Shown: positions 1 to 64,000 of the stretch, in pieces
Numbering within the stretch: position 1 is the stretch's first letter
Layout of the letters: every line of letters starts with the position of its first letter
Position numbers and translations under genes: made by a program
Notes under the pieces: model-generated
The model's database searches: none
Seen by the model: only the letters and a program-made list of their open reading frames with translations
Told to the model about the DNA's origin: nothing
Assembly: GCA_030324005.1 (NCBI GenBank)
Contig: JARDVH010000084.1
Coordinates: forward strand, 68,165,519 to 68,229,518
Source of the DNA: Negaprion brevirostris
Lineage: Eukaryota
DNA length: 64,000 bases
Reading direction: 5' to 3'

Positions 1-995
1 TCCTAATTTATCCGAGGATTAGGCTCCATTGATATCCACCGGTACCTTATCAAAGTGACTGCCTTTTATGTAGGAGACTGAACAATGAATTTTGGCATTC
101 AGTCTTACAATGGACTGATTACAATCTATGTCCTCACTCAATATTCTCACTGCATTGGTGGCACTGGTGATCGGTTTGTTGTGAAAGCTGTGGTTGAATT
201 TGTCCCTCTGTGGTCCAGGAGTGCAACGTTCAGATGTGGCACTGTTGCAACCACAGCAGCTCAAACTAGATAACTCAGCACATATCAAGCCTGGGATTCT
301 TTTCATTTTAAATGCATGATTTCAGCACTGAACAGCAACATTCGCAACAGAACCATTCGGGTTGCTACAATCCATTTCCTCCTGTTCACCACAATGTTCA
401 TCTGAATCCTAAATACACAAAACTCAATTTTAAATGATAAATTATAGCAAAATGCATCATTGGGAGGAATTCTATGGAGAAGGAATCAATAACATCCAAT
501 AATATTCATGTAGGGGTACAATGGCAGGTGGCATTGAATAAACCTCATAACATGAATCATGTATCATGGAACACAGAACTTTTACTGTAATACCCAAAGA
601 ATGTGCCTGATCTGGGCCATCATTGTTCTAGTTTAGATTCAGTTACAGCCTGAATAATTTTAGAGTATGGATTGCCTAAACTGAAGAATTCAACCACATT
701 ACATCCAAATACACACAACTGTGAGGCTATTAAACTGATATGTTCAAAATCACTGCTTAATTTAGTTGGATAGTTATGATACTCAAAGAAATGTTTTAGT
801 AGATAGTTAGTAGCAAATGAAGATTATTTTTCACATGTGCCAGTCTAGCATGTCATAAAAAGTAAAAGCATACGTGAAACAAAATGGCTTAATTTTCCAG
901 TGCCCGCATCTTTATTCCTCCTATCCTGAAAACAACATTCATTCATGTTAGGACTGAAGGAGGTAACTGATTCAACACATTGCTCTGCTCAATAC

Positions 996-1410
996 TTGCC
1001 ATTGTGACATCACCACTCATTGCTAGTATGATGCCAGCACTCTCTGCCATTGTGATGTCAGCACTCACTGCCTCTGTGATGCCAGCACTCACTGCCTCTG
1101 TGATGCCAGCACTCACTGCCTTTGTGATGTCAGCACTCACTGCCTCTGTGATGCCAGCACTCACTGCCTCTGTGATGCCAGCACTCACTGCCTCTGTGAT
1201 GCCAGCACTCACTGCCTCTGTGATGCCAGCANNNNNNNNNNNNNNNNNNNNNNNNNNNNNNNNNNNNNNNNNNNNNNNNNNNNNNNNNNNNNNNNNNNNN
1301 NNNNNNNNNNNNNNNNNNNNNNNNNNNNNNNNNNNNNNNNNNNNNNNNNNNNNNNNNNCTATTTTGAAGTCTACACTCCCCCCCATTGTGACATCATGGC
1401 TCACTGCAAT
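996..1410. repeat. 24-bp minisatellite (GCCAGCACTCACTGCCTCTGTGAT)n, interrupted by a gap
   Basis: About 10 visible tandem copies 996-1231, then an N gap, with degenerate remnants to ~1410; explains the repetitive ORFs 943-1404 and 980-1480. Confidence 0.95.
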
Positions 1411-1444
1411 TGCAGTTCAGCTGCAATTTATGCTGCTTCTGCAG

Positions 1445-1680
1445 GAAATGTCAGGGGTAAGTTTTTCACTCAGAGAGTGATGGGTGCATGGAATGGACTG
1501 CCGGCAATGGTGGTGAAGTTGGATTCGATAGGGTATTTTAAGAGATTTTTAGATAAGTACATGGAACTTAGTAAGACAGAGGGTTATAGTTAAGCCTAGT
1601 AATCTCTAAGGGAGGGACATGTTTGGCACAACTTTGTGGGCCGAAGGGCCTGTATTGTGCTATCATTTTTCTATGTTCTA
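1445..1680 (+). mobile_element. CR1-clade LINE 3' end
   Basis: RGKFFTQRVMGAWNGLP-type ORF2 C-terminus followed by the GGGCCGAAGGGCCTG...TTCTATGTTCTA tail. Confidence 0.85.
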
Positions 1681-1764
1681 TTTTTCATTCTGATCTTTTT
1701 CATTCTGATCTTCTATGTACTGAGAACTAGACACTGGATGAATTATGGCAAGTAGTATTTTCTA

Positions 1765-2010
<246 letters not shown>

Positions 2011-2109
2011 TTAAACCACAAATACAAACATGTGACTGAGTTAGTGTGCCAAAAATAAGGGTTCTGGATTATGTTATAGTCACAACACAATCTGCACTGT
2101 GCCTTTAGC

Positions 2110-2620
2110 ATGATAAAACATTTTAAAGGAGTGAATACAAAATTTTACACAAAGCTACATAAGGAGAGAAGAGCTTAGATGACCAAAGCCTTGGTTAAAG
2201 AGGTAGGTTCAAACTGCCTCTTAAAGCAGGAAGGACAGATGAAAAGATAGAAAGGTTTAGGAAGGATGTTCCTGAGCCTAAAGCCTTGGCAAATGAAGGC
2301 ATGGCCAGAAATGGTGGAGTGATTGAAATCAGGAACGTTCAAAAGACGAGAGCTTACTCAGAGCAAAGATTTCTGAGGCCTATGGGGCTGGAGGAGGTTC
2401 TTGAGACAGGGAGGGGTGATGCCATGGAGAAATTTGAAAAAAAGATGAAAATTTTAAAATTAAGGGATCAGGAGACAATGTAGGTTAGCAAGTACAGAGG
2501 AGATGTGTGAGCCAGACTTAATATGCAATAAGACACAGGTAGCAAGCTTTCATGACCTAAAATTTCTGGAATGTAGAACTAGAGAGATTGACTAAATGTG
2601 TATTGGAATAGCCAAGTCAA
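2110..2620 (-). mobile_element. L2-clade LINE 3' fragment
   Basis: AAAGAGGTAGGTT...GGTTTAGGAAGG...GAGCCT pattern recurring at 17900-18040, 19890-20330, 31790-32280 and 59040-59200. Confidence 0.6.
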
Positions 2621-4353
2621 GTCAAATGTACAATATATAATGTTAGTGTTGTATAACTTACAATCATGCCCAAGTATTTCCTTGCAAAAATGTAATGGGA
2701 TGTCAACAGATCGTCAATTTTCCTTTGTAAGCTTTGATTTTGAATTTATCTAATATCATTAAAGAAGCGATCTTCATATACTATACAGCCCACAAAAGCA
2801 AACAAACTTGTAACTGAAATGTTAACTAATACGAATGTCTTCTGTTTAAAAAATGTTTTAAGAGTGAGTTACTTTTATGTATGTACACTGGTGGAAGTGT
2901 GTGGATGTCTACCATTTGTCAAAGTATGAGCACTGAGAGACTTGGGCATGAATTTCTGCTGGCAGATCTTTTACTCATCTGATACAACTTCACCTGAAGA
3001 ATGGCAGAAACTCAAGAAAATGGAATAGTTTTTCAAGAGCTTCCATGCATTTCCAGATGATGTGGGGATGGACTTGATGGTCATTCAATCTCCTTTGTTC
3101 ATGCAGTGATTATATGCATCTTTTGATGTGATACGTTTTTATGAAATATACATTCTGAAAGAGGCTACTTCAAAGAGCTTAACTGGCCTCATGAGTTCAA
3201 GGACAATTAGGGATGAGCAATAAATGTTGGCCCAGTCAGTGATGCCCACATCCCATAAATGAATTTTAAAAAAGCCCAACTCTTTTATAACACACATCAA
3301 AATCAACCCGGATAGATGGAGTTATGGATATGAATCAGGCGTGATCTAATTGAATGCCTGAATAGGCCCCAGAGGCAATTTGACCTATTCTTGTTCCTGT
3401 TCCTGATAGCCCATAGTCTTCTGTTCCATCCACCTTTTACAAGGCTCATGGAATGGAAATTCTATTAGAGAATAAATGATTCTGAGATAAAAACAGCATC
3501 AAAGGCCATTGTAATATAAAGGTGTCTGACATAGCAAAGGTTAATATGGGACTGGGAAACAGTGATGATGTAAAAAGTTTACATAATCTAAGATGAGGGT
3601 CAGTTATGGACTGGATAGAGATCTGTGTAGAACATGAGGTAGCTCATAGCCATACACCCAATATGTATGTTATAGTTAGGTATTATCAATAAACACAATG
3701 TTTAACCATACAAGATTCAAAAACTCTTTGTATGACTTAGTGAAGCATTGAGGAGAAATTTACTTAAGTGATGTCACTTTCAGCAGTGCTACGTAGACAA
3801 TGTCATTTCCCGGGGTACAGGCCCACTGCCACTCGCCACCTGCCCAGCCTACATGGATTTTGGCAACATAGAAACAAACATGAGTAATGCAGGTGGTGGC
3901 TGCCAGCACCATCTGCACCCAGAGAATTAACATCATCTGTATAGAAAGTGTCATGTAAATACATTTACCCCTACTATGTTTAAAGGATTTTTTGAAGCAA
4001 GTTACAAAGATTTCAGAACCTTTTTTTTTGTTCTAAGGAGGTAAAGCAGCTCAGCAGCTTCATGGTCTATGGCAGGTCCAGCTTAGAAATATTGCCCAAA
4101 GTCAGCCATTGTTGGATGTTGTTGTTTTTATATACTGATTTACTTTGGACACATGCCAGTTTCTACCTTGTGAGATGATGCAAAGTCACTTGACAAATTC
4201 ACCAACATATGATCAGAAGTCAACAACTCCATTAATGGTAGGGCAAAAAGGGACAGCTTAGTTCATAAGAAATGCAGTCTGCCTATGAACATTGATGAAA
4301 CGGTATTAGAGATAAAGCCCAAACTCTAATTGTACAGCAGCAAGAAGCATTGA

Positions 4354-4650
4354 GGGTGGCATGATGGCACAGTGGTTAGCACTACTTCCTCACAGCACCA
4401 GAGACCCGGGTTCAATTCTGGCCTTGGGTCATTGTCTGTGTGGAGTTTGCGTATTCTCCCCTTGTCTATGTGTGTTTCCTCCAGTGCTCCGGTTTCCTCC
4501 CACACTCCAAAGATGTGCAGGTTAGGTGGATTGGCCATACTAAATAGCCCCTTAGTGTCAGGGGGATTAGCAGGGTTACAGGTGGGATTGTTATTGGTGT
4601 ACGTTCAATGGGCTGAATGGCCTCCTTCTGGACAGAAGAGATTCCATGAA
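4354..4650 (+). mobile_element. HE1-like tRNA-derived V-SINE with CR1-type tail
   Basis: Box A TGGCACAGTGG, box B GGTTCAATTC, V-domain-like GTGGAGTTTGC..TTCTCCCC..GGTTTCCTCCCACACTCCAAAGA, tail GGGCTGAATGGCCTCCTTCTG. Confidence 0.85.
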
Positions 4651-5157
4651 CATTCCTTTGNNNNNNNNNNGTATCAGATATGGTGTAATATGCACTTCCC
4701 ACTTACTGACACCCCATATTATGCTACTGATGAAGACTAGCCTTACCCCATTGCCTTTCATATTGGACGAAGAGTATTGATGCACTTTTTCCTTCCTGAG
4801 TTTCCTCTTCTCTTTTTGTAACTGCTCTGACACATACTGAGCAACTGTTGTGAGAGTGCTGAATACTCTCTGCTGTACATTCCAGCAGTCATGCAGAAAC
4901 CTGTTTAACCCAATGTCAAAACCAATACTTCCTTCAATTTTGACAACTTTCCTGATATTTTAGTTTCGCGCTGTCCACAAAAATTTACTTCCAGAGGATA
5001 GCTTGTGCTTTCTATGAACCACGTTGTGCATGAAATATCTGGGGGATAGCTGATCCATGGTGAGGTGTGCACTGGAATATTAATGTTCTACCAGCTGTGT
5101 GATGTGTATCTGTCCAGATTGGTGGAAAACAGACCTTATCATTGAGGCTAAATACAC

Positions 5158-5395
5158 TGGGTAGAACTTTCCTGGTCCCGTAGAGGTGGGGCCAGGAATT
5201 AAGTCTAAAACCCTAAGTGAGTGGCACCACGCCGTTGTCCTGCCTCTGGGAAAGTGGAACTTGGTAACCCCATTTACAGAGGTGACTGGGCAATTAGACA
5301 CATTAAGGTCCCTCAGGCCATTTTTAATGCCAACAGCATTTTCCCTTCTCCCCTCCCAACGTCTCCCCACCTTCTCCTTCACCCTCCTTGCCCTC
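5158..5395. mobile_element. Non-autonomous DNA transposon (MITE) fragment
   Basis: GGGTAGAACTTT-type terminus and TTAAGG..CCCTCAGGCC..TTAAT internal motifs shared with 8680-9000, 37410-37620 and 53580-54240. Confidence 0.45.
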
Positions 5396-5489
5396 TGAGT
5401 CCTGAGGATGACAGCACACTTGTGACAGCAGTGACAGATCAACTTGTTTCAGAATGGAATGAGATAACCAAAAAAAGAAAATCCCTGGA

Positions 5490-5680
5490 TAAAAGAAAAA
5501 CCGTGAGTGCTGGAAATGTTAACATTAAAAGCAGAACTTGCTGGAAAGACATAGTGAGTCTGTCAACATCTGAGAGGTGTAAAGCTATTTTGACTGATGG
5601 CTATTTTATCCAAAATGTTAACCTGCCTTTTCTGCTCACAGAGGAGAAAGGAATAGCTGTCTATTTCCATCATTTTCCAT
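5490..5680. mobile_element. Penelope pLTR-derived fold-back fragment
   Basis: TGCTGGAAA..AAAAGCAGAA..TGCTGGAAA arm and an inverted AATGTTAACCTG..TTTCTGCTCACAGA arm; same layout as 61480-61710. Confidence 0.5.
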
Positions 5681-6257
5681 TGGATGTGACAGACACGTTG
5701 CTATGCAACAAGACCGTTTATTTGCATTTTCAGACCACACTAAAACTGACCTATTTACTGTGGCTGGAATCACAATTACATCATTATCAGCGGAAAGTTC
5801 AGTGCAATGCTTTTACCGTGTCCCCCTGGATTCCTCCTTCCAGCTCTTGCTCATGTGTACCCTCTGCCAAACAGTGCTTACAACCTGCATGCAGATTTAC
5901 AAATCGAGTTGGGGGTTGGGGGGAGGTTGCTTGTACTGAAAGATTTTTAGGCGTTACTTTGGTTTGTTAATGCCTAATACCTTAACCATCCCTGATACAA
6001 ATTTTGCGGCGGTTCCTATTTGCCACAGTGCAATATTGAGTGCAGCGGGTGCTCAGTTATCTGGTTCAAGCACAGTGGGGAAAGAAAGGATGTGTTCAGT
6101 GCAGCAAAACTGAAGGGAGCTGATGACTCCTTTCCATTGCAGTGTCAAGTTCATTAATGTTGGAGCTGCTGGACTTGGGAAGGCTGTCTTGTATGGTGCA
6201 GAAGAAGCAAAGTGCCTGATATATCACTTTTGGCAAGAGAGCAAGCGAGGTCAGCTT

Positions 6258-6486
6258 TAATAAGTCCTCAGAGGCAGAAGTCCCTTTACCAAAATCCCTT
6301 TATTTACAAATCTGACAGCAGCATACAGAGTGCTTTCAGTTAGCAATCTACACAGGAGTGCCAGAGGAACTGACACTCCTGGTTAAGTACAACAGACTCC
6401 CTGATTGATCCATCAATGTAGCCCTTAATCAGGGAGTTCATATTCTAAGAGACCAACCTCAATTGCCTGATTAAAGTCATTATATC
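6258..6486 (-). mobile_element. Solo-LTR-like element
   Basis: Reverse-complement homologue of 25607-25853; minus-strand AATAAA at 6299-6304. Confidence 0.55.
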
Positions 6487-6494
6487 AGTGTTGC

Positions 6495-7260
6495 CCTAAA
6501 AACAGAAAATGCTAGAAATACACATCAGGCCAAACAGCTATGATCTTTCATCAGAACTCAGAAAAAATTAGGAATGAAATAGGTTTTATGCGAGTGAAAG
6601 GGGAAAGGGTAGGTAAAGAACAAAAGGGAAGGTCTGTGAACAGGGTGGATGACAGGAGAGGTTGAATGATTAAAGAGTCGGTAGCACAAATGAATAAGGG
6701 AACGGTAATGGAACAAGTAAAGAAAGAAAAGATGTGTCCAGAAGACGTATCAATTGTAAAATAATGAACAAATGCTGCCTGAAAGGAAAAACAAGAGAAA
6801 AGTATAACCAGAACCACCAGAAAGAGAGGAAACAAAACAGAGAGAGAATGTGGTCTGAAATTGTTGAACAAGTGGTGAATATGGAAGGCTGTAAAGTGCC
6901 TAATTGAAAGATGAGGTTCTGTTCCTCACGCTTACATCGAGCTTCATTGGAGCAGGCCAAGGTCAGAGAGGCCAGCGTGAGAGCAAGGTGGGGAATTAAA
7001 ATGACAGGCTACAGGAAACCCTGGATCATCCTTGTGGACTGAAAGGAGGTGTCCCACAAAGCAGTGACCTAACCTGCTTTTGATCTTCCCGATATAAAAG
7101 AGGCCACATCATGAGCAGTAAATATAAGAAAAGTATATAAGTTGCTGTTTTAGCTGGGATGTTGGGTGATGGGAAAGGAGATAAAATACCAAGGCTAATT
7201 GCCCAAATCATGATTCTGGGAGGAAGGGTGAGAGCAAAAGTGTGGGAAATGGGATGGACT
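6495..7260 (-). mobile_element. Penelope-like element 3' part (GIY-YIG endonuclease remnant + pLTR)
   Basis: ORF 6670-6960 CSNEARCKREEQNLIFQLGTLQPS and a frameshifted LLYR/IGE motif near 7090-7110; pLTR-type AAAACAGAAAATGCTAGAAATA end. Confidence 0.8.
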
Positions 7261-7264
7261 GCCA

Positions 7265-7510
7265 AGGGAGGCACTGTTGCAGTGGTTTGATTAGTGAACC
7301 AGAGACCCAGGATTCTGCTCTGGGGACCTGGGTTCAAATCCTACTGTGGCAGATGAATTTGTATTGAATTCAATAAATAAGAAATGGAATTCAAAGACAA
7401 ATGATGATCAAGAAACCATTGTCAATCATTGTAAAAATCCATCCATCTAATTGACAAATCTGCTATCCTTCCCTGGTCTGATTCACAACAATATGGTTGA
7501 TTCTTGAAAA
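7265..7510 (+). mobile_element. tRNA-derived SINE, second family
   Basis: Box B GGTTCAAATCC followed by GGCAGAT..GAATTCAATAAA; reverse-oriented copies at 40065-40495 and 51835-52186. Confidence 0.7.
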
Positions 7511-8229
7511 ACCACAAGGTCAGTATTATAATCCTGTTCTTGCTACTGTTTGTCCTCCTACTGACTCACACACAGGCAAAAAGAAACACACATCATATGT
7601 TGTACTACAGGCACTGTTAAGAGGGCGTCTCTTAGAGGCAACATTGTGATGTGTTCTGTATGATTGATTAAGTAGCAAAAATCAGTATTAGATTGTATGT
7701 TATATTGGCTTCATAGTTAAAAACAAAACTGATATTCTGAGATTGTAACTGTTTTCACATAAAATAATTGTGAATTGTATTGTTCTAATCTTCTCATGGA
7801 TACATCTACATGTTTATTCTTTTCTATGTTGATCTGATATTATCGAATGAAAACAAAGACTGCGGCCATGACTGAGTTCTAAAACTGCAATATGCATTTT
7901 GTCCCATCTCAATGTTGGCCGTGCATTTGCCTGTGCATTGAACCTTCAGAGTATTTGTATCTGTGTTTTGAATTCATTCTGAATAAATAGGCAGAGGACT
8001 GCAGGCACTGAGTATTATATTTAAAGTGAAATTACATTCTTAACAGCGTAATCTGTTTTCTGTGAGTCGAACAGAACATTCAACCATGTTCACAAGCAGC
8101 TCAAGGTCTTTTGCATTAACAAAAAAGGGGTTAGCATTAATGTACTTAAACTGATCTAAGTAGAATAATAAAATCCACTACAATTTTCATGCACACACAC
8201 ACACACACACACTCTCGAAGGTCACACAT

Positions 8230-8527
8230 GGACAGCAAGGAGACCAGCACTGCTGCCTCGCAGCATCAGTGACTCAGGTTCAATTCTAGCCTTGGACCAC
8301 TGTCTGTGTAGAGTTTGCACATTCTTCTCATGTCTGCGTGGGTTTCCTCTGAATGCTCTGGTTTCCTTCCACAGCTTAGGTGGATTGGATATGGTAGATT
8401 GACCCTTAGTGAGAGGAGGATTAGCAGGATCAATACATGGGGTTAGGGCCTGGGACAGACTGTTGTTGGTGCAGGCTTGATGGTTCTAATGGCCTCCTTC
8501 TTCACTGTAGGGATTCTATGATTCTAT
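8230..8527 (+). mobile_element. HE1-like SINE (CR1-type tail)
   Basis: GGTTCAATTC box B, V-domain, GGGATTCTATGATTCTAT tail; preceded by (CA)n at ~8192-8212. Confidence 0.85.
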
Positions 8528-10083
8528 TTAACACAGTGGGGAAAGACAAGAGACACAGATGGGATAAACATATATTCCNNNNNNNNNNNNNNNNNNNNNN
8601 NNNNNNNNNNNNNNNNNNNNNNNNNNNNNNNNNNNNNNNNNNNNNNNNNNNNNNNNNNNNNNNNNNNNNNNNNNNNNNGTGGGTTCCCCCACTGGCCTAA
8701 CGAGTGAGGGACAAGTATGAACAGACAACTGTTGTGACCAAAACCATTCCTGTGGAGGGATCCTCCCTCCACACTGATGGCCCTAACAACTGTGGGCCTC
8801 TTCATTTTAACTTTTCCATTTTCAGCAGGCTTCCAAGAGCGCCTCCACTTTAAGGCATGCTCATGCTTGTCTTTTTGCCTCAGTACCATTAACCTCTCTG
8901 AGTGGATATGCTAGCCTCCTTCTGCAGGGAGCCCCCTTATTGGGCCTCCCACCTTAGGAATCCGCTTACTTTCCATAATTGGATGGTTAACCTGGAGGCG
9001 AGGAATCATGTTGCATTGCCCTGTTGGGCACATTGACGACACATGGAAGCTGGGGATTGCGTGTGGTCACAATATTGGTTTCCTAATTCAAAAGCAGCCA
9101 CTGTTTTTGAAGCAATAAATGAAAACAAAAGCTCAACAGACATCAGCAGAGGGAAATGGAAACACACTATTTAATATTTCATTTGCACTTTTTATATCCA
9201 TTCTGATATCAGAACAGTAACAACCCTTGGTTGAGTGCACACCATTGCTTTTGTGAAGTTGTGTTTCACTGCAGCAAGCTATATGTAAGGTACAGCTGTG
9301 TTAGCAGAGTGAAAAGCTAGTGAAATATTGTCAGATTAATGTTCACTTTAAGTAGCTCCTGACTACGGAACTGTCCAAGCTGATTAAAGTAAAAAGTAGA
9401 TGGATTTCTTTCAGAAAATAATATTTTAGGCTGTAAGTAATTGAAGACAAGGGACATATTGGAAATGCTAGGTGACTTTAGGCCTTTGGCTCCCAAAGTC
9501 TTCCACTACAGGGGTTTCCATCACCTCATGTGTGGGTCTGGTGTTGGCTAATTAGTTGAGATTGATTGCAATGATTAGGCAATAACTTCACTATCATTAT
9601 AACCAGGATGGGAGACGATGAATCATGGACTCTTTTCACCTAGAACCTCCTGTGTTTCTCTGTGGCTTTTGAAGTTCCCATCTCAAGCAATATATAAGAC
9701 AAAGAAAAACAACATCGTGGAGCCCATGGCAAGGCCATCAGTGCAAACAATGTACTGTAGATACGTCTGAATGTAACCTTTCAGTGGCCCAGAACAATTG
9801 CAAATGTAAAATGTAAAGGCAATTGAGCCCAGTTCCTTATGAGTTATCCCTAGAACCTATAAGGCATGCTTTTCATCTGCCAGTATCTGTAAACCAACAC
9901 AAATAGCTCGGTGCTATGCCTTCACTCATATCTGAAAGGAAATTAAGCCACTCACTGGTCAATAAAGTATCCATAAATTGATCAGTGGAGATTAACTATT
10001 AGTGGGTCAATCAGATGTTTTCAGAGCCAGGAGTGAATTCCTAATGCAATCAGGCCATTTGATAGTTGGTTTATATTCTTATG

Positions 10084-10250
10084 CACACACAGAGACACAT
10101 ACACACACACACCCACACACACACACAGGCATACAGACACAAATAGACACACACACACATACAGACACAGATACACACAAACACACACACACACACACAC
10201 ACAAAGGACAGACACTCAGGCACACACACGGACACGCACACAGACACACA
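10084..10250. repeat. Compound (CA)n/(CAGA)n microsatellite
   Basis: Directly visible; produces the spurious HT/VC-repeat ORFs. Confidence 0.95.
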
Positions 10251-10329
10251 AGCTTTTTTCAGCTCTTAGTTTACAGAATTACAGAAAGCAGTTTCACCTT
10301 GTCTATTTTCAATGCACAACAATGTTAGA

Positions 10330-10890
10330 TTAAGAGACATAGAGCGAATAAATTATCCAGTTTTGCAGCACCGGTGAAAAGCTCGCACACTGATTTTCCG
10401 ACCACATAAAATGAATATTGGAAAATGGAAAGTCACACGTGTCCAGATTTCCAATACTGTCTTCACTTAGCAGAATGGTGAGGCTTCTAGAACAGACAAA
10501 CTCTGCTCGAAACAAGTTACCGGCCTGGTGGCTATGTTCTTCAGGTTTGCGTTGTCATTCTATGACAGGACTGAAGGAGTTAATTCATTATGCGGCTGAC
10601 AGGCAGGATTGCTCAATAACCATAAATCGTGCCTTCTTCGCGAGCTGATTGATTGGCTCAGGTGATGTAATGCACATTTGTATTTTGTGTTGCGATATTA
10701 CTCAGTGCACAACACTTGCTCCAGGGACCTATTAATAACTATCTGTACAACAGGTTATTAGTAATTGTCATTAATCTCATTAATATTAGTCAATCGGTGG
10801 ACTGCAGGTCAGCGAAAGACATTAGATCTGAAAATTTTAGCAACGAGTCAGCTGTCAGAGAATCACCATCTTTTTAAATATAACGACCAG
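10330..10890. promoter_or_regulatory. Candidate intronic enhancer / conserved non-coding element
   Basis: Repeat-free, retains CpGs, dense in TAAT/ATTA, TGACAG, TGATTGAT and CCATAAA motifs. Conservation not tested. Confidence 0.55.
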
Positions 10891-10994
10891 GACAATTAAT
10901 AGGCCAGCAGTGTGTTTTGGTCATGTTTCTTGTATGTTGTATTTTTGAAACTAGGTTTTCCTCCTGCAAGAGGTGAGAAATTCGTGTCAATTTC

Positions 10995-11421
10995 CCTTCC
11001 CTGGGTGTTTGTCTGTATGAAGTGTACACCTTCTCTCCGTGTCTGCGTGGGTTTTATCTCAGTGCTCCAGTTTCCTTCCAAGCCCCATCATGCAGGTTAG
11101 GTGGATTCGCCCTGCTAAACTGCCCCTCAGTATCCCAAAAATCTTTGCACACCCTTTGACAAAGGGTTGTCCAGACTCGAAACATCAGCTCTTTTCTCTC
11201 CTTACAGATGCTGCCGGATCTGCTGAGGTTTTCCAGCGTTTTCTCTTTTGGCCTCATGTCCCGNNNNNNNNNNNNNNNNNNNNNNNNNNNNNNNAGTAAA
11301 TGTGTGAGGTTACGGGGATAGATGGGATGGGAGGGGCTGGGCGGGATCATGTCTCAGAGAGTGACGCAGGCTTGATGGGCTGAATGGCTTCTGTTGGCAA
11401 TGTAAAGGTTCTATGGTTCTA
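10995..11421 (+). mobile_element. HE1-like SINE carrying a Penelope pLTR fragment (11150-11255) and a gap
   Basis: V-domain 11010-11130, TTTGACAAAGGG..CGAAACATCAGCTC..ACAGATGCTGCC pLTR piece, CR1-type tail to 11421. Confidence 0.7.
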
Positions 11422-11954
11422 AGTCAAGAACAAGACCACCTTAAGTTTGCAGGCACCCTTATTGATTCAATCAGCAGGAAAGGCTTGCCTCAAACTCTAC
11501 TCATTTAAGGAGGTATCACAGGGCCTTTCGGGAATTTTTAAATCAGCCCCAATGTCTGAAACAGGCTGCTCCAAGAACTACAAAGGAATCAACTTGCTCC
11601 ATCATCAAATTCGATATTGGCAGATCTGCGGCTCAAATCCTGCCGTGGTTCCATAACCTGTTGTACCCTTGCCTAATTGCTTGGCCAAAAGATTTTTCAA
11701 TGGCAGTATTGAAATGTTCAATTGACCCACGGCCTAAATTGCTTTTGGGAGAGACAGTTGCAGATCTCATCTCAAGAAACATCATCCCTGAACACTTGAG
11801 TCCTAATGTGTAGGTCTTCAGACTTCCACCACCTCCAGTGCAGAATGCCTGTGTTGCTTGCCATGGGAATCCTGTTCATTTTTCAGCGCTGTGGCCTTTG
11901 TGATCATAACATGCTCAATCGAAGAAAGTCGCAGATATATCACAGGCCAATAGT

Positions 11955-12250
11955 TTAATTTAGTTTAGTTTATTATTGTCACAAGTAGGCTTACATTAAC
12001 ACTACAATGAAGTTACTGTGAAAATCCCCTCATCACCACACTCTGCTAACTGTTCAGGTACACTGGGGGAGAACTTAGCCTGGCCAATGCACCTAATCAG
12101 CGTGTTTTTCAGACTGTGGCAGCCTGAGGAAACCCATGCAGATACTGGGGAGAATGTGCAGACTCCACACTGACAGTGAGCCAAGCCGGGAATTGAACCT
12201 GGGTTCCTGGCGCTGTGAGGCAGCAATGCTCACCACTGTGCTACCGTGCC
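11955..12250 (-). mobile_element. HE1-like SINE with alternative tail (GTAAGCCTACTTGTGAC..AATAAA)
   Basis: Reverse-complement A/B boxes at ~12190-12250, V-domain, distinct 3' tail. Confidence 0.85.
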
Positions 12251-12493
12251 AATAATAATTGTACTTTTCAAAAGTACAATTCGTTAGACAGCAACAGTTG
12301 GAGAACTTCAAGAAGCATGATGCATATTTTAATGGTAAAGGTAAAAGCTTTTATTTTGAACATTAAGTTTGTGCCTAGATCTCAGCATTGTCAGGAGTAC
12401 AATGTTGAATAATATGCCAAGGTGGATAAAGGCAATGCAATATAAGCATCTTACACAATGTTGCTTGACATACCTTACCAGAGTAGTGCTTAC

Positions 12494-12696
12494 CGTTCTG
12501 TTTAGCTGTCTCATAGTCCTCCTTACACACCAGTCGGCTATCCTCCATCAGATAGAATTCATCCCCTGTAGCCAGCTGCCGGTTACACATGATGCAGGAA
12601 AAGCAGTGAAGGTGGTAGACAAAGTCCTGAGCTTTCCTCACCACCTGGGTTGGGGGGATACCCTGCTGGCAGGCTGCACATTTTGTCCCAAAGCGT
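12494..12696 (-). CDS. LHX4: LHX4 coding exon (second LIM domain; equivalent of human exon 3), 203 nt
   Basis: Polypyrimidine tract + gcag|A CGC TTT GGG ACA AAA TGT...CAG AAC G|gtaagc; [84 protein letters not shown] and EAGAKR are LHX4-type rather than LHX3-type residues. Confidence 0.95.
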
Positions 12697-12799
12697 CTGC
12701 AATTAAGCAGAAGAGAAAAAAAATACAAGGTCATTTTACTTCACTGGTTTGTCCAACAAAAATGCTGTTTGTTTTCAATTATCTTTGATCTCGGAAGAA

Positions 12800-13110
12800 G
12801 ACTGACTTATATAGCTCCGCTCACACCCTTGGGTCCTCCCAAAGCACTTGACAGCCTAGGATGTACTTGTGAGGTGCAGTTGCTGCTATAATTTAGGAAA
12901 TGCAGCAGCCAATTTGCACACAGCAAGTTCCCCCACAAAGAGCAGTGCTGATCGGTTTGCAGTGGAAAAGCAGTACCTGCAGCAGTGCAGCATGAGCTCA
13001 GTGCCGCACTGTCATATCAGCCTAGGTTGTGTGCTCAAGTCTGTGGAGTGAGACTTCAAGCCTTTGCTCTGCAGCCTCAGAGGTAAAAGTGCTGTCTGCT
13101 GAGCCACGAC
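12800..13110 (-). mobile_element. Deu-domain SINE (SacSINE1/AmnSINE-like) remnant
   Basis: CCCAAAGCACTT.ACAGCC...GCAGCCAATTTGCACACAGCAAG..CCCACAAA and CAGTGCAGCA..CTCAGT.C.GCACTG..ATCAGCCTAG..GTGCTCAAGTC..TGGAGTG motifs, recalled from DeuSINE consensus. Confidence 0.7.
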
Positions 13111-13519
13111 TGATGCTAATGGGCAGAAGTGAAGTTTTTATTGGGGTGGGGAGGATCTTCAATGAACTGAACTGGTGCCAGGTGTCAGCAGAACTTGAAA
13201 AGCGATCACTGAATGCAGGCCAGTCCCTCTCTTAGTGCTGGATATCTTTGGCTGCTTGCCATCGGCAAATGTGTTTACTCATCACATCATCGTTTCAACT
13301 TTGAAAAATGATTATAATATTTCTGAGTGAATGGCTGAAGGTTGACTGGTGAGACAGTTACCCATAATGAAAAAAACAGTGTGCAGCATTATATATCTCA
13401 GCACATTGGGGCCAAGTCACTGAAAGGACCACATTCCAGCAAATCCATCATCAATCATGAAATCTACTTTTTCATATTCCAACTTATTAAAATCATACTG
13501 GTCTTAAAAGCCAACGCAC

Positions 13520-13760
13520 TCAGTGTCGGCTGTGACTCACTGGACAGCTTTATCAGCCATTTCAGAAGGCTGTGATTCAAACCCTAGTCCAAGGCTCTGT
13601 CATGACAGTTAGGCCCTTGTTGCAATGCAGCACAGAGAGAGTGATGCACTGTCAAAGGCACCGCTGTTCTGGTGTTAACATGGCACGTGGAGGCTTGATT
13701 TGATGTGATAAAGCTGTTCAAAATTTAGGGAATTCTCTTGGGCCTTCAACTAGCTGGGAA
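13520..13760 (+). mobile_element. Deu-domain SINE remnant (5' part)
   Basis: GGCTGTGACTCA..CAGAAGG.TGTGATTCAAA.CC..TCCA and GCAGCAC.GAG.GAGTG.TGCACTGTC; opposite orientation to 12800-13110. Confidence 0.55.
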
Positions 13761-16014
13761 CATTAGATGGGACATCAGGAATAAAATGGCTCCTTGCACA
13801 ATAAACAGCCCTGAGGGACACTCTTGAGAATGATATAAAACTCTTTCTTTCATTGGGGTTTTATTTACTATGCTTCCTTTCTCGCTTCTCTTTTTATAGC
13901 ATTGAGAGAAATGGTACCATAAAGTTATTTCAATCAAATCATATTACATTAGGAGACAAAGTGGCTTTGTGTTAGAATAATGAAATGGCAAGCATGGCAA
14001 TATTATCCTCTTTAAAAATATCAGTTTCCCCCCAGGGGNNNNNNNNNNNNNNNNNNNNNNNNNNNNNNNNNNNNNNNNNNNNNNNNNNNNNNNNNNNNNN
14101 NNNNNNNNNNNNNNNNNNNNNNNNNNNNNNNNNNNNNNAATATCAGTTTCCCCCCAGGGGTATATTAAATCTGATTCATTGCTATAAATCAGGATGCTTT
14201 TTAAAGTGTTCTTGTTATTTCAAGCGATAGACAATTACAAATCAAAACAGAAAAATTAGCAAAGACAATTAAAGGTTAACAATCAAGGAGTATCTAAATG
14301 TTCCGAGAAGAAATAAATTAGACACAGATTTTCACATGGGTATTTCAGGGGCGTATTAACACACATTAACAGTTAACACACGTGTCATAGCTGTGCTTAT
14401 CTGTACAGTGGTGTAACATACTTCAAAAGCTGCGTAAATCCAGATATCCTGTGTAATCTAAGAGGCTGCACCAGAATTGTGCACACTGGGATCCTCTGTC
14501 AATCATCATAGAGAAATGTCCTGTGTTGAGTTTCTCCTTTTGCATGTTGATTGCAGGGCACCCACACCCCAATAGGTGCAGCGTAGGTTGCCCAACTGCT
14601 TCATACCATTGGCATATCCAATCACTATTGTTGAAAACAGAGGGGGACAACAAGTACCAGTCCCACATTTTCCTCCAGCTCACAAAGACTGCAGGAGCGC
14701 ACTCTGGGAGAGTTGTGCATAAAGGATGTTGTTTAAAAATGTGAAGGGTGCGATTGACTTTGNNNNNNNNNNTCACAAACCATAATACTAATCTGCACAT
14801 CTCTGTCAGCTCCCCCCACCACCATTCCCCAATCCACAACTCCACCCTAATTCCCCCAAGTGAGCCTACATGGACATTTTGATGCTCTTGTAGATCTCTT
14901 CTCAGTGAGTAAATGGCTATGAAACCCGAGGGTGTTTCTTGCCAGAGTGTGGGGAAGCAAACAGCCCTGACTTTCTTCCTTGGTTTATACAGCAGAAGAA
15001 AAGTTAGCTTTCCTTTAAAATAATATTTCTCTTGTGGGGCTCAGTTGAGAAGAAGCTAGCATCCCCCACCTCCCTCCCTTGCTCCCCGATCAACTTACAA
15101 AAATAACAAGGACACCAAGTTTTTGGCCTCCTCTGTGTCAAAATACTGTTTGTTGAAAGTTTAAAATCACCAAGATGTCAGATGTTAATATGGGGACATG
15201 GAATACTTTCCAATCCTTGCACCTACAGTTAGCAATCTCAGGTCAGGAATTAGATACAGGATTAACCTCCCACTAGACAATGATCAAACATTCCAGTGTC
15301 ATGTCATATCCAGAGTAATTCTTTTCTGAGTCTCAAACAATTGCTTCATTTCTAACCTCAGAACAGTATCATTGGCCATATGACATTTATCCTTTGAGCA
15401 TTCACCATCATTCTGATTATTCTGGGTGAGGCTACAAATAGGCACCAGTCTCTGTCNNNNNNNNNNNNNNNNNNNNNNNNNNNNNNNNNNNNNNNNNNNN
15501 NNNNNNNNNNNNNNNNNNNNNNNNNNNNNNNNNNNNNNNNNNNNNNNNNNNNNNNNNNNNNNNNNNNNNNNNNNNNNNNNNNNNNNNNNNNNNNNNNNNN
15601 NNNNNNNNNNNNNNNNNNNNNNNNNNNNNNNNNNNNNNNNNNNNNNNNNNNNNNNNNNNNNNNNNNNNNNNNNNNNNNNNNNNNNNNNNNNNNNNNNNNN
15701 NNNNNNNNNNNNNNNNNNNNNNNNNNNNNNNNNNNNNNNNNNNNNNNNNNNNNNNNNTGATCCATCCTGAGCCTCCCCAACTGCTCATCGAGCTAACTTC
15801 AAGGGGCTGCAACTAAAATCCATAACTAATTTCAAGAAAACTTTGGGAAACACCAAAGGACATCACTATCCATGGTGTCGAGCCTCACTGACAATTTCCT
15901 AATAAAATGGAGACCCAATTCAAGATTCTGCATTCACGTTATAACTGGTGTGAGTCAAAAGCACCTCACACCAACTTTATACTTCTAGTGAATGGTTTAA
16001 AACATAGTCAGAGT

Positions 16015-16317
16015 TATTTTATTCATTAGTGTCACAAGTAGGCTTACATTAACACTGCAATGAAGTAACTGTGAAAATCCCCTATTCGCCACACTCCAGC
16101 ACCTGTTTGGATACACTGAGGGAGAATTTAGAATGGCCAGTGCACCTAATCAGCAGGTCGTTCGGACTGCGGGGGGGAAACTGGAGCATCTGGAGGAAAC
16201 CCACACAGATATGGGGAGAACGTGAAGACACTGCACAGATAGTGACCTAAGCGGGGAACTGAACCCAGGTTCCTGGCGCGGTGAAGCAGCAGTGTTAACC
16301 ACTGTGCCACCATGCCC
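16015..16317 (-). mobile_element. HE1-like SINE, alternative tail
   Basis: Same structure as 11955-12250. Confidence 0.85.
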
Positions 16318-16424
16318 TCCTCATGGCCACCATGCTACTGTGTTACAGTCTCCCACTGTCTATCCTACTGTGTCACCATCACCTGTTTGTCTACTGCTGT
16401 ATACACTGTGCTGTCATTTTCAAT

Positions 16425-16625
16425 TCAGCTAAGTTGACTGAACACCTGGTTCATGCTGCAGCATGGCGCCAACAGCATGGGTTCAATTTCTGTACTGGCT
16501 CAGGTTATTCATGAAGGCCCGCCTTCTCAACCTTGCTCCTAGTCTGAAGTGTGGTGATCTTTAGGTTAAATTAGCACCAGTCATGCCTATGGTCACCTGT
16601 GACTATGGTGACTTTGCTACTATGC
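16425..16625 (+). mobile_element. tRNA-derived SINE, third family
   Basis: AGCTAAGTTG A-box-like and GGGTTCAATTT B-box-like head, body GCCTTCTCAACCTTG..GGTTAAA..CACCAGTCA. Confidence 0.5.
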
Positions 16626-19434
16626 ACACTCTTCCCAACAAGAATCATTGGATATCAATCACAAGTGGGAATCTTAGCTGAGGTTTAAAAACAGTTCCAT
16701 CCGAACCCAGGGTTGTTGAGGTCAACCATAACAGCCCACCGCCATGCTGCCTGAGACTGGCAGCTCAACACAGACTGTGGACAGGACCTTCTTGGAACGG
16801 GGATAAAGAGAGGTGCTTCCCCATTTACCAGAATACGGCGAAAATAAGTACTTAACACAGTTTTTCCTATCCTTGCTCAGTATTCATTTTCACAAAGGAG
16901 CAACCCTCCTAAACTATCTGCATGACAGAAAAATGACTGACCCAGCAGATAATCTGGCCCGAGGCATCCAAAATGACCCAGCAAAATAGCACAGGCAGGA
17001 ATGTTCAGTAACAGACCCTATCAGTGCAGCGTTCAGCACTTGCTAAAGTCGCAAAATGTTACTAATTTAAGGAAGTTGGCACTGAGTCTCAGGCTGCAAC
17101 TTTCTTCTAACCTGTTGCTGCTGACTTGAAGTTTAGTGATAAATGGAGTGAGCTTGCATGATCTGCTGCTGAGTCCAATAACTACTCAGAGCTCGGCTGA
17201 TAGACAACCTAAGGAAATCAGCCTTTCATAAAGGGGCTGGGTGCTCAGGTTTGTTCATGTATGGTCCTTGAGCCCTTCCACTGACAGAGCCAGTTTGCAT
17301 TCAGCTCCAAAGAATGGCACCACAGTTTCAATTCCCGACACCCCTGCAGAAAGTGAGCACATTGATGCAGACGGAGTGGAGTGTTCAAGAGTTCAAATCT
17401 CAAAGGCTCCTGGCAAAGATCATTGAAGAAAATCTGACAAATGTGGTTCCAGATGAAATTAGGTGTGTTTCTGAAGACAGAAGGGGTTCAGGAATAAGTT
17501 GACATGTTGGGCTGGTGGGTGGAAGAAACCCCAGAAATGGATTGGCTTGTTGGTTCCAATTCCTTTGTTCCCCGTTTACTTTTGCATGATGCTCCTACAA
17601 AGGCATGGATGGGCCAAGTCCATTTTTGCAGGGGGTGTGAGTCTACAGTGAAAAACAGCCCCTGATTCAGCACAAATTGGCAGTCAACTATCGAAAGACT
17701 GCAAGGGTCACTGGTGGGAATGTGATCTTCTGAAGTAGAGTTTAAAGAAACAATAAGATTGAGAATTGCAGATCTCTTATCTTTGCTTGAAATCATGGAT
17801 GCCCTTTGGTTTAATGATTAAATGCACCACCACAACAACACCTGAGCAGTGCTAATGTCGAAAAAATTTTCTCAAAGTATCTCACACGAGTGAATAGCAG
17901 TCAACATTTGATACCAAGCTGCATGGAGAGACGTGGGGATTTGACTGAAAGTTTTGTCAATGGGAGGGTTTCAAGGAGCATTGTAAAGAGAGTGAGGAAG
18001 TGACGTGAAGCAGTTTTGAGAGAGAATTCCAGGGTCTAGGCCACCTTCTCAAGGACAACTAGGGATGGGCAATAAATCCTAGCTTAGTCAGCAAAGGCCA
18101 CATCCAGTAAATACATTTTATAAAGTCAGCTGGAGGTGAGGCTGCAATGGTGGTAGAATGATGAAACATTAAACGGCATTGGGTAATACAAATGAGGAAA
18201 GGTAACAGGCTTGATTATTTGATCTTGCTAATTTGTTTATCTTAGACCTCAGCAATCTGGTTTAGGGAGTGGGAAACTGGCTTCTGCCAGTATCCAATGA
18301 GTACAGCTGGAAAGTAGCCTCTGTGAATATTGGGTGAGAGACTGAATGAGGTGTCCATTCAAGGATGAATAACCTGCAAACTCTCACAATCTGAGCGTAC
18401 ATGAGGAATGGTTGTGGGAACAGGTACCAAAGGGCAGCTAGTAGATGTGGAATAAATGAGCCCACATCAGCAGGAGACATGGGCGGTAGGAAGTGACCAA
18501 GATATCTCCTTGTGTGCTATAAGTTATTCTTTTTTTACACCACACTTTCTAGCTATAAAGATTTCCTCCCATGTGTCTCCGCTGTCTGCCTAAACTGGAT
18601 ATTTAATAGCAAAAGGAAGCAGTCANNNNNNNNNNNNNNNNNNNNNNNNNNNNNNNNNNNNNNNNNNNNNNNNNNNNNNNNNNNNNNNNNNNNNNNNNNN
18701 NNNNNNNNNNNNNNNNNNNNNNNNNNNNNNNNNNNNNNNNNNNNNNNNNNNNNNNNNNNNNNNNNNNNNNNNNNNNNNNNNNNNNNNNNNNNNNNNNNNN
18801 NNNNNNNNNNNNNNNNNNNNNNNNNNNNNNNNNNNNNNNNNNNNNNNNNNNNNNNNNNNNNNNNNNNNNNNNNNNNNNNNNNNNNNNNNNNNNNNNNNNN
18901 NNNNNNNNNNNNNNNNNNNNNNNNNNNNNNNNNNNNNNNNNNNNNNNNNNNNNNNNNNNNNNNNNNNNNNNNNNNNNNNNNNNNNNNNNNNNNNNNNNNN
19001 NNNNNNNNNNNNNNNNNNNNNNNNNNNNNNNNNNNNNNNNNNNNNNNNNNNNNNNNNNNNNNNNNNNNNNNNNNNNNNNNNNNNNNNNNNNNNNNNNNNN
19101 NNNNNNNNNNNNNNNNNNNNNNNNNNNNNNNNNNNNNNNNNNNNNNNNNNNNNNNNNNNNNNNNNNNNNNNNNNNNNNNNNNNNNNNNNNNNNNNNNNNN
19201 NNNNNNNNNNNNNNNNNNNNNNNNNNNNNNNNNNNNNNNNNNNNNNNNNNNTTCACTGTATACATAGGAGCTCATGACATGAAGCACGCATCAGTCATCT
19301 TGAGTAGACGCTCACTTGAGGATTGGGTTTCAGCAGTAACAGTAATTCTCCAGTGGACATTCAACCCCTGTTTTAACCTCTTCCAATTTCTATAAGCCTA
19401 TCATCCTCCTGGCTAGTGCTTAAAATATTTAAAA

Positions 19435-19755
19435 AGTTTAAACGTTTATTTTGTTAGTGTCACAGGTAGTCTTACATTAACAGCGCAATTAAGTTACTGT
19501 GAAAATCCCCTTGTTGCCACACTCCGACACCTGTTCGGGTACACTGAGGGAGAATTTAACAAGGCCAATGTACCTAACCAGCATATCTTTGGACTGTTGG
19601 AGGAACTTGAGCACCCAGAGGAAACCCATGCAGACACAGGAAGAATGTGCTGACTCCACACAGAGTCAACACAGAGTGACCCAAGTTGGGGATTGAACCC
19701 AGGCCCTTGGCGCTGTGAGGCAGCAGTGCTAACCACTGTGCCACTGTGCCGCCCC
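19435..19755 (-). mobile_element. HE1-like SINE, alternative tail
   Basis: Same structure as 11955-12250. Confidence 0.85.
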
Positions 19756-20884
19756 TTTATTGTAGTCAGCCAATTTTCCATAAATCAGTATTTTTTTTTC
19801 CCTCACTGACCCTTCCATTTTATTTAACACTCTCATGAGAGAATTCAAAATCTGATTCAATGTATGGGCTCTTAAAAGCTTTTAGAGATAAAGGAGGAAG
19901 GTGGAGGTGTTTGGAGTTGGGGTTCCAGAGAGAGAACTGAAGCAACTGAGATGCTGCAACTGACTGGTGGTGGGGGTAAGAGGAAGGGAATGCATAGAGT
20001 AAGTCTGAGCAGGAATGCATTTTTGGAGCAGGTGATACTTTAAAGATAGGTCAAAGTCTTGGGGGACTTTGAAAGTGACTATTTAAAATTTAATGGATGG
20101 GAATTACTGATCTCATCCATTTCCAGTCTGCTGCCAGCGAGAATGGAGAATCTGGGGCTCAGCAGAGAATCGCAGCTGTGGGTGAGATCGGAGGTTTTCA
20201 GCAAATATGTTGGGGTAGGTTATCCACAATGGGTATGATGGGTGAATGGGATATTGGGAGCCAAGAGATGAACAAGTCAAAACTATACAGATGGAAGTGG
20301 ATGGGAGGTCAGTCTGGAGAAACTGCATAAGACTTGGCAAAAATGCAGGTAAAAATATTGGTGGTTGGGAGTAGCTTGGGAGAGGGTGTGGGGGATAAGA
20401 GGTAGTGAGGTGGAGGGGGGATTTGGCATGTGAGGTGTGTGGGGATAAGAAGAGAACAGGAAGGAGCAGAACCATTTGGGCAGTCCCACAAAGCTGGGGC
20501 TTTGCAGTTCATGGTTGTAATTATTAAGATAACTGAATGCGAATATATCTTGGATCCAGCAGCTTGATGTATGCTTCATCATGACAAGGTGACTACACTT
20601 GTCAAGTGCTTTTGGGATGTCCTGAGATCATGTGAGGTGTTGTATAAATTTAAGCTCTTGCTTTCCTTCAACTGTGTTGAATGTCATAGAAAGGTTGAGG
20701 AGGATGATGAATGACAATATACTGCATAATTGGCATGGGTGGTCACAAAACCAATGGGATGGCAGTAGCCATAGGCACATTATAAACATGGCACCAATAA
20801 CGACTGCATTTTTAACTACATAGAGACAGACAAACATTGCAGCTGGAAGAGTATTTAGAGAAGCCCTATGGGTGAATGCTAAAC

Positions 20885-21080
20885 ATAAGAACATAAGAAA
20901 TAGGNNNNNNNNNNNNNNNNNNNNNNNNNNNNNNNNNNNNNNNNNNNNNNNNNNNNNNNNNNNNNNNNNNNNNNNNNNNNNNNNNNNNNNNNNNNNNNNN
21001 NNNNAGCCTAGTTTATTCAGCCTCTCGTCATAGTTCAACCCCCTCAACTCCGGTATCAGCCTAGTAAACCTCCTCTGCAC
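20885..21080 (-). mobile_element. CR1 LINE 3' fragment (with gap)
   Basis: QRRFTRLIPELRGLNYDERLNKLG motif and (ACATAAGA)n tail. Confidence 0.85.
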
Positions 21081-21139
21081 TTCCTGCTAGATAATGCTAG
21101 ATAATTCGAGGAGGGGTTGATAATGATAGTTTTCTAAAG

Positions 21140-21570
21140 GAGACACCAGGCCTAAATAAAATGGAACCGTTAACTGGTAGATGCACAATGTGAGGAGAGG
21201 AAAGATAATTGAGTGGTTGGGAGTTAGTTTGTGTTAGTGTGGGGGAAGGGGGGTTGTGCCGCTCAAGTGATCAGGATAGATCAGGACAAAAGAAATCAGC
21301 TTTGAAAGGAGAGGGAGAAATAAGTGAAGCTATAGGGTGACAAGACACCAATCACAGGTTGAGTGAGGGCTGGCTGGGAACTGGTTGACAGCAATGCTGA
21401 GTTAGCAATAGAGGGAGTTGTAGCCGTGACCTCAGTCGAAGACATCCTTGAGTTCCTTGCTGTTGGTTTGGAAGTAAGAATGGAGGAAATGGAGAAAGTG
21501 GATCTCCTTGGAGACAAGGATCTCTGGGTTATTCTTGTCCTCCAGGATAAACGTGGAGTAATAAAGCGAT
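21140..21570 (-). mobile_element. L2-like ORF2 fragment
   Basis: YYSTFILEDKNNPEIL...SKELKDVF resembles the L2 inter-domain region. Confidence 0.45.
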
Positions 21571-22399
21571 GTGACTGAGGTGAGGGAGTTAATTGTGATG
21601 AAGAAAGATCTGTCGATGACTGATGAGTCAGCGGTGGATGGTTCCGTAAAGTTTAATTGTTGATATTTACTGATAGATGATAATGAATATTTTATGTTGC
21701 TTCTTTGCTGCATTAAAAAAATGCTAACGGTAGGACAATTAATCTGTGGAAGCTACACAATTTCTATAAATAAAACAAGACTTTGAGCTTACATTTCATC
21801 TCTTTGACCCTTGCCACACCAGACCACCATTTTGTATCCTGTCCATTTTAACATATTGCCTCATATAATGGGTGCTATACAAATTCAAGTTCTGGTTTGC
21901 ACCCAAATTGTCAGCAAGGTTGAGCAGTTAGTTGATGGGAGCCTTGCATCCTTTCAATGAGTAATGCAGAGAAGTGCATGTTTGTTAATAATTACAGACC
22001 TCAATGTTCAGATAAAGTTGATAAATTGCATAGTTCTGGCCATCACTGTTTGTGATGTCGCCTAATTAATTGCATGATACAATATTGGTTTGTCACACAC
22101 ACAATCATGCCATCTTACATGCAATGTACAGGAAATAGGTGATATTATCCATATAAAATCCAAGCGTACCACAATTCAAACAATGCTGGATTACATCATT
22201 TCACTTAAAATCCTATCTTACTGGCGGCAATACTGCAATTTTAATCTACCACAGATATGGACTTCCACACAGTATCACCACACATCAGGACATTACAGGT
22301 CTGGCTTTATTTGTCGGTGCAGTGCTGTAGTGCATTATTGACCAATAGGCCTCACTATACAATGCAACAATGTTCATTGTATACATGACAATGATGCAG

Positions 22400-22492
22400 A
22401 AGAAGCTCTGATGAAAGATCACATCGATCTGAAATGTTAACTCTCTCCACAGATGCTGCCTGACCTGCTGAATATTTCCGACATTTTCTGTT
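22400..22492 (+). mobile_element. Penelope pLTR end with minimal hammerhead-ribozyme core
   Basis: CTGATGA-A-AGATC-ACATC-GATCT-GAAA-TGTTAACTC..ACAGATGCTGCCTGACCTGCTGAATATTTCC. Confidence 0.7.
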
Positions 22493-23088
22493 ATAATATT
22501 GATGTATTATAAGGACATTGAGCAGTCCATAGCACTCTGACTAATGCACAAAAGGCACATTGAATTCTCCTTGGCACAATGTATTAATAAGATAAAGGAC
22601 TTTCATCGATCTGCTTTGTTTGCCCCACCAGGTGTCATGCATGATCCTTATTTTTGGTATTTGGACTTGTTCACAACTGCTATCATGCTTCTGTTACTTT
22701 CTTGATGGCCTGTGCCTTACTCCTGAGAAGTGCAGATGGTGTTTCTCAATAGGCAACCTTTCGATATCATGATCATTTCCAACCAGCCATTCCTGGTGCT
22801 AACAGACAGTTTAGCTCAAGTCACTGAAAGCTGCGTTTGTGGATTGTTTCGCTCAATTAGCTCCAGTTAGCTTCACCAGAAACCGTATTTACATTACACA
22901 GGAAGAGACCATTCAGCCTAACCACTCCAGGCTGGTGATTGTGCTAACTCAAGTCTCTTCCCATCTTTCCTCACCTACGTATACCAAGNNNNNNNNNNNN
23001 NNNNNNNNNNNNNNNNNNNNNNNNNNNNNNNNNNNNNNNNNNNNNNNNNNNNNNNNNNNNNNNNNNNNNNNNNNNNNNNNNNNNNNNN

Positions 23089-24860
23089 CTCTATCTCATT
23101 CCTGTACTCTGTCTCATCATTGTTTGAGATCTGACCCACTATGGTGGTGTCATCAACAAACTTGAAAATCGAGTTGGGTGGGGAATTTGGCTGCACAGTC
23201 AGAGGTATACAAGAAGTATAGTAGGAAGCCAAGAACACAGCCTTGTGGAGCACCGGTGTTGAGGATTATTGTGGAGGAGGTGTTGTTGCCTATCCTTACC
23301 GATTGTGGTTTGTGGGTTAGGAAGTTCAGGATCCAGTCGCAGAGGGAGGAGCTGAGCCCCAGGCCATGGAGTTTGGAGATGAGTTTCATCAGAATAATGG
23401 TGTTGGAGGCTGAGCTGTAATCTATGAATAGGAGTCTGATATAGGTGTCTTTGTTATCTAAGTGTTGAGTGTAGGGCCAGTGAGATGGTGTCTGCTGTGG
23501 ATCTGTTGCGATGTTAGGTGATATATAGTGGATCCAGGCAATCTGGCATGCTGGAATTGACTTGTGCCATGACTAACTTTTCAAAGCATTTCATAATGAT
23601 GGATATCAGAGCCACAGGATGATGGTCATTAAGGCATTGGCTTTTCTTTGGTATTGAGATGATGGTCATCTTCTTGAAGCTGATAGGAGCCTCAGATTGT
23701 TGTAAAGAGAGGTTGAAGATGTCTGCAAAAACCTCCGCCAGATCTACGCAAGATCTAAGTGCCCGTACGGGTACCCCATCTGGGCTAGTCACTTTGCATG
23801 GGTTGACCTTCGAGACGGCTGCTTTGACATCTGCAATAGTGACCTTGGACACGGGTTCATCCACGGCTTCCAGAGCGGAGGGCATGCTCTCGCTGACCTC
23901 TTTCTTAAAAGGAGCATTGAGCTCATCAGGAAGGGGTGTTTTGGAGTCGGCGATATTATTTGCCTTCATCTTTTAGTCTCTCATATCTTGCAGACCTTGA
24001 CATAGTTGATGGGGGTCCTTGTGGCTAGCTTGGGACTCTAGCTTGGTCCAGTACTATCTTTTGGAATATTTGAAGCATCTCCTTGGATCATATCTGGCTT
24101 TCTTGTATAAGTCAAGGTCATCTGACACCTCAGACCTGGACTCCAGCAAGCTGTGTCTACCTCTATTCATCCATGGTTTCTAGTTGGGAAACATGTGGAT
24201 TTGCTGTTTGGCACACAGTCTTTTACATACTTACTAATGAAGTCAGTTATTGTCGTGGTGTACTCGTTCAGGCTGGCCACAGAGTTTTTAAATACTGATT
24301 AGTCCACTGATTCTTAAGTACTCCCATACTAGACCATCCAATTCCTCAGACTAACGTTGAACAACTTTCTTTGATGGATTCTCCCACTTCAGTTTTTGCT
24401 TGTAAGCCGGGAGCAGGAGTACAGCCTTGTTGTCTGATTTACCAAAGCATGGGTGAGTGATAGAGTGGTAGGCATGTTTGAGACTTGTATAGCAGTGGTC
24501 TAGGATGTTTGGGCCTCTGGTGGAACAGGAGATGTGTTGGTGGTAACTTGGTAGGACGCTCTTGAGCTTGGCCTGGTTGAAGTCCCTGGCTGTGACGAAC
24601 AAGGCCTCGTGATGTTTTACCTCAAGGCTATTTGTAATGGTATACATTGTGTCCAGCATAGTGTTCATGTCCTCGTGGAGTGGGATGTAAACTGCTGTTA
24701 GGATGATAGAGATGAACTCCCGCAGAAAGTAGTAGGGACTGCATTTTTGGTATTCTAGGTCCAGGGGAATAGAAACTCGCCAATGTTGCTACATCCAGGC
24801 ACTACGAGGTGCTGATTGGGAGGTAGGCCTGAGGGCGCTGTGCGGTCCATTCAGTGTCAA
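23089..24860 (-). mobile_element. Rex1/Babar LINE, decayed APE + RT
   Basis: Frameshifted ORFs: DFNQAKLKSVLPSYHQHISCSTRGPNILDHCYT (APE), [64 protein letters not shown] (RT). Confidence 0.9.
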
Positions 24861-25289
24861 CAACAAGCTGTACAAGTACAACTAATTTCATCTTAAAAAA
24901 TGATGATACCCACACGAATAAATGAATGAAATGTGAAATACAAGTAAAATTTAATTTGGATAAACACATGAAATCATATTTACATTGGGTGGAAAGCTTG
25001 AAGACATCAGCCAGCTTTGTGTCTCTGTCTGCTGTATTGTCAGCTGATAGTGAGTTTCATCAATCAAAAGCCACATGGTCACATGTGTCTTACACATACA
25101 TGTCCAGCTCTTCAAATTTTAATCAGAATTGTGCAGGAAATGAGGAAAAAGCAAGAGAGCGGAAGTAATGCATACATCCAGTTCCGCCATTGGGTATGGC
25201 ACTCCCAATTCTCTTCCCACATCTAGTGGTGTACCATGGTAGACGTTCACCAGTTTCCATAGCTAATAATTCCCAGAAGAGGTTGCTAG

Positions 25290-25535
25290 ATTGACATATC
25301 ACCGTGGACATATAATATGGGGGCACCACTCAGCATCAAGCATGGCTGACCAGGAGTCTCTCCTGCTCTTGCCACCAGCCATTGTTATACTTAGAAGGAT
25401 TTGCAGGTTGATGCACTCAACCCGTTTGGCAGTGTTATGAACCCCCCTTTCTTGGCTGTCAAGTCCTGGGGTGGGACTTGAACCCAAGCTTCTGGTTCAG
25501 AGGCAGGGATGCTACCCTTTGCGGCATAAGACCTC
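25290..25535 (-). mobile_element. tRNA-derived SINE, fourth family
   Basis: Reverse of GGTAGCATCCCTGCCTCTGAACCAGAAGCTTGGGTTCAAGTCCCACCCCAGGACTTGA; plus-strand relative at ~36815-37070. Confidence 0.6.
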
Positions 25536-25606
25536 TATTGGGGAATGCCAAGATGTCACAGTTTCTCACCTCTATGGGTGACCACGCTCAACACTGCATA
25601 AACAGA

Positions 25607-25853
25607 TATAATTTTGAAAATGGAGGTTTAAAGATTCGATCGGGCCATTGAGGTTGGCCTATTGGAATATGAACTCCCTGATTTAGGAGTCAATTGATGG
25701 GCCAATCAGGGGGTCCTTTCCTCCTATTTAACTAGGACTGTCAGTTCCTCTGGCACTCCCAAAGATAGACTGCTGACTGATAGCCATCTGTGTACTGCTG
25801 TTAGAATTGTAAATAAAGGGATTTTGGTGAAGGGACTCTGAAGACTTATTACA
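25607..25853 (+). mobile_element. Solo-LTR-like element
   Basis: CCAATC, TATTTAA, AATAAA (25812-25817) and a terminal ...TTACA; homologous to 6258-6486. Confidence 0.55.
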
Positions 25854-28539
25854 GGAGGAGCCTGGTAAACAAAGTTTCTCACAAGATATTGGAATGCTGG
25901 CTTCACTGACAGTGTGAAGAGCAGCGGTCAGGCAAGGAGAGAGTAGATGTCTGATATTGTTCTACCTGCTACTTTTCAAACTTTTCACCAAGGTATGGAC
26001 TTCCCTTAGCATGGCCAAGATGGCAAATTCAGTGTGTTAACTATAAGTTGCATTTGTAACACTCCATAGGATGCCTGTTAGCATTTTGGAATCACAGAGA
26101 ATTACACAGAAAGAGGCCATTTGGCCCATCAGGTCTGTGCCAGCTCTTTTGAAGAATAATCCAGTCAGACCAAATCCATTGCTCTTTCCCCCAAATCCTT
26201 GCTTGAACAAAGAGTCGCAAAATCAGAGGCCACAGAGATTGCGACAGCTTTATCATAATGTCCTATTTATTGTTCCCCAAAGACAGAACTTCACAACAAC
26301 AGCATCGAGTTGATTTGGAAGTGGAACATCAGAGAGCTGATACAATCTCCTGAACCACTGGTGCTGTGCGATGAATTATGTATCAGCTGGAGCAGTAGTT
26401 AGCGATGCTGCACTTGACCCTCAGTGGCCCAGGCAATGGAGAGGAAAATCCAGTCAGCTCTTTCTGAAATTTATGCTCCTGCTTTTCATACCCAGCCACT
26501 CCTGCAGTGGCGTGTGGGCACAGGGTGAATTCAGAATCAGACACAGTTGGGATTCCCTCAAATGGATAAATAGCCTGGTGGCACTCAACTCTGAAGTTCC
26601 TCTCCACTGCTTCCAGTCTGGTTGGTTGAACTTAGCCAGCGATTTCCCCCACCGCCCCCCCCCGGATTCCTGAGCATCTCAATTTTAATCTTTCTGCCAC
26701 TGGTGGCTATGTCTTCAGTTGACTTGATCCCAAACTCTGGAATTCCCTCCCTACATCTCTTTGCCTCTTTACCTCATTTTCTTCTTGTGACGCTGTTTAA
26801 AACCTACCACTCTGGCTGACATTTTAGTCACCTGACTCAATATGGACCATGATGTCATACTCAGTGCTCCTGTGAAGCATCTCGCAGGGCTTTATTGCAT
26901 TAAAGATGCTGTAGAAATATCAATTGTTGTTGAGGCTGTCTGACTGCCTGAACTGTGTGGCTGCCTGAAGGTCTCCTCAACGAAAGATTATTTTTTCAAT
27001 AGGCCAGGTTCCGTAACAGCCTTTTAAATGTCGGTCACTTTCAACAACCAGAGGTATGGTAGTGATTCTTGCATCCAGCATTTATGGTGTAGTAACAGAG
27101 GTATTTTGATCAAAGCAACATGATTTCTTCACTGACTTGGTGCCTTCCTGTGCTGATCCATTTGTGGATCATTAGCACTAGCCAGTGTCTGGAATTATAA
27201 ACTGACAGGAGAAAGGAGAAGGACCTTAATATCCATTGCTTGCCTGGTCAGCTTACTCTCTGCTTGAACATCAGAGGAAATTCAGAGAGTACATTCTTAA
27301 CCACCAGCCCCCCACCCCCGACTTCTGAGGAGGATTAGCATGAATATTGACTTTTGCAAGAAGGAGGCTTTGGTCTGTGCAACATTTATCATCTCTCAGT
27401 GCTTTGCTGATTTTGATATCATTGCCGTTGTCCTCTCTCCTGACTAAGTGGCAATCAATCAAATGGCAGTGTTTGGAACAAGGATATACACCCAGGATAT
27501 ATAGTGTTCTTATTTAGCAGCCAGGGGATGGTGTTAGTAATCATCAGACTGTGTTCAGCCCATTTCCTTAGGAACAGAAAGTTATTGCTGTTGTCATTTT
27601 TGATGCCACGTTTGCCAATTATGCCCTACCAGGTTGGATTTTCTGACACTATGCCAACATTATTCATGATCATTGATCAATGAGTTTGTCAGTCGGAGGC
27701 ACTGGAGAATAGCGCAACCTGGACCTCTACGGAATTTGATGATCGTTTTGTTTGGATCGGGTCCTAGTCAGTTCATTGACATCGATGATGCTGGCCTGAG
27801 ATTTCCCAGCAAGAGGCAACATTAGTATCATCTGGTCTTTTAAAATCTTTGCCAAAAGTCTTCAAGTGTATTTGCAACACTGGATTGAACAGAAAAACTA
27901 ACATTACCCTCACAACATTCCCTTGGGCTAATTATTCCAAAAGAAAGCAAAGTCAGCTCAATTTATCAAGTAAGAGTATCACTTAGTGCCGGTGCCGTTG
28001 ATCCTTGGAAATACATTCCATGAATACTCAGACATTCCATGCAGCAATGCTGAGTGTCTTTCCCAGCGATTGTGACATGCTGACCAGAGATGTGGACAAA
28101 TTTCACAGCAACTGTTCTAACCCTTTCTCCGTTCAAATCTTCTGTCTTCACAACATCCCCCCATTCTTCAAAACCGTGCCCTTGATGCTTCTGTCTGTGC
28201 AAATGACTACACTATCATCAAGCTCTCTGTAAGTATGTTGTCTTTTATTACCTCAAAATCCTGTCTTCCCTGAGACTCCATTTCTGAAACTGATTGCTCC
28301 ATCACCCCCGTGTTCGAAATGGGTTAACTGCAACATTCTACTTTTGACATAATTTGTGTGTTACTTGTTTAATAGTCCTCACCAGGGTATATAAAGGTAG
28401 CACTGGGTATTGGTTACATGTATGTGCAGTTGTAAAAGAGAATACAATGAGTTTGTGAAGAAGATGGATTGGAATCATCTTTTATTCCTGGAGTGCAACT
28501 GAGAGGCTCACCACCCCACACTCCATTTGAGTTTCTGCT

Positions 28540-29070
28540 CCTGCCGCAGTGCAGTAACAGCCCCAATTGCTTGAGCTTATCCAAATCTCTGCTGCCACAT
28601 CCTAACTCACACCAAGTCCCTTTCAAGCAACACCCTTCTGATCCCCTTGCCTCTCGCTCTAGTAATGCATAATTTTTCAACTTTCATCCTCATTTTCAAA
28701 GCTCTATATGGTCTTTACTTTGAACATCTCTGTAATATCCTCCAGCCCAACAACCCTCAGAGATCTCTATAAAATCTCCTTGAATTCTGATCTCAGTCAC
28801 ATTAGCAGTTATTGTTGCTGAACCATTGGTCTTGTGGCTGCTTAGGCACTAGGCTCCAGAGCTCTCTCCCAAAATCTCTCTTTTTCTCTTCCTCCTCTTT
28901 CGAGATGTTCCTTGAAACCTATGTCTTTGAGCTACACTTTTGGTCACCCTTCACAATTTTATCATCTGTGGCAATGGTGTCAAATTGTGTTTCTGTTTGC
29001 TCCTGTGAAGTGTTTTGGATTGTTTTACTACATTAAGAGGTGTTATACCAATGCAGGTTGTTGTTGTAGT
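28540..29070 (+). mobile_element. L2 LINE 3' fragment
   Basis: ATCCAAA.CTCTGCTGCC...CTCCAGCCC.ACAACCCTC...CCTTGAAACCTA..TCTTTGA...GCTCCTGTGAAG..TTGGA..GTTTTACTACATTAA..(GTT)n; a similar tail is at 26680-26930. Confidence 0.7.
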
Positions 29071-29259
29071 CGAACAATACTGTCCTAAAAATGGCTACTC
29101 AGGAACTGCCTAACTGCAATGCCACTTCAGTTACCGAGGAATATCTCTATGCCATGAACTGTGTGCAGGTACCCAACTACACCTGCAAATGGAATCTCAC
29201 CTACTTCCCTGCTCAGTCAGCATTTGTGGAAAGAAGATTTTGAGAGCAATAATGAAAAA

Positions 29260-30205
29260 GAATGAGACATAAGGAGATTTCTTAAGGGCAAATCATGCTA
29301 AATGAATTTGATTAAGTTTTCAATGAACCAATAGTTTTTTTTTAAGTTTATTTGTTAGTGCCACAAGTAGGCTTACATTAACACTGCAATAAAGTTACTG
29401 TGAAAGTGCCCTGGAGAGGGATTAAGGATGTTGATGAGCTTAATTCTGTGATTCAATGAGTCTATGAATGAACAAGCCACTGATTACTAAAAGGAAAACA
29501 GAGGGTAAGGGATAATGATATTTACTTCATCCAGTAGAAAATGGAAAGTGGTCTTTGACAGGGATTGATACTGTCCGTCATTTATGTAAATCATTGGACT
29601 CAGGAATCAGAAATGTAAAATGAAGATGGGTGACATCAAATTGGGGCTGCAGTTAATATTGAGGAAAGACTGTGACAAAATACAAGATGTTATCAGTAAA
29701 CATGCAGAATATTTTAATGGCAAATGACTTTCATTGAAGGTTCAAAATATTCCATTTTGATTGGAGGAATATGGAGCCTAGTCACTCCTTGGAAAATAAG
29801 AATCTGGATGGAACAAAGGCGCAAAGTGATTAGAGAGTATAAATTTGCAAATCATTAAAAGGTAGCAATGCAGATTAAGGAGGCTTTAAAACGCAAACAC
29901 AGCACTGAGGTTCGCATCAAGAAGAATGGAGGCTTATGTTAAATCTATATAGAAACTTGCTTTGATCTCACTCACTGAGTTCAGTGCATAACTGTGGTCT
30001 CCCTTTTTTTTAAAAAAAGATATACAAACACTGAACAATGCACAACAAATGTTTACAAGGATGACACTACAACTGAACAGGTCCAACTAACAGCCTGGGA
30101 CAGGTTTTACTAGCAAAGAGATAAGATTAGATGAAGTGAGGAGGGAACGAGGGGTCATGAGGACCATAAATTCCTGTTGGGCTGAATGGCCTGTTTGCGT
30201 GCTGT
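29260..30205 (+). mobile_element. Decayed CR1 RT fragments with an inserted SINE/LINE tail (29335-29412)
   Basis: KGKSC.NLI-like DNA at 29285, GATGACA.CAAA.TTGGGG-like motif, GGGCTGAATGGCCTG tail at ~30180. Confidence 0.65.
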
Positions 30206-30225
30206 GTAATATTATTTAATGGCAC

Positions 30226-30716
30226 TTGTGTGAGATTGATTTGAATGAGGGAATTTTGTGTTGAGCGTACTTCACCCCGGCCAAAACCGCTAAATGATAA
30301 AATGAAGTGTGGCCTCTGGAGATGGAAAGGCCGATGCTGGCAGTACTTACAACTCATACCTATCCATACTTAGAACCTGAACTTTGCACGAGGAATTGCT
30401 GCACCTTCCTTAATCGGAGATGTTAGGGTATCCGTTCCAGTCGGATGAATTTGCCATAGCCATCCTCATGCACTGTGCGGAATGGTGTCTCTCTCTCTCT
30501 ATCACCCGGGATACAAATCCACGGGCTACCCTCACCTAGTTTAGCCTGCGAGCCGACGCAGTTTGCCGGGGTGTGGCCGTCGCCGTGCACAAGCGACTAC
30601 TTGGAGCCATAGGTGAGAGTTGTGTAAGCAGAGAGGACCAAAGATTGCGGACCATCCAAGGGATGCGGCATGTCCCCAGTCAGAGGCACTACCTCTTCTG
30701 CTTAACACTACACCCC
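30226..30716 (-). mobile_element. ~491-bp non-autonomous RTE-related retroelement with 5' ribozyme
   Basis: 5' part resembles RTE-clade 5' UTRs (CAACTCTCACCT.TGGCTCC...GGCCACACCCCGG...GGCTAAAC..GGTGAGGGTA); flanked by ATGGCAC at 30219-30225 and 30717-30723; no long ORF; CpG-rich. Confidence 0.65.
30529..30716 (-). ncRNA. HDV-like (double-pseudoknot) self-cleaving ribozyme, predicted
   Basis: P1 GGGGTGT/ACACCCC, P2 CTCTCACCTA/TAGGTGAGGG, P3 GGC/GCC, P1.1 CC/GG, P4 CTGCG/CGCAG, J4/2 GCTAAAC, all in HDV order. Confidence 0.8.
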
Positions 30717-31104
30717 ATGGCACAATATATTAATGTACGACAGGGACACAAGCATTCGTAATGTCGAAAATGAATGTACCGACCAAAATCAAGCATTCCT
30801 GACATTAACATACTGTAGACATTCCAAATGCTCACTAGCATTGGATATTTATGTGCTGTAGGGTAAATTGACTATCCTGCAAAATAATATATTAATGAGA
30901 CGTATGGATGCAAAATATTGCTGTGCTCTGCTGTTTTCAAGCACTTCATAATACAGTATATCAAAGGATTATCAGGTGTCCAATTGTACAATACAGTGAT
31001 GCACCTAGGGAAAGTAGTATTCCACAACACACAGGATGCTAATGCATTATAGGGTTTTCGGGAATGTATATTAACATTTGGAGACCTGTAAGTGCGCCCT
31101 GAAT

Positions 31105-31750
31105 ACTGTAGCTGCAGTTGCAGGTCAGAGGCTGAGTATTCATGGTGAATGATTCACCTCCTGACTCCCCAAAGCCTGTCCGCCATCTACAATGCATAAG
31201 TCAGGAGTTTGATGGAATGCTCCCCACTTGCCTGTATAAGTGCAGCTTCAACTCTGAAGAAGCCGGACGCTATTCTAAATAAAGAATTGACTGGCATTCC
31301 ATTCACTACCTTAAACATTCACTTCCCCCACCACTGGCACTTCGTGTCACTGCAGTGTGTACCATCCACAAGGTGTACTGCAGCAACTCATCAAACCTGC
31401 TTGCAACTCACCAAACATGCTTTGATGGCATTGTGCAAAGCTGTGCTCTCTACAGCCTAGAAAGACAGAGGCAGCAGATGCATGGGAACCCCCACCCCTC
31501 CACCACCTGCAATTTCCTCTCCAAGAGTTGCACACTGTCCTGACTTGGAACTATGTCACTGTTCCATGATTGCCACTGGGTCAAATTGCTGGAAGCTCAC
31601 CCTTCCTTCCCAACTATTAGCTTTGCGGGTGTTCCTCCACCGCATGGATTGTAGCGGTTCAAGAAGATGATTCAACACCACCTTCCTAAGGGAAATTGGG
31701 GATGACTAGGAAATACTGACTTTAATAATGACACCTACATGCCGTTAATA
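31105..31750 (+). mobile_element. CR1/L2-group LINE 3' part (CACCACCTTCTCAAGGGCAATTAGGGATGGGCAATAAATG tail family)
   Basis: CCAAAGCCTGTCC.CCATCTACAA.GCA.AAGTCAGGAGT.TGATGGAAT motif; same family at 3197-3270, 18040-18120, 34095-34350, 37625-37840, 46745-47050 and 59640-59830. Confidence 0.75.
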
Positions 31751-31789
31751 TTTTATTTTATTAAAAAAGGGATATTTGGAAAGCTGAGC

Positions 31790-32280
31790 TAAAGCTTGAA
31801 CAAAGAGTTTTTAAGAAGCACCATATGGAGGACAGAGGTGAAAAAGTTAGAAATTTAAGAGTAGAATTTCAGAATTTAGGGTCCAGGCAGCTGAAGCCAT
31901 GACTATGATTAATGGCAAAATTAAAATCAGAGGTGCACGAGAGACAAGATTTAGAGGAGCGCAGTGATCGTGGAGGGTTGTGAGGCTGGGGAAGGGACGG
32001 CGCCCAGGCAGTATTTGAAAATAAGGCCAAGAATTTTAAAATTGAGCTGCAGCTTAATTGAGAGCCCAATGTAGATCAGTGAGCACAGGGATGTTGGCTG
32101 AACGGGATTTAATGCGAGTTAGAATACAGGCAGCAATGATTGAAATGAGCTCAAGTTTATGTTGGATGGATAATGAGAGGTGGATCAGGACAGCTTTGAA
32201 ATAGTCAAATTTAGGAGTAACAAAGACATGGATGAGAATTTCAGCAACGGATGAACTGAGGTGGACAAAGGCATACAAGT
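31790..32280 (-). mobile_element. L2 LINE ORF2 C-terminal fragment
   Basis: ILIHVFVTPKFDYFKAVL...KLELISIIAACILTR...IPVLTDLHW. Confidence 0.85.
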
Positions 32281-32619
32281 GACATTAGTTGGTAACACAT
32301 TTAGAAGTTCATCTTGGTGCACCAAGACAGGTTACTAATGTAATGCAGTCACAAGTATTTCATGGTATAGTATGTTAACATGTTCAAAGGAAACTGAGCA
32401 CTCCATGGAACAGCATCTTAATGTGTCATAGGAACATTCAGCATTCCATCAGACAGTATGTTAATGTACTATCGGTATTGCAAGCACATTTTGACACTGT
32501 ATATAAATATGGTAGTATAGGGACATTGAACAATCCATGACATAGGGTTCATATACTACAGGGTCATTGAATCCTCCATGCCAGAGTATATTAACACACT
32601 TGTAACAAGCTGGCACAGC

Positions 32620-33870
32620 TCTAGAGCCTGAGGACATGCAGACAAGATTTTAGCACAAATCTTAGCTCTTCTTCTATTTCCTTTGCCTCAGCACCCAGAT
32701 NNNNNNNNNNNNNNNNNNNNNNNNNNNNNNNNNNNNNNNNNNNNNNNNNNNNNNNNNNNNNNNNNNNNNNNNNNNNNNNNNNNNNNNNNNNNNNNNNNNN
32801 NNNNNNNNNNNNNNNNNNNNNNNNNNNNNNNNNNNNNNNNNNNNNNNNNNNNNNNNNNNNNNNNNNNNNNNNNNNNNNNNNNNNNNNNNNNNNNNNNNNN
32901 NNNNNNNNNNNNNNNNNNNNNNNNNNNNNNNNNNNNNNNNNNNNNNNNNNNNNNNNNNNNNNNNNNNNNNNNNNNNNNNNNNNNNNNNNNNNNNNNNNNN
33001 NNNNNNNNNNNNNNNNNNNNNNNNNNNNNNNNNNNNNNNNNNNNNNNNNNNNNNNNNNNNNNNNNNNNNNNNNNNNNNNNNNNNNNNNNNNNNNNNNNNN
33101 NNNNNNNNNNNNNNNNNNNNNNNNNNNNNNNNNNNCCCCTAAATCTCCAAACACAGCTCCTAACACTGAATAATCTACCTCTAGCTCCTTTCCAAGGTCT
33201 ATAAAGAGAATTGCACTGATAGACTCATCATTTCAGCCTGTTCTTGTCCCAGGCTTTTCTTCTTGCTGCTCTATATTTTCTCCCCATGTCAAGTCTCTTG
33301 TGACCATCATCTATAACTCTTGCAATGCCTTCTGTCAGTTCAGCAGTTTCATGGCCCCAACAGTCTTATTTTCACCATAGACGTCCAATCCCTCTACACC
33401 TCCATCCCTCACCAGGATCATCTGTTCTTCCATTTCCTTCTTGAATGAAGATGCATAAAATACATTAACATCACCCTCCTCCATCTGGTTGACTCCCATG
33501 GCTACATAGACTTCCTATCCTCTGACGCAGCTTCCTTTAAGGAATCCATTTAATTCTCCTGGTTTCTGTATCTCTGTTCCATGTGTTTTGTCAATGCTAA
33601 CATTTACACCACTGCCTCTAAAATATCTTCTTTTTATCTCAACTTGAAATAAAAGGTTGAGAGGGTCTTTGACAACGTTGATCCCATTTCTCACACTTCT
33701 GCTCTCAAGCACAATAGAGGTAACACCTGCCTTTTCATCTACTTCCTTTCCACTGTCCAAGGTGACTCCATCCCTGTGACACAGCAATTTGCCTGTACAT
33801 CTTTCAACGTAGTATACTAAATGTGCTGTTCACAATGCAACGTCTTTTACAATGGGGATATCAGACATGT
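32620..33870 (+). mobile_element. Penelope-like element, RT + GIY-YIG remnants (with gap)
   Basis: 33370-33418 = FTIDVQSLYTSIPHQD (PLE RT motif); 33785-33870 = QFACTSFNVVY*MCCSQCNVFYNGD (decayed VY..C..C..YIGE). Confidence 0.85.
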
Positions 33871-35346
33871 TCGATGACATGATATAATGATGTATAATAG
33901 GACATAGAGCATTCTATATCATTGATATAGGGATATAAAACACTCCATAAAACAGTATATTAATGTAGTATAGATATATGGAGTATTCCATAAAAGATAT
34001 ACTAATGTACTATAGGGACATGAGTGCTTCTTTTCACATTATGTTAATGCATTATAGTTGTACAACTCCTCTGCACCCCTCCCCCCGACCCTTCGAAGCC
34101 ACACACCATCCTGTCTTAGAGCTGTATTATCATTCCTTCACTGTTGCTGAGTCAAAATCCTGGCACTCCCTCTCCAACAGCACTGTGGATGCACCAACAT
34201 CACATGGACCACAACACTGTAGGTGAACTGACATCACATGGGCCACAGCAATTCAAGAAGATAGTTCACCACTAGCTTCTCAAGGGCAATGCAGGATGGG
34301 CAACAAATGCTGGCCTCACCAGCAATGCCCATATCCCATGAATTAAATTTTTAAAATTGAATAATCCATGACATGGTATGTTAATGTGGTGTCATCACTT
34401 CAACCATTCCATGGCACAGCACATTCATGTACTTGTAAGTTGGTAGATGCAACCCAAGACCTAGTGACCAATTAAATACACAAACAAGATCTCAAAATAA
34501 GTAAGGCTCATTGACCCATGTTGTGTCTTTACTGACAGGGCAGAATAGGTTGTAGTTTTCAGTCTATACTTATTAATCTCAGTTTCTACATCTCCAAATT
34601 CCATTCCAGGGCAGATCTATTACCATGCCTTTTATTACTGCAGTCTATAAACATATATAATTAATGACAATTAAAGACAATAATTTCTTAAAGCCAAATC
34701 ACTTTTATGTAATATATTATGAATGGATGATTTCCTCAATACAGCATTCTCAATATCCTATGGCTTACATATCATCCCTCTGTCACTCTGTTACAATACC
34801 TTAGGGACATTAAGTGACACAGTGTATTAATGTATACACTAGAAAATCACGCATTCCATGACAGAGTACATTAATGTAGTATTAGACCATTGTGTGTTCA
34901 AGGACACAGTACATTAGTGCACTGTAGAGCCACTGAGCACTTCATGACACAGTATATTAATGTACTGTAAGAGTATCAAGCATCCATGACTAAGTGCATT
35001 AATGTAAACGGGGTCATCAAGTATTCTGTGACACAATGTGCTAACATTCTATATGGCCAGCAAGAACTCTATGATATAGTATATTAATATAAGATGTGGA
35101 TAATTCAAAGCCACAGTATGTTGATGAACTTTAGAGATGTGAAGAACCCTATCATGCTGAATATTATTGCTTTATAGGAACATTGAGTGTTACTTGGCAC
35201 CATATATTACAGTACGAAAGGAAAATTGAGGACTCTATGCCACAGTACAACAGGCACACTAATTGCCCCAAGAAACAGTATATTCATACTATATTGACAT
35301 TAAGTAATTCTTGACAAACTATATTAATTGACCATAGTGATATTGA

Positions 35347-35822
35347 TTTCATGGTACAATATATACAGACACAGTACATTTATGTACCCTATGGAAGCTC
35401 ATGGTACAACATATACAACCATGNNNNNNNNNNNNNNNNNNNNNNNNNNNNNNNNNNNNNNNNNNNNNNNNNNNNNNNNNNNNNNNNNNNNNNNNNNNNN
35501 NNNNNNNNNNNNNNNNNNNNNNNATGTACCCTATGGAAGCTCATGGTACAACATATACAACCATGACACAGTATATTTATGTACCCTGTGGAAGCTCATG
35601 GTACAACACATACAACCATGACACGGTACATTTATGTACCCTATGGAAGCTCATGGTACAACATATACAACCATGACACAGTATATTTATGTACCCTGTG
35701 GAAGCTCATGGTACAACACATACAACCATGACACGGTACATTTATGTACCCTATGGAAGCTCATGGTACAACATATACAACCATGACACAGTATATTTAT
35801 GTACCCTGTGGAAGCTCATGAC
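35347..35822 (+). repeat. 55-bp tandem repeat organised as a 110-bp higher-order dimer
   Basis: Units start at 35524, 35579, 35634, 35689, 35744, 35799; the variants CCTATGG/CCTGTGG, CATAT/CACAT and CAGTAT/CGGTAC alternate. Confidence 0.95.
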
Positions 35823-36211
35823 TTCACATCACAGTATATTAATTTATTGTACAAGTGCCCAATGTTCCACAACACAGTATATGAATGCATGATAGAATCA
35901 TAGAGCAATCAGTAGCACCCTATGTCAATGTATACTATGGGGACATTGATCATTCTGAAGTATAGTGTAATAACACACTATAGAGATATTGTCACAGGGA
36001 ATGCTCATTGCCTATAGTGAAATAATATACTATCATGGTATACTAATGTATTGTAAGGATACCATTCATATATCATAGCTTGCTATGGCGATGTTGAGCA
36101 TTCCATTTATATTAATTTACTATTGATATGCAAAGTGCTCCTTGACACAATATATTAATGTTCTAAAAAGAAATTGAGAACTTGGTGACACCATATATGA
36201 ATGCACTCTAG

Positions 36212-36623
36212 CAGTGGTTCTCAAACATCTTTGTATAAAGGAAGCCTCTACAATTGCATAAATAATCACAGACCCTCCAAATATACTATGATATGATACA
36301 ATATTCATTATATAAGGCAGAATTTGGGTTTTGATCACTTCCTTTGAATTTAAGCATGTAAATATATTTTTTAATCTCATCTTTGAATAAGGCTGAGTTC
36401 ATCTGACAGCCAGTTGCCTTTGGCAACTATGGGTCTAACCTTATTGTCGCTATCAGCAATCCTCAGTACATGTGATGGCTGCTTTCCTCTTGCATTGCTT
36501 GGATCACATCAAGCCCACTTCTAGCCAGAATTCATTTGTGTACCACTTGACTATTTTGTTAACCACCTGTAGTGCCTCGATAGAATTCTATGGGATCCAC
36601 TGACCCAAGTTTGGGAAAGACTC
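36212..36623. mobile_element. hAT/Charlie-type non-autonomous element
   Basis: Imperfect TIRs CAGTGGTTCTCAAAC ... GTTTGGGAAAGACTC; flanks CTCTAG / CTCTATAG resemble the Charlie-type target. Confidence 0.65.
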
Positions 36624-39600
36624 CTCTATAGGGGCAATGGGCGTATCAAGGTCAATATATCAATGTAGTATAGGGAAATAGAGAAATTCATTTCATGGTA
36701 CATTGGTGTACTTTGGGGACACCAATCACTCCTATGTATCAGATTGTAATGTACTACAGTGACATTGAGTATTCCATGACACAATATAGTTACTTTGTGG
36801 ATATCGTAGGATACCTTGTGGTGTATTTGGTAGCATCCATGCCTCTGAGCAAGAAGCTCCGGGTATGAGTACCATCCCAAGACCTGATGGCCAAGGAATG
36901 TGTGGTCATCACACAGTTAAACAGTTTGAGAGTGTCAACATGAAAATCATTCCAACAAGCCAAGAGTGGGAGAAACTCTTGGTCAGCCACACTTAATGTG
37001 GAGTGGTGCCTCTCAAGCAATATTAGCTATGGAAACAGATGAAAGTCTGCCTTAGTGCACCACTAGGTATGGAAAGAGGATTAGAACATCGATGTTGAGA
37101 CCTCTGTGGCAAAATTTATTATGCAGAAAAATATAGAATATATACAACATAGAGATAGAACCTTCTTGACATTATGTCCCATTGAAGCCTCCTCTTCATC
37201 TAACTCTAACAACAGTTCCCCTCTATGTCAGTGCCCCTCTTTTGGTTGTCTGTTTCCACTTAAATACTTCTATAAGATTCACCTTGAGTTTGTCAAAGAA
37301 CTCCACATTGTCCCCACTCTCTGGGTAAAAACATTTATCAGAACTTTGGATTTCTTGTTGACTATCTTATATTCAGGTCTTTGTCATGTGGGAAGACTTA
37401 TTGGAATTCAATCCAGTCCATAGGACTGGGCTATAGGGTGGGGTGAGTTATGGGGGTTGGAGGGTGAAGATGGTGTGAATCAGGAAGGAATGCAGGGGGC
37501 TGGGGTACCCATCCTTCCTGCCTACAATTCAGTCAGGGGCATGGAAATTTGAGAATGTCCTTTCCACCTAGAGGCTAATTAGGCTCTTAAGTGGCCTGAA
37601 ATGGACCTGTTAAGGACCTCATTTAAAAAAAATCTTTCAAGTGGGCATCATTGACAAGACTAGCATTTGTTGCTCATTCCCAATCGTTCTTGAGAAGGTG
37701 GTTGTAAGCCACTTCCTTGAACCACTGCAATCATCTATTTTGTATAGGTACATCCATGGTGCTATTAGGAGGTTATTTCAGGATTTTAACCCAGAGATAG
37801 TGAAGGAATGGTGATATAGTTTTGAGTCAGGATGGTGTGTGTCTTAGGAACATAGAAGCAGAGTAGGCCATTCTGCATTTATCTGCTTGTTCCACCATTC
37901 AAACAGATTGTGGCCGATCATCTACTTCTGATTCAGCCACTATCCCTTATGTCATTTATATNNNNNNNNNNNNNNNNNNNNNNNNNNNNNNNNNNNNNNN
38001 NNNNNNNNNNNNNNNNNNNNNNNNNNNNNNNNNNNNNNNNNNNNNNNNNNNNNNNNNNNNNAGTCTGGTGAACCCCCTGTTACACTTCGTCTTTGAAAAA
38101 TATATCCTTCCTCAGATAAGGAGACCAAAACTGTACACGATACTCCAGGTGCAGTCTCACCAATGTTTTATACAATTGCATCAAGACATCTTTACTCTTG
38201 TAATTAATTCCCCTTGTGATGAAGAGCAACAAACCATTTACCTTTCTAATTACTTGCTGCACCTGTATGCTAACTGTTTTGGTTCTTGAACAAGGACACC
38301 TAGATCCCTTTGAACATTAGCTCTTCCCTATCTCTCACCATTTAAAAAGCACTCTGCATTTTTTTCTACCATTAGGAAAACTTCACACTCATTCACATTA
38401 TGTTCGATTTGCCATGTTCTTGCCCACACACTCAGTCAGCCTGACTAAAACCCTTGAGGTCTCCTTGCATCCTCCTTATAACTCACATTTCACCTGGTTT
38501 TGTGTCATCAGCACATTTGGAAATATTACATTTAGTCTCCACATCCAAATCATGGCTGTGACTTCAGCACTGCTTCTTTGTGATATGCCACTAGTCACAT
38601 CCTCGCATTCGGAGATGACTCATTTATTCCTACTCTGCTTTCTGTCTGTTAACCAATTCTCAATCTATACAAATATACCAATTCCACGTGCTCTGATTTT
38701 GTTACTAATTTCTTGGACTTTATCAAAAGCCTTCTTACTCTACTTCTACTTACTCTGGTTCTCTTTTATGCTCCAGGTAACATCCTCAAAAAAATTCCAA
38801 TAGATTTGTCAAACACGATTTCCCTTTCATAGAATCCATGTTGACTTTATCCCATCATTTAATTATTTTTTGAGTATACAGTTATCAGATATTTTTCAAT
38901 AGATTCAAACATTTTCCCTATTACTGACTTCAAACTACCAGGTTTGTAGCTTGCCATTTTCTCTCTCATCCCTCCCTTCTTAAATAGTGGGGCCACAACT
39001 GCAGGAACTTTTCCAGAATCCATAAAAGTTTGAAAGTAGCCATCAATGCATCAACTCTCTATATAACCACGTCCTTCAATGTTCTGCAATGTAGCTTATC
39101 TGGTTCAGAGGATTTATCAACCTTCAATTCAATTCATTTTTTGAATATACCTCATTATTAATGCTAATATTTTTCAGTTCTTCATTTTTGTAAGTCCCTT
39201 GGTTCTCTAATTTCTCCAGGAGGTTTTCTGTATTTTCCTCCAGGGCACAAAGTTTTTCTGCTGTCTCCTATTCTCCAGTATACGTTCTCCTGCCCATATC
39301 TGGAATGCACTCACAATTGTCCCAGGTAACTTTTTCCTTTTCACATACCGAAGGAAGCTTTTGCAAAGTCTTTACGTTCCTTGCTAACTTGCATTTGTTG
39401 TGTATGTGTAATTGTTTCTGACCAATTTGACAACAAGAACGATTTCTGAGATGCCTCATCGTGGGTTATTTAATAAACCAATGCAGCTTTATTCTCAAGG
39501 TATTGCCTGATTGAATTCCAACTTAGAAGAGAGATAAGAATCCACAAATGCCTCTGGTGATGTCACAGCATGTGACTAATCACACAGCGATGCATTGCTT

Positions 39601-40064
39601 TATAATGCAGAACAACACTCACATTCTCTTTTCGCTTTCTTTATCAGATTCTTGGTCCTCCTTTCCTGGATTCTAAATCGCTCCTAATCCTTAGAGTTAC
39701 CACCCTTCTTTGGAAATTTATAGGCCACATTCTTTGATCTAATGCAATCTTTATCTTCTTCTGTTTGCCATGGTTAATCTACCTTTCCTGTTGGGTCTTT
39801 GTGTCTTTGAGGAATATATCCCTATTGTAGGTAATGTAATTTTTTTTACATTATTCTGCATTTTGGATCCTGTTTGATGCTGCCTTTTGCTTAGTCTGCC
39901 TTTTAATCTTACTTACTACTTTCTTATTTCCTATTGCCAGTTTTGCTTCCTTCCAATCTGAGCCCCTTTCATGTTTTCAACCCCATTTTAATCTAGTTTT
40001 ATCCTTCCAAATAGCACTAGCAAACCTCCCTACGAGAATGCTAGTCCCAGTCCTGCAAAGTTTT

Positions 40065-40495
40065 TTTAATTCAATTGTGGGACATTGGCACTACAGGCTA
40101 GCCAGCATTTATTGCCCATTCTTAGTTTCCCTTGGAAGTCAATTGAGAGACATATACATTGCCTTGGCTCTGGAGTCACATGTAGGTCAGAATGGGTAAG
40201 GACAGTAGATTTTCTTCTCTAAAGGACATTAGTGAATCAGGTAAGTTTTTCCAGCAATCAACATGGTTTCCTAGTCATCAGTAGACACTTAATTCCAGAT
40301 ATTTTAATCTGCCATGGCAGANNNNNNNNNNNNNNNNNNNNNNNNNNNNNNNNNNNNNNNNNNNNNNNNNNNNNNNNNNNNNNNNNNNNNNNNNNNNNNN
40401 NNNNNNNNNNNNNNNNNNNNNTGGCAGATTTGATCTTGGGTCCCCAGAACATTAGCTGAGTTTCTGGTTTAACAGTCTAGGCCAACACCTCCCCA
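40065..40495 (-). mobile_element. tRNA-derived SINE, second family
   Basis: Reverse homologue of 7265-7510 with the ATTTATTGCCCAT tail. Confidence 0.7.
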
Positions 40496-41261
40496 TTCAT
40501 CTTGCAAAGGTCTCTCCTGGTCCAGAACTTGCCCCAATATCTCAAAAATCTGATGTCCTATTTCCTACACCAATTCTGCAGCCACATGTTCAATCACTCA
40601 ATCTTCTAATTCCTTTGCTCACTGACATGTGGCACTCAGGGTAATCTTGAGAGTACTGCTTTGAAGGTCCTGCTTTATAATTTCTTTTCTAATTTTCCTA
40701 CTGATGTTAGCATCAATGTTGGCCACGACCTCAGGCTGTTCATCCTTTCCCAGAAGGCTGTCTTGCATCCCCTTCCATGATATTCTTGATCCTAGCACCA
40801 GGAGGCAACATAACATCCTGGAGTCATGTCTATGACTGCAGAAATGCCTGACTGTTCCCCTAACTAATGAGTCCTCTATCACAAGTGTTCATTTTACTCT
40901 TCTTTCTCCCTCTTATGCCGTTGCATCACCATGGTGCCATCAACTTGGCTGTTGCTGCCGTACTCCTCTGAAGAACAATCACTCTCACCTGAATCCAAAA
41001 TGGAAAACTGGTTGGCGAACAAGATCGACTTAGGGGATTCCTGTGCAACCTGCCAGGTTATCTTAGCTGCCCAGTGATTACCTGTTCCATCTCTGCTTGC
41101 ATGTTCCTAATGTGAGGTGTGACCACCTCCTTAAACATGCTATCCATAGTTTACTGCCTCACAGATACACCACAGTGATTCCAGTTGCCGCTCAAGTTCT
41201 GAAACACTGCAGTGACACTTCCTGCAGATTTGTTAGTCTAGACTTTTTGATGCAACCACAA

Positions 41262-41610
41262 AATCCCTACATTGCAGAAAGAAGCCATTTGGCCTATGGA
41301 ATCTGCGCCCACCCTCTGAAAGAGCATCCCATCCTGGCTCTCTACCCTATCCCTGTAACCCCGTACATTTACCAAAGCTAATCCACCTAACGTACACATC
41401 CTTGTGACGCTAACAGGCAATTTAGCATGACCAATCCACCTATGCTGAGCATCTTTGGATTGGGGGAGGAAACTAGAGCGCCTGAAGAAAACCTACGCAG
41501 TCACAGGGAAAACTTGCAAACTCCAAGTTTTATTCACCCAAACTTGGAATTGAACCGAGTTCCCTGGTACTGTGAGGCAGCAATGCTAACCACTGTACCA
41601 CCATGCCATC
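41262..41610 (-). mobile_element. HE1-like SINE
   Basis: Reverse A/B boxes 41545-41610, V-domain, CR1-type tail. Confidence 0.8.
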
Positions 41611-42987
41611 CATGACTTCCCACATTCCACAGGAAGCACATTCCACTTGGCTGAGCTGCCCTGTCAAAAGTTAACGGCAAACTATTCATTAGAAGTACAA
41701 AAATGTATCAGTTACTCACCAATCAGCTTCTTCCCCTGTTCCAAAGATAGAATCAAATACTGGAGGTTTAAAGAGGTACACTTAGGGTTCTGATGACTAC
41801 CTCTGTCTAGTCCAACAAAGTTGATTTTTCAGGAGTTTAGCTTGAATGGCTGTGGAGTTGGCTTCAAGGAGGATGCTAGCGTTTACTTGATAATCTTCCA
41901 TTGAAGCTGGAGGATATGGGGAAGGCATCTAACAAAAGTCCTAGTGTACAAACAGTGAGCACCCCCACACTCCTGCACTAGAGTGGGACCTGGACTATTT
42001 ATTATTGACATTCCAAAGATGTGTGGCTTAGGTTGATTGGCCATGCTAAATTGCCCCTTGATGTCAGGGGAACTAGCAGGGTAAATATGTGGGTAAGATG
42101 AATAGGGTCTAAGTGGGACTGTTATTGGTGTAGGCTCGATGGGCTAAATGATCTCCTTCTGTCCTGTATGTACCCAATGATTCTATGATTATTTAAGAGT
42201 GTTAGTGAAATTCTATCAGAAATGCTTCATTGATAGGAATATGAACAACAATGATCCAACATTGCCGACACTGAAATTTGTAGGACCCATTTATTATCTT
42301 TTTCCACTCTGAATAGCTATCTTTACCCCCTATTTTGTCTTTTTAGTCATCCAGCTATCTATTTTGCTACATATCCCCTGAATCCACATGCTCTTATACA
42401 TTCATTAGTNNNNNNNNNNNNNNNNNNNNNNNNNNNNNNNNNNNNNNNNNNNNNNNNNNNNNNNNNNNNNNNNNNNNNNNNNNNNNNNNNNNNNNNNNNN
42501 NNNNNNNNNGCCGCCGTTTTTTTTGGGCGGGGGGGGTTGGGGGGGGGGTCAGGTTGAGGCTGGCTGCAACAACAGAAGCCAGGTCCCCTACAGGTCAGGA
42601 GCTGTTTAGTCCATTTTTTCCTGCACTAAGTGGATAATAGACTGGATTTGCACTCGCCCAAATCTCCTGTTTTCAACCCCCACCCCCCCTGCAGAGTCTG
42701 TATCTGAATCATCTCCTTCTTAAAGATTACCCATTGTTCCATTCCAGTTTTTTCTGTTAGTCTTGGCATCCATTTTAACCCTGGCTCGATCCCCGCTCAT
42801 CCCACTGATGTCAGCTTTCTTCCAATTTAAAATTTCTGTTTATGATTGTTCTTTGTTCTTGTGCATTGCTTATCTACATCCTATGATACTCCACAGAAGG
42901 AATTCCCTGATACAGTATATTATGAATATTAAGCATTCCATGACACAACATGCAACATGGGACACTATATGACATAGTACATTAAAG

Positions 42988-43751
42988 CAGGCTTTCTAAA
43001 CTGGGAGTTCTGTGGTCTGCTATGAGTCTGTGAGATGGTTTCAAGTGTCCACCAAAAGTAAGCAGACTATGAATCCAAAAGTAAATGCTGTAATGGAGCA
43101 AAAAGAATTTGTATTGGGACAAGATGTGGCTGTGATGTTTTGTCAATCAAGGCACACCATCCAATGACAGTGAGTCAAAGCTAGAGGTCTCCCTATTTTT
43201 GCTCAGGTTTTGGTTGAAGAGTGGAAAAGAGTGAGGAAAGCAAGCCAGCCTGGCAGCTGGACACAGAATGCAGAGTGTGATCCGAGAAGAAAGGAATGGA
43301 TGGATGAGCCACTCAATCTTTGCTAGGCAAACAGCACAGATAGTCATTGCCAGAGAAAGAGACCGTGGTTTCAAGATTAGTCTCTTGTTCCCCCAGTGAC
43401 ATGATTATGATAATACATCAAATTAGTTGCCAAAGTTTTCCATCTGTCCAGATATTCTTTATACTTCTGATTACTCCTGAGTTCCACCCCAGGCATGTGA
43501 TTTCATTCTTCCCCCAACACCCAGTAACAGTCAGGAATTACTTGCAAATCGGAAAGATAATTATGTGAGGTATTCCTGGTGCGTCAGATAATAGAGAAAA
43601 TAGAGAATCTTCACTTGAGGGAAAAGACTGGAGGGTGGTCATCAAGTTATAAGTAAAACAAGAGTAATAAGAAGAGACTAGCATTAGGTGATCCATGGAA
43701 ATGTTATAAATTGGAAGGGAATCTCAAACACAAAAAGGCTGATAAACCTTG
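42988..43751. mobile_element. hAT-type non-autonomous element with 8-bp TSD
   Basis: Ends CAGGCTTTCTAAACT ... AGGCTGATAAACCTTG; flanks CATTAAAG / CATTGAAA (6/8 identical). Confidence 0.6.
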
Positions 43752-43964
43752 CATTGAAATACTGTAGGTACATTGAGCATTTCAATACATGTATATTAAT
43801 GTCCTAAAGAAATATCAGCTATTCCACTCAATGATACATTAAATTGTAGATTCATGTACTGTAGGGAAGTCAGATAACCATAGGGAGATCAGCCATATCA
43901 CAGTACATTAATGTTCCATTTGACCCTTGAGCATTCCATGCCACGCTATCTTAATGTATAATAG

Positions 43965-44945
43965 GAACAGAAGTTGACTATCCAACCCCTTCAATGTACT
44001 CCACCATTCAATGATATCATGGCTTATTTACAATCTAACTGTATCCCTTAATACCTTTGGATGACAAAATTCTATTAATCTCAGATTTAAAAATTACAAT
44101 TGATCTAGCATCAATTATCATTTGTGGAAGAGAGTTCCAAATTTTTAAAACCTTTGTGAGTAGAAGTGTTTCCTAATCTCTCAAGTGAAAGCTCTGGCTC
44201 TAATTTTTAATATATGCCCCTTAGCGCTAGGCTCCCCAACCAAAATAGAGAAAAATAAATTTTCTATATCTACTCTATCTGTTCCCCCTAATATCTTGAA
44301 AACCTCAAATGAATCATGCCCTAACCATCTAAGTACTAGAGAATATAAACACCAGCACTCATTATCACTTTTGACTGCTTTCTGTTCAGGCCCTATGACA
44401 ATGTATATATCTGGAGCCTAAATCTCTTTGGACTTTCACTGTTTCCAACTTTTCACCCTGTTCTTTCTTTTTTGGTACTAAAAAGGGTAATTTCATGTTC
44501 GCTTATGTTAAAATCCATTTTATCCATCTGCTTAATCTGTAAGTATCTCTTGATAATTTTATGCTTCTACTTTACAATGTTGCCTTTCTTTGTGGCAAGT
44601 TTGGAGAGGTGGTTTTCGATTCCATCATCTGAATTGGTAAAAAAAAAGGAGGAATAATTGAAAGCGCGACACAAACAATTATCCAACACCACTATTCACA
44701 TCCTAACAATCAGAGTGACGGTTCATTATTCATGCTTTCGAATTCCTGCTGCTCAGCTTAGATCAATAATTCTCTTCAATATGGGTTTCAACTTTAGTTA
44801 ACAGTTTCTTACAAGGGACTATATCAAGTCTCTTCTGGAAGTCCATACAAATAATGTGTGTACACTTTCCCCTGTTCAATACGTCAGTCACTTCTTCAAA
44901 ATATTCTATCAGCCATGTCCTTTGCAGATCCATGTGAGCTCTCTC
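43965..44945 (-). mobile_element. Decayed CR1 fragments
   Basis: LIEYFEEVTDVLNRGK..IICMDFQK.LDIVP..KLLTKV (RT) plus CR1 3' sequence. Confidence 0.8.
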
Positions 44946-45159
44946 TGATGAGCTGAACATTTTCAAGGTATTCAGGTGCCACATAATACAGTGCATCAAT
45001 GTACAATAGGAGCATTGAGAATTCTGTAACTTAGGCAATGAATAAAAGACAGAGACATTGAGTGCTCCATGTCACAGAATATTAATGCATTATAGGAACC
45101 TTTACTGTTCCATGCCATATGACAACAACGTACTTATCAAATCATTGAACATCCCAAGT

Positions 45160-45280
45160 GAGATTTTATGGCTTCGCTCATCCTGAAATCGTAAAATCTC
45201 CCCCGAGGTCAACAGACCTTCCCATGTTCCACTCCCTTCCCACTCCGATTCCTGTGGTGGGCAGGTGGTAAAATTCTGGA
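45160..45280. mobile_element. Short MITE (reverse-complement relative at 47708-47832)
   Basis: GATTTTATGGC ... GTAAAATTCTGG termini mirrored in GGCTGGAATTTTAC ... GCCATGAAATCTTGC. Confidence 0.65.
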
Positions 45281-45334
45281 TGCCATCACATAGTATGTGA
45301 ATGTAATATAGGGATGCATGTGATTGTATATTTC

Positions 45335-46255
45335 TTCATTTGTTCATGAGATGTGGATGTCACTGGCAAAGCAAATATTTTTTGGCCACCTCTCATTATT
45401 CTCGGGAAGGTGGCATGAGTTACATTCTTGAACCAGACTATTGTCCAGAATTTGATCCTAGCAACAGTGAGGAACAGGTGAAATATTTTGAAGTCAGGGT
45501 AATAGAAATTGAAGAGCAACTTGCAGTTTATGGTGTTCCCCTGCATATTATTCTTGTGGGTGGTAGAGGTTGTTGGGTTTGAAAGTGCTGTCAAAGAATC
45601 CTTGGCAAGTTGCTGCAGTGCATCTCGTAGATGGTGCCATGATGTGCCAGTGATGGAGGGAGTGAATATTTAAGGTGAGGATAGGGTGCCAATCAAGTGT
45701 CTGGGATGTTGTTGATTTTTTTGAGCATTCTTGGGATGACAATACATCCAGGCAAGTAGATAGCCTTCCATCACAACCTTGACTTGTGCCTTGCAGATGG
45801 CAGACAGGCTTTGGGGAATCAGGTGGGTTACTTGCAGAACTTCCAGCCTTTGACTTGCTCTTGTAACCACAGTATTTATATGGTTGGTCCAGTTAGGTAT
45901 CTGTTCAGTGACGACCCCAAAGACACTGGTAGTGAGTCACTAAAGTGGTAATGCAACTATATGTCAAGGGGAAGTGTTAAACAATTTCTTGTTTGAAATG
46001 GTCATTGTTTGACACTTGTGTGGTACAAATGTCACTTGCCCAAGCCTGCTAGTATGTTGTTCATCCCTTGTTGTATACGGACATGGAGAGCATCAGTATC
46101 TGAGGAGTTGTGGATGTGTAGTTATCAGTAAACATCACCTTGGAGGATAAGTCATTGACAAAGCAGCTGAAGATGTTCAGGCCAAGGTCACTGTCCTGAG
46201 GAATTACTACAGCAGTGTCCAGGGGCTGAGATGGTTGGTTTAAATGCCATAACTA
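45335..46255 (-). mobile_element. CR1/L2-group LINE 3' ~0.9 kb
   Basis: QSLSAICKAQVK.VME motif and reverse tail; same family as 31105-31750 and 57930-58990. Confidence 0.8.
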
Positions 46256-48427
46256 TCTTTCGGTATCTTTTAATAGTGGGTTATAAAATAATCCAGCTAT
46301 AAAAGGAGTTATAAGATTAAAAATAGTGATTCTTCTATGAAGGAGGGATTAAAAATTAAAGGCAGAATTCACCTGCTGGGCACAATTGTGTGCTCAGGGA
46401 CAACAAGATTTCTGAGCATATTCTCTAAAACAAGGCAGTTCTGAAAAGAAATACTGGCCTTCAGCAAGGTGTTAATAAATTGTAAGGCACCACCTTAAGG
46501 ATGACCCTAAACAAGTTCTTAACTGAATCCTAGAAACTGAATATTGCAAGGAGTTGGCAACTGAATGGATCTCTCAGTGTCCTGTTTGATTAAAAGATAA
46601 TGACGAAAACAAAAGATGTTGTTCAGGCTTCCTTCTGGTTTAGCTGTTGCAGGGGATAAATATTAGAACTACAGAGTAGGATTTTTACTTTCATTGGATT
46701 CATTCCAGGATCTCTCAAGGTAAAGGAAGCAGCAATTCCCAAAGAACCTTAGACAGCACCTTCCTCATACACTTCCATCTAGAAGGGCAAGCGCAGCAGA
46801 TAGATGGGAACACCACTACCTGCAAGTTCCCTTCCAAGCCACTCATTACCCTGACTTGGAAATATATTGTCTTCCTTCACAGTGGCTGGGTCAAAATCCT
46901 GGAATTCCCTCCCTAATGGCACTGTGGGTCAACTCACAGCATATGGATTGCAGCAATTCAAGAAGGTGGTTCACCATCATCTTCTCAAGGACATCTAGGG
47001 ATGGGCAATAAATGCTGGCCAGCCAGCAATGCTCATGTCCCAATAAAAAAACAATATGGTACTGTCATGTAATGAGTATAGTTCTCTCTGTATTTGGGAT
47101 AGAGATATCTTAATAAACATGGCAGCTTTCTATGCTGGGATTTAAGGAAATTTTTACTTTAAATTTTGATGGATATCTTAAGTATCTTTTCATAACATTA
47201 ATAAGTCTTGGATTCGCTATTAGAAACAAGATTATGCCTACTTCTCCTAGAATTGTAAACGTTATGATTGAATTACCATGAAAAATGAATTTTATGTTCA
47301 GTTCTTTTATACACTCTTACATAATTTAGAAAATAATTGTTCCATCTAGTTTTCTGGATCAACACTCAAGAATCCACCTCCACCTAATCTTCAGTGGAGA
47401 GGTCATTGTTGAGAGATACCCGAACTCTTATAATATTCAGGCTGTGATAATCTAGCTAAGGTTGGTTAAAGAGGCTACCTGGAAGACAACAATATTTTCT
47501 GTTTTTTCCTTCTCTTCATTACAGAGTTAGATCAGTTCTTCAGATCAGATACAGCTAAATATCTGTGAGACCTGTCTCTTAAGTGATAGTGATCATCTGA
47601 GGAGTACACTTGATCTGGAGTAGTCCCAAAAAGGAGCTAGGGTTAATCCAGTTCAGTAGCACAATAGATTAATTAAGTAGAGGGTTATTGACATGCCTCG
47701 ACATATTGGCTGGAATTTTACTGCCCTGCCCATCATGGGAATTGGAGCTGGTGAGGGGTGGACCATGAAAAGGTTCATTGACTTTGGGTGGCATTTTGAA
47801 GTTTCACGATGAGTGAGGCCATGAAATCTTGCGTACTATATCCATACATTATGGGATGTTGAGCTATCAATGGCATGGTATATAACTGCTGTAGAAGGAA
47901 ATTGAATGTTCCGTGGCAGTGTACTTTAAGGAATATGGGGTCATTAAGCATTCTACAACTTAACATATTAATATATCATACAGACATCAACCTTAAGTGA
48001 TTAAAATATAAGAATATACAGTAGGAGAACTGAGTGCTCCATGTCACCGCATATTATTGAAGTGTAGGAACATTGGCTGCTTCATAACATAGCATAGTAA
48101 TATACTTTAGGGGCACTGAGTATTCCACCATATGGAATACTAATGTACCATAGGAACATTAATAACATGTCATGATGCATGCAATATGCTATTTGTACAT
48201 GGATCATTCCATGATATGATATGCTAATGGGCTAGAAGGATAGCAATTCATTCTAAGGCACAATATAATAGTGTNNNNNNNNNNNNNNNNNNNNNNNNNN
48301 NNNNNNNACATATTGACCTACCATAGAAATGCTGAGAATGCTAAGACATAGGAACAAAAATGGAATAGGAATAAAAACAGAAAAGGCTGGAAATACTCAG
48401 CAGGCCTGGCAGCATCTGCAGAGTTTT

Positions 48428-48625
48428 TGGCTGATATTTTCTGGTGGGATCTTCTGGTCACACCGATGGCACAGCCTCACCATGGTTTCCACAGGGGAGT
48501 AGGATGCATTCACCAAGATACACCATTGACAATAGCAGAACCAGAAGATTCTGCCACTGGCCAACGGTGGGTGGCCTCCCGCTGTCACGAAACTTGGAGC
48601 AGCTTGCATGGTAAATCCACACTTG
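48428..48625. mobile_element. MITE (relative at 56165-56291)
   Basis: GGGATCTTCTGGTC/CCAGAAGATTCTGCCACTGGC internal inverted motifs shared with 56165-56291. Confidence 0.55.
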
Positions 48626-48758
48626 CTTCAGGTTCTTTCACCAAAACTGGCTTGATGTTTGATGGTTCAGTCGCAGTCCGGGGAGGTAGGAGAAAATATG
48701 AGAGTATTGACGTTCAGCATTGGCGAGGCAGTGGTCAGTACTCCAGCCAATAACATGT

Positions 48759-49035
48759 GGGCAGCACGGTGGCACAGTGGTTAGCACTGCTGCCTCAGAG
48801 GGACCCGGGTTCGATTCCTGGCTTGCGTCACTGTCTGTGTGGAGTTTGCACAATCTCCCGGTGTCTGCGTGGGTTTCCTTTGGGTGCTCCAGTTTCCACC
48901 CACAGTGGGTGTGCTGGTTATTGGCATTGAACTGAACAGGCACCAGAGGGTGGCAACTAGGGGGATTTTACAGTAACTACATTGCAGTGTTAACGTAAGC
49001 CTTACTTATGACTAATAAATAAACTTTAAACTTAA
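48759..49035 (+). mobile_element. HE1-like SINE, alternative tail
   Basis: GGGCAGCACGGTGGCACAGTGGTTAGCACTGCTGCCTCA, GGTTCGATTCC, tail GTAAGCCTTACTTATGACTAATAAATAAACTT. Confidence 0.9.
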
Positions 49036-49342
49036 NNNNNNNNNNNNNNNNNNNNNNNNNNNNNNNNNNNNNNNNNNNNNNNNNNNNNNNNNNNNNNNNN
49101 NNNNNNNNNNNNNNNNNNNNNNNNNNNNNNNNNNNGTGATACAGTCCTTGACCAATAATGCTACCCCACCCCCCTTTCTACCTCCCTCTCTACTCCGACT
49201 AAAGCATTTGTAATGGCAATAGTTTCTATTTGGTGACTCTGGGATTGCCTGCTTGACACTCATTATGCAGTGTTATAGAGTCATTACAGCACAGCAAGAG
49301 GTCCTTCGACCCATCGTGTCTTCTCTGGCCATCAAGCACCGA

Positions 49343-49964
49343 GAATCATAGAACCCTGACAGTGCAGAAAGAGGCCATTTGGCCCATCGAGTCTGCAGCA
49401 ATCACAATCCCACCCAGGCCCTATCCCTATAACCCCACAGGCAGCAGGGTGACACACTGCTGCCTCACAGTGCCAGAGACCCGGGTGCAATTCCAGCCTC
49501 CGGTCTCTGTGGAGTCTGCACATTCTCCTGTGTCTGTGTGGGCTTCCTCTGGGTGCTCTGGTTTCCTGCCACACTCCAAAGATGTGCAGGTTAGGTAAAT
49601 ATGTGGGGTTAAAGGGAAAGGGCCTGGGTGGGATTGTTGTCAGTGCAAGTTTGAGGGGTTGAATGACCTCCTTCTGCACTGTAGGGATTTTATGATTCTC
49701 GTTACTAACCCCTTGACACTAAGGGGAAATTTAGCATGGCCAATCCACCTAACCCACAGATCTTTGGACACTAAAGGGGAAATTTAGCATGGCCAACACG
49801 CCAAGCCTGCACATATTTCTAATGTGGGAGGAAACCAGAGCACCCGGAGGAAACCCACACAGGCTCGGGGGACAATGTGCAAACTCCACACAGACAGCGA
49901 CCAGGAACTGAACCCATGTGTCTGACACTGTGAGGAAGCAGGGCTGACCACAGTGCCAGCTGCC
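49343..49964. mobile_element. Plus-strand HE1 SINE (49440-49700) nested inside a minus-strand HE1 SINE
   Basis: Minus tail 49343-49439, complete plus copy, then minus body/head 49701-49964. Confidence 0.8.
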
Positions 49965-50934
49965 ACATTTTATCTGTTCTAATCCCATTTTCCAGCTCTT
50001 GATCTCTGGTGACATTTCAAGTGCTCGTCTAAATGTTTTGTAAATATTGTGAGCTTTCCTGCCTCTATCACCCTTCCAGGCAGGGAGTTCCAGATTCCTA
50101 CTACCCTTTGGGTGAAAAGATTCTTCCTCAAGTCCTCTCTAAATCTCCTGCCGCTGACCTTGAGTCTCTGCCCCCCCGGTTACTGACCTCTCTAACAGAG
50201 GGAAATATTCCTTCCTGTCTATCCTGTCCATGTCCCTCATAATTCTGTACACTTCAATGAGGTTCCCCGTCCCCACCCCATCACTCATCACTTCTCTGCT
50301 CCAAGGAAAACAACCCCAGAGTTACCAGCCTGTCTTCATAGAACATAGAACATAGAACATAACAGCGCAGAACAGGCCCTTCGGCCCACGATGTTGCGCC
50401 GACCAATTAAGAAAAAAGCAATGATCCTCTAACCTAAACCAATCCCTTTCCATCCGTAAACCTATCCACGGACCTCTTAAACGCCCCCAAACTAGGCGCA
50501 TCAACAACTGCAGCACCTAGAACAGGAACATGCCATTCAACCCTTAAAGCCTCTTCCACCTTTCAATTAGATCAGACTTGATCTATATCGTTATTCTGTC
50601 CGCCAATCTTATTTCCATAACTCTCAACCTCTTACCAAACAGAAGTCCATCAATCATTATGAAGAAATTTTCTAGTGGCCCAACCACAGCAGATATCTGG
50701 GGGGGAGACTTCCAATTATCCTTCTCTGAGGTCATGCTTTCCGCCATCAGCCCTGAAAGGCTCAGTTCTCATTTTAAGGTTCTGCTGTCTTGATCTGGAC
50801 TTTACCACCAGCAGAAATAGTTTGTCTCTATTCACCTTATCAAATCCTTAGTTCAGCTTAAAAACCTCAATTAGACCATCCTTTAAAACTTCTGTACTCA
50901 GGAGAATATTAACATTCAAGAGCCTCATTAAGTG

Positions 50935-51257
50935 ACGTGGCATGGTAGTACAGTGATTAGCATTGCTGCTTCACAGTGTCGTGGACCTGGGTTAAATTCC
51001 GGCCTCAGGTGACTGTGTGGAATTTGCACGTTCTCCCTGTGTCTGCGCGAGTTTCCTCTGGGTGTTCCAGTTTCCTCCCACAGTTCAAAGATGTGTGGAT
51101 TAGATTGATTGGCGAAGTTAAATTGACCCTAGTGTCAAGGGATTAGCAGGGTAAGTATGTGGGGTTATGGGATAGGGCCTGGATGGGATTGTGGACAGTG
51201 CATTCTTGATGCACCAAATGGCCTCCTTCTGCACTGTAGGGATTCTATGATTCTATT
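50935..51257 (+). mobile_element. HE1-like SINE (CR1-type tail)
   Basis: A/B boxes, V-domain, GGGATTCTATGATTCTAT tail. Confidence 0.85.
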
Positions 51258-51834
51258 CGATGACCCATAAAGGAGTATATTAATGTGCAATAAAGAAATT
51301 GAGCATTTCAAAAGAAAAGATCAACCTTGAAATGAAGGGGGTGGTGGTGGGGTATGGTTATTTAGACTCCACAAGCCTTTTCTATCAATTAGATCATGCA
51401 TGACTATTATTCCATATCATGATTCTCTTTATAGCATTGCCAGAGAGAAATCCATCAATGTCAGCTGTGATGTTTCAATTGATAAGTCCTCAATAGTTTG
51501 CTGGAGTAGAAAAGTCCAGATTTCTCCCCAACAATTATTGAAGAAATGCTTAATGAGATCACCCTATGAGGGTTTAGAATTACATTTAGGGTTATGACCC
51601 TTCATTTTGCATTCTCCCACCAGATGGAGAAGGTTGTCTCCATCTCTCCTATTAAATTTATTAATTATCTTAAACACCCCTAGAAAAACAACATTTTATA
51701 TCCTTGATACTCAAAAGGAATGCAAGCCTGAATGCACAGCTCATCTCATAATTTAACCATTTTAGCCCAAGGATCATTCCGGCGAATCTGCATTCCACTT
51801 ATCCAAAGACAATATGCTCCCTGAGGTTAATTAA

Positions 51835-52186
51835 TTCCTTCATTCCTGGGACATGGGCATCACTGGCTGACAAGCATTTATTGCACATTCCCAGCTGTCC
51901 AGGGGCAGTTGAAAGTCAACCACATTGCTCTGGGTCTGGAGTCACATGGAGGTCAGACCAGGTAAGGAGGGCAGAATTCCTTCCTAAAGAGCATTAATGA
52001 AATGAATGGGTTTTTCTGACAATTGTTTCATGGTCATCAGTAGATTCCTAATTCCAGTTTTTTAAAAATATTAAGTTCAAATGCCACCATCTGTTGTAGT
52101 GGGATTCGAACCTGGGTCACAGGAACATTAGTTGAGTTCCTGGATTAATGGTCCAGTGCTAATATCAGTAGGCCATTGCCTCCCCC
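51835..52186 (-). mobile_element. tRNA-derived SINE, second family
   Basis: GGGATTCGAACC reverse B box; homologous to 7265-7510. Confidence 0.75.
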
Positions 52187-52715
52187 ATTAATGAATGACA
52201 GAGACATTGAGCATTTCATAATGTGGTATATTAATGTAGCATAGGAACATCAAGCAAACAATAGTCCAGTATATTAATGTACTATAGTTCAGTGAGCATA
52301 GCAACAGCACCAGAACAGCAGGAGGACATTCAGCTCCCCGAGCCCATTTTACCAGTAAATTAAGATCTGCATGCTAACTCCATCAACCTACCATGATTCC
52401 TTAACACTTAATACCATCACCAAACAAATATTTATCAATTTCAGTTTCAACATCCTCAATTGATCTCAGCTCAAGGGCTTTTTGAGGGAATGAGTTCCAA
52501 AGAGTTCCAGATTTCCACTGGTATGAGGAAATGTTCCTGACATCACCCTTAAATGGCCTAGCTGTTGTGTTCCCTTGCTCTGGACAACCTCATCAAATCA
52601 GCTTAAACTATCAGTTAGATAATCCCTTAATTTTCTAAAGAATAATAATGTTATTGGTGCATCATTTTGCTGTATATGAACATTGAACATTCCTTGGCAC
52701 AGTATGTTTATGTAT

Positions 52716-53015
52716 ACAGTGCAGAAGGAGGCCATTCAGCCCAGCAAGTCTGCACTGACCACAATCTCACCAGGTCCTATCCTCATAACCCCACATATTT
52801 ACCCTAGCTAGTCCCCCTGACACTACAGAACAATTTAGCATGGTCAGTCAAACTAACCTGCACATCTTTGGGAGGAAACTGGGGCACCCGGAGGAAACCC
52901 ACACAGGCGCGAGGAGAATGTGCAAACTCCACATAGGCAGTGACCCAAGCCAGGAATCAAATCCAAGTCCTTGATGCTGTGAGGCAGCAATGCTTACCAC
53001 TGTGCCACTATGCCC
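52716..53015 (-). mobile_element. HE1-like SINE
   Basis: Reverse A/B boxes and V-domain. Confidence 0.85.
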
Positions 53016-54744
53016 ATTGTGTGCCCTGGATAGTGTTTTTCTACATACTGAATACTTATGATACAGAAAATTAACATGCTATAGAGAAATTGAACATTTG
53101 GCACATCGCAATATTGTGGGAACATAGCAATGGAGGTTCCATGATACAATATGTCAGCAAGCCACAGATAACATCAACAATCCATGATGCAGTAAATCTT
53201 AGGGCATTAGAAACATTGAGTATTTCATCCAACAGTAAATTTTCAACTGACTTATCCGCAACAGGTTTTTGGGATCAACAGTCCAGATTTCCACTAACAA
53301 TTCTGCAAACAAATGTTTTCTGGCATTGCCCCTGAAATGTCTAGCTCTAATTTTAATGTTATGTATTCTTTCTTTGGACTGTTGCATTAAAATGAACAAT
53401 TTCTTTCTATTGATCCCACCATTCCTTTGCCCATCTCAAACTGCCCAATTAAAGCATCCCTTAATCTCCTATTGTCATGGGCATATTAATGTACCATAGG
53501 AAAATTAAGTTCTTCATGACACAGTACCTAATGTACCACTAGGCTATTAAGCATTCCGTCACATAGTATATTCGTGTATTAAAGTCCAAGATTTTTCAGG
53601 TGCCCTGCAGTCATTTAATACTCCAAGGATCTTTAACTGCTGGTGATGGGACTTTGGCCCCTCAGTCAGGAAGATGTTGTGCCTCAGATAATTGCCAGTC
53701 AATCTGATTGATTGGCAGTCCCAGCAGTAGCAGAAGCATTGGTGGCCACTGCCAGGAATACAATTGGTCTCCAGATTCTTAATTCCAGAATCCAAGACCA
53801 GGGAGTCTCAGGGTAGCAAAGGATGGATAAAAGGAGTATGCGGGTTTTGATGAAGAGACGGGAGGCTTGTGTTGGGGTTGGGAGGGAGCACATTCAGGAG
53901 ACAGACCTTGTGGAGCTGGGGTGGGGGTGGTGGGGCAGTGGTGCATGATGTTGAAAGGATGATGCTTCATGTCCGAGACCAGGGCACGGTGACTTTCTGG
54001 GATTATTCCAGCATCTGAACTACTCCTGCTTGCTTCAAAATTGAGGCAAGGCCGTAAATGGTTCTTAATTCATCACTTAAGGGCCTCAGTGAAGGCAAAA
54101 ATGTAAGGCAGGCCTAGGTCTCACCCAGCACAAAATATTGGAAAAGTCAGGATGAGTGGGAGGTCAGTGGGAAGGCCATTCGGGGAATTTTCTGGCATTC
54201 CCTCTGCCTGTAAACCCATTAATGAAGAATTGTAAAATTTTGTCGCGTTGTGGACTACACTGGGAACATCGGCACCGGACAACAGAAAAGAATAGATTGT
54301 TTTTTGCTTTTGTAGAGACCTAACATCCTATGGAAAAAGTATGCTAATGTACTTTCAGGCTAGATAGCATTCTGTCACATAATGTTCTAATATTTAATGT
54401 GACCTAGCTAACAGGGCTGCATAGCTGTGCTGCATGGTTTGGTGTACTCAGGCACACTGTCATAAAGTAGTAATATATTATAGGATCTAGCTGTCATACT
54501 TAGCACAAACAAAGAAATTCAGATTAATGTGTCCAGTACGGTTACTATGTGGGGCGTAGCCCCTTTAAGAGGAAGGGCCGGCTGGCCTGAGGTGTGGGGT
54601 GACCTGCCCAGGAAACCATCCCTGCAGCCATCAAGGGCTGGCGTGTGAGTATAAACCCTATTGTTCCTGGGGCTTGTCTTTGATGTGACCTCTCTGGAGC
54701 TATCTCCCCAGGAGTCTCAGACTTAACAGAACGTTCAAGATTAA

Positions 54745-55370
54745 GATAAACCCAGGAAGACTTGGGCTCAAAATTACAAGAAGATATATTTGAAAAAAAG
54801 CAAATACAAAAGCAAGACCAATGCAGGTGGTATATTTGGACTTTCAATACATTAAAATCAGGTTCCACTACAATAGGTGTTGCCACATGAGGGCTTATAG
54901 GTTTGGGGTAAAGTATTATAGCATGGGTCAAAAATTGGTTAAAGAGAAGAAAACAGAGAACAAGAATAAACTGGTTATTTGTAAGTTGGCAAACTGTTAT
55001 TGGTGGGGTATTGCAAGATTAGTTCAGAGCCCCAGCTATTTAAGATCTATAGTCATGACTTGAATGAAGTGACTGGATATAATGCAACTAAGTTTGCTGA
55101 CAATACATATCTATGTGGAACCGTATGCTGTGAGGAGGATCCAAATAGTCTACAAGGGGTTAGAGACAGGTTATGTGATACAGCGAGAGGGTGGCAGATG
55201 GAGTATAATGTGGGGAACTAAAAAGTTATTTGCTTTGGTAAATGAGAAACTGTTAAATATGGCTGTGCAGAGGGTGATCTTGTACGTGAAACATGGAAAG
55301 TTTAACAACCAGGTACAGCAAGAGTGACAATTTAAATTGCATGTTGCCCTTTATTCCAAGGGGTTTAGAG
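54745..55370 (+). mobile_element. Decayed CR1 RT fragments
   Basis: VVYLDFQ and PQLFKIYSHDLNE...TKFADNT...LQG..DRL...WQMEYNV motifs. Confidence 0.85.
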
Positions 55371-57929
55371 ATGCTCCTTAGATAATGGCAGAGCAGCAAC
55401 ACGTTGCATTCATGGGCATCTCTTCCTCAGAATACAAGATATTGGCTGATTTGCTTATTAATACCAACATCATTCAGATGTTGTTATCTTTGCAGCAAAA
55501 TCTGCACCATAATCAATAGCACAAGTATGCTTTTACTAACGTGATCATTGTTAATGGCCCTCAAACAATCTTTCTGTCCTGGAATGTGAGAAATTAAAAT
55601 GTGCAGTCTCATTCCTTGAGGTCATGAATTGTTGGCAGTTTTAAAAAATGACAGATTTAATATTTAAGTTTTCTCTTCCTTCTCCGTCTCTTTTTTCTCT
55701 CTCTGTAAATCTGGTCTTTTTTCTCTCTCTTTATATTTCTTTCTGTACTTTAACTCAAATTTGCTCTCCATTTCCAGTCCTCTCTCAGTTTATTTCTCAA
55801 TCCTTTAATCTTATTGGTTAAAGAGATACACTATTGGTGCTATTGTTCTTGAAGGTCCAATATGTCCTTTTGTCTTCCAGCACCAATATCAACTTGCACC
55901 TCCACCAATTTAGATGGAAAAAAACTTGACAGGTGAAAGGTGCAGGAAAATGTTTAACTAACTAGGCACATTGTGAGATATCCCATTCTAGGGCATTCTG
56001 GTCCATTTGAGATAGACAGACAGAGACACAAGTGAATTAGGCTGTTGTAGACATTCTTCCTTTTTAAAAACCTATTTAACAATTTTATCATTGAATTCCT
56101 CCAACACAGAACAGAAACCCAGACTGTGCATATATTTAAAAACGTTATCCTTATTATTGGCTCTTGGGCAAGATTCTTCGGTCCTCCAGCCGTGTGTTTC
56201 CCGCTGATGGGAGGTGGCACATTTTTTGCCAGTGGCGAGGTTCTCTGGTCCCATCGCTGTCATGGGGAATTCCCACTGAATTCCAGCCCTTATTTTAAAT
56301 GGGGCTTTTCTTCTGAACAATGAAGAAATGATGATTCAATAAGATGATTCACTCTCTGTCTTGAAATTGTCTACAGCCATCCCAAGAACAAAATAATTCT
56401 CTTGTTTGTTTCAGGAATGTCACACCTCGTTATGCCTAAAGGGCTTCTCACATTCTACCTGGGGGTGTACAGACCAATTTCAAAAGGAGCTATAGGCATT
56501 CCACTGGCATTTGATAAGCTAATTTTGNNNNNNNNNNNNNNNNNNNNNNNNNNNNNNNNNNNNNNNNNNNNNNNNNNNNNNNNNNNNNNNNNNNNNNNNN
56601 NNNNNNNNNNNNNNNNNNNNNNNNNNNNNNNNNNNNNNNNNNNNNNNNNNNNNNNNNNNNNNNNNNNNNNNNNNNNNNNNNNNNNNNNNNNNNNNNNNNN
56701 NNNNNNNNNNNNNNNNNNNNNNNNNNNNNNNNNNNNNNNNNNNNNNNNNNNNNNNNNNNNNNNNNNNNNNNNNNNNNNNNNNNNNNNNNNNNNNNNNNNN
56801 NNNNNNNNNNNNNNNNNNNNNNNNNNNNNNNNNNNNNNNNNNNNNNNNNNNNNNNNNNNNNNNNNNNNNNNNNNNNNNNNNNNNNNNNNNNNNNNNNNNN
56901 NNTAGTCACCAACCGCCAACCAGAATAGCACCCATTGATACCAACTCTCTGCTTCCTATTAGACAGCCAATCCTCTATCTACATGAAAGAATTCCTCACT
57001 GGATTCTGATTTGGGGATTTGGAACTCAAACAAAGCAATATTCAGTTTTTTCTGTGGTCATTGTACTATAAACCTCCTTTCCCTTTTACTGTGTGATGTG
57101 GAGTGGGACGTTGCAAATTCTCTTTTTTCTAGATTTTGAATGCATGCTATAAACTAACATGCTGACTTAATCCTAATTTGATCCTGTTGTGGAATAATTA
57201 ATAAAATTAGATCACACAAAAACTGAGGGGTTGGGAAAATATGCCACCACCTATTCATGAAAAAACAAACAATTCTGTTTATGGACAGACTGTAAGAGGA
57301 AAACAGTGCTTTTGAACTGACCCCCCCTCCTGCTTCGAACACATCAGTATTCAACAATTGCTCCTGTTTTTTGACCCTGGTATTGTGAGCAACGGTTGTA
57401 ATCCATTGACTGTGGCACTGCTTACTCACGTCAGTGAAGGTAGAAAAGTGTTTATTCTCATGTAATCCTCCGCTTTATGCATGGTACATTTCCCAGCATG
57501 ATGCAACAATGGTGAGAATAATTCTTCGATCTCATTGCTGCCTGCACTGCTGCATTGTAGACCTGTCACACTCCGTAAAGAGCAATGATCCTGCTTCTGC
57601 AGCAGTGCAGTATCTGCATTTCATTCAATACCAGTTTGTTGCAGGTTCTTAACCATTGATAGGTTCACAGCGGGCTGCAGATAACATTAAATTCAACTCA
57701 AGTCAAAGGTTAACAATGGAATTATAGCAAACAAATAGAGCTGCGGTATTCAAATTGATTGCTGCCAATGACAGGCGTATAGTTCTTTCAGGTATATCTG
57801 CATTCCATAATGTAAATGATTCAATATTCAACAAAAGCTTGCATTTATACGCCACCTTAACATAATAAAATGCCTCAAGGCAATTCATAGAAGCGGCCAT
57901 CAAACACAATTTGGCACCAACCCATTTTT

Positions 57930-58990
57930 AAAAATTCATTTATGGGATATGGGTGTCGTTGGCTAGACCAACATTTATTGTCCATCCCTAGTTGCCCTTG
58001 AGAAGGTGTTGGTGAGCTGCCTTCTTGACCTGCTGCAGTCCCTGAGGTGTAGGTACGCCGACAACTAAGGAGGGAGTTCCAGGATTTTGACTAAGTGACA
58101 GTGAAGCAAAAGTAAATATTTCCAAGTTAGGATGGTGAATGACTTGGAGGGGAACCTCCAGGCAGTGTTGTTCCCAGGTATCTGTTGTCCTTGTCTTTCT
58201 AGATGGTGGTGGTCATGGATTTGAAAGATGCTGCCAAAGGAACCTTGGCAAATTCCTGCAATGCATCTTGTTGACGGTAAATATAGCTGCCACAGTTCAT
58301 TGTCGGTGGAAGGATTAAATATTTGTGGAAGGGATAGCAAGAGGCAGCAATCAGGCTGGCTGCTTTGTTCATGATGGTGTTGAGCTTTGCGAGCTGCACT
58401 AATCCAGGCAAATGAAGAGTATTTTGTTACAGTCCTGATTGTGCTTTTAGATGGTGAGCAGGCTTTCGGGAGTCAAGAGGTGGGTTACCTACTCAGGATT
58501 CCCAATGTTTGACCTGCTCTGGTAGCCATGATATTTACATGGCTAGTCCAATTCAGTTCCTGGTCAATGGTAATCCCCAGGATGTTGACGGTGAGGGATT
58601 CAGCAATGGTGATATCATTGAATGTCAAAGGGCGACGGTGACATCCTCTCTTGTTGAAGATGGTAATTGTCTGGCAGTTGAGTGGCACAAATGTTACTTT
58701 CTCCTTGTCAGCCCAAGCCTGGATATTGTCCAGGTCTTGCTGCATTCGGACATGGACTGCTTCAGTATCTGAGGGGTATCTGAACNNNNNNNNNNNNNNN
58801 NNNNNNNNNNNNNNNNNNNNNNNNNNNNNNNNNNNNNNNNNNNNNNNNNNNNNNNNNNNNNNNNNNNNNNNNNNNNNNNNNNNNNNNNNNNNNNNNNNAA
58901 CTCCTGCAGTGATGTCCTGGAACTGTGATGATTGAATTCTGACAACCACAACCATCTTCTTTTATGCTAGGTATGATACCAACAGTTGGC
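57930..58990 (-). mobile_element. CR1/L2-group LINE 3' ~1 kb (with gap)
   Basis: MQQDLDNIQAWADK.KVTF...ILGITIDQELNWTSHVN..ATRAGQ.LGIL. Confidence 0.9.
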
Positions 58991-60319
58991 AGGATTTCCC
59001 TACCCCGCCATCACCGCCCCCGCCCCCCCAAACGAATAATAAGATATTAGGTCAATGGCCAAAAGCTTAAGTCCAAGAGATGTGTTTTGTGGGTACTTTT
59101 AACAGGGATAGATGGCAATCAGATTTAGGGAGGGAATTTCAAAGTCAAATGAGCCGAGGCAAACTAATGTTCTGGTTGCCAAAAGTGGAGAAAGAAAGTG
59201 TGGGGGCAAGCAATTCATGCATCTAGCTTCAAACTAGTGAAACGCAAGATCTATCATGGAGTTAAGACCATCTGTTTTAGCCAGGCGCACACATAATGCA
59301 GAGCCAGAGCAACACATTCCCAAGTAATAAAGAAGGAAAAGCCCAATATAAAATTTGCTTTCAAGAAACAGGATCTTTTAACCTCATGTCAATGTGCCAT
59401 AATGGAAGTCTTCACACAACTGCATTGTAAAATGTAATGGCATGGGGCATGATTAGAGTAAGTTCAAGCCTGCTGAAAGGAGGGAACAAACATGATTTAT
59501 CTCTCAGCTAACACTCCATTATGTGCAATCTTAATTCAAAGCCATATGTGATTCAAATTCTCCAGCAATTCAAATTTTAGTGCAGAATTTACTTCAACTC
59601 ATTAAGCGTTGGCCATACCATCAGCATCACCTGCTTCAAATCGCAAACCATCTGACTTGGGCATGCATTGCCATTCTTTCATCATCACTAAATCGGTTGG
59701 TACCTTTGAATTCCCCACTCCACACTGTTGCAGGACTGCAGCAGTTCAAGGACAAGGCTCACCATCACCTACACATGGCAACTGAGGACAGATAAGAAAT
59801 GTGGCCTTGCAAGACCAATATCCTGAGAATAAATGGTTAGAATTTGTGGAGTAAATTAAGGTTAAAGGTCATTTGAGTCTATAGCATGATAACTAGCCTT
59901 TCAGGCCCTAGCAGTCTATACTGACATTTGTCATCTATACACGGGTACTTTTGTAATCACAGTTACTCACACTCTTCCCATATCAATGCAATCCCCTTTC
60001 CTTTGTCCATCTCTTCAATGTAACCTTGAATATTCTTTTATCTCAACCATGAATCCTGGAAATGAACTGTAGGTTCACAACCCTCTACATGAAGATCTTT
60101 TTCCTATTGCTAAAGCTCTCATACTTCATTTTGTAAATACAGCCTCTCATTCTTGACCATAATTATTGAAAACAATCTGTTTGGATCCACATTGTCCCTT
60201 ATATAATTTTTAAAACATCTTCCCGGTTTCAGGGTGGGTGCGGCTGGAAAATTGAACCCGCTGTGTCCATGTATTTGAAAAGAATCTAGGGAAGATATAG
60301 CAAGGACTCCATTACTCAT

Positions 60320-61460
60320 ACTTAATAAATCGTCAAAAAAGGTGACGTGTCAGAGGACTGGCAAGCAGATAATGCCACACCTGTATTTAATATGGCAAAT
60401 AGACTAGTCAGCTTACCATGGTATTGAGGAAAGGGGAAAACAGAAAAACAGCTAGAAATCAAAAAATATAAGAATCATGAACTGGGCTTTCAAAAGGGAA
60501 AGCATTTCTTGAACAACTCCTTTGAGAGTAACAGAGGATAAACAATGGTAATACATTACATGTAAAATAACTAGATTTCCAAAATTGCTTTGATAAGATA
60601 TGATCTAATAGACTAATTGATAAAGTCAGCACATGCAGTCAGCTAAATAAATAGTTTGATGGCAGAAAGATAGAAAACAGAGAATAAGTGTTAAAGGAAG
60701 TCATTTTGAGTGTCAAAGGATGGGAAGTGGGGTCCCACGAGAATTACTGTTGTTACCCTTATCCTTGTTGTTCACAATTTTTAGCAATAATTTCAACTTT
60801 GGAATGAAAAATATAATTTCAAACTTTTTGGACAACACTAAATTGACACAGACACTCAACACTGAAGGGGGCTACAACAAATGACAAGCAGACATTAACA
60901 AACTTTTTGAATTGGGGATAACATTAGCAAATGAATTTCGGCATAGGTATGTATGAAGCAATACATTTAGAGGTGAAAATAAGGGTGACATACACTACTC
61001 TGAAAACATACATCTAAATGGGGTAGAGGAACAAAACGATCTGGGTTCTCACAAAGTTGAGTGGGTGCATGATTTTGCAGCACTCTGCAATATACTGCAC
61101 TATGATAAATAATGAATGCGCTCGGCCATGTTAAAAAATTAGAAGGGACAGCGTCTTAAAAGCAACAGGTTGTGTTTGACAACTAAAGTTTAAATGGAAC
61201 TTTGGGAGAATGAATACACAAGTCGCTAAAAGTCATGCCACAGATCAATAAGACCTTTAAAAGAAGGAAATCAAGTATTAGAGTTTGTTTCTGTAGGGAT
61301 AAATTTGAAATATAGGCAGGTTATCCTAAACATTTATTAAATCTTGGTTGCACTGCAATTGGAGTACTGTGTGCTGTTCCAGTCACCATATTATAAAAAA
61401 GGAACAGAAATATGCGGACAGGATAAAAATAAGACTTTCAAGGATGATGCCAGAACTGAC
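60320..61460 (+). mobile_element. Decayed CR1 ORF2 fragments
   Basis: GAGGACTGG..GC..ATG.CACACC, AGACTAGTCAGCTT, GATTTCCAAAA..CTTTGATAAG, TTGGAGTACTGTGTGC.GTTC motifs. Confidence 0.75.
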
Positions 61461-61479
61461 TGTGAGGTTAAGTCTACAA

Positions 61480-61710
61480 TAAAAACAAAATACAATGGAT
61501 GCTAGAAATCTGAAATAAATACAAAAAATTCTGGACAAACTCAGGTCTGGCAGCAACTGTGGAGTGAAAAACAGAGTTAATATTTCAAGTCTGTCTGACT
61601 TTTAGCTCTGAAGAAATCATGCAGGATTCCAAATATTAATTCTGTTTCTCTCCCCACAGATGGCTGTCAAATTTGCTGAGTTTACCCAGTGTGTTCTGCT
61701 TTTATTATGT
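61480..61710. mobile_element. Palindromic Penelope pLTR-derived element
   Basis: Arm CTGG..AAACTCAG..GGCAGCAACTGTGG..AAACAGAGTTAATATTT mirrored by AAATATTAATTCTGTTTCTC..CCACAGATG.CTG..CTGAGTTT.CCCAG. Confidence 0.7.
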
Positions 61711-61894
61711 GAGGTTATACCTATCAGGAAAGAATGGACTAGCTGGTTCTCTTCTGAAGGCTGGTGAGGTGGTGTGTGGGGGTGGGGGGAGGGTAGGGGG
61801 AGGTCTTCCANNNNNNNNNNNNNNNNNNNNNNNNTGTTGGGAGAGTGGAGACACAGAGAATGTTTCCATCTGTGCTGGGAACCATCAGCAAAAA

Positions 61895-62222
61895 TCATCG
61901 AATCCCCACAGTGCAGAAGGGGGCTATTTAGCCCATCAAGCCTGCACTGACAATAATCCCACCCAGGACACATTCCAGTAACCCCACATATTCATCTTGC
62001 TAATTCTCCTGACACCAAGGGGCAATTTATCATGGCCATGGCCAATCAATCTAACCCACACATCTTTGAGGTTTAGGAGGAAACCACAGCACCTGGAGGA
62101 AACCCACACAGACACGGGGAGAATGTGCAAACTCCACACAGATAGTGACCCAAGGCCAGAATTGAACCCAGGTCCCTGGTGCTGTGAGGCAACAGTACTA
62201 ACCACTGCGCCACCGCGCTGCC
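61895..62222 (-). mobile_element. HE1-like SINE
   Basis: Reverse A/B boxes and V-domain, CR1-type tail. Confidence 0.85.
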
Positions 62223-64000
62223 TTATAGTGCGATAGTGACCAAGCAACCAAAAAGAGAACTTAGATGAAACTTCTTTATTCACTGTGTGGTGGAAATATG
62301 GAAGTTTCTACAGGAACTGATTAAGGTGAATAGCACTGACAGAAGAGGCAAAATAAGTACCTGAACGCTTGGGGAATTGAAGGTTATGACAGAGTTAGAA
62401 TAGAATGAAAGAGGGCTAGAGAGGAATATAAACACCCGGCATGGACAGGTTGGGNNNNNNNNNNNNNNNNNCAATCGTTAAAGCTCTTTCCCCCCAGCTT
62501 TTACAACCTGAGGTGCCGCCTTTAATATTTATGTGAATCTATACCCCACTTCCCCAAATCCTGCAGCTCCTTCCCAGCACTGAACCTACTGTTGAAGAAT
62601 GTGATGGTTACCGTTCACTTTTTAACCTAAATGTATCACATCGCACTCACTGTCATTGAATTCCAACTGCAACTCCTGAGGCTAGTCACCTGCCGCTACC
62701 TTGTGCGATCTTCCTCGATTTTCTAAAATCAAAGTACTTCCTATTTTGGTCTCGGCTACAAATCCAGGCTGAAATCTTATCATTGCCATGCACGGTCAAC
62801 AGAAGTGACCCCAGAACTGAACCATGGTGGACATCACGGTTTTCCCTTTATATATATGATAATTTCCCTCTCAATTTCTGATTAGAATTCATCCCGGGGA
62901 CTATTTGAACACGCTACTGTTTTCCGGTACACATTCACGCTCAATATTCAGCCGGAAACAGAATTCCTAAGGACTGAATATAATTCCCTCTCTCAGCTCC
63001 TCCGGTATTTTTGGTGTGTGTCCCGTCAGACCCTAGCTCATTTGTCTTGCCTCCTTATCTGAAAAGAAATCATTTAATCCATTCTAATACGGCTAATCTT
63101 CCATTGAATCTAACCCAGTTTGTCACTGAAGTGGCGATTTTAAAAACATACAAGAATAGGCTTTTAACACCGAATCCAGTGGAAGGGCTGCCCCGGAGAA
63201 GAATGCCAAATTCAAGGGAAGGATGGTTCCACTCTAGAGATAAGGAAGGGAGCTCAGGAGCCGTAGAAAAATCGCAGAGCTCCACAAGGGTTCCGCCAAG
63301 TGCACCTTGATTCGCCATGGCGTTTGCTCAGTTTCCAGACTGCTGAAATTCAGATGTTTCCTGCACTGTGGTACCCCAGAGCAACAACAATCAGTGCCAT
63401 CACAGACTTGTAAAATAAATCCACTTCGAATGAGGAAATTGGGTGTGTGAGGGGGGTCCAGTTAACTCGATTACTACCAGTCCCTGCGTGGAATATACAC
63501 ATATACACACACACAAATGTCCACCCGCATATCTGTGAATAACTAATTTCTGTAACATTTGAAACAGCCATTTTCTGTTTCAGTAACTGTTTTGCAGTGG
63601 AAATGAACATTGTAGAAATTTTTAAAAAGAGGCAAACTCGCCACAGGTAAACACAGAGCGAATCATTCACTGACTCCTGAACTTTGCTATAAACATTATT
63701 CTTTCTGAGCCATTCCAGCCTTTTGGATAAGGCGTCAGATCAAACCCAAGATGGGACGCGATGCCTTATCTTGTCAGCTTGGACCTTGCTTGTCTCTCTT
63801 GTGAAGACCATGAACTGGATTCAATTCCAATGTGCTTTTTGGAGCAAGCAAGGAGATGGATTAAATGCTTTCCCAGTCCATTCCAAGCATTCGCTTCGTA
63901 ACTTTCATTTTTATGGAGTGCCCGCAATATGAGAAAGTCTCGCACATCAGAGCGATCAAGTGAATGGGTGATCCCGCTAACCAATCTGATTATTAATTGT

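Follow-up and report, generated by a model that had tools for sequence, protein, structure and literature searches.

A solitary LINE 5′ UTR fragment with a predicted HDV-like ribozyme in an intron of an Lhx4-like gene

Ribozyme-headed LINE UTRs and short derivatives of them are already known. Bipartite non-autonomous RTE derivatives (RTESINE1/2, RTE-N2_Lch, Bov-A, WALLSI3) are a described kind (PMC5786205). For L1, internal priming that yields tailless copies flanked by target-site duplications (TSDs) has been described; all tailless copies in that account depend on L1 machinery, and they come from therians and a lizard, the anole (PMC5322556). The few ribozymes conserved in vertebrate introns are thought to be domesticated mobile elements (PMC7761336), and CPEB3-type regulation of a host mRNA by an intronic ribozyme has been proposed in mammals (PMC10274809). 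The source of these conserved intronic ribozymes is no longer traceable.

Here we describe an element within a 64,000-nucleotide window (the whole stretch of DNA analysed) from a probable cartilaginous fish. As a mobile element, the window copy is ordinary; its interest lies in its setting, that of an intact predicted ribozyme in sense orientation within a developmental gene. The reading we favour, with modest confidence and as a model, is that of a one-off tailless retrocopy, a tolerated passenger, with a predicted ribozyme that would still cleave Lhx4 pre-mRNA. The Lhx4 intron context and the invariance across species are new observations, missed in the first-pass annotation of this DNA, and our searches of the open-access literature returned no report of this locus.

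Table 1. Coordinates of features in and near the window (position 1 is the first letter of the window).
Feature	Position	Strand	Remarks
LINE 5′ UTR fragment, solitary, likely RTE-clade	30226..30716	-	491 bp, no ORF, no 3′ tail
Predicted HDV-like ribozyme	30531..30716	-	first 186 nt of element, hand-read fold; predicted cut 5′ of G30716
P1	30716-30710 with 30574-30568	-	GGGGUGU/ACACCCC
P2	30617-30609 with 30540-30531	-	one bulge
P3	30608-30606 with 30577-30575	-	GGC/GCC
P1.1	30604-30603 with 30567-30566	-	CC/GG
P4	30561-30557 with 30550-30546	-	in predicted ribozyme
J1/2 insert		-	~100 nt; folds as long stem
J4/2 GCUAA	putative catalytic C at 30544	-	C followed by AA
Stem-loop inserted in L3	30579..30597	-	after U-C-C-x-x-G-Y-A loop motif
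Hairpin directly 3′ of ribozyme	30504..30526	-	MFE fold; inside invariant 30479-30725
3′ part of UTR fragment	30226..30530	-	flank-rate evolution; 8/306 sites differ in X3
(TC)n microsatellite	30487..30500	+	length varies among samples
ATGGCAC, candidate TSD copy, element 3′ end	30219..30225	+	may overlap element sequence
ATGGCAC, candidate TSD copy, element 5′ end	30717..30723	+	also start of satellite unit
Degenerate ~43-bp satellite flank	30717..30900	+	aligns to array at 32330-32640
High-copy repeat end	30130..30218	+	depth >1000 over 30176-30222, all four runs
Homeodomain exon, Lhx4-like gene	1846..1983	-	Pfam Homeodomain, E 5.8e-9
LIM2 exon, Lhx4-like gene	12487..12694	-	Pfam LIM; best PDB match Lhx4, E 2e-43
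LIM1 exon, Lhx4-like gene	window-equivalent 70311-70481	-	6 kb beyond window end

A predicted ribozyme and its relatives

The first 186 nt of the element can be drawn as an HDV-like double pseudoknot (P1, P1.1, P2, P3 and P4) in which all 31 of 31 pairs are Watson-Crick. U30605, G30600 and C30544 with its AA are all present, as is the CC/GG of P1.1; we assign the first three as putative active-site positions by HDV numbering.

A whole-element search of the 2.69-Gb genome returned the element itself and at least 39 partial matches at 69-79% identity, restricted to positions 1-225 (40 of the 230 candidates were scored). Its sole sibling, L005 (G000:C163, start 39163737, minus strand), is about 25% diverged, with decayed CpGs and a broken P1: 41 of 165 non-CpG and 13 of 18 CpG sites differ from the window copy, and 11 of the 31 pairs are broken. 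Given the contrast between these two copies, either the subfamily had two widely separated periods of activity or the window copy is conserved. The remaining loci, at least 28, constitute an abundant sister family, B, which is about 70% identical to the window element over the head. Among 23 family-B copies, four keep every pair unbroken and one has 31 Watson-Crick pairs, and for this reason we rejected intactness alone as a sign of selection. Divergence within family B is 5.5% in the head and 6.7% in the remainder, among copies selected by head similarity.

These relatives allow the fold to be assessed by covariation. Over 25 copies, 94.8% of 768 cells are paired and 8 of the 31 pairs change on both sides, compared with 30-45% pairing in slid controls, which are lenient because the copies are related and the structure was drawn from the same sequences. 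The alignment comprises 25 of 30 loci; L009 and L019 were left out for heads that are not full, and L011, L017 and L028 because the motif-based cut fell off register or because of an insertion. Loop L3 opens with the HDV-like U-C-C-A-A-G-U-A and then carries an extra 19-nt stem-loop, and so departs from the canonical short L3 (7-8 nt) of HDV-like ribozymes. Three of the five pairs of this hairpin change on both sides between the window copy and family B, and a 4-5 bp version also occurs in two metagenome contigs, L057 and L058. The covarying L3 hairpin suggests a class of HDV-like folds overlooked by standard models. Our searches of the open-access literature returned no description of the hairpin or of any shark HDV-like ribozyme.

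Rfam 15 gave no relevant match to the ribozyme, either at the gathering threshold or at E up to 10. ViennaRNA, which cannot draw pseudoknots, assigned a probability of 1.0 to P2 and 0 to P1, the 5′ strand of P1 being captured by a hairpin with the flank; we disregarded that hairpin because the flank bases involved differ in sample X3. A shorter ribozyme fold gave z -2.3. At the level of sequence the ribozyme head is real, and self-cleavage is predicted.

The first 20 nt of family B and of L057/L058 contain the 5′ strand of P1 twice in tandem, so that cleavage could occur in either of two registers spaced by 10 nt; the subfamily of the window element has a degenerate second copy.

Invariance of the predicted ribozyme within the Lhx4 intron

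The exons of the Lhx4-like gene lie on the minus strand, so the ribozyme is on the sense strand of the 58-kb intron that separates the LIM1 and LIM2 exons, 39.6 kb past the donor and 18.0 kb before the LIM2 acceptor. The LIM1-LIM2 junction is in frame, with GT/AG splice sites, and reads K-R-F-G; an 86% paralogue of the gene lies on another scaffold. The LIM1 exon is surrounded by CpG-rich sequence (o/e 0.5-0.9) that stretches from roughly 63 kb to 71 kb (63001-64000 and beyond, L035), and just 3′ of the homeodomain exon is a minisatellite (1029-1231; 24-bp unit, 8.5 copies, 94% match) with one open minus-strand frame. At 32330-32640, 35000-35420 and 35524-35820 the intron also holds scattered degenerate 43-bp satellite arrays, together with a young tandem repeat (55/110 bp) composed of related sequence.

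Sample X3 (organism B) provides the one full comparison, at about 3% divergence: all of its 35 variable places are listed, and none falls in 30479-30725. The ribozyme core shows 0 differences in 185 sites against 35 in 1084 outside it, a count that omits two repeat-flooded bins (Fisher p 0.004; 0.015 without the fast right flank; 0.03 for the post hoc longest gap), and against 8 in 306 in the element's own 3′ part (p 0.022). Between 5.5 and 6.8 core differences would be expected; the CpG-aware expectation of 6.8 gives a probability of 0.001 for observing none, or 0.004-0.006 with overdispersion. Windows of 185 nt with zero differences number 63 of 1184 across 1.37 kb, all of them over the ribozyme. 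Taking three samples together, none of the 40 listed variable places lies in the core. For X2, 19 of 29 places are listed, none in the core, with the other ten unplaced; for X11, 13 of 22 are listed, none in the core, and at most one could be there. In family-B copies the head is not much slower than the rest, and with this comparison the absence of differences from the core argues against plain neutrality of the ribozyme.

Two further observations emerged from these comparisons. The satellite flank adjoining the invariant block (30726-30832) is fast-changing, with 12 differences in 107 bp in X3. Sample X2 shares its organism label with X1 and yet differs at 29 of 1132 sites (29898-31029), nearly as many as organism B, which reflects either a deep within-species split or a label problem.

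Selection on the ribozyme, as for CPEB3, is possible, and by analogy we entertain a tentative second reading in which the ribozyme is kept because its predicted cutting would race splicing to the LIM2 exon and tune Lhx4 mRNA output. The counts above point in this direction, as do the sense orientation within a developmental transcription-factor gene, the decay of the only sibling and the precedent of the CPEB3 ribozyme (PMC10274809, PMC6765202). Several considerations temper it. The full listing comes from a single comparison at only 3% divergence, and 14 of its 35 differences fall on the window's own lineage, which was in effect pre-selected for intactness; ten of the X2 places and nine of the X11 places are unlisted. 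The loops are as invariant as the stems, so the invariance does not single out RNA structure, and there are no compensatory changes among the orthologues. We also judge the prior odds to be low for any one young insertion.

Origin of the fragment

The first-pass annotation had described a complete, non-coding, ribozyme-headed element, and much of its account of the 5′ end held up. The boundary is G30716, the first base of P1, and L005, the only other copy of the subfamily, begins at the equivalent base next to a different flank. A tRNA A/B-box head is lacking, as had been said (no tRNA gene, and no B-box motif in the 3.3-kb locus), and so is a long ORF, the longest ATG ORF touching the element being 76 aa. 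The satellite flank proposed beyond 30717, with its ~43-bp period, is present in degenerate form, and its score of 75.5 exceeds the highest of 300 shuffles (55.5); TRF gave no call on 30717-30900.

The element is the 5′ UTR of a LINE, not a complete SINE-like unit. It is colinear with family B and with the metagenome element in L057 as far as a CAAGT motif, and in some family-B copies (L012) the head runs through further UTR into an APE endonuclease ORF (Exo_endo_phos; Atlas name 'craniofacial development protein 2-like', CFDP2-like). The 3′ part of the element aligns to the family-B copy L003 with a score of 73 (shuffle maximum 45); taken alone, it scores 53.5 against L057 (shuffle maximum 56.5) and 51.5 against L021 (maximum 55), neither above shuffles. 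The source LINE likely belongs to the RTE clade, a label that rests on the CFDP2-like endonuclease and on tail motifs of putative RTE type, not on an RT tree.

The claim of completeness fails at the 3′ end. The element's end motif aligns with L057, L021 and L025, all of which continue into a tail; their terminal hairpin and GA(T/A)GGACGAAC(AAC/ATC)n tail are missing from the window element, which ends about 70-125 nt short of the tail position in complete relatives and is not complete because the tail needed by a partner is missing. The exact tail motif does not occur in the 3 kb downstream of the element, nor does a match at up to 2 mismatches. What had been read as a short CA/CAA-like end lies within the UTR; CACACGA stands there in the three other samples (T>C at 30227), and the apparent CAA end is a CpG change private to the window's lineage. 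The GGCCT/AGGCC hairpin noted near it (30311-30332) survives only in part: the other three samples all lack the fifth pair (A>G at 30328), whose presence here is likewise a change private to the window's lineage. The 3′ end of L005 is unreadable, with opposite-orientation LINE sequence beyond, so L005 does not settle the 3′ end of the subfamily.

The metagenome scan found two contigs with three matches. The matches, at L057:2718-3335 and at L058:1793-2056 and 1-125, are ribozyme-headed elements, whole or partial, that are nearly identical to one another; the one in L057 is a complete element of ~610 nt on the same plan. Their neighbours are ORFs without introns that encode UCH, OTU and insulinase domains. 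Such contigs might come from a large DNA virus or from a compact eukaryote genome, or might carry retrogenes, and so could mark a possible route of horizontal transfer.

The window element was likely inserted once, as a tailless retrocopy. In the preferred reading, a rare LINE lineage would have given rise to a read-through transcript whose own HDV-like ribozyme trimmed its 5′ end, consistent with the boundary at G1 of P1. Reverse transcription would then have started about 490 nt into the UTR, where a short match to the nicked target served to prime it; such internal priming would produce a 7-bp duplication and a copy without a tail, as is found. A tailless copy would not have spread, in keeping with the copy number, and presence in all three other samples points to fixation before the sampled taxa split. 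By its CpG content the insertion would be fairly young, similar in age to those family-B copies that are best preserved, leaving a fold that has not yet decayed. CpG retention, which the first-pass annotation had singled out, is indeed high (o/e 0.65, against 0.25 for the window) and yet not special, since 17 sister-family copies span 0.33-0.70. The neutral 3′ part of the element, at 0.65, falls inside that range; the insertion accordingly looks fairly young and intactness needs no selection, and we rejected CpG retention as a sign of selection. Against a tailless retrocopy, neither of the two tailless family-B ends has a TSD.

The direct repeat bears on how the copy arose. ATGGCAC is present on both sides of the element as first annotated, and the probability of an exact 7-mer by chance is ~0.005 within 30 nt of the homology end (0.15 within 1 kb). 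The first letters of the left copy continue the element's own CAAGT motif, an overlap that fits internal priming yet weakens the independence of the repeat, and the satellite carries internal ATG(G)YAC-like sub-repeats, with similar 6-7-mers twice per unit. An empty orthologous site was found in none of the three other samples, all of which carry the element; X2 and X3 contigs span it with both junctions, whereas X11 comprises two pieces with the 5′ junction unbridged. We regard the proposed TSD as probable. The same overlap and sub-repeats, and the two of two tailless family-B ends without TSDs, speak for a different origin (compatible with other readings of function) in which a full-length LINE was inserted and later lost its body and tail by deletion, the 7-bp repeat being chance or partly element sequence. 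We consider this unlikely, given an exact 7-mer abutting G1 at the homology end and given that blastn with the family-B endonuclease region (the first ~900 nt of the ORF region) found nothing in the window.

Invariance could also reflect constraint on the DNA itself, for instance an intronic Lhx4 enhancer derived from a retroposon head, to which cleavage would be irrelevant. SINE-derived enhancers are known (PMC2000970), and the invariant 250 bp (30479-30725) extend somewhat beyond both ribozyme ends, loops included; the block nevertheless closely matches the folded domain plus one hairpin, and we find this reading quite improbable.

Apart from its decayed relative L005, the element is solitary. 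Its 3′ 295 nt match only themselves in the assembly, and exact patterns, as well as three patterns allowing 3 mismatches, returned the window copy only, plus L005 for 5′ motifs. Contig depth over the element equals that of the single-copy flank in four runs except in one 47-nt bin, which corresponds to L005's best-kept stretch, and four independent contig sets showed no extra depth at 90% likeness over the element; X1, possibly the assembly's own source, was left out of the support count. The high-copy repeat that ends just to the left is, by resemblance, presumably a CR1/L2-type LINE 3′ tail. An autonomous partner LINE with the element's exact head was not found. The first-pass proposal on origin is therefore retained for the ribozyme-defined 5′ end, the lack of a Pol III head and a LINE 5′ UTR that is likely RTE, but not for a SINE-like family, since only two copies were found in the assembly. 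That an RTE partner mobilised the element in trans, as one member of a SINE-like, ribozyme-headed family not yet described, is very improbable: its ribozyme-defined 5′ end, candidate TSD and lack of an ORF would fit, and copies can hide where the assembly breaks off at repeats (as it does, at a gap or a contig end, for 20 of 26 family-B loci), but the pattern searches, the unmatched 3′ 295 nt, the single-copy depth and the missing tail all weigh against it.

Family B itself has produced short forms. Of its 26 loci checked for 3′ ends, six are readable; four of these are tailed, three of the four with 9-11-bp TSDs, and the other two are the tailless ends without TSDs. L014, L021, L025 and L027 (all G000) derive from the abundant sister LINE and measure 564-749 bp. 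All carry the ribozyme head and a tail, three are flanked by TSDs of 9-11 bp, and the UTR-to-tail junction is different in each; they look like repeated independent internal deletions. That these short forms are one uniform SINE was rejected, an exact junction pattern matching the source copy only.

Comparison with known systems

The predicted ribozyme shares with HDV-like ribozymes of LINE heads (PMC6765202, PMC3774820) a five-helix double pseudoknot, a ~7-bp P1 that sets the 5′ end, a long J1/2 insert, a GC(U)AA J4/2 with C at the catalytic position, and its place in a promoter-less LINE head. Unlike them, it has a covarying stem-loop inserted in L3 and no attached ORF. Like the bipartite RTE derivatives (PMC5786205) and R2 SIDEs (PMC6765202), the element is short and non-coding and starts with a LINE 5′ UTR; those elements keep the LINE 3′ tail and form families, whereas the window copy is tailless and solitary, and the short forms of family B match this kind better than it does. 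It resembles the tailless retropseudogenes of PMC5322556 in being 5′-complete and 3′-truncated, with a short direct repeat overlapping the template. Those are described as L1-dependent, whereas the window copy has a LINE UTR as its template and comes from a probable cartilaginous fish.

The closest parallels in setting are the mammalian CPEB3 ribozyme (PMC10274809) and the amniote intronic hammerheads (PMC6765202, PMC7761336), which are likewise single-copy, situated in sense orientation within introns of regulatory genes, and reduced in substitution; with CPEB3 the window ribozyme also shares a single-copy HDV-like fold. Its sequence, gene and lineage differ from all of these, its conservation extends across only ~3% divergence, and its retroposon origin is still readable. 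A decayed sibling, an abundant sister family and the element's own neutral 3′ part act as built-in controls, making domestication directly testable. Were the ribozyme co-opted, a retroposon ribozyme with an unusual L3 hairpin would, in competition with splicing, set the dose of Lhx4, a transcription factor of the pituitary and of motor neurons, and the locus would represent an independent CPEB3-like case in a (probable) shark lineage, caught early, with its LINE origin still legible.
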